Positions 1 through 64,000 of a stretch of DNA of 64,000 nt are shown in pieces. Under the pieces are notes generated by a model. It ran no database searches. It had not been told where the DNA came from and saw only the letters and a list, made by a program, of their open reading frames with translations. The translations under genes and the position numbers were made by a program. Position 1 is the first letter of the stretch, and each line of letters starts with the position of its first letter. Origin of the DNA: a virus (lineage: Duplodnaviria; Caudoviricetes); the IMG/VR virus record IMGVR_UViG_3300037067_015585, positions 160,001 to 224,000 of that record. One strand, written 5' to 3'.

Positions 1-2
1 CA

Positions 3-1466
3 TCTAAAAAGCCTGGTGTTAAAGTTTATGCGAGTAGTGGTCCTTATGTCATCTTGCGGTCTACCAATGCAGAATCGCTCGCCGAAATAGGAGAAGGTAG
101 TATTTGGTGTACGCGTAAAAGTTATGGTAGTGGTTCGATGGCACCATCATATCTTAATAGATTCGGTGCTATCTACACCATTTTCAAAGATGGTAAGCAA
201 CTTGCACAATATACTCCAAACTATGCAGAGGTTCAAGGAGCTAAAACGACATCTCGATTTGCGCCAACAAAAGAATTGGCTAAACTAATGGCTCCAGATC
301 CCGACATATTATCAGGCAAGATTCAAGGTACAGGTCTAAATCTAGTTGATGTTCGTACAAATTATTCTGCGTTGACGGGAATAACAGATCCCGAAACCGA
401 AAAATTATTGCTAAAAGAGCTGAAAGCAGCAAAGCCAGATGGGCGTATAGATTCAGCACGAGGGTCGATTTCAGTTAGCATCTATCATTGTACCAATTAT
501 ATATCAAAGTTCGGCGATGATATACCATTTATCAAAGAGTTTATAGATACAGTACGATCAACCCATCCGCGTGCAATTGGCCAGATGGTTACGTCATTAG
601 TTACCCATATTGCAGGTCGAGAGAAAATTCCGGATGCATTAATAGATATTATTGCAGAAACACACGATAATAAAGCTGCCATAATGCTAGCAAAGAGTTC
701 GAAGAAGCGTTACCCGCAATTTGAGCAGGATTGGTTATTAGACGATCTCGATAACGCTATAAGCTATACCGCCGCGACAGCATTAGTTATTCCGGGGCTA
801 TTAAATAGAATAATTAAAGAAGGTACCATAGGCCAAATGTTGGCCTATGGTATACCGCTATATAAAGCACGCAAACTAGATGTTGATGCATTAGATAAGG
901 TGTTGTCTACTAAAATCAATAATCAAGACGACGCTAATCTGGTGAGCAAGTTTGCGAGTGAGATAGGAATGACGCCACACATCGCAAAGCGTATAATGAC
1001 TAGTCAAAACCCTGGTTTTATTATAGTTTATTGTGGTGCTATTGGTAAAGCGTTACCAGGAGCAGATGAAGACATTCTTCGGTTTGGAGAAGCAGCAGAT
1101 GTTTGGAAGTGGATGCAATTTGTAAAAAAATATAACTGGCCCGAAGCAGAGGCAATACTAGCACATGATGCGCGATATGCCAATAAGTTTGTGCGAGCCA
1201 CTGGTCGAAAACCAAGGAACAAAGGAGATGAAAGAGATGTAAAGCCAAAGACACCAAAAGAAGCTTTGCATTTCGCATTGGCAACCGGCGATGAATATCC
1301 AGATGGTGAAAGCCTTATACTTCAAGATTTGGATGTCGCTATAGATTACGCAGAACACATAATTGGACCATGGGCAGAATTAGAACAGAAATTACGAGAA
1401 GAAGGCACACCAGAGCAAAAAGCAAACTACCTACATAAAGTGCTGTATGATATAGAACCAGATTAG
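3..1466 (+). CDS. 5'-truncated phage protein with WCT-motif domain and degenerate WPEAE-type helical repeats; paralog of 32990..34309
   Basis: The frame is open from position 3. EIGEGSIWCT..YLNRFGAIYTIFKDGK resembles LCSGTNWCT..YLKDGPLYLIYKDDK in 32990..34309. C-terminal NWPEAEAIL, YPDGESLIL and PWAELE repeats. Confidence 0.7.
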   Translation, partial: SKKPGVKVYASSGPYVILRSTNAESLAEIGEGSIWCTRKSYGSGSMAPSYLNRFGAIYTIFKDGKQLAQYTPNYAEVQGAKTTSRFAPTKELAKLMAPDPDILSGKIQGTGLNLVDVRTNYSALTGITDPETEKLLLKELKAAKPDGRIDSARGSISVSIYHCTNYISKFGDDIPFIKEFIDTVRSTHPRAIGQMVTSLVTHIAGREKIPDALIDIIAETHDNKAAIMLAKSSKKRYPQFEQDWLLDDLDNAISYTAATALVIPGLLNRIIKEGTIGQMLAYGIPLYKARKLDVDALDKVLSTKINNQDDANLVSKFASEIGMTPHIAKRIMTSQNPGFIIVYCGAIGKALPGADEDILRFGEAADVWKWMQFVKKYNWPEAEAILAHDARYANKFVRATGRKPRNKGDERDVKPKTPKEALHFALATGDEYPDGESLILQDLDVAIDYAEHIIGPWAELEQKLREEGTPEQKANYLHKVLYDIEPD

Positions 1467-1470
1467 ACTA

Positions 1471-1920
1471 TCAAATCTCACGTATAGACTCAATATTTTC
1501 TGGTCTTATTGTTATTATTTTTCTGAATAACGGATAGGTCACTAGATTGCGGTGTAGATCATAATAATACGATGGGCTCTCGCACGGCTGATTCATACAT
1601 TCGACATAATGTCTGTTGCAATTTTCGCATATTCCTTCTAGATCAACGCCAGTTGCCGGATCTTGATGTGATGTTGGTACATAGCGAGGTGGACCATAGA
1701 AATCTCGCAACTTCTTAACAATACCAGCCGGATTATTATTTTTGTGTACTTTCTCATATCGCCCAGGCCCTATACCGACTACTACGACAGTTTTCCCAGT
1801 TTTGGTCTTCACCGTCCTTATATGGTCAGCCTCTATGACTGTACCACGTTTCATAGTTATAATTGATCTCTTCGAAATGCGCGTTTCCAATATTGCGGAT
1901 AGTCGATCGTTGAACTTCAT
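1471..1920 (-). CDS. small RT-locus protein A (paralog of 2106..2489) with Cys/His-rich insert
   Basis: Shares RGxxIxADHxR, GxxPGxxExV, RDFYxPxR and PxFxKIITIxxEN with 2106..2489; extra CENCNRH..C..C segment. Confidence 0.8.
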   Translation of the reverse strand: MKFNDRLSAILETRISKRSIITMKRGTVIEADHIRTVKTKTGKTVVVVGIGPGRYEKVHKNNNPAGIVKKLRDFYGPPRYVPTSHQDPATGVDLEGICENCNRHYVECMNQPCESPSYYYDLHRNLVTYPLFRKIITIRPENIESIREI

Positions 1921-1927
1921 AATAAAA

Positions 1928-2081
1928 AAGACTGTCGTAAATTTGGCAGTGCAAAACTAGGACTACGGCTAAAACCGTCAGGTTTTAGATGACATGTGCT
2001 TCTGCACCATTGAACACCTCCCCAAGGCGTGACACGGACATCAATAGCTTCGAAGCGTCAGGGAAAATTTACGACAGTCTT
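1928..2081 (-). ncRNA. putative structured RT-associated element, copy 1
   Basis: Perfect 17-bp terminal inverted repeat 1928-1944/2065-2081; internal hairpin ctaaaacc-gtca-ggttttag (1969-1988); homologous to 2527-2676. Strand inferred from G-U wobbles. Confidence 0.7.
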
Positions 2082-2105
2082 GTCTCCTTGTTTTTGTGAA
2101 TAAAT

Positions 2106-2489
2106 TTAGAGCCACTTAAACGCTCGAACATTCTCTTTGTGAATGGTGATAATCTTCTGAAATTTTGGTCTAATTATTGGCAACGTTTTGGCATTATACA
2201 TACCATTTTTATCTGGCTCATCCCACCCATCTTTACCAAACTGGGTATGGCGCGTAGGTGCATAGAAATCACGCATTTCAAGCATAGGACCACGAGCACT
2301 TCTACCGGAGCGAACATATTCAGTTCCACCAGGTCTCAAACCAATAGCCAAATAAATGCTCCCGTTTTCTCTTTTTATCCACCGAGCATGATCTGCTCTA
2401 ATTTCAACACCACGCGCAGTCATTACCAACGCCGGACGCATTCTATTAGTATTTTCAAAAATAGCAGATAGTTGCTGATCGAAATTCAT
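2106..2489 (-). CDS. small RT-locus protein B (paralog of 1471..1920)
   Basis: Same motif set as protein A; begins MNFDQQLSAIFE versus MKFNDRLSAILE. Confidence 0.8.
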   Translation of the reverse strand: MNFDQQLSAIFENTNRMRPALVMTARGVEIRADHARWIKRENGSIYLAIGLRPGGTEYVRSGRSARGPMLEMRDFYAPTRHTQFGKDGWDEPDKNGMYNAKTLPIIRPKFQKIITIHKENVRAFKWL

Positions 2490-2526
2490 GTTGGTAGTCG
2501 CAGTATTGTAGATAACTTATGAAAAA

Positions 2527-2676
2527 GGGCATTACAAGTTTGGCAGTTCGAAAACTAGTATTACGGCATGAATCGTTAGATCCATACTGGCATGAATCTC
2601 TATACCATCAACGGCCTCCCCAAGGCGTGGCACGGTGTCGATAGCTTCGAGACAACGGGGAAAACTCATAACACCC
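2527..2676 (-). ncRNA. putative structured RT-associated element, copy 2
   Basis: 15-bp terminal stem 2527-2541/2662-2676; its four A-C mismatches on + are all G-U pairs on -. Shares tttggcagt, aaaactag, tacggc, cctccccaaggcgtg, cacgg, atagcttcga and gggaaaa with copy 1. Confidence 0.7.
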
Positions 2677-2691
2677 AAAATAATTTTTCCA

Positions 2692-4062
2692 ATGATTACT
2701 ATTAACGATTGTTTCAAGCAACTACCGTTTGACCGTGCGGCCATTTTTGTCATGTCTAAGGTGGCTTTCGACAAGAATAGAGGATTCACAAAATCATTAG
2801 ATGGTGAAACTTTTTGGCAGTTCGCACGCAAGTTAGACCGTACATTAGATTCCTTAAATCGTGATATTGTCTCTAATAATTATGTGTTCAATCCCTACAG
2901 AGAATATATACGTGTTCGCTCTGGCAAAGAACGCAAAATCTATATCTCAACGTGGTCCGACAAGATTGTAGAACGCTGGTTGGCGACGGCCATTGGCCAA
3001 TCACTGAGCAAATGGTTCTCAACAAGTTCTTATGCCTACAGAGCAGGTGCCCTTGGTGTTGATCAATGTCAATCCAAGGTAGCAAAAACAGTCAAACAAT
3101 GTAAGTTCTTTGCAAAGCGTGATATTACACAATTTTTCTATAATATTAATCACGATATTCTACTAGAGCAGCTACAAAGATTATTCGACAAGAATATGTT
3201 ACGACTATTAGAACAGCGCGTTAAATTCAATTATGGTACAGACTTAAATAATATTAAATGTGCTGATCTAGGGGTTCCTTTTGGTAGTCCATTAGCGTGC
3301 GTCTTAGCCAACATCCATCTGACAGATTTAGATAAGGATATGTGTCTACCAGGTATTCATTATTTTCGATATGCAGACGACTTTCTTGTAGCTGGCGATG
3401 ACCCAGAAGTAGTCTTACAAGCAGCAGTTCGTATGGACTCGGAAATAGAGAGACTCGGGCTAACGTTCAAAGCGTCTCACACTCAGAACTTCTCGTTTAT
3501 ACCGTATGATGGATTTGATACCGTCAAGCGATTCAAGTTCTTGGGATTAGAGTTTTCAGATAAAGCAGTTAAGCTGCCAATAGAGAAACAACGTAAAATT
3601 ATCAATTTCTTTAAACGTGGTTTAAAATCTGATAAATATAGCATTAGAAATGCAAAAGACAAGGTTGCTGAATCAGTTGCATCCACTAATCGAGTCGTTT
3701 CGAAACGTATCCGTTCTGTAGCAATCATCGATTACTATCTAAAACATACAACCGACGAGCAGCAATTGAAGAATATGGACAGAATAATTGCAGAACTTGT
3801 AGTCTCTGCTGCTCTAGATAAAAAATTTCGGAAGAGCGATTTTAGAAAAGTACCATACGAACGACTTAGACAGCTTGGTTTAGTGTTATTGGTACACCGG
3901 CATAAGTTACATGCACACAAACATATCAAAATACCATTCTTATCATTATATGACAGCCTATTATTGGAACGCATGGAATTACTAGCCATCAGAAACCGAG
4001 ATCGCATTAATAAGATCAAATTATCTCGAAAACTCCAAAAAATTGAGCGTGATAAGAAATGA
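2692..4062 (+). CDS. group II-like reverse transcriptase, non-intron
   Basis: RT0-like SLDGETF, KERKIYI..DKIVE, SYAYR, DITQFFYNINH, GVPFGSPLA..LANIHL..LD, YFRYADD, FKFLG and a thumb-like C-terminus. First ATG at 2692. Confidence 0.92.
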   Translation: MITINDCFKQLPFDRAAIFVMSKVAFDKNRGFTKSLDGETFWQFARKLDRTLDSLNRDIVSNNYVFNPYREYIRVRSGKERKIYISTWSDKIVERWLATAIGQSLSKWFSTSSYAYRAGALGVDQCQSKVAKTVKQCKFFAKRDITQFFYNINHDILLEQLQRLFDKNMLRLLEQRVKFNYGTDLNNIKCADLGVPFGSPLACVLANIHLTDLDKDMCLPGIHYFRYADDFLVAGDDPEVVLQAAVRMDSEIERLGLTFKASHTQNFSFIPYDGFDTVKRFKFLGLEFSDKAVKLPIEKQRKIINFFKRGLKSDKYSIRNAKDKVAESVASTNRVVSKRIRSVAIIDYYLKHTTDEQQLKNMDRIIAELVVSAALDKKFRKSDFRKVPYERLRQLGLVLLVHRHKLHAHKHIKIPFLSLYDSLLLERMELLAIRNRDRINKIKLSRKLQKIERDKK

Positions 4063-4063
4063 T

Positions 4064-4858
4064 ATGAATAAGCAGATATCAATAATCATACCAATTGGGA
4101 GACAATTTAGCGGCCTACCAATGCCAGAACGTGAAAAATCGTTCATATTCTCTATAGAGAATTTTTATAAAAAACATGTAAATTCTGAGATCATAGTTGT
4201 AGCACAAGACTACCAACTACCAGCAATTGATGGTATTAAGATAATCAAAATAAGCAGCCCAATATTTAATAAGGGCTGGTGTATCAATGTTGGAGTAAAA
4301 GCAGCGAAAAATGAATATGTTTATATATGTGAATCTGAAATGTATTCATCTGAACCATATCTAAATAATGTTAGCGACTTTATGTTCGAAAAGAATCTCA
4401 AATGGTGCTTCGCTTGGAATACATTATGTTATACTTCAGAACAGCAGCGAAACCAAATAATGCAAAATATGCCATGCATTAGAGAATATAATAGAGAACC
4501 ACATATAATGAAAACAGAAGGTGGAATAGTAGCGTTTGATAAAGACTTTTTCTTAAATATTGGTGGTTTTAATGAATGGTTCGAATTACTTGGGGGAATC
4601 GACAATGAAATCGCATATCGAGCATTTATGAGATCTGGTACATACCAAAGGTACAAACACGCCATAGATCATTTATGGCATCCTAGAAGTGAGAGTAAGA
4701 ATGTGAAACCATATTTTACTAAAAATGTAAAATTATGTAGTTTCACGATTAGATATGTAAAAGAAGTAAATGCATTTCTAGCAAAACAAGATTTTGGTAA
4801 TCCTATGCATCCATTATGCATAACAAAAACGTTTGAAGAGGCGTGGGGAAATGCGTAG
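4064..4858 (+). CDS. glycosyltransferase (GT2/GT7-C-like)
   Basis: ISIIIP, FNKGWCINVG, IGGFNEWF..LGGIDNEI, HLWH. Confidence 0.8.
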   Translation: MNKQISIIIPIGRQFSGLPMPEREKSFIFSIENFYKKHVNSEIIVVAQDYQLPAIDGIKIIKISSPIFNKGWCINVGVKAAKNEYVYICESEMYSSEPYLNNVSDFMFEKNLKWCFAWNTLCYTSEQQRNQIMQNMPCIREYNREPHIMKTEGGIVAFDKDFFLNIGGFNEWFELLGGIDNEIAYRAFMRSGTYQRYKHAIDHLWHPRSESKNVKPYFTKNVKLCSFTIRYVKEVNAFLAKQDFGNPMHPLCITKTFEEAWGNA

Positions 4859-5099
4859 TATATTGCCACAAAACGAAGAAAAAGCAATAAAAGCAGCTTG
4901 GTCTATTGTTGTTTGGATCGATGGTTGTTTAAATAGTGGATGTAAATGTGACTGTAATAAGCCACTTGACGAAGCTAAGCTTGTGCTGGCGACCTTAGAG
5001 CAATATAAATCCGAACTACATGATTGTGATATAAAAATCGCAGAATTAGGAATTGAGAACGAGAAACTAAAAAAGATTAAGAAGATACTCGACGGCTAA
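4851..5099 (+). CDS. hypothetical protein
   Basis: ORF coupled to the upstream gene; coiled-coil C-terminus. Confidence 0.5.
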   Translation: MRSILPQNEEKAIKAAWSIVVWIDGCLNSGCKCDCNKPLDEAKLVLATLEQYKSELHDCDIKIAELGIENEKLKKIKKILDG

Positions 5100-5142
5100 C
5101 AAGTTCGTATTTGAGATGTGAATTCTCCAATATAGGACTACC

Positions 5143-7329
5143 ATGATTGATCTTGAATCTGTTGACGTAGAAGGCTTCGTAAGCTGGGGACCATATAACA
5201 CAACGCTTAAGTTGTCGGGGATGGAACAATGCTTCATTTTAGGTAATGTATCTGATTCAACAAGCGTGGCATATGGGAAATCTAACGGTGCCGGAAAAAG
5301 CTCTCTGATGCAAGCCGTCTTGTGGTGCTTGTCTGGTAAAACGGTATATAACCAAAATCCGGGGGATAAAGTATTAAATTGGTTCTCTGGTGGCAATGCA
5401 AGAGTAAAGCTAAGATTAAAAAATGGCGATGAGCTTACTAGAGTCAGAACACGACAGGGTGATACAGAGCTGTTGTTTAGACGTGGTACTCAAGAAATTA
5501 TCAATTGCACTCTATCGACAACAGGCAATCAACAGCGATTATTAGACAAAGAATTGAAATTCGATTACGGACTATTTTGCGGATCTGTATTCTTTTCTCA
5601 ATATCGACAACCATGGCTTGCAATGCAAGACCAGACAAGGCGACAAGCTTTTGAACGTATAATGGGTATTGATAGATTGTCTATTTATGCCGAGGTCGCA
5701 AAAGCTAGGTATGATAAGGTCATACAAGAGCAAGAAAAACGTAAAGTCAAGGTAGACAGTTTAAACACAAGCATACAGAATTTAACACAACAGCTTGAAT
5801 TAACGCAAAAGTCTTCAATATTATTTGAAAATAGCCGCTCGAGCCGTCACATAGCTAAATTACAATATATCTCTGAATGTGAAGAAAAAATAAGCAAGTT
5901 TATTCAGATAGATATTAAAGCCTTAGCCCAAAAATGGGCGATTGTTACGAAGATAAACGCTAAGATAAGTGAAATAGAGTCTCAAATTTCAGAGGCAGAT
6001 ACGAATATATCGAACGCCGAAAACGCAAGATTAAAAGCAATAATGCATCTGAGGGAGGATGCACAAACAGACCGCAACAAAATATCGAAATCAATAATCG
6101 CAGAACAAAACATCGTTACAAAGACCGGTAATGACGCCGTTAAGACGAAAGAGAGTGAGGTAGAAGCCTATAATAAAAAGATTTTAGCGTTGCGTGGCCA
6201 GATATCAGATCAAAATAGCATTGTCAGTAATCAAAATAATATCATCAAGAAATGGCAATCTAAGTCTGGAAAGATATGTTTAGAATGTGAGCGTGAATTG
6301 CCTGTCGAATACGCTAATAGCAAAATTGATGGACCAAGAAAAACAAAAGAAGACGCCGAAAAAGAAGTCGCTCGATTAAATAATATCGTTATATCATTAG
6401 AAGCAGAAATCAAGAAAATCATTAAACAAATTACTGAATTAAGATCAGGAACATCTGCATCTATTATTGAATTATCAGCAAAGTCAACAAATATGACTGC
6501 TGAAATCGACGCGCAGTTAGAATGTGCAATAGCGACAGCCAACGGAACTGCAAAAAGCATCAAAGATAAAAATCAAGATAAGAAAACACAATTGGAGAAT
6601 CTGGTCATAAGCACAAAAGACAAATTATCTAGTGTAAAACCTGATATGACTGTCAACGAAGCTAACTCTAAGAACGCACAACGTGACACTATTTATGATT
6701 CACTGCGTCGCGCTAAAGAAGATGCCAACAATATATTGATTGAGAAGAATACGCATACTGAATCAATTATCCAACTAGGACAAAGCATCAAAAAGCAAGA
6801 AGATCAAGTAAAAATTGAATCTAAAGACCTTACTACATATGATATTATTTTATCTCATTTGCAGTATATACAAAAAGCATATAGTGATCGAAGAAAAATT
6901 AAGAGCTACCTAATAAGCAAACATCAACCATATTTTAATTCAAGGCTTCATCATTATCTCGACCTATTCGATTTAGACATAAGAGTATCGTTGACCGATT
7001 CATTGGGCATAGACAGTAATCTATGGGGGTATGATTTCCAAAGCGGTGGAGAGCGTGGCAGAACAGACCTGGCATTTATGTTTGCCGTTTTTGACTTGCA
7101 TCAAGGGATTCACGGACCACAAAGCAATATTCTTGTTCTAGATGAACCAGAAAAAGCGTTAGATGAAGCTGGGCGTCAAATGTTAATAAGTGTGATCAAA
7201 GATGACCTAGCAACTAGGTTCGAATCAATCTTTATAATATCACATAGCGATTGTTTTCACGACGTTTTTCCACACCAAATCGCTGTCGAAAGAACTGACA
7301 GATTCTCACATATCACAGACGTCAGATAG
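5143..7329 (+). CDS. SbcC/Rad50/T4 gp46-like SMC ATPase (recombination nuclease subunit)
   Basis: Walker A GKSNGAGKSS, long coiled coil with CLEC zinc hook, SGGE signature, Walker B LVLDEP, ISH motif. Confidence 0.93.
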   Translation: MIDLESVDVEGFVSWGPYNTTLKLSGMEQCFILGNVSDSTSVAYGKSNGAGKSSLMQAVLWCLSGKTVYNQNPGDKVLNWFSGGNARVKLRLKNGDELTRVRTRQGDTELLFRRGTQEIINCTLSTTGNQQRLLDKELKFDYGLFCGSVFFSQYRQPWLAMQDQTRRQAFERIMGIDRLSIYAEVAKARYDKVIQEQEKRKVKVDSLNTSIQNLTQQLELTQKSSILFENSRSSRHIAKLQYISECEEKISKFIQIDIKALAQKWAIVTKINAKISEIESQISEADTNISNAENARLKAIMHLREDAQTDRNKISKSIIAEQNIVTKTGNDAVKTKESEVEAYNKKILALRGQISDQNSIVSNQNNIIKKWQSKSGKICLECERELPVEYANSKIDGPRKTKEDAEKEVARLNNIVISLEAEIKKIIKQITELRSGTSASIIELSAKSTNMTAEIDAQLECAIATANGTAKSIKDKNQDKKTQLENLVISTKDKLSSVKPDMTVNEANSKNAQRDTIYDSLRRAKEDANNILIEKNTHTESIIQLGQSIKKQEDQVKIESKDLTTYDIILSHLQYIQKAYSDRRKIKSYLISKHQPYFNSRLHHYLDLFDLDIRVSLTDSLGIDSNLWGYDFQSGGERGRTDLAFMFAVFDLHQGIHGPQSNILVLDEPEKALDEAGRQMLISVIKDDLATRFESIFIISHSDCFHDVFPHQIAVERTDRFSHITDVR

Positions 7330-7344
7330 CAGGAGCGTTTGAGC

Positions 7345-8523
7345 ATGGGTAACACAGAAGGCCAATCGGCAATTAAAGAAGCCGAGCCACCGAGTTCACA
7401 AAGTAAAACAGACGCTTTTAGAGAACATTACTTTCCAGATACAGATGATAGTGAGTGGAATAGCTGGCATTGGCAATTCTGCAACAGATATGTCACCAAA
7501 GACCAGATATCTGAAGTAATTCAGCTTAGTCAGGACGAGAAAAATGCAATGGATGCATTAAAAAAATCCGGCAGGGTGGCCATAAATATAACACCATATT
7601 ACCTAAGTCTGATATCTCAAACAGACATCAATCAGCCACTACGAAAAACAGTTATTCCAACGATGGCGGAGCTTGATGTTTCTGATAGCGAATATGAGGA
7701 CCCGTTAAACGAAGATGATGACAGCCCTGTACCTGGTATCGTTCACAGATATGACGATAGGGTATTAATGTTGGTATCGAATTCCTGTTCTAGTTATTGC
7801 AGGTATTGTACTCGTTCTAGAATGATTGGAACACCAAAAGCCTGTCCAACGATTACTCAGCATTATATAGATGGTGCTATCGATTACATAAAAAACACCA
7901 ATTGCGTTCGAGATGTTTTGCTGTCTGGTGGGGACCCATTATTGCTACCAGACAGCACATTAGATATCATATTGAAGAGATTACGCGATATACCTCACGT
8001 CGAAATCATCAGAATCGGCACTAAAGTGCCCGTAGTACTACCACAACGCATAACACAGTCATTATGTGATATGCTCGAAAAATATCATCCATTGTTGATG
8101 AGCATTCATTTTACACACCCTGACGAATTAACTAAAGAATGTGTATTGGCATGCTCAAAATTAGCTAAGGCTGGAATTCCACTTGGATCGCAAACAGTGT
8201 TATTATCTGGCGTCAATGACGACATAGAAACAATGAAGTCGCTGATGCACAAATTATTAATCGCAAGAGTTCGGCCATACTATTTATATCAATGCGATCC
8301 TGTTATTGGAACAAAGCACTTTCGGACACCAGTTTCGAAGGGAGTAGAAATTATTGCTGGCTTGCGTGGTCATACGACAGGATATGCTGTACCGACTTTT
8401 GTAATAGATGCTCCTGGTGGAGGAGGAAAAGTCCCATTGCAACAAAATTATGTAGTAGCAAGCGATGAAAGCCAAACAATATTGCGAAATTATGCTGGGC
8501 AAATTTATCACTACCCACGATAA
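7345..8523 (+). CDS. kamA: lysine 2,3-aminomutase family radical SAM/PLP enzyme
   Basis: CSSYCRYCTR, LLSGGDPL, SQTVLL.GVND, RPYYLYQCD, DAPGGGGK (PLP lysine). Confidence 0.92.
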   Translation: MGNTEGQSAIKEAEPPSSQSKTDAFREHYFPDTDDSEWNSWHWQFCNRYVTKDQISEVIQLSQDEKNAMDALKKSGRVAINITPYYLSLISQTDINQPLRKTVIPTMAELDVSDSEYEDPLNEDDDSPVPGIVHRYDDRVLMLVSNSCSSYCRYCTRSRMIGTPKACPTITQHYIDGAIDYIKNTNCVRDVLLSGGDPLLLPDSTLDIILKRLRDIPHVEIIRIGTKVPVVLPQRITQSLCDMLEKYHPLLMSIHFTHPDELTKECVLACSKLAKAGIPLGSQTVLLSGVNDDIETMKSLMHKLLIARVRPYYLYQCDPVIGTKHFRTPVSKGVEIIAGLRGHTTGYAVPTFVIDAPGGGGKVPLQQNYVVASDESQTILRNYAGQIYHYPR

Positions 8524-8539
8524 GTGTCAAAAATAATTT

Positions 8540-9070
8540 ATGGATGCTTTCTCTGACAAACTGCGGACTGCACTAAATAATGATGTAGCTGAAAGGCTTA
8601 TCGTTCGTTATTTTACTAGCAAGGGATTTGATAAGACCAAAATGGATCAGCTGATTTATCCTCCAATTATGCAGGATATGCAGTTCGCCATAACGGAAAT
8701 GTCAGACAAATTAGAAGTCGTCCCACATGTTAGAAATATCGATCCGCTTGGAGACACAGCACGACTTGGGTGGAATCTATTTGTGCTTGGCAATCAACGA
8801 TGCTATCTTGGTGAAACATTCCATATGGGACTGAAGAAACTTACCATGCAATTGCAGCATGGTCAGATTTTATCAGAAGACCAGTCTGCAACAAGACAAA
8901 CAACACCGAGACGAGTAATTAAATTCATCTCTAGGGTATTCCAAGCTCACGAAGACGGTTATATCAACCTGACGCCACGTATTATACCGCTACCATATCA
9001 ACACCCAAGATCATCTGGTCTTGGTATGGCACAGCAATTCTGGAGCAGACCTGGTGGTCCGACGTGGTAA
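8540..9070 (+). CDS. hypothetical protein
   Basis: 176-aa ORF preceded by a CAAAAATA motif. Confidence 0.65.
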   Translation: MDAFSDKLRTALNNDVAERLIVRYFTSKGFDKTKMDQLIYPPIMQDMQFAITEMSDKLEVVPHVRNIDPLGDTARLGWNLFVLGNQRCYLGETFHMGLKKLTMQLQHGQILSEDQSATRQTTPRRVIKFISRVFQAHEDGYINLTPRIIPLPYQHPRSSGLGMAQQFWSRPGGPTW

Positions 9071-10420
9071 CTAGCGTGCAATTCCAGCAGACATACCATG
9101 TGCGATCATTTGTAGGCCGATTGTCTGCTCGCACTGCTTGATATCCTTAGACGTACATCCAAGGAATTTCGCCATTCTGTTCTTGTGCGGAATTCCCTGA
9201 TTAACACGTGGTGTATCGGGGAATTGTTTAACAAAATCTTGATAGATTGGCCCTGTCCCAATCAATAACTGAAAAACCGCTTGGCAAGTACCGTCTGGGA
9301 GACAGTCTTGTACGTGGCCTATTATTTCGCGTGCATCCAATGTGCTTGTGTTTTCTTCCAGCATATGCTGATCCTCTAATTGTGAGATAACATCGATCGG
9401 ATCGCCATCATCGTCGCGGCGACCAACGACATTGTTTACAATTTGAACTTCCGAATTTACTGACGCTGTAAATTCAGTGTACGAAGATTGCCCTTGCATA
9501 TTGCGCACTATTATTCGGTTCGAATCAATAACAACTTCACCACCAAGGGACACTAAGTGCTCCTTAATTTCCCAAAAACGTGGATAGAAGTCAGATGGTG
9601 ATATTAGCATTGGATCACAAGTTATAACATAGCAAGAGCAATTCAATGCTAATGAGTCGTTATGTTCTGGGTATCCATTATAAGTATGAAAAGCCTTCAA
9701 ATCAGATAATAGCAGATTGATTGCGTCTGCTGCAGTCTTATCAACGGGGCCAAACAATCCAACTGTATGCTTTTGATGCTTAGTTATTGGGTTTTCTAAT
9801 AATATCTGTCTGAAATAATTCCATATAAATGAGCCAAAGAATTTCTTCAATTGCTCTGGATCATTAAGTATTCTCTCTGGGTCTTCGATTTTCGCCGCAC
9901 CATGAGTCGCTATTATGCAGCTCTTTGTTGTCGGAGGATATTTGCACTCTCTTTGGAGACGCTCGACAACAAGCATGTATTCGTCTTGTGTTAACGGCGC
10001 ATTCTCTGTAAAAGTGCTATCACAAGGATCTGATATTAAGCAGCAATTGCAGACGGGACAGAAGTCAAAACATCTATTGAATTGAGTGACTCGACCGCTT
10101 TGACTTAGGAATGAAGTACTATGGCACAAAGAGCACTCAAAGGTATAATCAGTATGATATAGAAGATGTACCAAACCACGCCAAACCGCTATTTGAAATT
10201 CCTCTTGTGCCGCATTATTACTATCTCTGTAATCTGCGGCGATTGTCGATCCTAATTGGTAGATGAATTCTTGCTTGTGTCCAGCAAGAACCTCATGTTC
10301 TCCAACAGTAATCATTAATTCTTCTATTCTGGCCCGTTCCTCTTTTGTCAGATTTTTCATCGTGACATTGGCAAGCGATCCTCGCAAGAAGACTTCCGAA
10401 AGCTGTCTTACTTTTGGCAT
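9071..10420 (-). CDS. putative sigma-factor-like protein with Zn-finger insertion
   Basis: Region-2-like AAQEEFQIAVWRGL and FFGSFIWNYFRQIL separated by CSLC/CPVC; C-terminal HTH-like KNRMAKFLGCTSKDIKQ. Confidence 0.5.
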   Translation of the reverse strand: MPKVRQLSEVFLRGSLANVTMKNLTKEERARIEELMITVGEHEVLAGHKQEFIYQLGSTIAADYRDSNNAAQEEFQIAVWRGLVHLLYHTDYTFECSLCHSTSFLSQSGRVTQFNRCFDFCPVCNCCLISDPCDSTFTENAPLTQDEYMLVVERLQRECKYPPTTKSCIIATHGAAKIEDPERILNDPEQLKKFFGSFIWNYFRQILLENPITKHQKHTVGLFGPVDKTAADAINLLLSDLKAFHTYNGYPEHNDSLALNCSCYVITCDPMLISPSDFYPRFWEIKEHLVSLGGEVVIDSNRIIVRNMQGQSSYTEFTASVNSEVQIVNNVVGRRDDDGDPIDVISQLEDQHMLEENTSTLDAREIIGHVQDCLPDGTCQAVFQLLIGTGPIYQDFVKQFPDTPRVNQGIPHKNRMAKFLGCTSKDIKQCEQTIGLQMIAHGMSAGIAR

Positions 10421-10473
10421 ACAAACATTCCTTCGTGTGTATTAAAAAATCAGAAAATGAAAGGTAATTATTT

Positions 10474-11115
10474 ATGGCGAAATACTGCGACACACAAGTG
10501 CTAGAACGCAATTGGTTTGAATGGCTCGTTTCTAGCAATACTCCAGGCATTGAATCTCTACGTGCAAAAGGTGTGCTGTGGACTCTCATCATAGGAATGA
10601 TACCGAACAGTAAAATACAAGATCCGTGTTTCGAAACGCGACTCCATCGCATCATTCCTGGTAATATCCAATTTTGCACCGTTGGTGATGATGTAAGTTG
10701 GATAATGACAGGCAATTTTAACACAGAGCAAACGAAAGATCAAGGATATTATCTTGAACCTACAACATCCCAGTCTTGGCAAAATATGTTGCAAGACATT
10801 GCGAAGATGTGCAATGGTGTTGCTAGCAAGTTCAACCAGCAATCTGTAGAAGAAACAAACAATCTTGCTAGTGAGGCACTTGTTCAGGTTATAAGCAAGA
10901 TCGCTCGTGGCAAGCTGAAGTACACTCCAGGACGAGCACCTGTGTTCAATTTGTTGACTACAACAATCCATCGTTGTATCTATAGTGTGCTAAGTAAGGA
11001 TGCAAGGCAAAAAAAGAATTTCATCGCCTTTGCTGACAATCTGATCATCGAAGACTGCGATCGCCTGCTCACAAATAGAACAGGTTTGAGGTCTCGTGTC
11101 AATATAGATCATTAA
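10474..11115 (+). CDS. T4 gp55-like sigma factor (region 2 only)
   Basis: NLASEALVQVISKI..KYTPGRAPVFNLLTTTIHRCIYSVLSKDARQKK follows the gp55/sigma-2 pattern; no region 4. Confidence 0.6.
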   Translation: MAKYCDTQVLERNWFEWLVSSNTPGIESLRAKGVLWTLIIGMIPNSKIQDPCFETRLHRIIPGNIQFCTVGDDVSWIMTGNFNTEQTKDQGYYLEPTTSQSWQNMLQDIAKMCNGVASKFNQQSVEETNNLASEALVQVISKIARGKLKYTPGRAPVFNLLTTTIHRCIYSVLSKDARQKKNFIAFADNLIIEDCDRLLTNRTGLRSRVNIDH

Positions 11116-11189
11116 AAGAGCGATATATTGCCACATTCGCCACTGGAAAATATTTTAGATTTATTCCTATCTGGTGGGGATTAGCAACA

Positions 11190-12122
11190 ATGAATGTAAG
11201 TTTAAGAGTTAGACCGATCAATACCGTCAAGCACGAAATAGTTTTACCACGTGCTGCTCGATCTGTCGTTGTCAAACAGCAACGTTCTGTGACGAAGACT
11301 TTACGCGCAGTAATGCGAGCTAAGCCTACAATACAGATGCCGCAGCAGGTATACAAACAACCAGCAGTTACCCCAAAGAAGGGTGGTGTCGCAAGACAAT
11401 CGGTCGGCGTAAAGCCAACCGTCAAAATCATAACACGTGATCCGCCAGAAGCAAGCGTGAAAAAGATACGTGAACTACGTAATTCGTGTGTCGGAAGAAC
11501 ATTAGTTATTATAGGAAACGGCCCTAGCATTTTAGAAATCGATACGGCTTTGTTAGTTGGTAAACCATATATAGATATTATGTCTATAAATAAACCAGAC
11601 ATGAGGGTATGGCCCACAAAATATTGGTTGTTCTGTGATATTTCTCAATTGAAACGCCACCACGATTTATGGGATAATTATAATGGCTGCATCTTCAATT
11701 CTACTATGATTGCTGATTCCAGACCAGGCACTATATTTATAAAGAACAAACCTGGATTTGGATTTAGTTTAGATCTAACAAGCGGTTTTCATATTGGTAG
11801 GTCTAGTGTATATGCAGCAATGCAAGTATCTAATTGGCTTGGTTATGACAAAACCTATATTCTTGGTATCGATATGGGTGCTGTCAAAATAGATGGAAAA
11901 GAAACACTACATTTCTACGGTGTGAATCCAGATTGCCCAGTTGATAACCGAAAAAAGAGGTTCGAAGATGAAGTGAAATATTATGATGATGCAGCACACT
12001 CTTTGCCAGAAGAGATTAGGAAGAAATTCTATTTCTGCAGTTCATATAATAAATTCAGATTTCTAGATAGTTTTCACAGACTAGATCACAAACAAGCTAT
12101 CCAAGAGATTTGTAGTATTTGA
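11190..12122 (+). CDS. DUF115/MptE-like (sialyltransferase-like) protein with basic N-terminal extension
   Basis: LVIIGNGPSI, YWLFCD, SSVYAAMQ..WLGY..YILGIDM, HFY. Confidence 0.7.
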   Translation: MNVSLRVRPINTVKHEIVLPRAARSVVVKQQRSVTKTLRAVMRAKPTIQMPQQVYKQPAVTPKKGGVARQSVGVKPTVKIITRDPPEASVKKIRELRNSCVGRTLVIIGNGPSILEIDTALLVGKPYIDIMSINKPDMRVWPTKYWLFCDISQLKRHHDLWDNYNGCIFNSTMIADSRPGTIFIKNKPGFGFSLDLTSGFHIGRSSVYAAMQVSNWLGYDKTYILGIDMGAVKIDGKETLHFYGVNPDCPVDNRKKRFEDEVKYYDDAAHSLPEEIRKKFYFCSSYNKFRFLDSFHRLDHKQAIQEICSI

Positions 12123-12146
12123 GCTAAATTGAGGCGTAAATAATTT

Positions 12147-12764
12147 ATGCTGACTCAAGAAATAACTTGTCCATATTGCAATTCAGATTTCACAGCGGCC
12201 GTATGGGTCGATGGCAGTTGCGAGAAATGTGGTGGTAATTATTATTGGTCTATGGAATTCAATAATGATTTAACTGATGGATGGCACGCTATTGAGTGGG
12301 ATAGAAGTAGATCGATTTATATAGCTTCAACATTATCAAACTGGAAACGAGCCAGATCATTTATTGACTACTTTAAATCGTTTGATATACCAATAGCTTT
12401 TGATTGGACAATTTGGGGTGAAGAAATTTTTGCTACAAAAGCACCACGTGATCTAGACCCCGACTCATTGCGTGAGAAGGCTTTATGTGAATATAGTGGT
12501 GTATCAACTGCGTCTTATGTTCTCGTAATTATACCAACAGGATGTGGTACAAACTTTGAATATGGTGTTGCATATCAGAGATTGAAAGATGTTAATGCAC
12601 CCATAATTACTATATTAGATGAGACAGAGCCTACTACACCAATTAGCTTTCATTATCTTCCGGGCGTTCGAAGATTAGATAATGTCAAAATGGTTATATC
12701 AGACATCTTTAAACATTTTGACATTGACAGCAAAGATATAAATGTCGATCAATTAACGTGCTAA
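12147..12764 (+). CDS. Zn-ribbon plus nucleoside 2-deoxyribosyltransferase-like domain
   Basis: CPYC/CEKC, then IYIAS, DWT and GCGTNFEYGVAY. Confidence 0.6.
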   Translation: MLTQEITCPYCNSDFTAAVWVDGSCEKCGGNYYWSMEFNNDLTDGWHAIEWDRSRSIYIASTLSNWKRARSFIDYFKSFDIPIAFDWTIWGEEIFATKAPRDLDPDSLREKALCEYSGVSTASYVLVIIPTGCGTNFEYGVAYQRLKDVNAPIITILDETEPTTPISFHYLPGVRRLDNVKMVISDIFKHFDIDSKDINVDQLTC

Positions 12765-13018
12765 ACACAGTCTAACTACTGTGAAAGCAGCCAACGAGGT
12801 GCCTATGTTAGAACAGAACAAAATGCCATCAAAGCCGATAACGCCAGATGGTACAAAAAGCAAAAAGACATTTGCTGGCCCACACGGTGGTGGAACCGCT
12901 TATAATCAGCTTTCAGTTGGCAATAGCTTTGCCGTCCATGATTCGATTCCTGGGCACACCCAGAAGAAAAACGTCGAAATCATAAAGCCAAAATAGTGTT
13001 AGAGATAAGACGAGTAAA

Positions 13019-13057
13019 AACAAGAGCCGTCAGGTTCAAAGTCTGACGGCTCTTGTT
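13019..13057 (+). terminator. 15-bp stem hairpin, probable intrinsic terminator
   Basis: aacaagagccgtcag / ctgacggctcttgtt in an intergenic gap. Confidence 0.65.
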
Positions 13058-13120
13058 GTATAAACTACGAAGATAACGTTATGTATTTAAATAACGTCAT
13101 CTTCAAATAAAGGACATGCG

Positions 13121-13810
13121 ATGCTATACTATATAAGCCAAAAACTTGAATTAGATGTGATGCAGGCCAGCGAATTAAACGAAGCTATGGAAATGGCTCA
13201 CGTTTATAAGATGGGTGCTATTGTTGTTCATCCCGATTTAGTCTCAGACGCAGCAGTACAGCGTGCCAAAAGACAGGCAAAATGTCAAATCTTGACAACT
13301 GTTGATTGGCCGAAAGGAGACAAAACAGGAATAGCTAAGCTTCACAATATGTCCATCCATTCTCTATCATGTGATGGATTTGAAATAGCACTTGGCACAA
13401 AAACACAGGGCGAAACAAAGGCAGAAACGCTAGCTATTACAGAATTTATTAGGAAGCATCTACCACAAGTGCAAGAAATTAGGTTTGTGTTGGGTTGCCT
13501 GTCTAAAGAGCAAACCGATATAAACAATTTATGTTTGGCGATCAAAGAAATACCAGCGCCAAATTTGTTACGCACCGACATTAATTTGCGGTGTGCACAA
13601 GCGAAAGCGAATATTAGCGCACACAATGCATTATTAGATGCGATACATGTATGTATTAATAGACCAATTAAACTATGTGGCAATATTAATTCTGCTAAGA
13701 TAATAGCATCATGCAAGGCGCATAGGTATGGTGTCAGTTTAAAGCAAGCTCAAACTATAATAAAAGAGCTAAGAGAAAATCCAGCAAAAATCGAAAAGAT
13801 TTTCAAATGA
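13121..13810 (+). CDS. DeoC-like TIM-barrel aldolase, divergent
   Basis: TTVDWPKG (DeoC TVIGFPLG), IKLCGNI (VKASGGI), RYGVS (RIGTS). The Schiff-base Lys position appears to be Arg (LLRT). Confidence 0.6.
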   Translation: MLYYISQKLELDVMQASELNEAMEMAHVYKMGAIVVHPDLVSDAAVQRAKRQAKCQILTTVDWPKGDKTGIAKLHNMSIHSLSCDGFEIALGTKTQGETKAETLAITEFIRKHLPQVQEIRFVLGCLSKEQTDINNLCLAIKEIPAPNLLRTDINLRCAQAKANISAHNALLDAIHVCINRPIKLCGNINSAKIIASCKAHRYGVSLKQAQTIIKELRENPAKIEKIFK

Positions 13811-14013
13811 ATAGTAGTGCTATCAAAATTGGGATGTTGGTACGCATCTACAATCAAGAGCACATCTGGCACGACGAAATAGGTATTATTCGTGCTATTG
13901 GTAATGGATTTTGCAGGATTGAATTATTAGGTAAGCTTGTGTGGATGCCTAACCATTGGCTATTAGAAATAGAAGAGACTGAGAGTAATAGGTCCAATGA
14001 CGGGGAGAAATAA
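13807..14013 (+). CDS. small SH3/KOW-like protein
   Basis: IKIGMLVRI..GII...CRIEL pattern. Confidence 0.45.
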   Translation: MNSSAIKIGMLVRIYNQEHIWHDEIGIIRAIGNGFCRIELLGKLVWMPNHWLLEIEETESNRSNDGEK

Positions 14014-14359
14014 AATGATCGAATTCGACATCATTGACGAATTGGGTGATAACGCTGATTTATTAACAAAATCTGATACTTGGCTGTCGATATTGGAATC
14101 AAGACTAGGGCAGAAACTGACCTTTTTGCTGCATGACTTAGAACAGGTCCAGACAGCAATCAAAATTAAACAACGCCTACAACAAAATAATAGAGTCGCA
14201 GTGAAACGCCCTGCTCATAATGGCGCAATGTTAGGCGAAACCATCGAGATTATGTCGCTCCCAAAGGCGGTTAAGGTGGCCAACCAAACTAATTGCAATG
14301 ACCAGATCAATATATGGGCCGCTGATGGTTATGATATTGCAACTGTCCAAATGGTCTAA
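13997..14359 (+). CDS. hypothetical protein
   Basis: ORF in the same gene run. Confidence 0.55.
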   Translation: MTGRNKMIEFDIIDELGDNADLLTKSDTWLSILESRLGQKLTFLLHDLEQVQTAIKIKQRLQQNNRVAVKRPAHNGAMLGETIEIMSLPKAVKVANQTNCNDQINIWAADGYDIATVQMV

Positions 14360-14386
14360 TCCGTATTGTAAATAATGAATTAATAA

Positions 14387-14415
14387 TTACGGCGGCAGCA
14401 TCGTCGTGCTATAAT
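14387..14415 (+). promoter_or_regulatory. sigma70-type extended -10 promoter (class I)
   Basis: TTACGG-17 bp-TATAAT ending TCGTGCTATAAT; six copies in the window. Confidence 0.7.
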
Positions 14416-14436
14416 ATTCAACACACAGGAGATAGT

Positions 14437-15588
14437 ATGAGGAGTTTTCAAACAAATGCGACTGGTGGTATGGTCGTCGTCACAACAGATGGTGGGGCTG
14501 GTTCATCTGGCAAGGGATCTCTAAATTCTTGGCTAGCCGACAAACACGGCTTTCACCTGGCCACCAACAATTGGATGACAAATGCCGGACATTACACAGA
14601 GCTTGATGATGGCACTAGGATACTAGTCCAGCACATCCCATCTGCGTTTATTAATCCGAATACGCAACTATACATCAATGCTGGTGCAGCAATTGACTTG
14701 AAAACACTATTTAGCGAGGTCGCTAACCTAGAATCACTAGGATTCACTATTAGAGATAGGCTTACGATACACCCGCTCGCAAATGTGATTACTGAAGAGA
14801 ATAAACAGTATGAAAGAGAGACGATAAAAACTGGCAGTACATTCAAGGGTTGTGGTGCAGCAATAGCAGCCAAGGCTATGCGCCTTGAAAAACAAAGACT
14901 AGCAAGAGATTATGAAGAATTACATACATTCTGTACAATTAAAGATTTAACTATGGAGTTGAATCTTGGTGTTGCCCAAAGGGGAATGCGGGTATTAGTA
15001 GAGGGATCGCAAGGTATCGATCTCGACCTCAATTTTGCAGAATATCCATATTGCACATCACGCCAGACGCATCCGACGCAGCTTGTCGCTGATGCAGGGT
15101 TGCCTTGTCAAGCTGTTACAAATGTTATCATCAATCTGCGAACCAATCCAATTCGTATTAGCAATGAATCAGCGGCTACCGGCGAACAGTGCTATACTGG
15201 GAATTATTGGGAAGCTAAAGAGATCGGCTGGGAAGCCGTAGCAAAACAAGCGGGCTACGACAATTTTGACGAGTTTGTCGAAGAATACAAATACGCAATG
15301 ATGACATCTGTTACTAAGAAGGTCAGACGCATATTTGAATTCCCAGTAGAAAGAGTGAAATATGTCAACGCATTAGCTGGTGGTCTTTTACCTGCCAGCA
15401 ATCTGTTATATAGCCTTAATTTCATAAACTTTGTTGATCGAACTGTGAAGGGTGCTACGACAGTAAGAGAGGTAATGACGCCTAAGGTAAGACAATGGTT
15501 GGCCGATAACATTTTCGATGCAATTGATTATAGACAATTGCAATGGATAAGAACCGGCGCAAAACATAGCCAGATTGTTGAGTTATGA
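14437..15588 (+). CDS. purZ: adenylosuccinate synthetase family, PurZ-like
   Basis: GSSGKG (Ser replaces the PurA Asp), NAGH, EGSQG, YPYCTSR, SVTKKVRRI, NFIN in place of TKLD. Confidence 0.7.
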   Translation: MRSFQTNATGGMVVVTTDGGAGSSGKGSLNSWLADKHGFHLATNNWMTNAGHYTELDDGTRILVQHIPSAFINPNTQLYINAGAAIDLKTLFSEVANLESLGFTIRDRLTIHPLANVITEENKQYERETIKTGSTFKGCGAAIAAKAMRLEKQRLARDYEELHTFCTIKDLTMELNLGVAQRGMRVLVEGSQGIDLDLNFAEYPYCTSRQTHPTQLVADAGLPCQAVTNVIINLRTNPIRISNESAATGEQCYTGNYWEAKEIGWEAVAKQAGYDNFDEFVEEYKYAMMTSVTKKVRRIFEFPVERVKYVNALAGGLLPASNLLYSLNFINFVDRTVKGATTVREVMTPKVRQWLADNIFDAIDYRQLQWIRTGAKHSQIVEL

Positions 15589-16394
15589 GCATTAAATTAG
15601 CTGCCTATCTTGACGAAATTCACGACGATCCAGATAAAGCTGGTGAGGTGCTAGTATCAAAGAAGATCACTGGTGTCTGCTTACGTCGTGCCTGGTGCCG
15701 CGATATATCTAGTATGCCAGATAATGCAATAGGTATACTGGGCGGTATATTGTCGAAACACAACTTGACACCCGTTTTATTGCATACTGATATTGGTTGT
15801 GTCGATCCAGAAAAACTAGCTGCAGAAGAGCCAAAAATTGTAAGAGCTATGCAGATTTGCAAGTTCTTAAAATGCAGATCTATTCGTGTAGGATTTGGTA
15901 TATCAACAACAAAGAATGTCATAGAGCAAGTCCAATCATGGTCTTCTGCCGTTTCTAGACTTAGCATATCATATGATATGATGGTGCTCTTTGAACCAGA
16001 CAATAACAGCTATTATAATCAACCAGCTGCAGTTGCTATATTTCTTAATAAGCACAAACGAATCAATTTATTGTTCGATCCAGCGATGTTAGTAATGCAA
16101 TCGAAAATAAATCCATTTGTTAAATTCTGGTCACTTTTGAAATCGAGGGTCGATTCTATCGATATCCACGATTTCAAAAGTAGAGTCTCGGCGAAACCAG
16201 CTGGGATTGGCGATGCTCAACTTGATATTATTGTAGCTGATGCTATATCCTCAAATTTTACGGGGTGGTTTTGTTTAGAGCCTGGGCTCGGCAGACGCTA
16301 TGGTGATGCCACAACAAAAGAAAAAACATTCGAATGTGCTTTCGATGCATTCGAATCGCTATTAAAAAGAGTACAATTACCTAAGATACTTTAA
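15585..16394 (+). CDS. xylose isomerase/AP endonuclease 2-like TIM barrel
   Basis: AYLDEI, LLFDPA, IDIHD, G.GDAQL, FTGWFCLEP. Confidence 0.7.
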   Translation: MSIKLAAYLDEIHDDPDKAGEVLVSKKITGVCLRRAWCRDISSMPDNAIGILGGILSKHNLTPVLLHTDIGCVDPEKLAAEEPKIVRAMQICKFLKCRSIRVGFGISTTKNVIEQVQSWSSAVSRLSISYDMMVLFEPDNNSYYNQPAAVAIFLNKHKRINLLFDPAMLVMQSKINPFVKFWSLLKSRVDSIDIHDFKSRVSAKPAGIGDAQLDIIVADAISSNFTGWFCLEPGLGRRYGDATTKEKTFECAFDAFESLLKRVQLPKIL

Positions 16395-16403
16395 AGGATC
16401 GTT

Positions 16404-16622
16404 ATGGCAATAAATATCTCAGAAGCGATAATGGCTATGCGTAAAGCTGGTCCAAGGGGCATAAGAACGATGCCGATGCCAGGGCAGGATATCAATTCGG
16501 GGATGTATAAAATCGAAATTTTTCGTGGTGTTGGTCAATGGGATTGTCTGTTAGAAGGACTTCCAAAATCAACAGCGGAGAGCTTGATTAGTCAGGCAAC
16601 TTCTAGGGTGCTAATGGAATAG
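16404..16622 (+). CDS. hypothetical protein
   Basis: ORF with an AGGA RBS. Confidence 0.55.
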   Translation: MAINISEAIMAMRKAGPRGIRTMPMPGQDINSGMYKIEIFRGVGQWDCLLEGLPKSTAESLISQATSRVLME

Positions 16623-16979
16623 ATGAGTGAACAAACTGATGCTAGAATAGTGTGGCTTCGCGAAAGACTCGCTAAGAACTCATCGATCCCAGATTGCTTA
16701 GCCGAACTTGTTGGCGTATATGATTTTACTTCTAGAACTATAACAATATCTCTCGTCATCACAATAGACGGCACTGAATATAGAGCCGTCAGATGTCACG
16801 AACAAGTAGCTTTAGGGCAAGTCGACGATGAAATAGCCGAATTACGCATTATGCATCGCAATATGATTGCATACATGATACAGACCTACGGCAACGAAGA
16901 ATGGTCTGTTATTATTAGAAAATTTCTAAAATGGTCAACAAATCCGACGCACAAAGCAGTCATGCAGCGATGGGTTTAA
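16623..16979 (+). CDS. hypothetical protein
   Basis: Abuts the previous stop codon. Confidence 0.55.
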   Translation: MSEQTDARIVWLRERLAKNSSIPDCLAELVGVYDFTSRTITISLVITIDGTEYRAVRCHEQVALGQVDDEIAELRIMHRNMIAYMIQTYGNEEWSVIIRKFLKWSTNPTHKAVMQRWV

Positions 16980-17241
16980 CTTTTACGAGATTTTCTAACA
17001 GCTTTTGTAGCTTTCTTCTCTGATACTGGCTTAACTTGGTTGATTGTCTTGTTAACGACAATCCTCTGCTGTGCTGGCGAGCCAATAAAACCAGATCCAA
17101 ATAAAACGTTTGCAGGTCTCATAATTCAGTTCCGTCAGTTTGTTTATCACTACTTAAGAATGCTATTACACCACACTACAGTAAGGGGTTGTTGCAAAAA
17201 GAGTTCTGTGGTAAAATTTGTAGCAACGTATTTAATTCATC

Positions 17242-17625
17242 ATGCCAAAAACATCGTTAAAAACACCATTTTTCACTGTAACCTACAGTACAAAGAAATT
17301 GTTGTCTGTAGACGACGAAAACGGAATAAGTACATTGCCACTTTTTACGAAAGCTGAGACAGCAGAAAAGTATCGACGATATTTCGCGAGGCATTTTGAT
17401 TTGAAGTTGCAGGTCTGTATTGTCGACAAATTAATCAATGGGTTCAATTTGCTTGAATGTGCCTCTCTAGCTTGCAAGGATCTACAATATGTTGCTATCG
17501 ATCCGCAACCATCTCCAGAAGATATAAAATCGAAAGCGGTCCCAATTAAAACAGTAATCATGTCTCTTCTGAATCGGTGTCGGCGTCAAAAGGGGCATAA
17601 TCGTCAGAATCTTCGTAAGAAATAG
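17242..17625 (+). CDS. hypothetical protein (SseB-like LPLFT motif)
   Basis: TLPLFTKAETAEKY; GTATTT motif upstream. Confidence 0.5.
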   Translation: MPKTSLKTPFFTVTYSTKKLLSVDDENGISTLPLFTKAETAEKYRRYFARHFDLKLQVCIVDKLINGFNLLECASLACKDLQYVAIDPQPSPEDIKSKAVPIKTVIMSLLNRCRRQKGHNRQNLRKK

Positions 17626-17702
17626 GTACTTTCGGTGTGTTTTTTGGTTGGTCGTCAATCTCATCATCGAGAGGTATTTCCTCTTCTTCACCAATATAAT
17701 CC

Positions 17703-17948
17703 ATGCCTAATACTCCTTATCCAAGCTATCCACCTAATATGTCGGTTGTCACTAAAGTGGGTGGATTCGATCGCACTTGTCTTGTAGTTGATTTATATAC
17801 AGCTGAACCGTTAACGTCGGCACAGATAGCACTTATTGAGGACCAAATTGGATTGGTATTATCTAAAATGCAAATAATATATCGATCTGATGTCGTTGGC
17901 CCCAATAGGTTTATCACACCATTAAAAGCTGCTCTACGATTAAAATAA
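17703..17948 (+). CDS. hypothetical protein
   Basis: ORF preceded by CCAATATAAT. Confidence 0.5.
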   Translation: MPNTPYPSYPPNMSVVTKVGGFDRTCLVVDLYTAEPLTSAQIALIEDQIGLVLSKMQIIYRSDVVGPNRFITPLKAALRLK

Positions 17949-17983
17949 TTATTTCATAGTATTTAACAAAAAGAAGGAACGAC

Positions 17984-18670
17984 ATGCAAGTACGGCTAAT
18001 GACACCAAATGGAGATGTTTCGAGTGATACCTATGAAATAGTTGGGCCTGCAGACAGAAAAAATTGTGTTTTTGTGTCTGCGACGGATGGCGCAAATAAA
18101 GGTAAGCAGCTAAGAGTACATAAAGAACGGATATTACCAGAAAATGCACTTGGTAAATCTGTCGCAGTTGTGATCGGTGGCAAACTGAAAACGGTTTGCC
18201 CTACTTGCTCTAGATTTTTGATTGTAGATAAAAATATTGCCGAGTGCCCAGTTCACGGCAGAATAAAAATAACAAGTCACGAGCACTTAAACAATCCGGA
18301 CAGCACGTCCATAGTACAGCAGGAAACTAAAATGTCAAAGACAGACACGATTACCATGGTAGATTTCACAGTTGTCGCACAATACGGTGAATTGTGGACA
18401 AAGCAGCAGTTGAAATTCAGCGATCCGCACACTGACGTACAATCACACGTCTTGCTCGCAGACAATCCTTCACGTAAGTTGTGCTTCAATACTTACAACG
18501 GAGCACTCGGCAAGAAAAAATCGAATACAGACGAAGTGTTTATATCGCAGCTAGAAGCATTCAAGAATAATGTTGCCCCTGCTGTATCGGGGGCATCAGT
18601 CTATTCGTTGAAGGGCACTCTTGATGACGCCCGCAAGCGATTAGAGAAATCTGGCTACGCCAAGAAATAA
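17984..18670 (+). CDS. hypothetical Zn-ribbon protein
   Basis: CPTC...CPVH; AAGGA RBS. Confidence 0.6.
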   Translation: MQVRLMTPNGDVSSDTYEIVGPADRKNCVFVSATDGANKGKQLRVHKERILPENALGKSVAVVIGGKLKTVCPTCSRFLIVDKNIAECPVHGRIKITSHEHLNNPDSTSIVQQETKMSKTDTITMVDFTVVAQYGELWTKQQLKFSDPHTDVQSHVLLADNPSRKLCFNTYNGALGKKKSNTDEVFISQLEAFKNNVAPAVSGASVYSLKGTLDDARKRLEKSGYAKK

Positions 18671-18718
18671 TACACTACTAATAGTGCATTTGGTGCCAAT
18701 ACGACAAGGATTGTTATT

Positions 18719-18949
18719 ATGTTAGTATTATCTCGTAAGAAGAACGAGACTATTGTTATCGGAGATGACATCACCATCACCGTTGTAGAACTGCGTGGTG
18801 ATAAGGTGCGCCTTGGTATAGAGGCACCAAAAGATGTACCAGTTCATCGCCGCGAGATCTTCGACGCAATACATCGCGGAGACCCAAAGCCAGACTCAAA
18901 GCCAGATCCACAATTAGCAGTGATGGATAAGTGCATATTTGAAAATTAA
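18719..18949 (+). CDS. csrA: carbon storage regulator CsrA
   Basis: MLVLSRKKNE.IVIGDDI.ITVVE.RGDKVRLGIEAPK.VPVHRREI. Confidence 0.95.
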   Translation: MLVLSRKKNETIVIGDDITITVVELRGDKVRLGIEAPKDVPVHRREIFDAIHRGDPKPDSKPDPQLAVMDKCIFEN

Positions 18950-19536
18950 GCATTTATCTGCCAATTCTCCCACACAAATTCGTAATCATACGTCAAGTGG
19001 TGTGTTTGCTGTAGAGAGGTTCTAATATTTTCACGCCTCTCTGCAGCATGATCCACAAACTGGTGAAACTGAATTTGTATGTCATCGATCATGCTTACGA
19101 TCGATGAGTTCAGCATATGATCCAATAAATCATATTCGGCACCTTCAATATTAATCTTCATAAGACGTATGTGGGATAATGAGTTGTCCCTAATCATATC
19201 GTCAATAGACACAATATTGACTTGCTCGACAGATTCAGAATGTTTTATTATACTAGATGCGCAGCCGTTCACAGATATATTACATGCTTCGTTAAACGGT
19301 CCAATTCCGACGTTAAAAACTAGTGCACCAGTATGAACTAATGCTTGTTTTGCGATTTTATAATATGCTTCTATTGGTTCAAATGCTAGTATTCTACAAT
19401 GGTATCGATCATATATACTACGACTCCAAGACCCATAGTAGGCACCGCAATCGACAACAATATCTTGTTTATCGATTTGATAATCTAATCTTAATGTCTC
19501 ATCACCATGATCGGCAAACCAACGATCAAATTCCAT
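18946..19536 (-). CDS. FkbM family methyltransferase
   Basis: VVDCGAYYG, AFEP, MKINIEGAEY, QIQFH. Confidence 0.88.
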   Translation of the reverse strand: MEFDRWFADHGDETLRLDYQIDKQDIVVDCGAYYGSWSRSIYDRYHCRILAFEPIEAYYKIAKQALVHTGALVFNVGIGPFNEACNISVNGCASSIIKHSESVEQVNIVSIDDMIRDNSLSHIRLMKINIEGAEYDLLDHMLNSSIVSMIDDIQIQFHQFVDHAAERRENIRTSLQQTHHLTYDYEFVWENWQINA

Positions 19537-19538
19537 CT

Positions 19539-20273
19539 TCAATCTTTCAAGTGTAAATCTGTAATATTTGTTCCGCAATTGGTTTTGTCTACTAATCTTG
19601 GCCAGTTGCCTTCAACAAAATCAACATCTTGCATTCCAAGTCGATTTTCTACTACCGGACTGAAAGCTTTGCCGTCGCCTAATACATTAGCCCACCAGCT
19701 AAATGACGAGTTGGCACGTAAAATATTGTTAGCGTTCACTAACAACATAAAATCTTCTAAGAACGGTACACCAAGATCAAGCAGATCTTGCGATTGTTTA
19801 CGAGATCCCTCTTTAATCCAATGAATATTATTCGGATCTAAACCAAATTTCCCGCATGCAACAACATATGAGGCTTCACTGACTAAACAATATATATTAC
19901 TAAAATTGGCATAATCTCCACGTCGCAGATGTGCTGCGATATGAAAGTTGGTATTAAACCTTGCCCTCCACTTATTCTTAAAACAAAACCACGTTTTCAG
20001 CTTAGCCCTAGATAAAAAATTAATAGCGTCTTGGAATTGGAAATATCCGTTTAAAATGATGTTAACTCTGCCGTTCGGAATCTCATCAAAACCAGATCGT
20101 GGTAAATCATGATTCAATGGCTGGTCGGATATTGAAAATATTTTTTGTCCAATCCAATCTGGAGTTAATAATGTGGCGTTGTGTGATTCCGCATAAGCAC
20201 GTGCAAATGCATATTGAAAGAGTTGATTTCCAAAGCCACCAGAAAATGTTACGCCTATTGTTGGACGACTCAT
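19539..20273 (-). CDS. alpha-1,2-fucosyltransferase (GT11)
   Basis: GGFGNQLFQYA, GYFQ, HLRRGDY, ANSSFSWW. Confidence 0.9.
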   Translation of the reverse strand: MSRPTIGVTFSGGFGNQLFQYAFARAYAESHNATLLTPDWIGQKIFSISDQPLNHDLPRSGFDEIPNGRVNIILNGYFQFQDAINFLSRAKLKTWFCFKNKWRARFNTNFHIAAHLRRGDYANFSNIYCLVSEASYVVACGKFGLDPNNIHWIKEGSRKQSQDLLDLGVPFLEDFMLLVNANNILRANSSFSWWANVLGDGKAFSPVVENRLGMQDVDFVEGNWPRLVDKTNCGTNITDLHLKD

Positions 20274-20899
20274 TATCTACCTAGTACTCTATCAATATTC
20301 GGCCTCAAATCGAAACTACATTTACACCCAAGTATATCAGACATACCACTCGATTGCCGAAAAAGCATAGGATAAATACCATACGCTTTAATGTTTGATA
20401 GCTGCCTGGCATATACGACATCTATCGGTATACCAGAGCCGATAGATGCTTTTACACTTTGTATTAAACTTTCAAGATATTTTCCATTAACGGCGTATGC
20501 ATGTGTAGTCAATGCATCGTTTAGCTGCAATATGTTCGGAGTAATAAAGATTGGTGCTATACAAGAGAGCGGATCGAGATTATATCCAAGATATAGCATA
20601 TCCCAGTCATCTTTTAATTGCCCGTTACCGACAGCGCTTTGCCATATTGATTGCCAATCATGATAAAGCTCTGCATCATCTTCCATAATAAGGATGTTTC
20701 TGACATTAGATTCAAGTGCTTTTTGTAACATGGCTAGATGTGACTCATAACATCCAACCCATCCTGGAGTTTTTTCTATAGCTGGAAATCTAACAGCTTT
20801 CGTTATACACACTTGTTGTAACTGAGTCTGTATACTAGTCCATCTATCGCGGCGTCTATCCAAATTTAGTATATATATGTGGTCGAAAAAACTTTGCAT
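20273..20899 (-). CDS. glycosyltransferase family 25
   Basis: YILNLDRR.DRW, GCYESH, LIMEDDA, WDMLYLG, TTHAY. Confidence 0.88.
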   Translation of the reverse strand: MQSFFDHIYILNLDRRRDRWTSIQTQLQQVCITKAVRFPAIEKTPGWVGCYESHLAMLQKALESNVRNILIMEDDAELYHDWQSIWQSAVGNGQLKDDWDMLYLGYNLDPLSCIAPIFITPNILQLNDALTTHAYAVNGKYLESLIQSVKASIGSGIPIDVVYARQLSNIKAYGIYPMLFRQSSGMSDILGCKCSFDLRPNIDRVLGR

Positions 20900-20922
20900 G
20901 TTGTTAATAGATTTTTTAAACC

Positions 20923-21531
20923 ATGATTGACAAACTGTCTGCCAGGACGAAATTTCCATTAATAGTTACCGCCTATACTACAACAAGCCATCTGGGTGAT
21001 TATTACAAAAGATGTGTCACAAGATTGGTGCATAGCTGTATTAAATTCGATTTGTCCCATCTAGTTTTACCGCTAGAAAAACAAGACGGTTGGGATGCTG
21101 GATGTGCTACAAAAATAATAGTTATTCAGCAATTATTGCAACAACTACACAGGCCATTATTGTGGTTGGATGCAGATGCTGAAATCTTCCAATACCCAAG
21201 CATATTTGAAACAATTGATTGTGAAATGGCATTAGCATCAGTGACGGGGCATTGGTTAACCGGCACGTTATATTTTACACCTAGTGCTTTACCATTTATA
21301 GAGCTTTGGAAGCAACGTACTGGGCCGGTCGTTGACGAAGTAGCATTATCGCAGCTCTATCATGCTTCATTACATAATAGACCACGCCTAACAATGTTGC
21401 CTGATTCATATAATACTGCAATTTATGCGTCGAGCAACATGGCTAATGTTGTAATAGGTCACCATATGCGTCCAGACATAGCGCCGACAAGAGGTGTAGT
21501 GGCTAATCCGATTCCAGAATGCAATTTTTAA
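20923..21531 (+). CDS. GT-A fold glycosyltransferase (DxD)
   Basis: PLLWLDADA, GTLYF, DEVAL, LPDSYN. Confidence 0.7.
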   Translation: MIDKLSARTKFPLIVTAYTTTSHLGDYYKRCVTRLVHSCIKFDLSHLVLPLEKQDGWDAGCATKIIVIQQLLQQLHRPLLWLDADAEIFQYPSIFETIDCEMALASVTGHWLTGTLYFTPSALPFIELWKQRTGPVVDEVALSQLYHASLHNRPRLTMLPDSYNTAIYASSNMANVVIGHHMRPDIAPTRGVVANPIPECNF

Positions 21532-21791
21532 TTACTAACTTGCTTCCAATAAGCAACTACTACTGGTTTATTTGAAACAATCATCTTACGCTTCAGTATA
21601 TTACTAGAGGTGTTATAGTAATACCAATTACGATATGTGGACGCATCAGGCTCAAACGGAGTCATTTCTACAACGTGTCCACCATACATTTCTATACCAA
21701 AGCGATTTGCGTTTCCGGACACAGTTATAGCCCCACGACGGATCATAAGATCTTCAAGGAACGCATTTGTGTTTTGTAGGTTACCTAACAT
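21528..21791 (-). CDS. hypothetical protein
   Basis: ORF preceded by a CAAACATA motif. Confidence 0.55.
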   Translation of the reverse strand: MLGNLQNTNAFLEDLMIRRGAITVSGNANRFGIEMYGGHVVEMTPFEPDASTYRNWYYYNTSSNILKRKMIVSNKPVVVAYWKQVSN

Positions 21792-21860
21792 TATTTTATT
21801 ATTGCTATTATATGTTTGTAAAAGATACTATGTAACTTCGCTTGGATTGGGAGATATATT

Positions 21861-22574
21861 TTGAATACGAAAGTTATTGCGTCGTTGACTGCGGACAATA
21901 TGGATGTTTCCATAGAACAGCTGCTACAGCAATTTATATCAAACAACGAAAATATTTACTATGAATCGTTTGACAAATTCTGCAGAGAGAATGGCGTTAT
22001 CATCGAATATAACGAATTCATAGATTTACTTAGCATTAATCAAACGCACGTGTTCAACGAATACTCTGATAAAACCGGCCACTATTGGGTGCCATCGATA
22101 TTTGAAGGATATGTATCTAATTCGTTGCCAGGAGATTGGGATGATTTTGGAGACGACCAGATTGAGGGAATAACAAATCCATCACTTGGCGATGGCGATC
22201 AACAACAACCCATAGACTTCGCACCATTATCAAATAATCAGATATTAGATGAACCTGAATCAGATGCTGAAGAAATTCCAGATGTGGGAATAGAAGAGCC
22301 AGATTTGCCAGATTTTGATATGAGAGAACGACATAGACCAAGTAGAAGTGTTAAAGAATTAGAAGGCAAAGAACCAGATACCGGGTTAATAACCGAAGGC
22401 GTAATACACACCAATCAATTGGCAATAATTCTAAATTCATGTCATTCACGGATGACGATTGCCACAGAAATCAGCCGTAAGATGGAGCCACATGAAGCAC
22501 GTGAGTTCCTGAGAACTGTATTCGGAGATAGTGTAGATTACAGAATAGCATTAACATCATTACAAGATAAATAG
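21861..22574 (+). CDS. hypothetical acidic protein
   Basis: 237-aa ORF with a D/E/P-rich linker. Confidence 0.6.
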   Translation: MNTKVIASLTADNMDVSIEQLLQQFISNNENIYYESFDKFCRENGVIIEYNEFIDLLSINQTHVFNEYSDKTGHYWVPSIFEGYVSNSLPGDWDDFGDDQIEGITNPSLGDGDQQQPIDFAPLSNNQILDEPESDAEEIPDVGIEEPDLPDFDMRERHRPSRSVKELEGKEPDTGLITEGVIHTNQLAIILNSCHSRMTIATEISRKMEPHEAREFLRTVFGDSVDYRIALTSLQDK

Positions 22575-22788
22575 CACCAAGTTGACAACCATGGATCAAT
22601 ATGGTCAGGCCAACGATTCGTTACTTTCTAAGTTATATGGAATAGTTAATTCGTGGCAAAATGGAGTAATAGATCGATCAACTTTCGAACAAGAAATACA
22701 CAAAATGTCATCCGAACCAACGCTTAAAAATAGTGATATAGATATTTGGGCGATGGTACAAAAAATTCTAGCAATCAGAGCTCTAAGA

Positions 22789-23559
22789 TCACTTCCCAAT
22801 TAATTTTAGTGCCTCTTGATGCCTGCGATCATCCGACGTTTTTAACATATCGAGCATCATATCTTGTCTCGCAGACAATTTCGAACTATTCTCAACCGTT
22901 TTCGACACGAATTCTAATCGCCATGTGCGAAACTCTTTTAAAATTTCGGCGATTTTTTCATTGTAGTCGCTCGTATTTTTATCTAGCATAGCTACCTTAG
23001 CATCAGTAGTTTGCTGCATTAACGTCATTTCCCGCTGCAGACTCTTTTCAATTGTAGTTAAATGGGTACTTGTCTCTGCTGCAAAAGCGTCCGATTTGCC
23101 CTTTTCGTATTGGCTTTGAAACATGCGCTCCGTGATGACCGCAGTATCTCTTTTCAAATTTGCCACATTCTCTGATTGTCCAGACATTATCAATGCAACA
23201 ACGGCACCTGCCATACCTAGTAATGTTATTGCAAGAGCAGCAAAGGCGCTAATCGTCTGCCATTGTGGTTTTGCCGATTGAGTTAATCTATCGGTAACTA
23301 AGTTTAATTGGTTAGTAGAATCATCTCGCATTCTTGCGAGAGCATTACCTATTGTTTCCCTAAAATCGCCCAATTCCTTATTCATCATGCCGATATTCTG
23401 TGATACTTCCTGAATATCGTGCGTCAATGATTCTACTACACCTTCCAGCCGCCCGACACGTGTGTCTATCATACGATCACGTTCGTTAGTCTTTTCAGAC
23501 TTCTCTGGGAAAACGATATCTCTGAAAGGACAATCGTCGTGTTTATTGATTGGCGGCAT
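22789..23559 (-). CDS. coiled-coil single-TM membrane protein
   Basis: Hydrophobic AFAALAITLLGMAGAVVALIM between coiled coils. Confidence 0.6.
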   Translation of the reverse strand: MPPINKHDDCPFRDIVFPEKSEKTNERDRMIDTRVGRLEGVVESLTHDIQEVSQNIGMMNKELGDFRETIGNALARMRDDSTNQLNLVTDRLTQSAKPQWQTISAFAALAITLLGMAGAVVALIMSGQSENVANLKRDTAVITERMFQSQYEKGKSDAFAAETSTHLTTIEKSLQREMTLMQQTTDAKVAMLDKNTSDYNEKIAEILKEFRTWRLEFVSKTVENSSKLSARQDMMLDMLKTSDDRRHQEALKLIGK

Positions 23560-23657
23560 TGCTTAACCCCATATTGCGTGTCTATGACGGACCACAATAT
23601 AATTTTAATTGGAAATGTGGGATTAAGAAACATCTGCCACCCGATAAATAGCAGACA

Positions 23658-23963
23658 CTATGCTACAATATTGATTGCCGCAAGAAGTAATTCTGGCCCG
23701 TCTGCGTACCAGTTGTGCTCGGCAATTAAGAGTGCTAAATCTTCAATATCTTGTGACGAAGCAATAACGAACCCCGTCTTCGATCTCAATATTATCGTCG
23801 TTTTCTCTTTGAATGCGCCTAGTGTACCAGAAAGTTGATTGGGAGTATAGATTTCAACCTCTGTTCCTTGCGGCACACGAGCGATATTGCGCTCAATGAC
23901 GTAGAATGATGTCTCAGGACGGACTAACTGTCTGTTGGTCGGTTTGGTGTCGTACTGTATCAT
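23658..23963 (-). CDS. hypothetical protein
   Basis: ORF. Confidence 0.5.
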   Translation of the reverse strand: MIQYDTKPTNRQLVRPETSFYVIERNIARVPQGTEVEIYTPNQLSGTLGAFKEKTTIILRSKTGFVIASSQDIEDLALLIAEHNWYADGPELLLAAINIVA

Positions 23964-24392
23964 TTATCGCTTCTTTCTTGACGTGCTCAACCATATAGGC
24001 ACAAGGTGCATCACCATCTAGGGGGGTGAATTTAATCCCGATCTTCCTCTTCTTTCGCCGAGATTCGATCTTGGACAATGCCTTTTGTCTTTTTGCACAT
24101 CTATCGAGATATTCCTGCTTCTCTGGCGTGATCGGTTTGATTGTTTTCTGCAATTTGCTCATTATTATTCCTGATGGTAAGAAGTATCGGTAAACATTTA
24201 ATACTATCAGGAATTCCTGACTATCATAGCACCAATTGGTATACCAGTTAATTATGTATTTTATTGATGCTAACATACCAAATGAGGTCGTAGACGCTTT
24301 CCTTGGTATTTTCCTTGTCATCTCGGCAGAATTTAGGGTGACAAAAGGTGTGCTAAGAGAACAAACAAAGAAATATAAAGGGACGCAAGAAA

Positions 24393-24674
24393 ATGCAATC
24401 TTTCGATAACAAGGAATTTATGCAATGGGCGAAAGACAAGAAATTATCTTTCATATCTCAAGTAAGCTGGCCCAATGCTATTAGTCTACTCCCCGCTGAC
24501 GAAGTGGCTACTAAGGTTGCTACATCAGCAGAGGCGACATCAAATACGATGTCGAACGCCAACCTTTATATCAATCCGAAGAAGGAATTATTTCTGACTA
24601 TAAATATCACGTCAGATGGTAACGCATCAAATTCACTAATTCTTGTATTTAAGCAGTTAACCGTCCTGAAATAA
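24393..24674 (+). CDS. hypothetical protein
   Basis: ORF. Confidence 0.5.
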   Translation: MQSFDNKEFMQWAKDKKLSFISQVSWPNAISLLPADEVATKVATSAEATSNTMSNANLYINPKKELFLTINITSDGNASNSLILVFKQLTVLK

Positions 24675-25242
24675 CAACTACAAAGGAATGTGCTATGTCT
24701 GATTCAGAACAAATTGAGAAGTGCCATACATTATTAGATAATATTAATATTCCCCAAGATACCGATGGTGAAACAAGAGCAGAGGAATTATTCAACCGGC
24801 TTTCGACATATATTGGAATAGAACACATGATCAACGATTTAGTAACACATACGCATTAATGATCGATCATTTGCCATCACAAAAGGCCGAAGTCTGCAGC
24901 CGCTGGTTGAGTTCAGATAAAGCCAATTTTATGAGTGTATTAGAGTTAGGGCGATTTTTAATTGCTCTAGATGACGTAGAGACACAAGAGCAATTAAAAG
25001 ATTTAGAAACCAGATGGTTAAAATCGAACGATCTAAAGTCGGCAAATATGACTGGGAGATAGATGTATTTCAACAGCACTGCATCGCACCATTCTTATCT
25101 TTCTGTGCTATAGCAGAGCGTTCAGAACCTGGTAAGAGATGGGTAATTAACGCTGAAGGAAGAACATCAGAAGAAGCCTTAAACAATTTACGTGTTCGTA
25201 TTAAGGGATCGAGGTTCAATCAATAATTATTGGAGGTGTATC

Positions 25243-25437
25243 ATGCCTGTGCGAGATATCGAGAACGAACTTGTTGATGAAGATTTAGACGAAGACGAAT
25301 TCGACGACGAAGATGACGATGAATTCGACGACGACGATTGGGACGACGACGAAGACGAAGACGAATTCGACGATGATTGGGACGACGACGACGAGTTCGA
25401 CGACGACGACGAACTCGACGATGAAGATTTAGATTGA
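25243..25437 (+). CDS. small extremely acidic (D/E-rich) protein
   Basis: GGAGG RBS; MPVRDIENELVDEDLDEDEFDD... with spaced F/W residues. Confidence 0.7.
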   Translation: MPVRDIENELVDEDLDEDEFDDEDDDEFDDDDWDDDEDEDEFDDDWDDDDEFDDDDELDDEDLD

Positions 25438-25464
25438 CGCCATGGTCAAAAATAGCTTTCAATC

Positions 25465-25629
25465 ATGAAAAAGCTATGGCGTATTTGGGCTAAGGCATTA
25501 GGCGAAAAAGCTGGCAAATCAGACTTTGAATCTGATGTTATTGCGACCGTACGATCGGTAATAGTAATAACTTACCTAATTACCAACCTAATTATAATGG
25601 CTGGTATTTTTCGTCACTGGAACGATTAA
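25465..25629 (+). CDS. small membrane protein of T4-like phage type (not in the ORF track)
   Basis: MKKLWRIWAKALGEKAG..SDVIA.VR...IIMAGIFRHW, a motif I recognise from T4-like marine phages. Confidence 0.6.
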   Translation: MKKLWRIWAKALGEKAGKSDFESDVIATVRSVIVITYLITNLIIMAGIFRHWND

Positions 25630-26366
25630 CGTCTGCTAGAGAGGTATTCAGAAATTTCTCTAGCCAATCGTTTCTGATATGTCTCAGCTGTGAACACGCC
25701 CTTTGGAATATTCTTCATTGTACGGTTCAATGGCTTCAGCCTGCCTTCACAAATGTGAAGAATTGCGCCGGTCACACTTGGCTCAGCGACTGCATCCCAT
25801 GTAACAAATCGATAACCTTCTGTTACATAATATGTCTCTTGACCGCCTTGGTCTCGAACATCCATATCACCAATACCACGTGAAGAAATACCGATAGTTC
25901 CGCGTTTGATTAGAGTCTTCAATTGATGGCCGAATGGAAGCTCATCAATGATTTCTGCTTCACCATAAACATTCTTGCCTTCCATCCATATCTTGGTTAG
26001 AAGGTGCGAGATTCTATCAAGGTGAATTTTGGCGTCTGCTGGGTGATCAAATTCACCCCAAACAGATCGACCAGCTAAATCCTCCTGGATAGCCTCAACT
26101 GCCTCTCTGACAACTGGCCGTGGGTAGATTCGGCCATTCGCATTCATATCATCGGCGACTTGGAAAATACCAGTGATTCGTGTTATTGGGGCTCCACCAA
26201 GAGCACCTTCACCAATGACCTGTTTAGTGTCAAGAATCTTAAGTGGCCAAACATCCTGTAGTAATTGCTGACCCTCTGGCATAAAACCAGTTTGTGCAAC
26301 AAGACCACGGTTAAAGCTCGTTCTCGGATTATATCGGCCAATTCTGTTTGCTCTTGTCACTAACAT
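25626..26366 (-). CDS. prohead core protease (T4 gp21-like)
   Basis: GIFQVAD..NANGRIYP, GEFDHP, GISSRGIG, TWDAVAEPS. Confidence 0.93.
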   Translation of the reverse strand: MLVTRANRIGRYNPRTSFNRGLVAQTGFMPEGQQLLQDVWPLKILDTKQVIGEGALGGAPITRITGIFQVADDMNANGRIYPRPVVREAVEAIQEDLAGRSVWGEFDHPADAKIHLDRISHLLTKIWMEGKNVYGEAEIIDELPFGHQLKTLIKRGTIGISSRGIGDMDVRDQGGQETYYVTEGYRFVTWDAVAEPSVTGAILHICEGRLKPLNRTMKNIPKGVFTAETYQKRLAREISEYLSSRR

Positions 26367-26422
26367 AGCATACTCCAGTTCTAGTACTAATACTACTATA
26401 TATCTTTGATGACAGACATAAG

Positions 26423-26458
26423 CAAACGGGTAGTTCTATTGCTAGAACTACCCGTTTG
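26423..26458 (-). terminator. perfect 16-bp hairpin with GCAA loop on the minus strand
   Basis: caaacgggtagttcta-ttgc-tagaactacccgtttg downstream of the SPFH gene. Confidence 0.7.
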
Positions 26459-26479
26459 TGAGTATGCTAAACAGTAACA

Positions 26480-27757
26480 TTATTGCGGTGCCGGTGTTGG
26501 CTGACCCTTAATCTTCATTTTTGGATTCATATCGAGCGATAAATCCTTAGCAGCCTTAATTGTCAACAGACTAATGAGATCTGTCGCACCGCTACCAGAA
26601 GCCTGTTGAGCGTTGCCGCCCATAATGATCGATGGGACCCAAGCACCCTCATGCTTGGCGATAGCATCAGCATAGAATTTATTGACTTCAATATATGCCT
26701 CAATTTTCTTCTCTAAGGCACCATCGGCCTCCATTACGAGCTTACGGCGAGCGGCTTCACCTTCTCCCTTAAGAGTTTCAGCGAGCTTGAATTGCTCTGC
26801 AGCTTTCGTATCAAGTGTTGCAACAGCTAGTCTTTGCTGAGCAAGAGTTTCCGCAACTTTCTTGTCCTGTTCAGCCTTCGTTACTTCTTTAGCCATAATG
26901 GTCTTTTGTTCCCATTCGGCGCGTGCCGCATTGGCCTCACCTTGTTTTTTGGAAGTCAACGCATCTTGCTCAGCCTTTTTAGCGTCAGCCATTGCAATTT
27001 GCACTTGCATAGTTAGCTGCTGCTGCTGGTTGATTTGATCTTCAACTTGTTTGTCGTATACGACGTCATTTATGCTCAAGTTAAAGACTTTAATACCGAA
27101 TTCCTTTAGCGGGCTTTCTTCTGCTCTCTTTGGTGCGCCAGTTTTGTCGAGAACAAGCTCAACCCTTGCAATCGTCTTTTCTTGGCCGGTTAAAGAATCG
27201 ACAGTTTTATCCTGAACTGTACGTGTGAGATATACGCCATTCTGGATTTGATCCTCAATCAGATTTAGCAGTTCATTGCGTCGTTCAGCATACGATTCCT
27301 TAGAACTCATTGTTGGACCGGTCATATAGATCGACTTCTGTACGATCGTTTTCACCAGCTGTTGTTCAACAGCCAAAGTGCTTCCAAATTTCTGGTGTAT
27401 CGCGGTTAAATGCTCATTATCTAATGGCATTTCCCAACTAATACCGCCAGAAATTGTGGCGTGTCCGCCATCGTTGAATCTGATTTTTATTGATTCGTCG
27501 GCACTCGTCCCCTGGTCCTTTTTCGAAGAGAACCAAAATTGTGATCGGCGTTCGTACTTTGTGACCTTACCGAACATCTGTACCTTAACACCAGATGTCA
27601 CATACCAATCATAATTGCCACTAACAGGAGCCTGGATCACCATAATTTGACTGGCATCCAAATTTTCGAACAGGCTGTTCAGAGACAGCAGCAGGCTTAT
27701 TAGTACAATGCCCGCTAACACAAGCGCGATGATTCTTTTGTTAGTCATCTTTTTCAC
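26480..27757 (-). CDS. SPFH/band 7 membrane protein
   Basis: N-terminal TM segment, IRFNDGG, long Ala/Glu/Gln coiled coil, VPSIIMG. Confidence 0.82.
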   Translation of the reverse strand: MKKMTNKRIIALVLAGIVLISLLLSLNSLFENLDASQIMVIQAPVSGNYDWYVTSGVKVQMFGKVTKYERRSQFWFSSKKDQGTSADESIKIRFNDGGHATISGGISWEMPLDNEHLTAIHQKFGSTLAVEQQLVKTIVQKSIYMTGPTMSSKESYAERRNELLNLIEDQIQNGVYLTRTVQDKTVDSLTGQEKTIARVELVLDKTGAPKRAEESPLKEFGIKVFNLSINDVVYDKQVEDQINQQQQLTMQVQIAMADAKKAEQDALTSKKQGEANAARAEWEQKTIMAKEVTKAEQDKKVAETLAQQRLAVATLDTKAAEQFKLAETLKGEGEAARRKLVMEADGALEKKIEAYIEVNKFYADAIAKHEGAWVPSIIMGGNAQQASGSGATDLISLLTIKAAKDLSLDMNPKMKIKGQPTPAPQ

Positions 27758-27989
27758 TTTCTTCTTTTAGGGTTTTAGCTGTTTTCTTTAAACTCTTCAA
27801 TTTACGTTTAGCGGTATTAATAACCACTTCTTCACGAACTTCTGATAATTCCTCTTCCACTCTAACCAGTTTCTTACGAAATATTGGGAATATTCTATCT
27901 CCTTTCCATAGTGGCATGAATATTTGTGTTGCAAATACTAATATGATTATGGCTGCAATAAGCCATTGCATTACCTCAAGGAAGACCAT
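27741..27989 (-). CDS. small membrane protein
   Basis: TM segment plus basic tail, coupled to the SPFH gene. Confidence 0.55.
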   Translation of the reverse strand: MVFLEVMQWLIAAIIILVFATQIFMPLWKGDRIFPIFRKKLVRVEEELSEVREEVVINTAKRKLKSLKKTAKTLKEESEKDD

Positions 27990-28445
27990 AGTAATTCTCC
28001 ATCATCAGATTGTGTTGTATGGACATTATTAGCGTCTGAAACTGGGATACTCACGTCTGCATCCCAACCACCCCAGCTATTGCAATACGATTCAGATGTT
28101 CCCTTAATTTCGTGCAATTTATTGGCGATTAGTGATTTATCTGTAGCGTGCCCCCACCAATAGAACCCATGTAATTCGCAGGTCATAGCTTCGTTTAAAT
28201 TATTCAGTTCAACTAACATCACCTATAAAATACAGCAATGCCGATATGGTATTTAACACAATATTATGAGTAATAAATGGACACCAGAATTTGAAGAAAT
28301 GTGGCGGTGCAGACTTAGAGAGATGAATGACGACAAACAGCCGTTTCGGAAATTTATCGAAGCATTAGTGGAGTCTGAAATATTAGACGCATTCAAATTA
28401 GCTCTTGACGAAATAGAGCGTCTACGTAGAGTGTCGCCAACTTGA

Positions 28446-28706
28446 TCACTTGGCAGTCGGCCCTGTAGCTCCAGTTGCGCCAGTAGTAGTTGTTTTCTGA
28501 AATCTTGTTATTAAATCCTGAACCAATACTGTTCCGACTGAGAAGACAGAGAAAAACCATACGGCACTAAGGCCAAACGCCTTCAATATATTCCTAATTG
28601 GTTGATTAGGATTAGCTACCTTAGTCGTCGTATAAAATGGCGCAGCTGATGCTACCCAGCCACCGAAGTACGCGGCAATTAATAATCTTAGCATAATATC
28701 CCTCAC
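28446..28706 (-). CDS. small 2-TM membrane protein
   Basis: Two hydrophobic segments. Confidence 0.5.
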   Translation of the reverse strand: MRDIMLRLLIAAYFGGWVASAAPFYTTTKVANPNQPIRNILKAFGLSAVWFFSVFSVGTVLVQDLITRFQKTTTTGATGATGPTAK

Positions 28707-28743
28707 TTTCTACTTTATATTTCACCGGCAACGTACGTAGATT

Positions 28744-29562
28744 ATGCTTGAATTTCCACCAGTAATACGAATCGAAACAACTAATGCGTGCAATGCAAAA
28801 TGCATTATATGTCCGCATAGTAATATGCAGCGACAGGTACGTATTATGCCTGATATACTACTTGAGAAAATAGTAGAGGAATGTGCAATAAACAGACCAA
28901 GAGAGATACATTTGCACAACTTTGGTGAACCGTTATTGGATGCTGATTTGGAAGACAGAATTAGATTTATAAAGAAAAAGTGTAGAGTTTATGTTAAAAT
29001 CTTCACAAATGGCTCCCTGCTAACTACCGACAGAATAGAAAAACTATTAGCTAGTGGTATAAACGAAATCAAAATAAGTGTCGATGGATCGACACCAAAA
29101 GAATACGAGAGAATTAGACCTCCACTAAAATGGGATGAGATCTTAAACAATATTAAAAATCTCATAAAAGCACGTGACACATTAAAGTCAAGAACTAAAA
29201 TTTATGTTACATGTTGCACAGACAAAAGCGCATCGTTGTTATTAAGCGATCTTCCAATACAATCAATACAATATGCAATGGGGCCAAAGCATAATTGGGG
29301 CGGGCAACATGGCAATAAAGTGAAGGGTAAGTTCATAAAATGTAATCGATTATGGCGAACTTTCACAATTTTAGTCGATGGCATGGTAGTTCAATGCCAT
29401 GCTGATGTTCATGGGAAATATAACCTTGGCAATATTTATACACAAACCATTAAAGAGATTTGGAATAGCCCAGAATATAATACTATAAGAGCTATGCACG
29501 AGCAGTCAAAACAAGCTGATTTAAATTTATGTCGCGATTGTTCTCAATGCAGAAGATTATAG
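28744..29562 (+). CDS. radical SAM/SPASM protein
   Basis: CNAKCIIC, NFGEPLL, FTNGSLL, SPASM cysteines (C..C..CRDC). Confidence 0.9.
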   Translation: MLEFPPVIRIETTNACNAKCIICPHSNMQRQVRIMPDILLEKIVEECAINRPREIHLHNFGEPLLDADLEDRIRFIKKKCRVYVKIFTNGSLLTTDRIEKLLASGINEIKISVDGSTPKEYERIRPPLKWDEILNNIKNLIKARDTLKSRTKIYVTCCTDKSASLLLSDLPIQSIQYAMGPKHNWGGQHGNKVKGKFIKCNRLWRTFTILVDGMVVQCHADVHGKYNLGNIYTQTIKEIWNSPEYNTIRAMHEQSKQADLNLCRDCSQCRRL

Positions 29563-29988
29563 ATTAGCTACTGATAGTTTAAACTCTGGCTTGTTAAATT
29601 TGTGACGCATTCCACTTTCTCTATGACCCATGAAATATTCAATTCTTGGGTGTAATTTTGCTATTTGAGCGAGTAGCTGTCTTAAGTTTGTATGGCCTGG
29701 AGACGGAGCATTACTGTTTCGGCGATTTGAACCTTTGCCAATCCAGTCTATCCATGCTATGCCAGTTGAATTGTTGATTATTAACTCTACTCTAGCATCA
29801 ATTCCAAATTTCGAACCAGTTTCGCGTGTTGACTCTAAGAACGCTAAATATGTGATAAATTCAAGCTCATTGCCCTTTTTGGCATTAGTCTCACTATGCA
29901 TATAAGTATCGTTAGGCGACATCTCTTTATACGATTCAATAACGTCTAATTTCCAATCAGTTGATTCTGATATTAGTGATAATCGCAT
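29557..29988 (-). CDS. hypothetical protein with MRLSLISES leader
   Basis: ORF; CAAAAATA immediately upstream. Confidence 0.6.
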   Translation of the reverse strand: MRLSLISESTDWKLDVIESYKEMSPNDTYMHSETNAKKGNELEFITYLAFLESTRETGSKFGIDARVELIINNSTGIAWIDWIGKGSNRRNSNAPSPGHTNLRQLLAQIAKLHPRIEYFMGHRESGMRHKFNKPEFKLSVANL

Positions 29989-29991
29989 GCA

Positions 29992-30426
29992 CTATTTTTG
30001 CACATCTACCATAGCCGATCTAATGCGGTCTTCAACATCATAGATACGTGTGAATGACGATTCTGACCAATTAGCACCACGTGTGTTTTTGCGTCTAGCA
30101 GATATAATTTGTTGGTCATTATCGCGATCGTTTCTCAGCCAATATAGACCTGGCAGGCCAATAATGGTATAAATGTTGCGACCAACAAAAGTCATCGCTG
30201 TGTTTTCAGCAACCGGTAAATTAGATATATCGGTTTTGTCTTTTGTCTTGACCATACTTCTCAGACTTATTATTTCATCGGATGCACCGATCATCAGATT
30301 ATAGATCAAACACATCTCACATATATGGCCAACTGAAATATCACATTTGCACCCATATTTATTTGAAAAGAGTTTTGCCATCTCTTTTAAATCTTCTGGA
30401 AGCTGTTCTTTATTGTTGCCAAGCAT
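29992..30426 (-). CDS. hypothetical protein
   Basis: ORF with a Cys cluster. Confidence 0.55.
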   Translation of the reverse strand: MLGNNKEQLPEDLKEMAKLFSNKYGCKCDISVGHICEMCLIYNLMIGASDEIISLRSMVKTKDKTDISNLPVAENTAMTFVGRNIYTIIGLPGLYWLRNDRDNDQQIISARRKNTRGANWSESSFTRIYDVEDRIRSAMVDVQK

Positions 30427-30436
30427 AATCGTGATC

Positions 30437-30793
30437 CTATAGATTTAAATTTAGTAATCCGATGCCGACGAGTAGATGTATTAACTGATCTATTGCAATG
30501 CGATTCCAAAACTGCTTCTCATCATATGGATTTTCGGTTTTCGGCTTGAATGTACTCCATACAATATGATCTTGACCACCATGTAACATGCCATATACGA
30601 CAGCGACAATGACTGCTTGATTTATATTGTAAACACACATACTAGCTATTATAAATCCAAATGTTACTATGAAAGCGTGAAAAAGCAATGCAAACAAATT
30701 ATGCGATTTATTAACAGCTATCCATCTAGGCTGTAAAATCCAATCGAACACAAAATGCTGTGTAATTAAAACTGCAACACTAACTGTTGTCAT
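30437..30793 (-). CDS. DUF3307-like membrane protein
   Basis: HFVFDWILQ..K..H...H...D...DQLIH. Confidence 0.7.
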   Translation of the reverse strand: MTTVSVAVLITQHFVFDWILQPRWIAVNKSHNLFALLFHAFIVTFGFIIASMCVYNINQAVIVAVVYGMLHGGQDHIVWSTFKPKTENPYDEKQFWNRIAIDQLIHLLVGIGLLNLNL

Positions 30794-31208
30794 TTGTATC
30801 GCCTAGTATTTCATCCCGCACCCAACGCGCAGCCCAATTGGTGTTTTCTTGTGTCTCAGGCTCTACTTCTTTGTCGTCTTGTCTGTAGCATCCTGCACAT
30901 ACAATATCTACTGGTTTACCATGTAACCCATCAGAAAGAACGATTCCACCACCAAGTAGCAACTCACCACACCTATCGCACTTAGGGCATGTCTTTTCTG
31001 CAAAATTGAACAACACTTGCATTATCGCCACAGCTTCATCGATGAATTCAGATTCACTTGTTGGTGCCCAGTTCATACCGTGGCCATTACCATCATCGCC
31101 GTGACAATTACATTGGCAACAAGGCTCTAAGCTGCCACATTCTGTGCAAGTGTGTTTGGCATCAGACCAAGATTTTAAACGTTCAATGAATTTTGGTATA
31201 TCCATCAC
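30780..31208 (-). CDS. Cys-rich hypothetical protein
   Basis: Several CxxC motifs. Confidence 0.5.
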   Translation of the reverse strand: MMDIPKFIERLKSWSDAKHTCTECGSLEPCCQCNCHGDDGNGHGMNWAPTSESEFIDEAVAIMQVLFNFAEKTCPKCDRCGELLLGGGIVLSDGLHGKPVDIVCAGCYRQDDKEVEPETQENTNWAARWVRDEILGDTNDNS

Positions 31209-31409
31209 AGTCTTATCCTTATGAGTTCATTTAGACATATAGGTTTATCTGAATCGCGTGGCAAAACAACCCACTCATCGTGTAGGCTTTTTGATAACAG
31301 ATAGGACCGATATAAGTGCAAAGCTTTCTTAATTGTAACATCTTCATTTAGTCCTGTCAATCCACAAAGTCGTTTGATTTCCTCATCGATATCGTGGTTG
31401 GTCGTCATT

Positions 31410-32546
31410 TTACGCCCAATTTTCTGGGTGAAAGTACCTTTTTCGGACACCTACGTACGCACTTTGATCTGCACCATCATGAAACTGTCCGTTGCCAAGC
31501 TTTGACGCTGAAGCGTAATGACTATCCTTCATTGATTTTGGTACTTCGACACGAATGCCATGTCTTACATCTTCGACCGCAGCACGAATCGCATCATGTG
31601 ATGTCTTATCTCGTTTACTAGTAGCAATAAGACATGTTGCTTGTGCTAGGACTAAATCGCATTCTGGACGCCCAATTTCGCATGCTGCTACATATGCCGC
31701 GTGTGCTACCGCAGTACATATCGGGTTCGAATAAGCATCTTCAGCTGCAGCGACGAGCAACCTGCGTGCTATATATCGAGGATCTTCGCCAGATTCTAAC
31801 CAAGCAGCTAAAGCATAGATTGCTCCATCAGGATCGGACGCTTGAATCGAACCCTGAAACCAGCTAGCATAGTCATACTTGTCATCTTCTGAACGTCTGT
31901 AATATTTAGATGGCGCGATTTTCTTAGCGTTCTTTAAATTTATGTCGCAGTCATAATTGTAAATGGCTTCAAGAATGGAAACAGCTTTTCTAGCATCACC
32001 ACAGACAATTCTCGAAATATATAATATCGCATCCTTTTTTATGTTAACAAGATCGTCTGATTGTTTTAAATGCTTCACGCATCTGATAATAAGTTTAGTT
32101 ATATCTATTTCTTTTAGCGGCTCAAGTGTGAATATTTGACAACGAGACAATAATGATGCCCGCAACGTTAAGAACGGATTGTCAGCAGAAGCACCAATGA
32201 AACGCACCTTACTAGTTTCAAGATATGGTAGCAACACATCACTTTGTGTGGCCGTCAAACGATAACAATCATCTATAAAGACAATAGTATCCTCTACTGA
32301 ATCCAAAGTTTTGCGTAATTCTTTGACAGTAAATGTCGTAGCGTTGAACTTATGGACTTTATAAGATTGTTCGATGACATTTATTATACTAGTCTTCCCA
32401 CAGCCAGGCGGACCATATAATACGAAACTGCCAAATTTATTATCGTCTATTATTCTTCTAAAAGCGGCATCTTTACCAGTTAGATGCTCTTGTCCTATAA
32501 TGTCGTCGAAAGTCTTCGGACGCATTCTTATCGTTAATGGTTCCAT
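31410..32546 (-). CDS. rarA: replication-associated recombination AAA+ ATPase RarA/MgsA
   Basis: RMRPKTFDDIIGQEHL, GPPGCGKT, GDAR, SDPD.A.Y, GEDPRYIARRL, G.PEC. Confidence 0.92.
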   Translation of the reverse strand: MEPLTIRMRPKTFDDIIGQEHLTGKDAAFRRIIDDNKFGSFVLYGPPGCGKTSIINVIEQSYKVHKFNATTFTVKELRKTLDSVEDTIVFIDDCYRLTATQSDVLLPYLETSKVRFIGASADNPFLTLRASLLSRCQIFTLEPLKEIDITKLIIRCVKHLKQSDDLVNIKKDAILYISRIVCGDARKAVSILEAIYNYDCDINLKNAKKIAPSKYYRRSEDDKYDYASWFQGSIQASDPDGAIYALAAWLESGEDPRYIARRLLVAAAEDAYSNPICTAVAHAAYVAACEIGRPECDLVLAQATCLIATSKRDKTSHDAIRAAVEDVRHGIRVEVPKSMKDSHYASASKLGNGQFHDGADQSAYVGVRKRYFHPENWA

Positions 32547-32578
32547 ATTGGTTAAATACTGCTCAAATATAATGTACT

Positions 32579-32983
32579 ATGAAATTGTCTAGCCTTAATG
32601 CACAGCATCCAATCGTCGAAGCTAAGAAAAAACATTGGGGATTCCACCTAATGTTAGATATTGCTGGCTGCAACGATGGTATTGAAAACAAGGACGATTT
32701 GAAGAAATTTATCAAGAAGCTAGTCAAAGCCATAGATATGAAGGCTGTCGGAGAACCAATCATAAAGTACCTGCTTCCTGGCGACCCGAAAGAAGGTTAC
32801 TCCGTCTTACAACTAATTGAAACATCTAGCATAACATTCCATTTAATCAACAAAACAAAAACCGCATATTTAGATGTATTCTCTTGTAAAGATTTCGACC
32901 AAGACGTAGTTGTAGATATGGTCAAAGAGACGTTCGGTGCGAAACATATCAAGAAACAATTCCGCTACCGAGATGCTGAATAA
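32579..32983 (+). CDS. speD: S-adenosylmethionine decarboxylase proenzyme
   Basis: WGFHLMLD..GC, GYSVLQLIETSSITFH, YLDVFSCKDFD. Confidence 0.88.
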   Translation: MKLSSLNAQHPIVEAKKKHWGFHLMLDIAGCNDGIENKDDLKKFIKKLVKAIDMKAVGEPIIKYLLPGDPKEGYSVLQLIETSSITFHLINKTKTAYLDVFSCKDFDQDVVVDMVKETFGAKHIKKQFRYRDAE

Positions 32984-32985
32984 AT
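32922..32985 (+). repeat. direct repeat, copy 1 (3' end of speD)
   Basis: Near-identical to 34310-34369. Confidence 0.85.
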
Positions 32986-32989
32986 TGCT

Positions 32990-34309
32990 ATGAAACTATT
33001 CTTGCTTTGTGAAGATGCTGCACTGAAGATACCTTTCTTAGCTAATAAATATAAATTACCTGAAAACCAAATACAAAAGCTGCTTGAATTCGATCCAACA
33101 CCAAACAAGAAATTTCTTGATTGGATCTGCAAACAATACAACAAGAAAAATATCTCTCCAGACGATAAAGACAAAATAAACAAACAACTAGGACAATTTG
33201 AAAACATCAAGAACAAACAAGAGTTTAAATTACACCACCAAACAGATATAAACAAATACGATCCTGCTAAGTTGTATGATGTATTATCTGGATATGGACA
33301 AGAATCTGGCAGACACGAAAAGAAAGTAGGAAGAGCAGGGGGTGTAGTACTTCCAGTCGGATCTGAGTTGGTGCTTGATGAGCTACCATTTAAAGCGGTA
33401 AAGATAACAGATCCGAAAGCATCCGAAATATTATGCAGCGGAACTAATTGGTGTACTGCGAACGCAAGAACAGCTAATAAATATTTAAAAGACGGCCCAT
33501 TATATTTAATTTATAAAGATGATAAGCGTATATGCCTAATACATTATGAATCAGATCAATTTAAAGAACCAAACGATAGTGAAGTTAATCAAGCCACAAA
33601 ATTCAAGTTAGTAGATTTATTATCTGATGTTACTGGCATAACAAAAGAGAATGACGCACAACTTGCATATCGTTATGCAAGCGATGTCGCAAAAGGGCGT
33701 TTCCCAGAAGGAGAAGCGGCAATAGCAAGTAATCCAAGTGCTGCCTTTAATTACGCTAAATATTTTGTTAAAGGGCGATGGCCAGAAGGTGAGGCAGCAA
33801 TAGCAGGAGAAGCAAGAGAATCATATCACTATGCTAAAGACATCATTAACGGGCGATGGCCAGAAGGCGAGGCAGCAATTGTAGATGATCCAAATATTGC
33901 TTATTTATATGCCGCATCTGTTATCGGTAACAGATGGCCAGAAAGCGAAAAGACGATAGCAAGAAGCTCTGAATATTCATATTTATATGCTAAAGACGTT
34001 ATTCACGGACGCTTTCCTGAAGGCGAGAAAGCAATAGCAAGAGGAGCAAAACAAGCATATTATTATGCAAGAGATATTATTAAAGGGCGATTTCAAGAAG
34101 GCGAAAAAGCAATATCAAAAAATCCAGCACGTTCATATCAATATGCTAAAGACGTTATTAAGGGCAAATGGCCAGAAGGAGAAGCAGCGATACTTAAAGA
34201 TAATAATCGCATAGTGCAATACATCAAACGTGTTATAAAGGGTCGATGGCCAGAGGGTGAAAAGATATTAAATGATTCTCCATTTTACCGTGATCAGTGG
34301 ATGTGGTGA
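32990..34309 (+). CDS. WCT-domain protein with eight 26-aa YAKDVIKGRWPEGE repeats
   Basis: Repeats are visible in the protein; N-terminal DPTPNKKFLDWI and WCT domain. Confidence 0.85.
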   Translation: MKLFLLCEDAALKIPFLANKYKLPENQIQKLLEFDPTPNKKFLDWICKQYNKKNISPDDKDKINKQLGQFENIKNKQEFKLHHQTDINKYDPAKLYDVLSGYGQESGRHEKKVGRAGGVVLPVGSELVLDELPFKAVKITDPKASEILCSGTNWCTANARTANKYLKDGPLYLIYKDDKRICLIHYESDQFKEPNDSEVNQATKFKLVDLLSDVTGITKENDAQLAYRYASDVAKGRFPEGEAAIASNPSAAFNYAKYFVKGRWPEGEAAIAGEARESYHYAKDIINGRWPEGEAAIVDDPNIAYLYAASVIGNRWPESEKTIARSSEYSYLYAKDVIHGRFPEGEKAIARGAKQAYYYARDIIKGRFQEGEKAISKNPARSYQYAKDVIKGKWPEGEAAILKDNNRIVQYIKRVIKGRWPEGEKILNDSPFYRDQWMW

Positions 34310-34369
34310 TCAAAGAGACGTTCGGTGCGAAGCATATCAATAATTCCGTTATCGAGATGCTGAATAAAT
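34310..34369 (+). repeat. direct repeat, copy 2 (frameshifted duplicate of the speD 3' end)
   Basis: tcaaagagacgttcggtgcg...gagatgctgaataaat with a net 4-nt deletion. Confidence 0.85.
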
Positions 34370-35009
34370 GAACTTTGGGATAGTCATAGGTACCTTCGGA
34401 TCTCCAGCATATATATCATTGCAACTAGAGAGTATCAAAAGATTTACTCCGAATACTAATGTTCTTCTGCATGACGATTGCAGTAATAACCCTAGATTGA
34501 AACTTATCGCAGAACATTATAATATCGATTTCACTAGTACCTCGCAGCATTTGCAGCATCGCAATGGAGATGCGCGTGTTTTTGCTGCAGGCTTACGATG
34601 GGCACAACAAAATAAACTAGATTATCTTGTGAAGATTAGCAGGAGGTTTATCCCAGTTAAAAACTGGGTGTCTAGCTTTTGTGAAGGCTTTGGACATATG
34701 ACCATCGCCAAAATAAACGAAATGCCTCAGATTCAAACGCAGTTCATAGGCTTAGAAGTATCGAAATGGTTACCATTACTTTCCACCTTTGATAGCTATA
34801 ACGCAAATCCAACGATGGAACGTCTCATTGGTGCACTTTCTACTGACACAGTTGCTTGGAATTTTCTTGCCGACTCTGGATTTCAGAACAACGGAAATTA
34901 TCTTTGGTGGCCGTTTACGACACCAGCACAGTATTGCAAACAGGCACACATTTGGAATCTAGATTGTAGTGTTCAAGATTTTAAGTTGAATAGTCATGGC
35001 GCTTCATAA
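34368..35009 (+). CDS. glycosyltransferase-like protein (GT-A)
   Basis: GIVIGTF, VLLHDDCS. Confidence 0.6.
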   Translation: MNFGIVIGTFGSPAYISLQLESIKRFTPNTNVLLHDDCSNNPRLKLIAEHYNIDFTSTSQHLQHRNGDARVFAAGLRWAQQNKLDYLVKISRRFIPVKNWVSSFCEGFGHMTIAKINEMPQIQTQFIGLEVSKWLPLLSTFDSYNANPTMERLIGALSTDTVAWNFLADSGFQNNGNYLWWPFTTPAQYCKQAHIWNLDCSVQDFKLNSHGAS

Positions 35010-35407
35010 GTAACAACTTCTTTATTCTCTCTATATAGAAGAATCCAACCAAATAATCGCGTGGCAAGATATAGCGGATATGTTATTAGCCTAGGAACAC
35101 CGTCTTCTAAGCATAGCTTTTTGAATGTGCGATCTACAAGAATGCGGTTTGTTGAAGGATCTAAAGCACCAAGCCGCATTAATTGATATAATGTATCATG
35201 AACTAATGATGCTCTTAATAGCATTTTGGGCGTCATCGGAAAGCCAGTGGCACCATCCCATGTATATCCCTGTCTTATTGAGAGCTGACCAGATGACAAC
35301 AACTCCATATACTTATATGTCAAATCATTTGGTGGACATATATCGATTTTGACAACATAGTCGGACATCACCATATACTTATACCATGTCAGTTTTCGAT
35401 ATTCCAT
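34994..35407 (-). CDS. DUF1353-like protein
   Basis: GYTWDGAT, ASLVHDTLYQ, VD..F...RLFG. Confidence 0.7.
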   Translation of the reverse strand: MEYRKLTWYKYMVMSDYVVKIDICPPNDLTYKYMELLSSGQLSIRQGYTWDGATGFPMTPKMLLRASLVHDTLYQLMRLGALDPSTNRILVDRTFKKLCLEDGVPRLITYPLYLATRLFGWILLYRENKEVVTYEAP

Positions 35408-36203
35408 AAGCTAATCCAGCAAAATGTTTGATGATTTCTGAATTTGCTCTGACTCTGAGATCGAAATCTGCCTTACCGCCAGTTTCTGTTGTAGCGGTAA
35501 ATGATATTCCAGAGCGGTGCATATAGTCTTCATATGATCCATCTAAAACGTTCAATACAAGACCTTGTTCTTTGACGACATCTGTTGGTTTTTGGTCATT
35601 TTTAAGTTGCCCTTCCTCACCATTATTAAGAGCACCAACTGTAGCCGATTTTCCAAAGAAGCCAGCGCCAAATGTTCTCAAACTCTCTGAAAATTTAGAT
35701 GGCTTATCTGAGTTCTCATATGCGAAGATGTGAAATGTTGTTTTGTCGTTATCTTCATGTAACGATAAGAACCCATCGCGAGCTAGATCTTTTAACAAAT
35801 CGTCATATTGTAATAATATTTTACCTTCATCTGAAACTGGTTTAGAACCGTCAAATCCTCTATTTGGGTCACGCCCATCGCGACCCTCACGCTTATTTTT
35901 ATCGAATCCAACTGGATTAACTAATGGCAAAAACGATATGTTGATTTTCGGCACATAATGTGTCAAGAATTGTAGTACTCCAAAAGGTCCTGCCTGCTCA
36001 TCGCCATGAAACCCAGCGGCAACCAGTAAGTTGGGTCCTGGTTTCTTATTCTTCTGTGTTAACAATATTATTGGCTTGTCTTTTGGCCCGAGGATTTGTT
36101 GTGTATATCCTTTGATTGTTTTCAGACCAGAATAAATCTCATCTGAAGTATGGCTCTTCGATAAAGCATCTTCTAATAGATGATTAAAATGTAGCGAATG
36201 CAT
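35379..36203 (-). CDS. M14 family zinc carboxypeptidase/deacylase
   Basis: AGFHGDE, NPVGF..NKR...DPNR, SLHED, TTET. Confidence 0.85.
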   Translation of the reverse strand: MHSLHFNHLLEDALSKSHTSDEIYSGLKTIKGYTQQILGPKDKPIILLTQKNKKPGPNLLVAAGFHGDEQAGPFGVLQFLTHYVPKINISFLPLVNPVGFDKNKREGRDGRDPNRGFDGSKPVSDEGKILLQYDDLLKDLARDGFLSLHEDNDKTTFHIFAYENSDKPSKFSESLRTFGAGFFGKSATVGALNNGEEGQLKNDQKPTDVVKEQGLVLNVLDGSYEDYMHRSGISFTATTETGGKADFDLRVRANSEIIKHFAGLAYGISKTDMV

Positions 36204-36259
36204 AATATATATTTGGCTAATTATCAAAGATAATACAGACACTAACCAACAGGTGCAAT

Positions 36260-37021
36260 ATGTCAAATAGAAAATTTGGTAAAAAGCCTCCAAGAAACGA
36301 CAAAAGAACACTCAAACTAGAAAAGTATATCGACCCAAGCATTATTCCACCACCGTCTGCCGACTGGGCATCAGATGTCAGAATCTGGCCAGTAATGAAG
36401 AATGACGAAGTGGCTGACTGCACTATGGCTGGTGCTGGCCATTTGATTGAAGGTTGGACGACATATGAAACCAAAACCACAGTAATCTTGCCAGATGATG
36501 TAATTCTTGATGCATATAAATCTGTAAGCGGCTGGAATGGAGTATTAAATGATGCAAGCGATACTGGGTGTGTATTGCTTGATGTGTTGAATTATTGGCG
36601 TAATGTCGGTATCGGTGGGCACAAAATCGGTGCGTACGCCAAGGTTAGAATATCAGACATGAAACGCACCAGATTGGGTGTATGGATGTTTGGTGGATTA
36701 TACACCGGATTTGCATTGCCTGATTATACAAATGGCATTAAGATTGATGAAGCACCAAACTGGATGGGAGTGCCAACACAAGACCCCAGAACTTGGAAAA
36801 AACAAGACAACGGCCATTGTGTCCCAATTGTATATTATAACGATAAAATAGTGAAGGTTATTAGCTGGGGCGAAGTCATCGATGTATCATGGCAATTCTA
36901 TGGTGCATATTGTGATGAAGCTTATGCCATATTATCTCTTGACTGGGATACTGATGGGAAAAGCCCGAGTGGATTTTCTAAAGAGGTACTACTCGAAGAC
37001 TTGAAAATTGTGTCTCGCTAG
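36260..37021 (+). CDS. papain-like cysteine peptidase
   Basis: ND..ADCT.AGAGH, GHCV, ISWG, YCDEAY. Confidence 0.75.
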   Translation: MSNRKFGKKPPRNDKRTLKLEKYIDPSIIPPPSADWASDVRIWPVMKNDEVADCTMAGAGHLIEGWTTYETKTTVILPDDVILDAYKSVSGWNGVLNDASDTGCVLLDVLNYWRNVGIGGHKIGAYAKVRISDMKRTRLGVWMFGGLYTGFALPDYTNGIKIDEAPNWMGVPTQDPRTWKKQDNGHCVPIVYYNDKIVKVISWGEVIDVSWQFYGAYCDEAYAILSLDWDTDGKSPSGFSKEVLLEDLKIVSR

Positions 37022-37414
37022 TTATTCTAGCCAGGCTACGCAATCAACAGTTTCACATTTTCCGGCAGTATGTCCATTGTAGGCGACATGCGACATGTGC
37101 AATTTGCCACCACAAATTGGGCAAATTTCTATGCCCGTCCAGTCTTTTCCCTTATACTTCGTTTTTATTCGATTTACCAATGGATCGATTTTCTCCATTC
37201 TTTCAATCGATTTATTTATTTCAGATTCTATGCTATCAATATATTCTTCGTCTGGCATCTCACATTTACTACACGATGATTTCCAATTATCTCCATTACG
37301 AATACATTGGAGATTTTTTGTATTTGGATAAATTACACCAGCCCTGCAAACATCATTCATAATACCATTAAAATGGATACATCTGTCTGCGATTTGATCG
37401 TGTGATGATTTCAT
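37022..37414 (-). CDS. Cys-rich hypothetical protein
   Basis: CIHFNG..CRAGV.Y, CPICGG..NGH..GKCET..C..W.E. Confidence 0.6.
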   Translation of the reverse strand: MKSSHDQIADRCIHFNGIMNDVCRAGVIYPNTKNLQCIRNGDNWKSSCSKCEMPDEEYIDSIESEINKSIERMEKIDPLVNRIKTKYKGKDWTGIEICPICGGKLHMSHVAYNGHTAGKCETVDCVAWLE

Positions 37415-37472
37415 TATCACTCCTGTAATGCAAATAATAAAATACAAGGTAATCTAGTATTAAGAGGAGCAA

Positions 37473-38054
37473 ATGCAGCTAAACGAATTGTCGAGATCGA
37501 CCAGAAAGATAATAGAATTTCCTGAACGACAGCAGGTTTATCGGTATGATTGCGTATCATGCTGTTTGGTTTGTATTCTTGTTGCTGATAATATCGTAGT
37601 TGACGAGAGTGAGATTATAAAGATTTCTGGTGCAACAAGTAAGAATGGTACAGATCCAGATGGTGTTTATAAAGTTTTAAAGCAATATAAAGTACCATAC
37701 CGAGCCGGTCGCATAACGATACAACAAATTTATGATGCGATCGACAATGACCACCCTGTACTATTGATGCTGCAAGCATATCGAGATAATCCTAAGACGT
37801 CATATCGTGATTGTTGGAACGATGGACATGGTGTTGTTTGTATTGGCTACGACGCAAATAAATTCATATTCGAAGATCCAGCCAGCCCGACCAGAACTTG
37901 GCTTGATGATGCATCATTGTCGGAAAGATGGCATGACACCAACGCATCTGGTGACAAACTAATTAACTGGGGTTGCGAGATTCTAAGGAAGCCCAATTTC
38001 AAGCCAGGTAGATCTGTTCCAATGGAATCGAGAGGAATCCATGCGATTATATAA
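37473..38054 (+). CDS. C39-like cysteine peptidase
   Basis: Q...YDC, GTDP, GHGVVCIGYD, FEDP. Confidence 0.8.
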   Translation: MQLNELSRSTRKIIEFPERQQVYRYDCVSCCLVCILVADNIVVDESEIIKISGATSKNGTDPDGVYKVLKQYKVPYRAGRITIQQIYDAIDNDHPVLLMLQAYRDNPKTSYRDCWNDGHGVVCIGYDANKFIFEDPASPTRTWLDDASLSERWHDTNASGDKLINWGCEILRKPNFKPGRSVPMESRGIHAII

Positions 38055-38457
38055 GCTATCTGGGATACTCTCTGAGTCTATTAGAAATCTTGAAGTATTC
38101 CATGGCGGCTCTTCTTCAAAGGGGAAAATAGTAACCTATTACACAACATCCATAGAAATGGCAAAGAGCTATGCAGAAATGCATAATGACCGCTTTGGCT
38201 CCGGCAGCATACACAAATCAGCGATAACTATTAACAATCCAGCACCGACGAATATAGTAGATTTAGAGGCAAAGAAAATTGGAATCGATAATGAACATTA
38301 TACGCCAGCCAGCGTTTTCGATCACAATCTTCACGGAGAGAAAGAAATAATAACCTTAGTCAGATCACTAAAGAAGCTTGGGTATGACGGTGCAGTATTA
38401 GAAGATATTGGCTACGGCGTTGAAGCTGCAGGCAAAGTTTACATAGTATTCACTTAA
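38041..38457 (+). CDS. ADP-ribosyltransferase-like protein
   Basis: VFHG, YYTTS..MAKSYA, LGYDGAV, YIVF. Confidence 0.55.
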   Translation: MRLYKLSGILSESIRNLEVFHGGSSSKGKIVTYYTTSIEMAKSYAEMHNDRFGSGSIHKSAITINNPAPTNIVDLEAKKIGIDNEHYTPASVFDHNLHGEKEIITLVRSLKKLGYDGAVLEDIGYGVEAAGKVYIVFT

Positions 38458-38482
38458 TAGCTACTTTTCTTCGTGCTATAAT
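38454..38482 (+). promoter_or_regulatory. class I promoter
   Basis: TTAATA-17 bp-TATAAT ending TCGTGCTATAAT. Confidence 0.7.
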
Positions 38483-38510
38483 CAATAAGACAGTGTATTT
38501 CATAGATATT

Positions 38511-39038
38511 ATGAATACACCAAGTCAAAAGCAAATCGAAGAACAAAGTTGGGATGCTTGTCTTGCAGGTGATTATGTCACCGTCCAGGATCAGATCTAT
38601 GCTTTGCGTGCTAAGATGATACGCGACTACGCTGCTGCACACAAGGCGGGAGTAGAGCCAGTAGCACAAGAGTCGGAGGCATGGGCAATAATGACGTCGT
38701 TTTTAGACGGCAAACAAAACCCAGAGATGAAAAAAGCTATCAGTGATGAATCGATGGTTAATATTGATGGATTAATATTGCAAGAAGCCATCCAAAATGT
38801 TCTAATAGAACCATTACGAGATGAAATAAAGAGGCTACAGAAAGCATTAGATGTAGCTAATAGATACAAACAAGCAATAGAGCTAATAGAAAAAGGACCA
38901 GTATCGTCAGTTTCCGCACTCGAATTTGGCGGACATAATATAACAATAAGATTAAATAACATGTTCATGTCAATGGAGTATAACGGTACCCCGTTGGTTG
39001 ATTCAATAATATCAGCTTCTAAGTCCAGTATGAGTTAA
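38511..39038 (+). CDS. hypothetical protein
   Basis: ORF downstream of the promoter. Confidence 0.55.
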   Translation: MNTPSQKQIEEQSWDACLAGDYVTVQDQIYALRAKMIRDYAAAHKAGVEPVAQESEAWAIMTSFLDGKQNPEMKKAISDESMVNIDGLILQEAIQNVLIEPLRDEIKRLQKALDVANRYKQAIELIEKGPVSSVSALEFGGHNITIRLNNMFMSMEYNGTPLVDSIISASKSSMS

Positions 39039-39057
39039 GTTCGTTCCCAGGTGATAT

Positions 39058-39540
39058 ATGTATGATTGTAGTGAATTCGGTTTATATTCAGGTCAGCCAG
39101 TTAATAAGAAGCTTCTCGTTCTAGGTAAATCGGCGGCGAGTGAGTTTACCTACAGCAAACCGTGGGCTTGTATATCGATTGGCACAGAAGTTGGTGATTG
39201 GCCCAAAATCAACAAATGCCAGCTGGTTGATCTTCTACAAGTAGCTTTCTATGATCTCGACAAAATGCCATCAGAGCAGTTCCTTAATTCTCACGACAAA
39301 TCCAAAATAGTCTTATTTAGTGAGAATCACGCTCAGCAAATATGGAAATTTGTTGAATCTGTCTGGGATAAAGTCGATTTGTTAATGGTGCACTGCCTAG
39401 CTGGTGCATGTAGATCTCCTGCCGTCGCTGCGGCCATCGCCAAGATTAAATATGGCGATGATCAGTTCTATTTTGACAATTATATGCCAAATATGCTCGT
39501 GTTCAGAACTATGTTAGCGTGTGCTACGAAAGGTGAATAA
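39058..39540 (+). CDS. protein tyrosine/dual-specificity phosphatase-like
   Basis: HCLAGACRS (CX5R), PNMLV. Confidence 0.85.
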   Translation: MYDCSEFGLYSGQPVNKKLLVLGKSAASEFTYSKPWACISIGTEVGDWPKINKCQLVDLLQVAFYDLDKMPSEQFLNSHDKSKIVLFSENHAQQIWKFVESVWDKVDLLMVHCLAGACRSPAVAAAIAKIKYGDDQFYFDNYMPNMLVFRTMLACATKGE

Positions 39541-39860
39541 TGGACGATATTGGTGAAGATTGGCGCAACGAACAGATAACGAAAGAAGATCTAACACCTG
39601 GTACTCTCGAGCATCCAAAGGAGTTTGGTATTTGGGATATAGAAAACCAAACCTGGATGGGAACTACCGAGTGTGCGTTTACTTTCAGTAAGCGTGTTGT
39701 GGCACAGGCGATGGCGCAGGTGCTAGCTATAAGAATTGAGGTGCCAGAAACACAGATGCGTGTCATACCTTTTACTAGTGCCAATGTTAGAGTTGAAGAT
39801 ATCAATCCAACAATATCGTTTGAGCAAGCGTGGAAGAAAGTTGCTGGCGAAGAATGTTAG
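39540..39860 (+). CDS. hypothetical protein
   Basis: Coupled ORF. Confidence 0.5.
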   Translation: MDDIGEDWRNEQITKEDLTPGTLEHPKEFGIWDIENQTWMGTTECAFTFSKRVVAQAMAQVLAIRIEVPETQMRVIPFTSANVRVEDINPTISFEQAWKKVAGEEC

Positions 39861-40633
39861 ATAATATCATACCATATAAAAAAGAAAATGTCGCAACCGA
39901 CCAACCATGGCTTATTGAAGCTGATTCTGAACTGATCGACAAGTTTGACGATTTCATTATAACACCAGATACTGATCCGTGCATTGTGTCAGATTTGAAA
40001 ATCAGGGCGGATGAGGGCGATCAATACGCTTTCCAGCAGCTTTATCCTTTCCCGCATTTTATATTGACCGAAGACTACAGAATCGTTCAAGAGCCTAACT
40101 TTTATCGATGGGGTATCTTTTTGGAAAGATGCAAACATCGGATAATCGACAGAACAGATATATGTTCTGGAATGCCGCAAGAAACAGTTACTTTCAATAG
40201 ACATTATCCTATAAGAGATCGAGACATACCGCTATGTAAAATCCAGGAAACACACGTTTCGACAGTGTTTATTGGTGCTATGGAGAATGAACTGTTTGAG
40301 ACAATGATTTTTGGTGGGCCATTACACCAAAATTTTTGGCGTCATAGTACCATATTGGACGCCAAAACTCGGCACTGGAAAGCGGTTAATTTAGCACACG
40401 AAGCCAAGCGATATATTAAAAAGCACGGAAGGTCCTATAAAAAGAATTGGCTGAGGTTAAAGAGAGTCTACAAGCAAATGGATTCACGAAATCTCAATTG
40501 GGTCAATAAACACTCAGCTATGATCGAATCTTTGTTCGATAGGCTTAATCGAACACCAGGGCCTCTACCATTCCCACAACCAAACATCATGTGCGATATA
40601 GCACAAATGATCACACCAAGGGAGCCGTTATAA
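39854..40633 (+). CDS. hypothetical phage protein
   Basis: VSTVF.G...LFETMIFGG motif. Confidence 0.6.
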   Translation: MLDNIIPYKKENVATDQPWLIEADSELIDKFDDFIITPDTDPCIVSDLKIRADEGDQYAFQQLYPFPHFILTEDYRIVQEPNFYRWGIFLERCKHRIIDRTDICSGMPQETVTFNRHYPIRDRDIPLCKIQETHVSTVFIGAMENELFETMIFGGPLHQNFWRHSTILDAKTRHWKAVNLAHEAKRYIKKHGRSYKKNWLRLKRVYKQMDSRNLNWVNKHSAMIESLFDRLNRTPGPLPFPQPNIMCDIAQMITPREPL

Positions 40634-40933
40634 TGTTTGAAGTCACATTCACATATGGAGAGGGTTTGGTTACTCGTAATAGTAAGTGTGGTCCTGTTAG
40701 CACGCAAGAGGCAGCAGAAAGTTTGTTGATGGTTGTGATAGCTAAGCCTAATGTAACAAAGGCAGAAATTGTTAATGACCACCCAAAAGATAAAATGCCA
40801 ACGCTACGCACAAACTTTTTGCATGCCCACGATCACACGCCACCAAATGAAGACCATGAACACGTTATTGTAGATCGCGCAGACTGGGAAGAGGCGATGC
40901 GAATTTTATTTCAAGGAAAGGAACCACCTGTAG

Positions 40934-41542
40934 TTGATGCACCACTTCACGGCTGATCTACATATCGATCACAAAAGCATATTAAAGCATACGCCAGAGC
41001 GGGCTAAAGCTTTTGCAAGTCTTGATGAAATGAATGATCATTTCATCAATGAGATCAACCGTGTAGTAAAGCCAAATGACGAATTGCATGTTATTGGCGA
41101 TGTGTTTTGGAATGCACAGCGATATGGATATTATCGCTCGAAGATTAAAGTTAGAAAACTACATATCATTTGCGGCAACCATGATAGCAACTCTTTATCT
41201 GCGTATGTATCGTCTTTTAAAGAGATTAGCTACGTCAAAATCGATGGCATCAGGTTTCATTTACTTCATTTTCCGATGTTCTCTTGGAGAGGTCGAGAGA
41301 AGGCCAAGTCGATCCACTTATATGGCCATTCTCACGGTAGAAGCGAAGATTTCTTGAATCTACATTTTCCAGGACGCAGAGCAATGGATGTGGGTATTGA
41401 CAATGCTTTTAGACTATTAGGCGAATGGCGACCGTTTTCGCTCGACGAGATTTTACAAATATTAAAAATTGAACGTTGCCCGTCGTGTGGATGGATAGAT
41501 CCAAGACACAAAAAACTATGTCCTATATGTAAGGGTGCATAA
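40934..41542 (+). CDS. calcineurin-like metallophosphoesterase
   Basis: ADLH, GD, GNHD, HFP, GHSH, DVGID. Confidence 0.9.
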   Translation: MMHHFTADLHIDHKSILKHTPERAKAFASLDEMNDHFINEINRVVKPNDELHVIGDVFWNAQRYGYYRSKIKVRKLHIICGNHDSNSLSAYVSSFKEISYVKIDGIRFHLLHFPMFSWRGREKAKSIHLYGHSHGRSEDFLNLHFPGRRAMDVGIDNAFRLLGEWRPFSLDEILQILKIERCPSCGWIDPRHKKLCPICKGA

Positions 41543-41926
41543 TGGAAAAGCAAAGAGCGTTCAGAATTGCGACTACTCTGCTCGACGCATTCAAAAATTG
41601 CGGTGAGTTTGAAGGTTGTCTAGAGGATGAATTCATTACGATCGATGAATTTGATGAAGCACTTGACATACTAATCAAAGAAGCAAACGAGTCATAATGT
41701 TTAATTTCCTCTCTAATTTATGTAAACCAAAGCTTAAGATATACGCCATTTACGAAGCTGGCGGAATTTGGAGTAAAGTGGTGGTGTATAAAAAACCACG
41801 AGTAATAGTCGGTGATTATCTCGTCGGTCCATTCAGATCAGAAGTTGATTGTGAAGAATTTTGTGATCGTGAAAATAGTACATGTTGCAGACATCCAACC
41901 GTGCAATTTTATAACGCACAAAGACA

Positions 41927-42292
41927 ATGAGTACGAAAATCGGATCGAGAGTTGGTGCTGTTTGTTCTGCTGACAAGGACACAGTGCGTCTATATGGATA
42001 TGGTGTATATGAGGGCGACTTTATACGGCCAGACGACACACGAACACCGTTTGGTACCATAACAGAGGTCCAGAAGGCGTTCATAGAATATCATAAATAT
42101 CCAGAGGGCACAACAGCCGATCAGATCTCAGAAGAACACAAGAAAGCATTAAACTCTCTGCTATCAAATCCGAGAATCCGACTTGACAACGGCGACGTTG
42201 TTTGGGGTTGTCAGTGCTGGTGGGGGTCGGTCGATCGCGTAAAAGGAATGATAGGAGACAGGAAGGTCGAGATAGTCCCAGTTGAAAAATAA
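41927..42292 (+). CDS. hypothetical phage protein
   Basis: RVGA..GYGVYEG..NPRIRLDNGDVVWGCQCWWG. Confidence 0.6.
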   Translation: MSTKIGSRVGAVCSADKDTVRLYGYGVYEGDFIRPDDTRTPFGTITEVQKAFIEYHKYPEGTTADQISEEHKKALNSLLSNPRIRLDNGDVVWGCQCWWGSVDRVKGMIGDRKVEIVPVEK

Positions 42293-42308
42293 TAATGTAT
42301 TTTAATGA

Positions 42309-42382
42309 TGCGGGATGGAGCAGCCTGGTAGCTCATAAGCCTCATAAGCTTAAGATCGCTGGTTCAAATCCAGCTCCCGCCA
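42309..42382 (+). tRNA. tRNA-Met(CAT), initiator-like
   Basis: Cloverleaf; 1:72 mismatch, A11:U24, loop CTCATAA, T-arm GCTGG-TTCAAAT-CCAGC; no encoded CCA. Confidence 0.88.
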
Positions 42383-42386
42383 CTTT

Positions 42387-42460
42387 GGGCCCGTAGCTCA
42401 GTTGGTTAGAGCAGCAAACTCATAATTTGACGGTCGTTCGTCCAAGTCGAACCGGGCCTA
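42387..42460 (+). tRNA. tRNA(CAT), probably Ile2 (lysidine type)
   Basis: GGGCCCG/CGGGCCT acceptor with C4:G69, C5:G68 and A73; loop CTCATAA; atypical T-loop TCCAAGT. Confidence 0.8.
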
Positions 42461-42466
42461 CATATT

Positions 42467-42602
42467 ACATAACAATGGAACAAGAGGCACTTCTCGTAGA
42501 AAAACGGAATTAAATGGCCGTCTGTGTACCGTGAATGAGCGGGCAAGCATAGGAAGTTGTGGGTTGAAACCCCATCATAGAAAACTTGTTCTATTGTTGT
42601 GT
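42467..42602 (+). ncRNA. putative structured ncRNA downstream of the tRNA pair
   Basis: 18-bp closing helix 42467-42484/42585-42602 (G-U pairs on +), internal hairpins and a T-loop-like TGGG-TTGAAAC-CCCA. Confidence 0.5.
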
Positions 42603-42607
42603 TAGTT

Positions 42608-42856
42608 ATGTCAATCGATCTTCTTCAACGATTCGAGTGCATCGTCATCGAGGTTCGTGAGGACTGTGTTGATGTTGAGATGTATGATTTGACGAATCCA
42701 TCAAATCCAATCGAGTTTGCATCAATCTATCTATCCAAATTCGATGCCAATGACGTAAAGCTATTGTGTGAAGGTGCCGTTTTCTACTGGAATATTGGGA
42801 ACGAGACGAAAGATAGCGGGCAGATAATTCGATATTCAGAATTTGTATTTAAGTAG
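42608..42856 (+). CDS. hypothetical protein
   Basis: ORF; LQRFE...GAVFYWNIG. Confidence 0.5.
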   Translation: MSIDLLQRFECIVIEVREDCVDVEMYDLTNPSNPIEFASIYLSKFDANDVKLLCEGAVFYWNIGNETKDSGQIIRYSEFVFK

Positions 42857-43126
42857 TCCTTAGTTTCACTAACCCCATTGATAGGAAGAAAATGGCAAAA
42901 GCAAAAAGAGAAGTTAAGCCCGACCGATGTACACTGCAGAAGTGAAGTCTTTGCAACGGTAGATTCTATCGACGAAGGATATGTTAATCGTCTCAATACA
43001 AAATCTATAAAAATTTTAAAATATAAGATGTGGGCTAAAATCGGAATGCTTGATTTCTTTTCAAGCGCCAGGACTAGACAAAGCACAAGCCCATCAAGGG
43101 GCAAAAATAGAGCCAAGTAGTACTAA

Positions 43127-43199
43127 GCCGGTGTAGCTCATTTGGTAGAGCATCTGATCTGTAATCAGACGGTAGTGGGTTCAATTCCCTCCACCGGCT
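43127..43199 (+). tRNA. tRNA-Thr(TGT)
   Basis: GCCGGTG/CACCGGC acceptor, anticodon arm TCTGA-TCTGTAA-TCAGA, T-loop TTCAATT. Confidence 0.85.
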
Positions 43200-43833
43200 C
43201 ATTTTTCCAGCATTCAATCCAAGTTAATATTCTGTGTGATAGTTTATAATTACTGAATCTCAAATAACAAGTGCCGTGCGTACATCGGCGTAGTTTGTGA
43301 TTCTTTCTCACTTCAATCCTTTTTACTTCTACACCAATCTTATTCTCCCAAAATGTTCTCATTTCTTCAGGGTCTAGATCATCATATATGATGATGTTGC
43401 AATAATACCTATTATTAGAACTTAACCTATCGAAGCATCTTTTACATTTTATGATAACACTAGGATCACTATTTGCGATGCCAACCTGCGATGTCCTGTG
43501 TCCTCTAGCTATCTTCGTTCCTTCTCCCCAGTACAATCCTAAAAAGCCCATTAACTCCGGATCATTCTTAACAACTTTCCATTCTTTCTTTGCGTCATTA
43601 ATAACAGCTTCAACGGCATTATTCCATTTTTCCTCAGCACGTCTAGATGCATTCTTTGCATTATCGCGAATGCTTCGATCGATCATGCTTCGATCTGCTA
43701 TCTCTATATCTCTTGAGTATAAGCCAGCAGTTGACTTAGCACATCCAACAATTTTCACGATGCTTTTGAGACTATGCCCTTTCCGCCGTAATTCAACGAT
43801 TCTGTCTTTGAACACACTCTTTGATTCACTCAT
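43165..43833 (-). CDS. HTH plus LAGLIDADG-like endonuclease-fold protein
   Basis: N-terminal LRRKGHSLKSIVKIVGCAKST; GLYWGEGTK..IANSDP..I; GTCYL. Confidence 0.6.
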   Translation of the reverse strand: MSESKSVFKDRIVELRRKGHSLKSIVKIVGCAKSTAGLYSRDIEIADRSMIDRSIRDNAKNASRRAEEKWNNAVEAVINDAKKEWKVVKNDPELMGFLGLYWGEGTKIARGHRTSQVGIANSDPSVIIKCKRCFDRLSSNNRYYCNIIIYDDLDPEEMRTFWENKIGVEVKRIEVRKNHKLRRCTHGTCYLRFSNYKLSHRILTWIECWKNEPVEGIEPTTV

Positions 43834-43884
43834 ATTGGACCTCCGATTTTGTATTTTATCTACTTTTGGTCGTGAGTTCGAAAA

Positions 43885-44151
43885 ATGAGTAAAACTATTT
43901 GGTCTAAAGAGTGGCCGACGAATCCTGGCAGATACTGGCTGTATGGCTGGACGTCAAATTACTTCAAAAGCAAAAACAAAAATAAGCCAGAGCTGATATA
44001 CGTCGATGTTCGTGAAATAGGAACAGAAAAAACATCATCATTAGCCTTTATATGTAAAGGCGGGTTCATCTATAAGAGAGATGGTGCTGACGGCTTATGG
44101 GCACCAATTGATCTGCCAGAATTACCACCAGAGCAAGAATTATGTATGTAA
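43885..44151 (+). CDS. hypothetical protein
   Basis: WSKEWPT.PG.YW motif. Confidence 0.55.
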   Translation: MSKTIWSKEWPTNPGRYWLYGWTSNYFKSKNKNKPELIYVDVREIGTEKTSSLAFICKGGFIYKRDGADGLWAPIDLPELPPEQELCM

Positions 44152-44459
44152 TATGTTGGTCCGATGGCAATGGCAGAGAATTTAAGGCACAGACAGAAGA
44201 CGTCTATAGTGCTTGGGAAATCTACTGGTATGTTAAGCACGAAGCTGAAATCTCCGTACCAAAATTCAATATTTGGATATCTATTTATAGAATAGTAAAT
44301 ACGAACGACAGCCCAATTCATGTTGATCCAAGACAAGGAATCACAGATGACGGCAATTTACATCCGATGGCAAAAGGCAAATCGCCAAAAATCGTCATGA
44401 AAATAGGATTAGACGAGCCATTGCCATGCAATTATATAAACATGTCTTTCGTGCTATAA
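44142..44459 (+). CDS. hypothetical protein
   Basis: ORF. Confidence 0.5.
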   Translation: MYVICWSDGNGREFKAQTEDVYSAWEIYWYVKHEAEISVPKFNIWISIYRIVNTNDSPIHVDPRQGITDDGNLHPMAKGKSPKIVMKIGLDEPLPCNYINMSFVL

Positions 44460-44460
44460 T
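44432..44460 (+). promoter_or_regulatory. class I promoter
   Basis: TTATAT-17 bp-TATAAT ending TCGTGCTATAAT. Confidence 0.65.
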
Positions 44461-44775
44461 ATGGCAGAAACACCCTTTGCAATATACCAAAATAAAGATG
44501 GCCGAGATGAATTCTTTGTCGAGTTGCGATACTTAATGTCGATATTGACGGCCACATTGGAAGGGTTTACCGAAGAAATAGTCACTTTTCCAGAGAGTAA
44601 AGGAAAAACATTATACATCCCGATCGATCTTGCTATCGCGTGGATTGAAAAAGAAATGGATGATGATCCACAATGCCTAGAGGGCAAAGGTTTAGAGGTC
44701 GAGTGTTCGTTGAAGATAGCAAAAGAAAAGTTCGAATCGGAGTGTGTAGATGGCAAGTATACCGGATGTCATTAA
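44461..44775 (+). CDS. hypothetical protein
   Basis: ORF. Confidence 0.5.
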   Translation: MAETPFAIYQNKDGRDEFFVELRYLMSILTATLEGFTEEIVTFPESKGKTLYIPIDLAIAWIEKEMDDDPQCLEGKGLEVECSLKIAKEKFESECVDGKYTGCH

Positions 44776-45031
44776 TGGTGCGTTTGAGTTACTAGGCGGT
44801 TTTATGATCGCCAAAAACTGTTGGAATCTTCACCGAGATAAAGAGTTAAAGGGCGTCAGTCTATTACCGATGACGTTCTTTAACTTGTGGGGATTTTGGA
44901 ACCTGTACTTTTATCCGCATTACGACGCTTGGTGGAGTTTCGCTGGTGCTCTCGGAATAGTTATCGCTAATACGACGTGGGTCATTCAAGCAATATATTA
45001 CATCCACAAAAATGAACATAAGACAGGCTAG
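44750..45031 (+). CDS. PQ-loop/SemiSWEET-like small membrane protein
   Basis: Three TM segments; KELKGVS, WGFWNLYFYP. Confidence 0.6.
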   Translation: MASIPDVINGAFELLGGFMIAKNCWNLHRDKELKGVSLLPMTFFNLWGFWNLYFYPHYDAWWSFAGALGIVIANTTWVIQAIYYIHKNEHKTG

Positions 45032-45445
45032 AAAAATAGTTGGCTCTGGTAGCAAACAACACAAGCATATTACAAAGACGTCCAATGGGACATTTTTGAA
45101 GGCACGAAGAGTTAAGCATAGCCATACGTCCCGCTACTATAAAGTACACAGTCAGTGGCCGACAATCAACGGATATGTTGTTCTGCTTGGCGGCGCATCT
45201 ATCAGAGTTGATATGTATGCGCTTCTTGGTGGCGACGGTCCTGCACTTGAAGAATTCAAGAGGACCCACTAATATGGTTGGTTATACAGTACACTCACTT
45301 CTCGATCCGACTTCGATGTGTTCTAATCCACGTAATTTCATCGATACGCCGACAAAAGACGGACGTATTCGAACCACCTGCAAAGTCTGTGGTGATTTTA
45401 TTGGCTACAGACCGATAGTCGAAGAAACAAAGAAACGAGGAAAAA

Positions 45446-46003
45446 ATGGCAAAAAAGTCTAAGGCGAAACGCTCCGATACGTTCAAACGTGGGGCGTATT
45501 TTGTCATGCACAGCTATCTATGCTTGCTGCTCGATACTATAACGTGTGCGGCACTCGGTGAGTGCATTACCAGTAGCAATACGGATAGTGATGCTCTTCT
45601 AGCGTTTGGTACTCAGCTTAACAAGTTCAAGAGCACCAGTAAGCAGCAAATGAAAGATGACAAGCGCATTAAATGCAAGAGAATTGACCCTGAAATCATG
45701 GAAGAACTCGAACGAATAAATAAGACCGCGTTCCTGAGGATCGGATGCCTTAACGAATATACTACACCAATCTTACTGGACGAAGACTTCTGCATCGTTC
45801 TTGGCAAATTCATCGAAGCGAATGGTAGTGATAATGCGAGCATTAGGAGAATCGGACGCCGGTTACTCAAAGCCAAAGAATACAATGTGAAGCGCACCAT
45901 TAAATGGGTGAAGGCCAGAAGGAAGAATGGCGAATCATTTAAACACATCAGTAAAGAGCTTGGGATTTCAGTTTCGACCGCATCGAAATATAGCAAGCTA
46001 TAA
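45446..46003 (+). CDS. protein with C-terminal HTH
   Basis: [21 protein letters not shown]. Confidence 0.65.
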
Positions 46004-46030
46004 ACAAATCAATAATAGACAAAGAAGCAA

Positions 46031-46402
46031 ATGACCGACATAGACGATGAATTTATGGAATGCAAGGAATGTAGTAAAAAGCCTGGTACACCGATACTGT
46101 GCAAGAGTTGTCAACACAACCGTGTCTTAATTGAAATATTGCAAGAAAAGGTCAATCATATGTCAATCGACAATCATCCAAATTTTCATGCTTCAAACTT
46201 CGCAGTCCACATAACAGCGGCTTTTTATGAGTCACTGCGTGGAGGTGCGACCGCGAAAAACACACCGGATATATCAAACGAAGTGATCGAATTCATATGT
46301 AAAATCGAGGATATGGTCGATCGGGCAGTAGAGTCGGCAGACGCACGCCCATTAAAGGGGTATGCCGAAAGGCGTGAGATACACGATAAGGATGTAAAAT
46401 AG
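46031..46402 (+). CDS. hypothetical protein
   Basis: CKEC..LCKSC. Confidence 0.5.
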   Translation: MTDIDDEFMECKECSKKPGTPILCKSCQHNRVLIEILQEKVNHMSIDNHPNFHASNFAVHITAAFYESLRGGATAKNTPDISNEVIEFICKIEDMVDRAVESADARPLKGYAERREIHDKDVK

Positions 46403-46627
46403 TGTTAAGCAGAGAAGACATTGATGCTCGCATGGAAGCATATGACGAAGCGATTGGACATTTAGATCAGATAATGGATATACCGCCAAATCTTCCGCTT
46501 GATGAACAAGGTCAAGCAGTACGTGAGCGAAATCAACGAAGATGGCTTGCAAAGCATTTGAGGAAAGAAGCTGACGATTGGTATAAGGAGATAATGAGAC
46601 GGTGTGAGATAAGAATTTAAACAAAAC

Positions 46628-46700
46628 GTGTCAGTAGCTCAATGGATCGAGCAATGGACCTCTACTCCATCGGTTGGGAGTTCGACTCTCCCCTGACACA
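46628..46700 (+). tRNA. tRNA-Arg(TCT)
   Basis: GTGTCAG/CTGACAC acceptor, GGA20 D-loop, ATGGA-CCTCTAC-TCCAT, GGGAG-TTCGACT-CTCCC. Confidence 0.83.
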
Positions 46701-46727
46701 CTTGATTAGAAGACAGTGATCTTCAAT

Positions 46728-47207
46728 ATGGTTACAGAATATCCACAAGTTATTGGTGAATTATTGCAGTTACTCAATTGCACATTAGACTTGGCGGGAT
46801 GCCGTCAAGCGATGGAAATGATTCATTCGAGAGAAGCTACGCAGATCGTAATCAAGGGCGGATCTTTTGCTGGTTGCTATGATAGCGAAGAGATTGACCG
46901 GCAAATCGGAAACGCCGTTTTGCAGCAATATCCACAATTAAAACCATTGGTAGTTGGTTTGAAAGAGGAGGGTAGCGGATTTTATGGTATTGCTGCTTGG
47001 TTAAATGATTTTGTGGAGAGCATTGCTCTTTTGAGCGGCAATAGGCCACTTCCAACAGACAAATTCTCATTCGTTAAGGGTGAAAAAGGTCATGGAATCA
47101 TCTTTTTCGAAGCCGGATATTATTCGATTATGTTGAAAGATCCGAACAGGATTTTAACATACCAAACTGCTTTCGATGCGGCATTAGATGGTTGGAGCAT
47201 AGACTAA
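46728..47207 (+). CDS. hypothetical protein
   Basis: ORF. Confidence 0.5.
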   Translation: MVTEYPQVIGELLQLLNCTLDLAGCRQAMEMIHSREATQIVIKGGSFAGCYDSEEIDRQIGNAVLQQYPQLKPLVVGLKEEGSGFYGIAAWLNDFVESIALLSGNRPLPTDKFSFVKGEKGHGIIFFEAGYYSIMLKDPNRILTYQTAFDAALDGWSID

Positions 47208-47550
47208 ATACATGAATATTTCTAAGGCATACTGGTATTATTGCAGTAAGCTTGGGTGTCGCTTATATTACATAGCATCACCACGATATCAAAAAAGACC
47301 TGTTATTAATGTTGAAATCTGGTGTCCTGCTGTCGATTCTCATGTAAAAATCGTTCTGGTTGGAGTTGGACAAGACGGTGCGAAAGAATTCAACTGGATG
47401 CCAACTTTCCCTGTCGATCTATATCATAGACCATACAAGCTTGATCCATACGTATCAAAAACATGTAATCAAAATATGATCGATGAATGGGAATGTTTAA
47501 TAGCGTCTAAGAAGAGAGAACTACAATAAAATGACATTTGAGGTACTATT

Positions 47551-47898
47551 ATGGAAGAATTAAGTTGTGTGGCTATTTATGGTAGTGAGTGGACAACCAG
47601 ATTCATGCAGGACGCCGACTGTTTTGAGCGGTTTAAGGTTATAGCAGAACCGGTAAAATTCGTATTGACGCTCAAACCTGATTGCTCAAAAGAGCGTGCA
47701 CTCAACGATTTGAAGATGCTGCTGGAGAAGTCTGGTAATCGTGTCGTTGCGATATTTGCACCAAACGTCAAAGAAGGTGCGTATGTCGATGAATCGATCA
47801 AAGTGATTAGCAACGGTACACAATGGTGTATGTTAAAGGACGTGCTTGAAGCATATGGTTATACGGGTCAAGGCACAACTTGTGCCGTCAAAACATAA
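47551..47898 (+). CDS. hypothetical protein
   Basis: ORF with a GAGG RBS. Confidence 0.55.
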   Translation: MEELSCVAIYGSEWTTRFMQDADCFERFKVIAEPVKFVLTLKPDCSKERALNDLKMLLEKSGNRVVAIFAPNVKEGAYVDESIKVISNGTQWCMLKDVLEAYGYTGQGTTCAVKT

Positions 47899-48233
47899 AA
47901 TGGACAGTTGGCCGAGTGGATTATGGCTGCAGTCTTGAAAATTGCCGTAGGTGAAAGCCTACCGGGTGTTCGAATCACCCACTGTCCGCTTAAGAAAGAC
48001 ATTATGAAAGATTCTGTTTATCGGACGAGAACACGATTTAAGGTATTTTTTGAACGCACTGACTCTCCGCATTGCGAAGAAGCAATGAATAAGTTGCTGG
48101 AGCGCGTTGATGATTGGGCATCAGAAGGTAATAAAACTGTTCTGGCATGGCAATGGAAGCATAAAGTCGAAAACATGGGGAAACAGTTATATGTTGACAT
48201 TGAGGTCATATATAGTGAAATCATCGAAGAGAG

Positions 48234-48262
48234 TTAATGATATATGATTCTCGTGCCATAAT
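48234..48262 (+). promoter_or_regulatory. class I promoter variant
   Basis: TTAATG-17 bp-CATAAT ending TCGTGCCATAAT; ATG 5 nt downstream. Confidence 0.6.
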
Positions 48263-48267
48263 ATAGT

Positions 48268-48849
48268 ATGATCAAATCTGTCGAATTCAAAGTCGATTGG
48301 CGAACATTCAAGGCTGGCGATCGGTTTGAATTTACCCCTGGTATAAATCTTCTAGTGGGGGATCAGGGAGCCGGAAAGAGTTCTCTAATAACTCTGTTCA
48401 AATGGGCACTAAATGATAATAAGGAATTTGAAAGAATTGCCCATATATCGGTCGAAGGCAAGATACAGTTACGCCTATTCGACTTTGAAGCAGATAATCC
48501 AAGAACAAGAAGCTATTGTCAGCACGCAGCGGATGTGTATATGAGATTCCAGGCCCACGGCAATTGCGTTCTGGCCATACTTGACGTACTTGGCGAGGAA
48601 ATAGATACGGTCAAAGCGTTTGTACTCGATGAACCAGATATGGCTCTGAGTATCAGATCGATAAATAAATTAGTAGGTATTTTAAAATCCACAAAGCATC
48701 AGGTCATATCATCAGCGCACAATCCACTATTAATCCAGTCGTTCGATAATGTTTTGTCGATAGAGCATAAAAAGTGGATGAAGTCGAAAGAATTTATTGA
48801 AAGTCAGATGACAGATGGCGAAGAAGCGCAAACCGACAGCAAAACCTAA
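48268..48849 (+). CDS. ABC/AAA-type ATPase
   Basis: GDQGAGKS, AHG, VLDEPD, SAH. Confidence 0.85.
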   Translation: MIKSVEFKVDWRTFKAGDRFEFTPGINLLVGDQGAGKSSLITLFKWALNDNKEFERIAHISVEGKIQLRLFDFEADNPRTRSYCQHAADVYMRFQAHGNCVLAILDVLGEEIDTVKAFVLDEPDMALSIRSINKLVGILKSTKHQVISSAHNPLLIQSFDNVLSIEHKKWMKSKEFIESQMTDGEEAQTDSKT

Positions 48850-49120
48850 ACTTTCTTCTGGCTCATTTAGTTCATTCAAACAAACATTCTCGTTCGATCT
48901 AGATTCCGTCGTGTTTATGTCTGTGTTGGGTTGGATGATAAGAAAGGAAATCGAGCAGACTTCTCTTGACATGTCGGAAAACAAGATGTGCGTTCCGAAA
49001 GATACAATTATTAAGGCGATTAAGAAGATCGGCCTTGGCAACTGGGTCAGCAAGGTAGAGAAATCTATTGCCGACTCTATAATCGAAGATGCTCGAGAAG
49101 AGCTTGCGAACAAAAAATGA
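48815..49120 (+). CDS. hypothetical protein
   Basis: ORF ending just before the repeat array. Confidence 0.5.
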   Translation: MAKKRKPTAKPKLSSGSFSSFKQTFSFDLDSVVFMSVLGWMIRKEIEQTSLDMSENKMCVPKDTIIKAIKKIGLGNWVSKVEKSIADSIIEDAREELANKK

Positions 49121-49130
49121 ATTAATATAA

Positions 49131-49575
49131 TGGTGTGGCCTGGTGAGGTCCGGCTAGGCATGGCGGGGTTTGGTGGGGTAGGGTACGGTCAGGTCTGGGT
49201 GCCAATGGCACATTTACAAATCAAGAGCAATGTGGTGAGGTGAGGTGAGGTATGGTGTGGCGCGGTGCGGTGTGGCCTGGTGCGGTCGGGCCTGGCGAGG
49301 TGCGGTAAGGTTTGGGTGCCAATGGCACATTTACAAATCAATACTAGTGATATGGCTAGGCGAGGCGCGGTCTGGTAAGGTAAGGTCTGGTGCGGTGCGG
49401 TGTGGCGTGGTAAGGTTTGGGTGCCAATGGCACATTTATAAATCAAGAGTGATGGCCGGGCGAGGTGCGGTGTGGTTTGGTCGGGTCAGGTCTGGTGTCG
49501 TGCGGTTTGGTGTGGTAAGGTAAGGTGTGGTAAGGTTTGGGTGCCAATGGCACATTTACAAATCAATACTAGTGA
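49131..49575 (+). repeat. array of four 28-bp repeats, each preceded by an in-phase GGYNN pentamer tract
   Basis: gggtgccaatggcacatttacaaatcaa at 49197, 49314, 49419 (one C>T) and 49539; tracts of 13, 16, 13 and 17 pentamers. Confidence 0.95.
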
Positions 49576-49578
49576 ATT

Positions 49579-50457
49579 ATGAGCTTAACAATATCAATAA
49601 TCGGCAAGAATGAGGAAGATAATCTTAGTCGCTGTATCAAGTCAGTGCTTCCAATTGCTGATTTGATCGTCTACGCTGATACTGGTAGTACTGATTCGTC
49701 AATTGAAATTGCTGGATCACTCGGATGTACTATTCGGAACATCAAATTTGAAGATTTTGCACAAGCACGCAACGACGCGAAGGAAGGCATTCCTGATGAC
49801 TGGATCTTGCAAATCGACGCCGACGAAGTGTTATTGAATGCCGAAAAACTGCTACCATGCCTCGAATCAGATTATTATGAGGCATATCTGTCATCGCAAG
49901 AACATCTAATGATCGGTGGCAACAAAACATCGATCGCTATGCGATTGTTTAGAAATCGTGAACATTATAAGTATGTTGGATGCATTCACGAAATGCCAGA
50001 GGATATGAATGCAAGTGGTCCTGACAAGGCCATCTCACCATATATGTTCACGAAGGATTGGGGGTTCGCACATTATGGATGTGTTGACGAACCGCTGCGG
50101 CGAGTGAAAGTATCTGAGCGTAATCTAAAACTATTAATCAAGGATCTGCATGTTAATCCATATAGGTCTTATAATAAATACTTGATGATACGCGATTACC
50201 TCAATATCTATAAATGGAGAACAGAAGCGAACGGATTTAGGTGTAAGTTTGGATCTATCGAGCACAACCTTTTGTGTGCAGTAATAAGAGACTACGACAA
50301 ATACAAAAAAGACATATTATCGCGTTATCGTGATCTAGCAAACGAAGTTTTTGAATCAGCCCAATCTGTGCTATCACAACAGGATTATCAATATATTGAA
50401 ACGAATATGTCGCCAATCGAATTGCTATCATTAGGGTTGAGTGATGCCAGCGCATAA
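49579..50457 (+). CDS. glycosyltransferase family 2
   Basis: IIGKNEE, DTGSTD, FAQARN, WILQIDADE, IHE, HYG. Confidence 0.9.
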   Translation: MSLTISIIGKNEEDNLSRCIKSVLPIADLIVYADTGSTDSSIEIAGSLGCTIRNIKFEDFAQARNDAKEGIPDDWILQIDADEVLLNAEKLLPCLESDYYEAYLSSQEHLMIGGNKTSIAMRLFRNREHYKYVGCIHEMPEDMNASGPDKAISPYMFTKDWGFAHYGCVDEPLRRVKVSERNLKLLIKDLHVNPYRSYNKYLMIRDYLNIYKWRTEANGFRCKFGSIEHNLLCAVIRDYDKYKKDILSRYRDLANEVFESAQSVLSQQDYQYIETNMSPIELLSLGLSDASA

Positions 50458-50638
50458 AGTGATAGCAACAAGCCTCGATCAGATAATTGGGCAGACTTTT
50501 ATTGACTATGAACACAGTACAGAAGACGAATCTGTTTCCGGCAGTGATGAGGTTATATTGCATTTTTCTGGTGGTAGCGAGATTTTAATTTATTTCCACC
50601 AGCACGAAAAATGTGTAAAGGTCGAGGGAGATTAATAG

Positions 50639-51274
50639 ATGCCAGCACCCAAAGTAATCTGTAGCATTTGCGGACAAGAGGTCAACAAAGCACAAACGAC
50701 GCATATAGGTGGTGGTAAACGGGCTTGCCGTTCTCATGAAGGCGTAGTAGAGGCAGGCAAACGTGAGCATGAAAATGCTGAGCAGAAAAGACGCGCAGCA
50801 TTAGAGTCGATGCAAAAGAAGCACCACACACACGACGACATAGACCTAAAGCCAAGATGTATGATCTGTAATAGGACTGGCATGCATCAAGTAGAATGGT
50901 TTGCTCGTGCAGCAATCGAATTAAAGAAGCGAGAAATATTGCGTGATAGTGGTGCTGCTGCAGCAAAGCCAGATAATTCTTTGCTGAATATACCATGTTT
51001 ATATCAAGTAGCTTGGCATAACAAAAATGTTCAAATCAAGATTCCACATGAGACCTATGAATTTACGCTATTTCAACGATCGCTTGGTTTAGATGTTCCA
51101 GTGCTTTTGGTTTGCCAAGAATGCGTCGATGAGAGAGGATTAATCACAACGCTCCAGGAAAGACTTGATAACATTGATCCCGAAATGTTCGTGAGGATAG
51201 CACAAACCGTAGGTGCTATTATGAAATCAGAAGTTGAGCAGGTGGCGATGCGAGAGATAATCGAGTCGAATTAG
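50639..51274 (+). CDS. Zn-finger hypothetical protein
   Basis: CSIC..CRSH, CMIC..CQEC. Confidence 0.55.
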   Translation: MPAPKVICSICGQEVNKAQTTHIGGGKRACRSHEGVVEAGKREHENAEQKRRAALESMQKKHHTHDDIDLKPRCMICNRTGMHQVEWFARAAIELKKREILRDSGAAAAKPDNSLLNIPCLYQVAWHNKNVQIKIPHETYEFTLFQRSLGLDVPVLLVCQECVDERGLITTLQERLDNIDPEMFVRIAQTVGAIMKSEVEQVAMREIIESN

Positions 51275-51281
51275 GTGTGAT

Positions 51282-52031
51282 ATGAGAATAAAATCAGACT
51301 TTCATGATTACTACGATAGCATCCAATCATTTGGGCAAGATCAGTCACTTATCTATATTCGCAAGAAGATCGATTTCCCAGTTGCGACGGAATTAAAAAC
51401 AAAGAAGCTGCCATTTCCATCGGTTAGTTTAGACCGCGATCATTCGTTCGCGAGGCATGGCGATCTACCGACCAGTGCGCGATTTTATGTTATTGGATTT
51501 GCCGGAAAAGTCTATCCATTGTTTGAACTCATTTGGTGTTATGATTATCCATATGAAAAAAGATCAGAGTTCTGCTATAGCATGGTAGACATAGACAGGA
51601 CTATTGAGAAGCATTGCAATAAAAAAGCACAAGAGAGTTATAATGAGTTCGTACTACGTAAAAAACGTAGCCGCGACTATTGGCGTTGGCGTAACATTGC
51701 AATTAAGAGAGCAACATTCGTAGAATTTTTCGACATATGGGGACAAGAAGATCAAACAATAAAAGCTGCGCCGTTGTTTGAGAAATATCCTGTGTGGGTC
51801 ATTGAAGAGCGACGTGATGGATGGTATGTTTGCTACAATTGCAATCTAAAGCCATTTAAATTCTTCAAAGTAAAAGACCCAATGACCGCGTACCAGGAAA
51901 TCAATATGTTCTTGAGCAACATAGCAGTGCCACAAAAGCCAATCCCGGTACCATCTGATAAAGATATGGTCAGTATTAAAGGGTTTGATAAATTTAGTTT
52001 TCGCAAAGAGCCAAGCAAGAAGAAAAAATGA
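51282..52031 (+). CDS. conserved phage hypothetical protein
   Basis: MRIKSDFHDYYD...DP.TAYQEI..F....GFD..SFRK. Confidence 0.65.
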   Translation: MRIKSDFHDYYDSIQSFGQDQSLIYIRKKIDFPVATELKTKKLPFPSVSLDRDHSFARHGDLPTSARFYVIGFAGKVYPLFELIWCYDYPYEKRSEFCYSMVDIDRTIEKHCNKKAQESYNEFVLRKKRSRDYWRWRNIAIKRATFVEFFDIWGQEDQTIKAAPLFEKYPVWVIEERRDGWYVCYNCNLKPFKFFKVKDPMTAYQEINMFLSNIAVPQKPIPVPSDKDMVSIKGFDKFSFRKEPSKKKK

Positions 52032-52438
52032 AAGATAGACTCTTCCAGAAAATCACAGAAGACAATCTACCGGTCGCGTTAACGTTGTACATTACACGTG
52101 ATGATATTGAATATCACGATTGGGATGAAATTGGTACATGGCGATTTATTAGTGGTATCGATAAGAGGCATCCATATAGATCAGCGTCATGTACATTCGT
52201 AGAGGCTGTAGCGGCTTTTTTGATGGGTGAAATCGCCGGATACTATGGTGAATGGATAGATCATATAATTGAAGAAGTCCCAAACTACAACAATGGCAAG
52301 GTACTCAAGGTTGAGAATTCACAGATCCAACACAGAAACGTTTGCCCATTATCAAGGGCTGAGTTGGATATACTGGTGGTTAATGGTTTCAAACCAATTG
52401 GGTATACGCCAGATAACACAACAAAACCGCTATTTTAA
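52028..52438 (+). CDS. hypothetical protein
   Basis: ORF. Confidence 0.5.
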   Translation: MKDRLFQKITEDNLPVALTLYITRDDIEYHDWDEIGTWRFISGIDKRHPYRSASCTFVEAVAAFLMGEIAGYYGEWIDHIIEEVPNYNNGKVLKVENSQIQHRNVCPLSRAELDILVVNGFKPIGYTPDNTTKPLF

Positions 52439-52442
52439 TTGA

Positions 52443-53480
52443 ATGAAAAGAGACACAATGAAGCTGAGCGACTTAGAAACGCTATTAAAATCCGCTAAAA
52501 CAGCACACGAACTTTTTGGCGATGATGTCGATGAAACCTATCGCGGATTTGCGATGATTTGCCATCCTGATCGTTTCGCTACTGATACAGATGAAATCAA
52601 GGAACACGCCAAAGAAGTCTTCCAACTTCTTGAGACTCGATACAATGAATTAAAGAAACCACCGGTAGTTTGGGCGTCATCTGAATATGGCTACCATCTC
52701 GGTCGGCAAATCGGCAAGGGCGAAATCTCAAATATTTATCTCGCTTCGCAGATTAGCGACAAGTTTGTACCAAAGGGTACGAGCAGACCTATGATTTTAA
52801 AGGTCGCACAAGCAAAAGAAGCGAACGAATATATCGACAAAGAAGCCAAGATATTAACGGATCTGCGTATCCAATCTGGAGATAGAAAATACAGCGATTA
52901 TCTACCAAAACCAGTTGAAATATTTGTTCATGATGGCTTGCATGTAGCCGTACAACATCATTACGATAGATTTTTCACGCTCAGTGAGATCATGGCTAGG
53001 CATACTAATGGTCTCAGTGGTCGGCATGTCGCGTGGATGTTTAAGCGGATTCTTACTATTATAGGATTCGCACACACAGCGAATTACATCCACTGTGCAG
53101 TATTCCCAATGCATATTATGTTTAATGCCGATAATCATGGCTGCAAGCTAATAAGCTGGGCTGGCTGCGTTCGCTCTGAGCAGAAATTGACGGTGGTGCC
53201 AATGGCTTATAAGCCGTGGTATCCAAAGAAAGAAATTACTAAACAATATCCAGCAACACCAAGCTTGGATATTTTCTTGGCTGCGAAGTCGATGCTTGAA
53301 CTGGTTAAGCTCGATAAAGAAAAAAGCATGACGCCGCAACCACTTTTGACATTTTTAGAATCATGCGTCGTTGAAAATCCTTTACAAAGGCCACAAGACG
53401 CGTGGAAGCTGTTGGATGAATGGGATACGCTTCTTAAAAAAGTGTATGGCCCTTCAAAATACGTTATTTTGGATATGTGA
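52443..53480 (+). CDS. J-domain plus protein-kinase-like fusion
   Basis: YR..AMICHPDR; IGKGEISNIY, LKVA, HCAVFPMHI, degenerate kinase motifs. Confidence 0.8.
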   Translation: MKRDTMKLSDLETLLKSAKTAHELFGDDVDETYRGFAMICHPDRFATDTDEIKEHAKEVFQLLETRYNELKKPPVVWASSEYGYHLGRQIGKGEISNIYLASQISDKFVPKGTSRPMILKVAQAKEANEYIDKEAKILTDLRIQSGDRKYSDYLPKPVEIFVHDGLHVAVQHHYDRFFTLSEIMARHTNGLSGRHVAWMFKRILTIIGFAHTANYIHCAVFPMHIMFNADNHGCKLISWAGCVRSEQKLTVVPMAYKPWYPKKEITKQYPATPSLDIFLAAKSMLELVKLDKEKSMTPQPLLTFLESCVVENPLQRPQDAWKLLDEWDTLLKKVYGPSKYVILDM

Positions 53481-53506
53481 TTTCCTTTTACCTTGGAGTT
53501 ATTATT

Positions 53507-54487
53507 ATGGGTGGTACATGTTGGTCTAATGACCATTATAAAGATCGTGCTACTATGCGTGCGGCAACGCACACACCGACATTCGCTTACGACGACGCGA
53601 TGAAGTCGGCTCCCGCCAGTGATCGAAAAGTTCACGATACTTTGAATCCGTTTGGCGTCAAGTTTCGCGAAAGCCGCGACAGTGAAGCTCACCCGACAAG
53701 TCTCGCTATCGGCGTCTTGTTTGATGAAACAGGATCTATGGCGAGCGTCCCCGTCAAGTTTCAGCAAGCTCTGCCACAATTGATGGGGTTGTTGATGCGA
53801 AAGGGTGTTGTTGAACATCCTCAAATCCTGATGGGTGCATTCGGCGATGCCAGTGGCGGCAGCGAGATTGCTCCGCTGCAGATCGGACAATTCGAGTCAG
53901 GTATCGAGATGGAAGATTGTTTGACCAATATCTATCTCGAAGGCATGGGTGGCGGTCAGAACACCGAGAGCTATGAACTGGCTATGTACTTCATGGCCCG
54001 CCATACCTCAATCGACTGCTTCGAAAAGAGAAACAAGCGTGGTTATCTCTTCTTGACCGGCGACGAGTTGTATTATCCGGAAGTCAAAGCCGATGAGGTC
54101 AAGCGGGTGATTGGTGATACGCTCCAGGGCAATATCTCAATCGAAACCATCGTTGAAGAAGTTCAACGTCTTTATGACGTGTATTTCTTGATTCCGGCTG
54201 GGACCAGCCACTACGACTCCAGATGGCTGCTTGAAGGATGGCAAAAGATTCTCGGCCAGCAAGTTCTCCGTTTGGATGATCCGACTGCAATCAGCGAAGT
54301 CGTTGCCAGCACGATTAGCCTTGCTGAAGGTTATGATCTTGATACCGTCGCTCGAAACCTCGACGACGCCGGTGTCTCATCAGATCGTCGTATGTCGATT
54401 ACGAAGGCGTTAGTACCTCTGGCTGACACTGCTGGTCGGAAAATCGCCAAAGGGTCCGTGTCTGGGACCGGCTTGGCGATGGTTTAA
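53507..54487 (+). CDS. vWA domain protein
   Basis: MIDAS DETGSM, GD, GGGQNTESYELA, TGDE. Confidence 0.85.
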   Translation: MGGTCWSNDHYKDRATMRAATHTPTFAYDDAMKSAPASDRKVHDTLNPFGVKFRESRDSEAHPTSLAIGVLFDETGSMASVPVKFQQALPQLMGLLMRKGVVEHPQILMGAFGDASGGSEIAPLQIGQFESGIEMEDCLTNIYLEGMGGGQNTESYELAMYFMARHTSIDCFEKRNKRGYLFLTGDELYYPEVKADEVKRVIGDTLQGNISIETIVEEVQRLYDVYFLIPAGTSHYDSRWLLEGWQKILGQQVLRLDDPTAISEVVASTISLAEGYDLDTVARNLDDAGVSSDRRMSITKALVPLADTAGRKIAKGSVSGTGLAMV

Positions 54488-54511
54488 CAACTACCTTCGT
54501 CGTGCTATAAT
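54483..54511 (+). promoter_or_regulatory. class I promoter
   Basis: TTTAAC-17 bp-TATAAT ending TCGTGCTATAAT. Confidence 0.65.
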
Positions 54512-54548
54512 CCCAAGTCCAGCCACATGGCTGGACTTGGGATGTTTT
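54510..54548 (+). terminator. 15-16-bp hairpin followed by GTTTT
   Basis: atcccaagtccagcca / tggctggacttgggat. Confidence 0.6.
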
Positions 54549-54562
54549 ATAACGGAGATGCC

Positions 54563-55756
54563 ATGACGAGTCGCGCTGTCATTACTGTTGGTTTAGGATT
54601 CGGTGACTGCTGCAAAGGCGCGACTGTAGACTATCTATGCAGAGAATTAAAGGCTGATTTAATTGTTCGATATAGTGGCGGCTGCCAAGCTGCGCACAAC
54701 GTCATGCTCCCATCTGGAGTATCACATACTTTTAGTCAATTCGGCTCTGGAACATTTAATCATGTCCAAACATATCTCGGGCCAGATGTAATTGTTTCGC
54801 CATTATTCATGATGAATGAGGCGAATCATCTCATTCAATTAGGTTATCGGCCATACAAGCTTCTCAAAGTAGACAAGGAATGTCTAATCACAACACCATA
54901 CCATCAATCATTAAACCGATTCCAAGAATTAAAAAGAGGCGATGGACGTCATGGCTCTTGTGGTATGGGTATAGGTGCCACACGCGAATATTCTTTACTC
55001 TACCCTGAGTACGCACTCAGGATGAAAGATTTACACCCGCATCATCACAATAGACTCGCTACCATTTATAAACTGCAAAAAATCAAGCAGTGGGTCAACG
55101 AAACAGCCGGTGTTGGGATTACAAATTATATAGATGTCGATGATATATATAACCATCTATATAATGCATCATGGGGTATCAACGTTGTAGACGAGATGCC
55201 AGAATTCAAGATGGCTGTCTTCGAAGGAGCACAGGGTATTCTACTAGATGAAAACTACGGCTATCACCCACATACCACATGGTCAACGGTGAATACGAAA
55301 CGTGCGTGGGAATTGCTTCAAAATAAAGATGTTGAAGTTCATGTGATGGGATGCACAAGGCCATATATGACGCGACATGGTGCTGGTACATTTCTTTCGT
55401 ATGATGAAGGGCTATCTAACAGACTATCCGTAATAGCTGATGCCGAGAATCCAAAAAATGAATGGCAAGGGCACGTACGTTATGGATTATTAGATTTAAA
55501 TGTATTGGCATACTCAAAGGCAGCGTTGGGTAGCAAGATGCATAGTGTATCTATGAGTTGTGTTGATCACATCGGAGAATCGATACCGATTATCGACACA
55601 GCAGAAGATGCAATTGAAACCGATCAAGCTGAATTGGGCAAAAGAATTGAACAAGTGCTTGCTCCGATTTCAGTTATAGGCGCAGGTAAAAGCTACGCAG
55701 ATCGCAGCATGACTCAACTGTCATGGCATAGTTTGAAAGATACAATAGAGGAATAA
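54563..55756 (+). CDS. adenylosuccinate synthetase-like protein (vWA/kinase-associated type)
   Basis: GLGFGDCCKG, RYSGG.QAAHNV, HTFSQFGSG, HGSCGMGIG, FEGAQG, TRHGAG. Confidence 0.85.
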   Translation: MTSRAVITVGLGFGDCCKGATVDYLCRELKADLIVRYSGGCQAAHNVMLPSGVSHTFSQFGSGTFNHVQTYLGPDVIVSPLFMMNEANHLIQLGYRPYKLLKVDKECLITTPYHQSLNRFQELKRGDGRHGSCGMGIGATREYSLLYPEYALRMKDLHPHHHNRLATIYKLQKIKQWVNETAGVGITNYIDVDDIYNHLYNASWGINVVDEMPEFKMAVFEGAQGILLDENYGYHPHTTWSTVNTKRAWELLQNKDVEVHVMGCTRPYMTRHGAGTFLSYDEGLSNRLSVIADAENPKNEWQGHVRYGLLDLNVLAYSKAALGSKMHSVSMSCVDHIGESIPIIDTAEDAIETDQAELGKRIEQVLAPISVIGAGKSYADRSMTQLSWHSLKDTIEE

Positions 55757-57409
55757 TAATGGCTAGAGATTTACGATCATCACTCGCAAAAGCACGCGAT
55801 ATATGGCTTGAATCGGACGAAGGGCACCGATGCTGCGATGGGACACCAACGGGAGTATTTCTTAAAAACAGAATTGAAGCCGCCTTTTTGGCTGGTGCGA
55901 CCACAGCAGAAACCGAAGCAAATGAAAAGATTGCAAAAGTCAAAGAACAAATAAAACTATTAGTTGATTCTCTATGACTCCAGATGAATTATTTAAAGCT
56001 GCGAAGGCACTCGCTGAAACTGCCGAAACGTGGGCAGATTTATCGAATGAACTGTTCGACCCAGTTGATGGTTTGATAACACAGGCATACCCAAGGAAAG
56101 AAGATCGTACTGCGTTCACAGAAACTAAAACATATCACGATATCAGATTGATTGTTGACGAAGTTATGGATCGTACTGGTATCATCGAAGGCGCAACACC
56201 AAAGAAGAAAAATGGCAAATCATAATATTTTGCGTAAAGCTGCTTTGGATGCAATACAGGCAGTGTTTTCTGATCGATCAGTATCTCAACGCGACACTTT
56301 GCATTCTTTGCGCGACATACGCGACGATCTTGAAATATTGATCGACGCCGTTGAATCAGATTTACGCAATAAGATACAAGAGGAAGAATGATGCTATCTA
56401 CATTACCAATTCTGACAGAACAGTTTCAGAGAGAAAAAATTGACGAATTATTGGCACAGTGCACGCCAAAGCAACAAGAACTATTCAAAAGGTGTTTTCC
56501 AGGTGGTATAAAAGAATATCAACTTGGAGACGCATATGCTTTATGTGAAAGAACTGTAAGGCAGAATAAACGTGAAGCTAAGACTGGCAATTAAAATCCA
56601 AAGGTTCTTCGAAGAACCAATCAAACGAAACGGTCGCCTCAGGCACAGGGGCATCTATTGCCCATACAACCATACACAATACAAAAAATCTATTGTCGCC
56701 TGCAATCGGCGTTGGATGGATGATCGAATACCTTACATCCCGTCAGATAGAGAATTAGAAGAGCGTGAAGAAATGCAAATCTGTATGTTATCAGATCTAT
56801 TGATCGATGATACAGATAAACGGGAAAAGTTCAAGGAAGATGCTCTAAAAGAACTTGACGATGCAAGACAATAGAAATCCATTATATGATCCGAGACCTG
56901 GTGATATCGTCGAAGCGACGATCGATACGGAAGTCATGGTGCGTCTAGTCACAATGGTCATCGAAGATACGGTGCGATTGGTCGTGTTCGACACATTTCA
57001 AGAGGGTAAGTTGTATTCGTCAGACAAATCGTCAATATTTTTATGGCGAGCGTGGTGTGAAGATAATGCTGCTATAGTCACACAATTGGGTGATCATGAG
57101 TAATATTTATGTTCTTGAGGGCTCGCAGCCGTATACAGCTACCGCACTGGTCTACGAACTAGATCTTGAAACGAATAATTATCTATATTTAAAATCTTAC
57201 GGTACCATTATTAAAAAGGCAAAGAACACACCTAACTTTAAATGGTATCGTTCTGAAGAAGAATTGCGGGTGGCGTGTAGAAAATGGATAGATGATACGA
57301 TTGAGGCCATGGAAAACAAATTGACGCGCCTCCGTGCGATCAACGATATTAAAATCAATGAGGTGTCACCAAATATTGGTGCACACAATCCGAAAGAGAT
57401 CAAAGTATA

Positions 57410-57778
57410 ATGCCGTCAGAAGCGTTTAATGCTCGACTAGAGGAACTCGTATTACAATCAACTGAAGAATCTTTGCGCAGATCTGCAGCTGATCGAGAAG
57501 CAGCAGAAATTGCGCGTGATACAGCTAAGATATGGATGGAATTGGCAAAGATTAAATCTGAGATTGATAAACTAGAGAGCGAGGAAAGACTAAAAATAAC
57601 CCAAATGATGCATGAGGGGTACCGTGAATATCAGCGTCCATCGCGGCAATTAGGAGTAGAGATAAGACACGAAGATGATTTGTGGATTGCTGAGCTTGGC
57701 GGTATAAAAGCTACCGGAGATACTCCAGCTATGGCTGCATCAGAATTTGACCACATTTGGGTATTCGGTGATGTATGA
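57410..57778 (+). CDS. hypothetical protein
   Basis: ORF within a run of short coupled ORFans (55759-58201). Confidence 0.5.
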   Translation: MPSEAFNARLEELVLQSTEESLRRSAADREAAEIARDTAKIWMELAKIKSEIDKLESEERLKITQMMHEGYREYQRPSRQLGVEIRHEDDLWIAELGGIKATGDTPAMAASEFDHIWVFGDV

Positions 57779-58183
57779 TCGGCGTCAGAGACCAATCAAT
57801 ATCTGATTATAAATGGTGGTTTTCTGAATTCGCTGAATTTGAAGATTTCGTTGGCATCGGTGAAGATCGTGCATTAACTCTTGCTATTGAACTAGATAAT
57901 GTTGGGTATCCGCAAGTGTGTATAGAAAGAATGCTTGTGGCCAATGGCTTAAGCGTTGATAATCTCATTAAATATTGCGACAGGTTGAGAAATGAAGATA
58001 AGCGAAATCAAAAAGGGTGAGACATATCTATGCACTAATGGGGCATATAGACGTATCCTGTTTACATGGCCGAACGGCGATGTTGCCTATGCAGCATGGA
58101 TGAGGGATAAGGCTGGCCAGATGGTTCGCAAGACTTGGATAGCTGGCAATTGCACCATGAAACACTTTGCGCGATGGGCAGTA

Positions 58184-59101
58184 TCAAAAGTCTCCGGGTA
58201 ATGCAGCCATTTCGCCTTCGCTTAGACCTTCAACGCCAGCGAACATAGCATATACATCTTCGTTGCTTTTTGAACCGCTATAGGCTTTCAAATAATCATC
58301 AAAATCGTTAACCAATAACGATAACATAACTTTATTTAATTCATTCTTAGATATTGATCTCTGACCTACTGTGTTGTTGTGTTCCCACTTTACACTGTTC
58401 AACCTACGAACAACATCATCAGCATCATCGTGAAATAGGTTTATGTAATAGTGTGATGTTGCTGACTGCGACAACTTGCGCGATGCCTTTCCAGCATACA
58501 TACCGACCCTTCTGACGCAAAAATCTGCGTTTGCGCGGACTATGTTCGCAACATAAGAAAAGCCGACTGGTGCAAAGCGATCGGGCTTAGGTCGTGGTTC
58601 ATACTTATTTTCCCAAATTTGAAACACCACAGGGACCTTCTGTACTTTATCATCGAGTAATGCGTTTTCTAATGGAACGTCAACCTGTTTTATTAGATGA
58701 TAATTTCGCGGCACTCTTTCTTGCATGCTTTCTTTCTTGTATGACAGCGGTAAGATAAAAGCGATTGTATCTGCAAACTCACAGCATTTCTTGATAAATG
58801 CAAGTGCTAAAGAGCCATTTGGGCCGAAGGGCGGATTACCTATGCATAGTATATTTCTTCGGTTAACATCACCAGTATAATGCATTTGTAGAAAATCAGC
58901 TTCAATGATTGAGTGATGCTTTGGGTGTATGTCGTATGCTTTACAGCCGTCGATTTGAATAGAAAAAGCACCATCGCCAGCTGAAGGTTCGATTATTAAT
59001 TTAAATCTTGATAAATCACCAACCTCACCAATTAACTTCTCGGCTATCTCCGGCATAGTAAAGAAAGTACACTGTTCACTTTTTCTAATATGTATTCCCA
59101 T
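58184..59101 (-). CDS. SAM-dependent amino (N6-adenine-type) DNA methyltransferase
   Basis: FFT, IEPSAGDGAF, YDI.P, DFL, GNPPFG, AFILP. Confidence 0.85.
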   Translation of the reverse strand: MGIHIRKSEQCTFFTMPEIAEKLIGEVGDLSRFKLIIEPSAGDGAFSIQIDGCKAYDIHPKHHSIIEADFLQMHYTGDVNRRNILCIGNPPFGPNGSLALAFIKKCCEFADTIAFILPLSYKKESMQERVPRNYHLIKQVDVPLENALLDDKVQKVPVVFQIWENKYEPRPKPDRFAPVGFSYVANIVRANADFCVRRVGMYAGKASRKLSQSATSHYYINLFHDDADDVVRRLNSVKWEHNNTVGQRSISKNELNKVMLSLLVNDFDDYLKAYSGSKSNEDVYAMFAGVEGLSEGEMAALPGDF

Positions 59102-59119
59102 ATGTATTTAAATACATAT
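59100..59119. promoter_or_regulatory. perfect 20-bp palindrome between divergent genes
   Basis: atatgtatttaaatacatat, i.e. back-to-back GTATTT motifs. Confidence 0.6.
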
Positions 59120-59120
59120 C

Positions 59121-59456
59121 ATGAAACATACAGCTACACCGTGGAAAGCGAAAAGCACAAAAACAGACAGCAGTTTCTCAGCTAATTGGCGAGAAATTTA
59201 CGCTGGCAATAGGCCCATTGTTAGTGCCGCATCTTATGATTCTTACAATACAGGTGATGATGGTACAACATGTGGTGTTTGTATTAGCGAAGATGACGCT
59301 AATTTCATCACTCATGCTTGCAATTGCCATGAGGATCTGCTAAGATCACTCAAGCTACTTCTTAGTGATATTGAAGCCGATCCGATGTCATCGGCTTATT
59401 TTGATTTGCGTCATATCAAAGCAGCACAAGAAGCAGTCATGAAGGCGGATCAATAA
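59121..59456 (+). CDS. phage hypothetical protein (HTxxPW...DA.FI..ACN type)
   Basis: Motif common in phage ORFans. Confidence 0.6.
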   Translation: MKHTATPWKAKSTKTDSSFSANWREIYAGNRPIVSAASYDSYNTGDDGTTCGVCISEDDANFITHACNCHEDLLRSLKLLLSDIEADPMSSAYFDLRHIKAAQEAVMKADQ

Positions 59457-59679
59457 ACTCGAATTTTGATGTCAGTTTACCGTTGATTTTCACCTTCTCT
59501 GCTAGCATCACAGCAAATTGTATTGCTGGACTAACCAACAGTTTTCTACCAGTCGTATAGACAACCATTTGGTCTATAATACCAGCATATTCTGCGATTC
59601 CGAGGACGGTATATATCACACCGTCTAGAGAGCGGTAGGTGCCGGTCTTGATTGCTGATCCACTGCCGACTAATTTCAT
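59437..59679 (-). CDS. DUF1653-like protein
   Basis: GTYR...G.IY.VLGIA...MVVY...F..KV...F. Confidence 0.5.
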   Translation of the reverse strand: MKLVGSGSAIKTGTYRSLDGVIYTVLGIAEYAGIIDQMVVYTTGRKLLVSPAIQFAVMLAEKVKINGKLTSKFEFIDPPS

Positions 59680-59883
59680 CGTGTGTGATCCTCCAACTGA
59701 TATTTGTTGGAGGTACACGTTTACTCCGTCGCTTTCACAATTTCATCAATATCGGCACGGTACCCAGGCAAATCGCCAGAAAGTGCCTTTAATATCTTAC
59801 CAACTTTCATATCTTGATCATCATCCCAATAGCCAAACGCTTCTGCGGCGATGCTCTTAACAGATTGTAATAATCTTTTCTCT

Positions 59884-60318
59884 TCAGATTTTATATTTGT
59901 CATATCGATGATCTTCAACCATTTTGTTGTCAGATAGCGTTTGTGCGACCGTCTCCGACATAAATGCCCACTCATCACGATTAAGTAATCGAGACCATTT
60001 ATCCGATCGCATAGTTACGCTTGGGATATTATCTGTAGCGGAAATGATGATCTCAAACTTGCCAGCTTTCTTGGTTACACCATCAGCCTTTAATATCGAT
60101 AATTTCTGTTCAGCGAACGATTCACGACCAATTGAATCCTTTAGTGTAAGATATGCAATACCCTTTCTGATGGTATTGATGTGCCCAAGTAGTACTGCCT
60201 GCTTAGGTTGAGATAATACTACTTCCTTTTGTGCACTCTCAGCGTCTTGATCTTCCTCATCTCGCTCTTCTTGTGTGTCGTCGTCATCAACATCATCATC
60301 GATACCAAAAAGCATCAT
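59884..60318 (-). CDS. hypothetical protein
   Basis: ORF with an acidic N-terminus. Confidence 0.5.
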   Translation of the reverse strand: MMLFGIDDDVDDDDTQEERDEEDQDAESAQKEVVLSQPKQAVLLGHINTIRKGIAYLTLKDSIGRESFAEQKLSILKADGVTKKAGKFEIIISATDNIPSVTMRSDKWSRLLNRDEWAFMSETVAQTLSDNKMVEDHRYDKYKI

Positions 60319-60439
60319 AACTCCCTTGTTTAATTGTTGTTAATTCAAATACAGTCGCAGCATAACTGAAAAGAAAATACTCTAGAAAATCGCTAGGTCA
60401 TCATCAAACATAGTAAATAGTGGTGATTAGGAGCACATC

Positions 60440-60943
60440 ATGTACAAATTTTTTAATTGGCTTTGGCATGGACGTCATAAACGGAGGGCTATGTGCTTTC
60501 GGTGGCATATTGGTCCTATCGAAACCTCACCGATTGGAGATTCTGTGATGTCATTGATATTAAAGGATACTCAGCGGGTAACAGTCACCGTGTCACCGAT
60601 TGATGCCAAAGGCAATCCTGCGGTGCTCGATGCAGCCCCAGTTTGGGGAGTTGTTGGCCCATCAATTCTCACACTTGTTACGTCGGATGACGGGTTAACA
60701 ACTGTCGCAACCGCAACAGGTGCACTTGGTACAACTCAAATTACCGTCACAGCCGATGCTGGTGATGGGACTATTTCTGGACTGTTGGATGTTCAGGTTG
60801 TTGGTAGCGATGCCGTTAGCCTGAACATTACCGCTGGTGTACCAGAAGAAGTTCCAACGCCGTCAGTTGCAGACACGACACCAGTTGCAGACACGACTGC
60901 TGCGGACACGACACCTGCTGCGGACACGACACCATCAGCTTAA
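60440..60943 (+). CDS. Ig-like domain protein with C-terminal ADTT(P) repeats
   Basis: VTVSPIDAKGNPA..W...GTTQITVTADA; four ADTT repeats; an alternative start at 60548 is possible. Confidence 0.6.
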   Translation: MYKFFNWLWHGRHKRRAMCFRWHIGPIETSPIGDSVMSLILKDTQRVTVTVSPIDAKGNPAVLDAAPVWGVVGPSILTLVTSDDGLTTVATATGALGTTQITVTADAGDGTISGLLDVQVVGSDAVSLNITAGVPEEVPTPSVADTTPVADTTAADTTPAADTTPSA

Positions 60944-61001
60944 TTAACTAGCTGGTATTAGCATACTGCCCCATTAGTATATCTCATGGGGCAGTTGCGT
61001 A

Positions 61002-61277
61002 TCAGAATTCCATTGGTAGCTCGACAACGTTTTTACGTTTTGGGTGATCATATTCTTTGTGTTCTTTTGGCGGCAATTTCGTAAACTGAACAGTAATACC
61101 AATTCTATCGCCCTTTTCAGGCAAGCGACCTTCCATAAATTGTTCGATAGAATATGATTGTTCGAGCAACTCGCCGTCGATTTCAAGAACTAATGTAACG
61201 TGGCTATTCGAAACATCTATGACCTCACCTTCACAAGATTCGACAAGGCATGTGCCTCGATCTAATAACTCACTCAT
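61002..61277 (-). CDS. hypothetical protein
   Basis: ORF. Confidence 0.5.
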   Translation of the reverse strand: MSELLDRGTCLVESCEGEVIDVSNSHVTLVLEIDGELLEQSYSIEQFMEGRLPEKGDRIGITVQFTKLPPKEHKEYDHPKRKNVVELPMEF

Positions 61278-61493
61278 TATTTAGCCTCACTATAAGCCCA
61301 AGCAGCAAAATATTTTAAAGTGCATACGCCAGTATCTTGACTGTGGCGTATCTTTCGAGGATCACTATCTACAATCCGCCATTGAACATTCTCGCCAGTA
61401 ATATGTTCAGCGAGTTTTTTCGTTCCATTGCATCCTTCGTAAATAATACCCTCTTTAATTGCCATCCACTTCATTATTGCGCTCTCCATTTCA

Positions 61494-61522
61494 ATTATAG
61501 CACAAGCAAACCTTCTTTGTAA
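61494..61522 (-). promoter_or_regulatory. class I promoter
   Basis: TTACAA-17 bp-TATAAT ending TTGTGCTATAAT on the minus strand. Confidence 0.6.
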
Positions 61523-61786
61523 CCAGTACTACCAATGGTATTTTATCACTATGAGCGATACTACTGGATATTCTGCGAAAGATATTTTCAAACTCTCACA
61601 GTCATTGGCTGATGATCCAGAGTTGCGTAAAAAAGTAGAAGCTGAAATACAGGCTGAAATGGCAGATGGGGAGTCATTTTATATCGACTCATATGGATAC
61701 TGCCATACATATACACCAGTATTGCGGTCGAAAGTTGCCGATGGTCGGGTAGAAATTATAACCAACGATGTATTCAAGGGATAATT

Positions 61787-62596
61787 ATGAATTATTGGGA
61801 AATAGTTAAACCGACATATATCGAAAATTGGGAACCGGCGCTACATTCCTTAAGTATCGCATCGATAGATATACCATTAACTGTGGATGATGCTAAGTGT
61901 CTTGGATCGAACATCATCGAGTATGGCGAAGCATTTGGTCGTATGTCTGACATATCAGGCATTAGCTCCAAGGTATCTTCCGCTGTCGAGAAAATGCCAT
62001 CTGGTGCTTTTGTCCGTTTGGGCAGCCGTTCTCCTAAAGACTCTTGGATGATGCACGAAGAAGGCGGGAAGGTGCTTCCTGGTGAAGATCCATTGCGTTT
62101 CATACTAGACTGCTCAGAACGCATTTATGAAGATTTAATATTATCGATACAACAATCATATAATCCCCATATTTGGGTGCGGCAGTGGGTCGATATTCCC
62201 AAATGGTCCGAGTTTCGATGCTTTATGCGGAATCGCAAATTGGCGGGAATTTCTCAGTATTATTATGACGAAGAATTTCCAGAAATTGATGCCGATATGT
62301 TCGAATGGGCTATACAAGAGTTTTTTGATCTATTTCTAAAAGCCACGAAGATGGAATCTGTGGTATTTGATGTTTATATCAAACTAAGAAAAGTGAGACC
62401 AAATATAAGAGATATCGAAGTAAAGCTCCTAGAAATTAATCCATTCTTCGAATTGACCGATCCATGTTTGTTCTCGTGGCACAATCAACAATCCTTTAAT
62501 GGATCTTTCAAATATAAAAAGATAGAACGTGGTGCATCTGGACCATTTGACGGAGCTAACAATGGACATCATCGCTCGGCGTGTGGCGGACTATGA
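61787..62596 (+). CDS. Cdc123/R2K-like ATP-grasp protein
   Basis: FVRLGSRSPKD, EFRCF, ISQY, VFDV, LLEINPF, DPCLFSW. Confidence 0.8.
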   Translation: MNYWEIVKPTYIENWEPALHSLSIASIDIPLTVDDAKCLGSNIIEYGEAFGRMSDISGISSKVSSAVEKMPSGAFVRLGSRSPKDSWMMHEEGGKVLPGEDPLRFILDCSERIYEDLILSIQQSYNPHIWVRQWVDIPKWSEFRCFMRNRKLAGISQYYYDEEFPEIDADMFEWAIQEFFDLFLKATKMESVVFDVYIKLRKVRPNIRDIEVKLLEINPFFELTDPCLFSWHNQQSFNGSFKYKKIERGASGPFDGANNGHHRSACGGL

Positions 62597-62831
62597 GCAC
62601 CTAGAGAATCCTGGTGATTATATTGTTTATGACGAAGAGAACGTAAAGCAGATAACGTTCTTGTGTCCGTGCGGCTGTGGTGATCTTGGCAGTGTCAATA
62701 TCAACCAATCTGACCCATATTGTTGGAAATGGAATGGTGATAAAGATAAACCAACGACGACACCGAGCATTAAACAACTAAGCTGCGGTTGGCACGGCTA
62801 TCTAACAGATGGTATCTTCAAGACAGTTTAG
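62562..62831 (+). CDS. DUF6527-like Cys/His protein
   Basis: CPCGCG, WKWNG..PT..PSI, CGWHGYLTDG. Confidence 0.65.
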   Translation: MDIIARRVADYEHLENPGDYIVYDEENVKQITFLCPCGCGDLGSVNINQSDPYCWKWNGDKDKPTTTPSIKQLSCGWHGYLTDGIFKTV

Positions 62832-63096
62832 GTGATATATGTTGGTCGAGATACCAGATTTGCTTATTGCAAAACTGAGAAACAATGTTGGTATAATATC
62901 AGTCGAATCAGTTGAGTCTAATGCTGAACGAAGCTGGGGTGATTGTTCAGTATATTACAATAGTTTTCTGAAATTCAACGATCATATTGATACTGGAAGT
63001 AGCACAAATACAGATAGCTTGCAAGAAATAGCAAAGGCTATGAATCAATTAATAAAAATAATTGATTCAACAACGGTTGCAGATTATCAAATCTGA

Positions 63097-63762
63097 TTAG
63101 TGTGATTCGATTTGAATTACTGGTGCATTATTCTCAAGAAGGCTCTTTCCTTCTTGAAGCGATTTGACACCAATCTCATTAATGCGATGCAAGAAGAATG
63201 CCTCAACAGATGTTTTGGCATCGGTCGTCACCTTGTCCATCGACTCATTGAATTGGCTTTGAACAAACGGTAAGTTAGATGAGAGGTTCGTTGCCAGTCT
63301 TTGAAGAACTTCAATGAGATTCTTACAATCAGACTTTCTAATTGTTTTTTGATCCAGCAAATTGCGTGCTTCTTCAACGAGATCATAAGCCGCTTTTGTT
63401 GATTCTTTGCATGTGTCGGCGAACTCGTCTTCAAACCGTTGTCGAACGGTTTCTTCCGGACAATCTTCAACGCCATGATTGTTGATTCGGCGAATAGTGC
63501 ACGGAATTCCATCGCCGACATTGAGCGTCGTTATGGCTTCTGCGAATTGCATCGGACTTAGTTCAATTTCGATGAGAGTTTCACCGCCGAAATAGTGATC
63601 ATAATTCAAATCTCGCAATTTTGTGGCACGTTTGACGGTCATGACAACCGTATTTCGGTGCTTGACTGACGACCCAAACAGGTTGAGTCCGGGCGAATTT
63701 GAAGTTCGCGAGAAACCAAGCATACCAAAACTTTCATGTTCTTCTTGTGTTTTCTTTCCCAT
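63097..63762 (-). CDS. conserved phage hypothetical protein
   Basis: FG.LGFSR..LFGS..H, IELS..QFAE.IT..N.G.G.PCT. Confidence 0.65.
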   Translation of the reverse strand: MGKKTQEEHESFGMLGFSRTSNSPGLNLFGSSVKHRNTVVMTVKRATKLRDLNYDHYFGGETLIEIELSPMQFAEAITTLNVGDGIPCTIRRINNHGVEDCPEETVRQRFEDEFADTCKESTKAAYDLVEEARNLLDQKTIRKSDCKNLIEVLQRLATNLSSNLPFVQSQFNESMDKVTTDAKTSVEAFFLHRINEIGVKSLQEGKSLLENNAPVIQIESH

Positions 63763-64000
63763 TTTCTTTCCTGGTCAATCGTCTAAATAAATCGCTCGTA
63801 TGTCGTCGTTCGCTGTTTGTGCGGTTTTAATTGTATTACGTTGATCCTCTAACCATCTATTGTGGCACAAAACGCTGCAGTATTGGGTATGACTGAATAG
63901 AATTTTTTCTGGATCATTAATTGATTGCAGCATTAAATTGTTGTGGAAATCGGGCGGTGCTGATGATGTTTCGTGTGTTGGTAGGTTGTCACCAATACGC

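What the first reader, a model, noticed from the sequence alone, without database searches (positions are those of the whole stretch)
49131..49575. CRISPR-like array whose spacers are variable, perfectly phased GGYNN pentamer tracts
Seen: four copies of a 28-bp repeat containing the palindrome GTGCCA-A-TGGCAC, spaced 117, 105 and 120 bp apart. Each is preceded by 13, 16, 13 or 17 pentamers. GG is invariant (one CG exception in 59), position 3 is always C or T, positions 4-5 vary, and no indel breaks the phase. The repeat tails alternate gag.../tactagtga (A-B-A-B). The tract is strongly G-skewed in an AT-rich genome. Simple slippage would homogenise the units, yet they differ while the phase is kept. 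Known: GG-N3 runs can form two-tier G-quadruplexes. Inference: a functional ssDNA/RNA element, such as processed G4 small RNAs, a protein sponge, an origin or packaging signal, or the product of iterative templated synthesis.
Basis: partly seen in the sequence, partly recalled or inferred. Interest (0 to 1): 0.8.

Follow-up and report, generated by a model that had tools for sequence, protein, structure and literature searches.

The report
Phage VIPR guide-RNA array (known kind)
The odd five-base-periodic repeats are genes for four guide RNAs of a VIPR system, a CRISPR-like RNA-guided DNA-silencing system of phages first described in 2026 preprints, carried here by an uncultivated giant phage, so the feature is real but already explained.

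Summary
Window 49132-49578 (+) holds four units of 13, 16, 13 and 17 phased GGYNN pentamers. Each unit ends in a conserved 35-40-nt tail with the hairpin GUGCC-AAU-GGCAC.

This is the published anatomy of vrRNAs, the guide RNAs of VIPR systems (bioRxiv 10.64898/2026.04.26.720920 and .720927). One Vipr (RAMP) protomer holds each GGY. The NN dinucleotides read double-stranded DNA, skipping every third base.

The same 234-kb phage record holds a second array at its very end, next to a vap1-like gene. No vipr gene lies in the record, which is 64% complete and breaks off inside that array. In a 388-kb relative and in two short contigs with the identical tail, vipr sits directly upstream of the array.

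Across about 60 metagenomic relatives the tail hairpin keeps its loop and swaps its stem by compensatory changes. It lacks the pseudoknot of the SUSP1 type.

No natural target could be shown.

This scan has found VIPR arrays before on other DNA. The verdict is a new member of a known kind. Its minor novelties are a giant-phage host, a second array 24 kb from the main locus, a hairpin-only tail and the gene order vipr, array, vap1.

The parts
49104..49131 (+). Sigma-70-like promoter candidate TTGCGA-16-TATAAT, ending one base before the first pentamer. A lead only.
   Evidence: 10 of 12 matches. The region has 2 such sites against 1.8 expected from shuffles, so it is not beyond chance.
49132..49196 (+). 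vrRNA 1 guide tract, 13 GGYNN units (NN = GT CT GA CC TA AT GG TT GG AG AC CA CT).
   Evidence: A strain variant changes only Y and NN positions.
49197..49233 (+). vrRNA 1 tail, type A (…AATCAAGAGCAATGT): GG, then a 5-bp stem with a 3-nt loop (hairpin GUGCC-AAU-GGCAC at 49199-49211), then the AU-rich stretch AUUUACAAAUCAAGAG.
   Evidence: the hairpin is the only pairing in the centroid fold. Covariation across relatives.
49234..49313 (+). vrRNA 2 guide tract, 16 units.
49314..49353 (+). vrRNA 2 tail, type B (…AATCAATACTAGTGATAT), hairpin at 49316-49328.
49354..49418 (+). vrRNA 3 guide tract, 13 units.
49419..49453 (+). vrRNA 3 tail, type A, hairpin at 49421-49433.
49454..49538 (+). vrRNA 4 guide tract, 17 units, holding the single GG exception (CGTGC at 49499).
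49539..49578 (+). vrRNA 4 tail, type B, hairpin at 49541-49553. It runs up to the ATG of the next gene.
48268..49120 (+). Context only: two upstream genes on the same strand, a 193-aa P-loop ATPase (AAA_21/AAA_23) and an overlapping 101-aa protein without family. Not recognisable VIPR components.
49579..50457 (+). Context only: downstream family-2 glycosyltransferase gene on the same strand, starting directly after tail 4. It may be co-transcribed.

Best explanation
The locus is an array of four vrRNA genes of a VIPR (Viral Interference Programmable Repeat) system, carried by an uncultivated giant phage.

Mechanism, taken from the 2026 preprints and not shown here:
- Each unit is transcribed into an RNA of about 100 nt.
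- Vipr, a small RAMP protein related to Cas7, polymerises along the tract, one protomer per pentamer. It flips out and holds each GGY.
- The NN dinucleotides are presented to pair with double-stranded target DNA in which every third base is skipped.
- The 3' tail hairpin caps the filament.
- Binding silences transcription of the target, usually a gene of a competing phage or satellite.

What is shown here is the sequence anatomy, its conservation pattern and its genetic company.

What is inferred:
- The four RNAs are made and loaded.
- The vipr gene of this phage lies just beyond the end of the incomplete record, upstream of the second array.
- Array 1 is a second, distant guide store serving the same Vipr protein.
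For: 1. Anatomy. The tracts have 13-17 phased GGY/NN units followed by a constant 35-40-nt tail. The preprint gives 9-16 units plus a tail of about 40 nt.
2. Constraint pattern. NN is hypervariable between units and between relatives. A natural strain variant changes only Y (C>T) and NN positions, never GG.
3. Company in other viruses. Of about 120 viral contigs that hold (GGYNN)10, 84 encode one family of roughly 200-aa proteins within 2.5 kb.
4. That family is Vipr.
   - A profile of it matches the PDB chain 36pp_D, 'SUSP1 Vipr protein', at E 2.4e-17 over the full length. The residues aligned with H17 and with the G-loop D-W-R are kept.
   - It matches phrog_4652, the family of the Felixounavirus Vipr.
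   - A model with pLDDT 95 finds Csm3/Cas7 RAMPs first.
5. Same genome. A second array with the same tail lies at G000 233,960-234,376 (-). It has at least 4 full units plus part of another and is cut by the contig end. It is followed by a 171-aa gene that is 41% identical to the gene after the array of the 388-kb relative. The family of that gene matches Felixounavirus vap1 (hhalign probability 93%, E 3.5e-7; phrog_5926).
6. Relatives with the identical tail carry vipr directly upstream of the array. These are G001 (388 kb, 99% complete) and the contigs L217/L218.
7. Tail hairpin. Across about 60 metagenomic loci of this Vipr clade the stem varies by compensatory changes while the AAU/UAU loop stays.
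8. No self-targeting above shuffled guides, as the preprints report for real systems.
9. Whole units do not fold better than shuffles (z 0.8, 0.9, -0.1, -1.4). This fits a tract held open by protein.
Against: - No vipr gene is present in the 234-kb record, by profile, tblastn or six-frame search. Its presence rests on synteny and on the record being 64% complete.
- No RNA data exist for this phage, so expression, unit boundaries and processing are untested.
- No natural target was found for any guide.
- The tail cannot form the pseudoknot described for the SUSP1 clade, because its loop has only 3 nt.
- The covariation set was picked by requiring a 5-bp stem, so its 100% pairing is by construction. 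Only the diversity of stems at a fixed place counts as evidence.
Confidence: 0.85

Rival explanations
1. Solo (orphan) vrRNA arrays in a phage that truly lacks vipr. The guides would then be loaded into the Vipr of a co-infecting phage or prophage, to redirect or disarm it. This has been described for satellites and for VIPR-null Felixounavirus relatives.
For: - No vipr in 234 kb.
- Array 1 has no VIPR gene within several kb.
- Such orphan vrRNAs are documented.
Against: - The record is only 64% complete and ends inside array 2.
- The vap1-like gene is retained next to array 2, whereas the described VIPR-null phages lost vipr and vap1 together.
- The two nearest relatives with the identical tail both have vipr immediately upstream of the array.
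Confidence: 0.12
2. A structural nucleic-acid element that acts without a guide function: a two-tier G-quadruplex RNA or DNA, a replication origin, a packaging signal or a protein sponge.
For: GG every 5 nt could in principle form two-tetrad quadruplexes. The local GC skew is the strongest in the window.
Against: - A quadruplex needs neither a pyrimidine at position 3, nor a strict 5-nt phase, nor a conserved hairpin tail.
- The same tracts in 84 other viral contigs go with a Vipr gene.
- There is no turning point of cumulative skew at the site.
- There are two arrays in opposite orientation, each on the sense strand of its neighbours.
Confidence: 0.02
3. A translated Gly/Arg/Val-rich repeat protein, or an ordinary CRISPR array.
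For: A 92-aa ORF overlaps part of the array. The layout of repeat plus variable segment looks like a CRISPR array.
Against: - No frame is open across the array, and unit lengths in array 2 are not multiples of 3.
- The strain differences follow the pentamer phase, not codons.
- The 'spacers' are internally periodic, unlike CRISPR spacers.
- There is no Rfam match.
Confidence: 0.01

Closest known systems
Type II VIPR system of Escherichia phage SUSP1 and related Felixounaviruses (vipr + vap1 + vrRNAs). Sources: bioRxiv 10.64898/2026.04.26.720920, 10.64898/2026.04.26.720927 and 10.64898/2026.10.15.759431. Read here in phage tootiki, MN850647 (L132).
   Same: - GGY/NN pentamer tracts of similar length, each followed by a constant tail of about 40 nt that begins GGGUG…, forms a hairpin and continues …AAAAUC/ACAAAUC.
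- Several vrRNAs stand in tandem on the sense strand.
- The Vipr of the nearest relatives is a full-length homologue with the H and the G-loop D-W-R kept.
- A vap1 homologue is present in this very record.
- No self-targeting.
   Different: - The tail is a bare 5-bp hairpin with a 3-nt loop and cannot form the SUSP1 pseudoknot.
- In relatives the gene order is vipr, array, vap1, instead of vrRNA, vipr, vap1, array.
- The carrier is a giant phage (at least 234 kb; its relative has 388 kb), not an 88-kb Felixounavirus.
- There is a second array, 24 kb from the vap1-linked one here and about 210 kb away in the relative, beside the tRNA gene cluster.
- The Vipr is only about 21% identical to the Felixounavirus one.
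- vipr itself is not in the record.
- The formal type could not be assigned, because the preprint's tree and tables are not held.
Phage-borne solo (orphan) vrRNAs of VIPR-null phages and satellites (bioRxiv 10.64898/2026.10.15.759431).
   Same: An array with no vipr within reach in the sequence held. The guides are hypervariable between relatives.
   Different: The described cases carry 1-2 vrRNAs at the site of a vipr-vap1 deletion. Here there are two arrays of at least 4 units each, vap1 is kept, and the absence of vipr is most simply a truncated contig.
Class 1 CRISPR arrays and crRNAs (Cas7 backbone filaments).
   Same: A tandem array of constant hairpin-bearing segments alternating with variable guide segments. 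A RAMP protein polymerises on the guide and flips bases at a fixed period. The model of the relative's Vipr matches Csm3 and type VII Cas7.
   Different: - The guide is noncontiguous: 2 reading bases in every 5.
- The period is 5 nt rather than 6.
- No cas operon or adaptation genes are known for VIPR.
- The carrier is a virus.
- According to the preprints, the target is bound in double-stranded DNA and silenced.

Membership tests
VIPR system (vrRNA array) | Tandem GGY/NN (YNNGG) pentamers in strict phase; 9-16 units in characterised vrRNAs, at least 4 for calling. | tested here: met
   13, 16, 13 and 17 units. GG is kept in 58 of 59 and Y in 59 of 59. None expected by chance.
VIPR system (vrRNA array) | GGY conserved while NN is hypervariable. 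| tested here: met
   NN strings differ between all 8 units of this phage and those of relatives; the best pair is 0.75 alike over 10 units. Seven strain differences in tract 1 fall only on Y (C>T) and NN positions.
VIPR system (vrRNA array) | Invariable 3' tail with a conserved secondary structure. | tested here: met
   A constant tail of 35-40 nt. The 5-bp stem covaries over 20 distinct stems in the Vipr clade, with 4 of 5 pairs changed on both sides and a constant loop. Caveat: the sequences were chosen for having a stem.
VIPR system, SUSP1 clade (type II exemplar) | Pseudoknot in the tail (hairpin loop pairing with downstream bases). | tested here: not met
   The loop is AAU (3 nt) and no loop-to-downstream pairing is possible. 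The tootiki tail has the loop GGUAGU pairing with CUACC. This excludes the SUSP1 clade, not VIPR as a whole.
VIPR system | A vipr gene (minimal RAMP: RRM core, G-loop, thumb) at the locus. | tested here: inconclusive
   - Absent from the 234-kb record by HMM, tblastn and profile six-frame search.
- The record is 64% complete and ends inside array 2.
- In G001 and L217/L218, which have the identical tail, vipr lies directly upstream of the array.
- That protein is a Vipr by PDB sequence match, PHROG family and fold.
VIPR system, type II-like | A vap1 accessory gene (predicted DNA-binding protein) beside the system. | tested here: met
   G000 233,383-233,898 (-), directly after array 2. It is 41% identical to the G001 gene, which matches phrog_5926, the family of tootiki vap1. 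The family profile against tootiki vap1 gives hhalign probability 93%, E 3.5e-7. This is remote homology only; a direct BLASTP shows nothing.
VIPR system | Transcribed into RNAs of about 100 nt that co-purify with Vipr. | not testable with these tools
   No RNA run holds the stretch. The unit lengths of 100-125 nt fit.
VIPR system | Guides match competing mobile elements by the 1-nt skip rule and do not match their own genome. | tested here: inconclusive
   No self match above shuffled guides (best 0.62-0.69). No match in the 388-kb relative. Exact seeds of 5 guides in IMG/VR and in species genomes gave nothing beyond chance.
CRISPR array | Identical direct repeats separated by non-periodic unique spacers, with cas genes. 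| tested here: not met
   The variable segments are themselves 5-nt periodic. Rfam gives no match above its thresholds in 48500-50000. Only the neighbouring genes were checked for cas genes.

The most novel reading that the evidence does not exclude
The phage uses VIPR guides against its host rather than only against rival elements, or keeps a distant array for a purpose other than serving its own Vipr.

Guide 2 of this array reads, by the 1-nt skip rule, as the peptide I-V-A-A-V-L-A-R-L-(D/E)-A. This is the conserved C-terminal motif of an ECF-type sigma factor family in Burkholderiales. The match is 22 of 22 consecutive informative bases and 26 of 32 overall in a Trinickia genome.

If real, it would name the host group and show VIPR silencing of a host regulator by a giant phage.

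Alternatively, both arrays are solo guides in a vipr-less giant phage that hijack other phages' Vipr.
Probability: 0.1. Interest if true: 0.6.

Novelty: new member of a known kind. Interest (0 to 1): 0.33.

Why it matters
VIPR is a very recent discovery: an RNA-guided DNA-binding system of viruses with a noncontiguous code, proposed as older than CRISPR. This locus adds no new principle. It does extend the known range in four ways.

- It shows a canonical GGY/NN system in giant phages from groundwater and landfill.
- It shows that one genome can hold two separated guide arrays, one of them beside the tRNA gene cluster.
- It shows a large clade whose guide tail is a plain covarying hairpin rather than a pseudoknot. 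That helps to define the minimal tail needed for loading.
- It shows, within a natural population, that selection keeps GG and the pyrimidine while NN drifts.

Tried and rejected
- DNA similarity of the 2.3-kb region to deposited phages: no match.
- Rfam on the region: only chance-level hits.
- Looking for vipr in the record, by a family HMM on ORFs and on all six frames, by tblastn with the relative's Vipr, and by profile search through the genome search: nothing.
- Recovering the missing end.
  - The vap1-like protein is not on record elsewhere.
  - The closest Vipr cluster (P0002, 64% identical to G001's) could be fetched only as 1.5-kb contigs. Their guide units do not overlap ours, so they cannot be joined to this record.
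- Expression: no RNA holder listed.
- The Logan contigs laid are short and do not bridge the whole array.
- Targets.
  - Own genome, none above shuffles.
  - Cross-targeting between this phage and G001 in both directions, none.
  - Exact seeds of guides 2, 4 and 3 in IMG/VR, none.
  - A seed of an array-2 guide that is partly shared with G001 gave 3 hits whose extension is at chance level.
  - A guide 1 seed in species genomes, none.
  - A guide 2 seed gave 19 hits, 8 of them in one ECF sigma factor family. The extension is no better than chance for a 596-Gb search, and no other guide falls within the 8-kb stretches fetched around those hits. This is kept only as a lead.
- Promoter and terminator scan: the TATAAT-type site before unit 1 is not beyond chance, and no intrinsic terminator was found.
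- Whole-unit RNA folding: no better than shuffles.
- Assigning one of the seven published VIPR types: not possible, because the preprint's supplementary tables are not held.
- An outer helix GGUUUG/CAAAUC around the hairpin appears in one fold. It is not kept in units ending GGUCU or in GC-rich relatives, so it was not claimed.

Full report
**Observation.**
- On the + strand there are four units. Each has 13, 16, 13 or 17 pentamers of the form GG-(C/T)-N-N in unbroken phase.
- Each tract is followed by a constant segment of 35-40 nt: GG, the hairpin GTGCC-AAT-GGCAC, then ATTTACAAATCAA. This segment ends in one of two alternating variants.
- Of the 59 pentamers, 58 begin with GG and all have a pyrimidine third.
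- A six-unit pattern matches 44 times, only here and only on this strand, against none in 100 shuffles.
- No reading frame stays open across the array, and Rfam has nothing.

**Where the window lies.** The window is bases 160,001-224,000 of a 234,376-bp virus record. The record is linear and estimated 64% complete.
- The same search showed a second array on the minus strand at the very end of the record, about 233,960-234,376.
- It has four full units of 14, 13, 13 and 14 pentamers and the end of a fifth unit's tail, where the contig stops.
- One of its units carries GTACC-AAT-GGTAC, a compensatory change in the stem.
- In both arrays the G-rich strand is the sense strand of the neighbouring genes.

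**What it is.**
- Earlier notes of this scan and a full-text search both led to the 2026 preprints on VIPR systems.
- I read there that vrRNAs consist of 9-16 GGY/NN repeats plus an invariable 3' tail of about 40 nt. One Vipr protomer, a minimal RAMP, binds each repeat and flips out GGY. The NN bases pair with double-stranded DNA while every third target base is skipped. The natural targets are competing phages and satellites.
- I tested the association independently. Of the loci with long tracts, 84 encode a protein of one family, mostly about 180-260 aa, within 2.5 kb.

**The family is Vipr.**
- A profile of the clade nearest to this phage matches the PDB chain named 'SUSP1 Vipr protein' at E 2.4e-17 over its whole length. 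The residue aligned with H17 and the G-loop D-W-R that hold the two guanines are kept.
- The relative's protein falls in phrog_4652, as does the Vipr of the Felixounavirus tootiki.
- Its AlphaFold model (pLDDT 95) finds Csm3 and Cas7 backbone subunits first.

**The system in this phage.**
- No vipr is found in the record by any search.
- Array 2 is followed by a 171-aa gene. It is 41% identical to the gene that follows the array in a 388-kb, 99% complete relative (G001). The family of that gene matches the Felixounavirus accessory protein vap1 (hhalign probability 93%, E 3.5e-7; phrog_5926).
- In G001 the order is vipr, terminator, about ten vrRNAs with the same tail, vap1-like gene.
- Two 1.5-kb contigs carry a Vipr 64% identical to G001's. 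They show vipr, a terminator, then vrRNAs with the identical tail, and they also break off inside the array.
- I therefore infer that this record stops in array 2 because the assembler could not pass the repeats, and that vipr lies just beyond. I put this at about 0.75. The alternative, a vipr-less phage with solo guides, is known from Felixounavirus relatives, but those lost vap1 as well.

**The array of the finding.**
- Array 1 lies 24 kb from array 2, about 1.1 kb downstream of the last gene of a tRNA cluster.
- It sits between a small gene pair (a P-loop ATPase and an unknown protein) and a family-2 glycosyltransferase gene.
- G001 also has a second, smaller array of about three units beside a tRNA gene, about 210 kb from its vipr.
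- A TTGCGA-16-TATAAT site ends one base before the first pentamer, but such sites are no more frequent here than in shuffles.
- In G001 the first unit after vipr is preceded by the distal half of a tail (…CACGTTTACGAATCAAGAG…). The AU-rich part may therefore act as a 5' leader or a processing signal for the next unit. This is inference only.

**The tail.**
- In 60 metagenomic loci with a Vipr 26-59% identical to G001's (most 40-51%), tracts end in GGG, a 5-bp stem, a loop AAU or UAU, and the complementary stem. At least 20 different stems occur.
- Counted on one example of each stem, four of the five pairs change on both sides, and sliding the partner destroys the pairing.
- These sequences were chosen for having a stem, so the 100% pairing is by construction. 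The evidence lies in the variety of stems at a fixed place with a fixed loop.
- The 3-nt loop excludes the loop-to-downstream pseudoknot of the SUSP1 clade, which I could read in phage tootiki.
- The rest of each unit does not fold better than shuffled sequence, as expected for a tract held by protein.

**Population evidence.**
- Three public DNA runs, one groundwater and two landfill, hold parts of the stretch.
- One contig reproduces 49066-49201 exactly.
- A second strain in the same run differs at seven places inside tract 1. Four are C>T at the pyrimidine position, three lie at NN positions and none at GG.
- If differences fell at random, the chance of missing GG seven times would be about 0.03.
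The contigs laid are too short to bridge the whole array.

**Targets.**
- By the published rule I scanned each guide as NN-x-NN-x… on both strands.
- Nothing in the phage's own record exceeds shuffled guides, which agrees with the preprints.
- Nothing links this phage and G001 in either direction.
- Exact seeds of 18-22 informative bases gave no credible hit in IMG/VR or in the species genomes.
- The seed of guide 2 found 19 places, eight of them at the C-terminus of one ECF sigma factor family of Burkholderiales. The best overall match is 26 of 32, in a Trinickia genome.
- A seed with N at every third base is in effect a peptide search. The database holds 596 Gb, the extension beyond the seed is at chance level, and no other guide matches the stretches fetched around those hits. 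I therefore keep it only as a lead.

**Comparison and verdict.**
- The element works like, and by its defining sequence features is, a vrRNA array of a VIPR system. Its accessory gene places it nearest to the type II systems.
- It differs from the characterised exemplars in tail structure, in gene order, in having two separated arrays and in sitting in a giant phage.
- One defining component, vipr, could not be shown in the incomplete record.
- The kind of system was published in April 2026, and this scan has met it repeatedly on other DNA.

Noticed in passing
L135:4931-6349 (-) and L135:6754-7064 (-), which is G000 about 230,930-233,063, outside the window: A 472-aa protein with a TROVE (Ro60-like) domain (E 8e-17) and a weak vWA hit lies next to two tandem YrlA-like Y RNA matches. 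These score 33 and 31 bits (E 7e-5 and 3e-4), below Rfam's gathering score. The module lies just downstream of the vap1-like gene, so this appears to be a phage-borne Ro60/Y RNA module.
   Followed up: partly
window 42309-47989: A cluster of five tRNA genes (two Met-CAT in tandem, Thr-TGT, Arg-TCT, Ser-TGA) on the + strand ends about 1.1 kb upstream of the array. The relative G001 also has its second vrRNA array beside a tRNA gene.
   Followed up: partly
L227:2685-3485 (-) and homologues in L223, L224, L225, L230, L236, L238, L240: An ECF-type sigma factor family of Burkholderiales ends in the conserved motif F-x-F-x-G-x-R-C-D-R-I-V-A-A-V-L-A-R-L-D. Its codons match units 4-14 of guide 2 at all informative positions in some species. 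This is probably chance, given the size of the search.
   Followed up: partly
G000 233,980-234,354 (-) against G001 about 9,100-9,164 (+): One guide of array 2 (unit 3) and one guide of the 388-kb relative share 15 of 20 informative bases over 10 units (core AC-xA-CA-GT-AG-GT). All other guide pairs, apart from two short overlaps within G001, are 0.61 alike or less. This may be a guide inherited from a common ancestor, or a shared target.
   Followed up: partly
window 49152-49222: In the groundwater run the summed contig depth over the tail of unit 1 is about 20 times that of the flanks (716 against about 35). Many different vrRNA units with this same tail therefore seem to be present in that sample.
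   Followed up: no
L129:1487-2167 and L217:428-1105: The short contig L217, mostly vipr and array, has 54% GC. That is well above the 47% GC of the 388-kb genome and the 40.5% of this record. It hints that the cassette moves horizontally.
   Followed up: no
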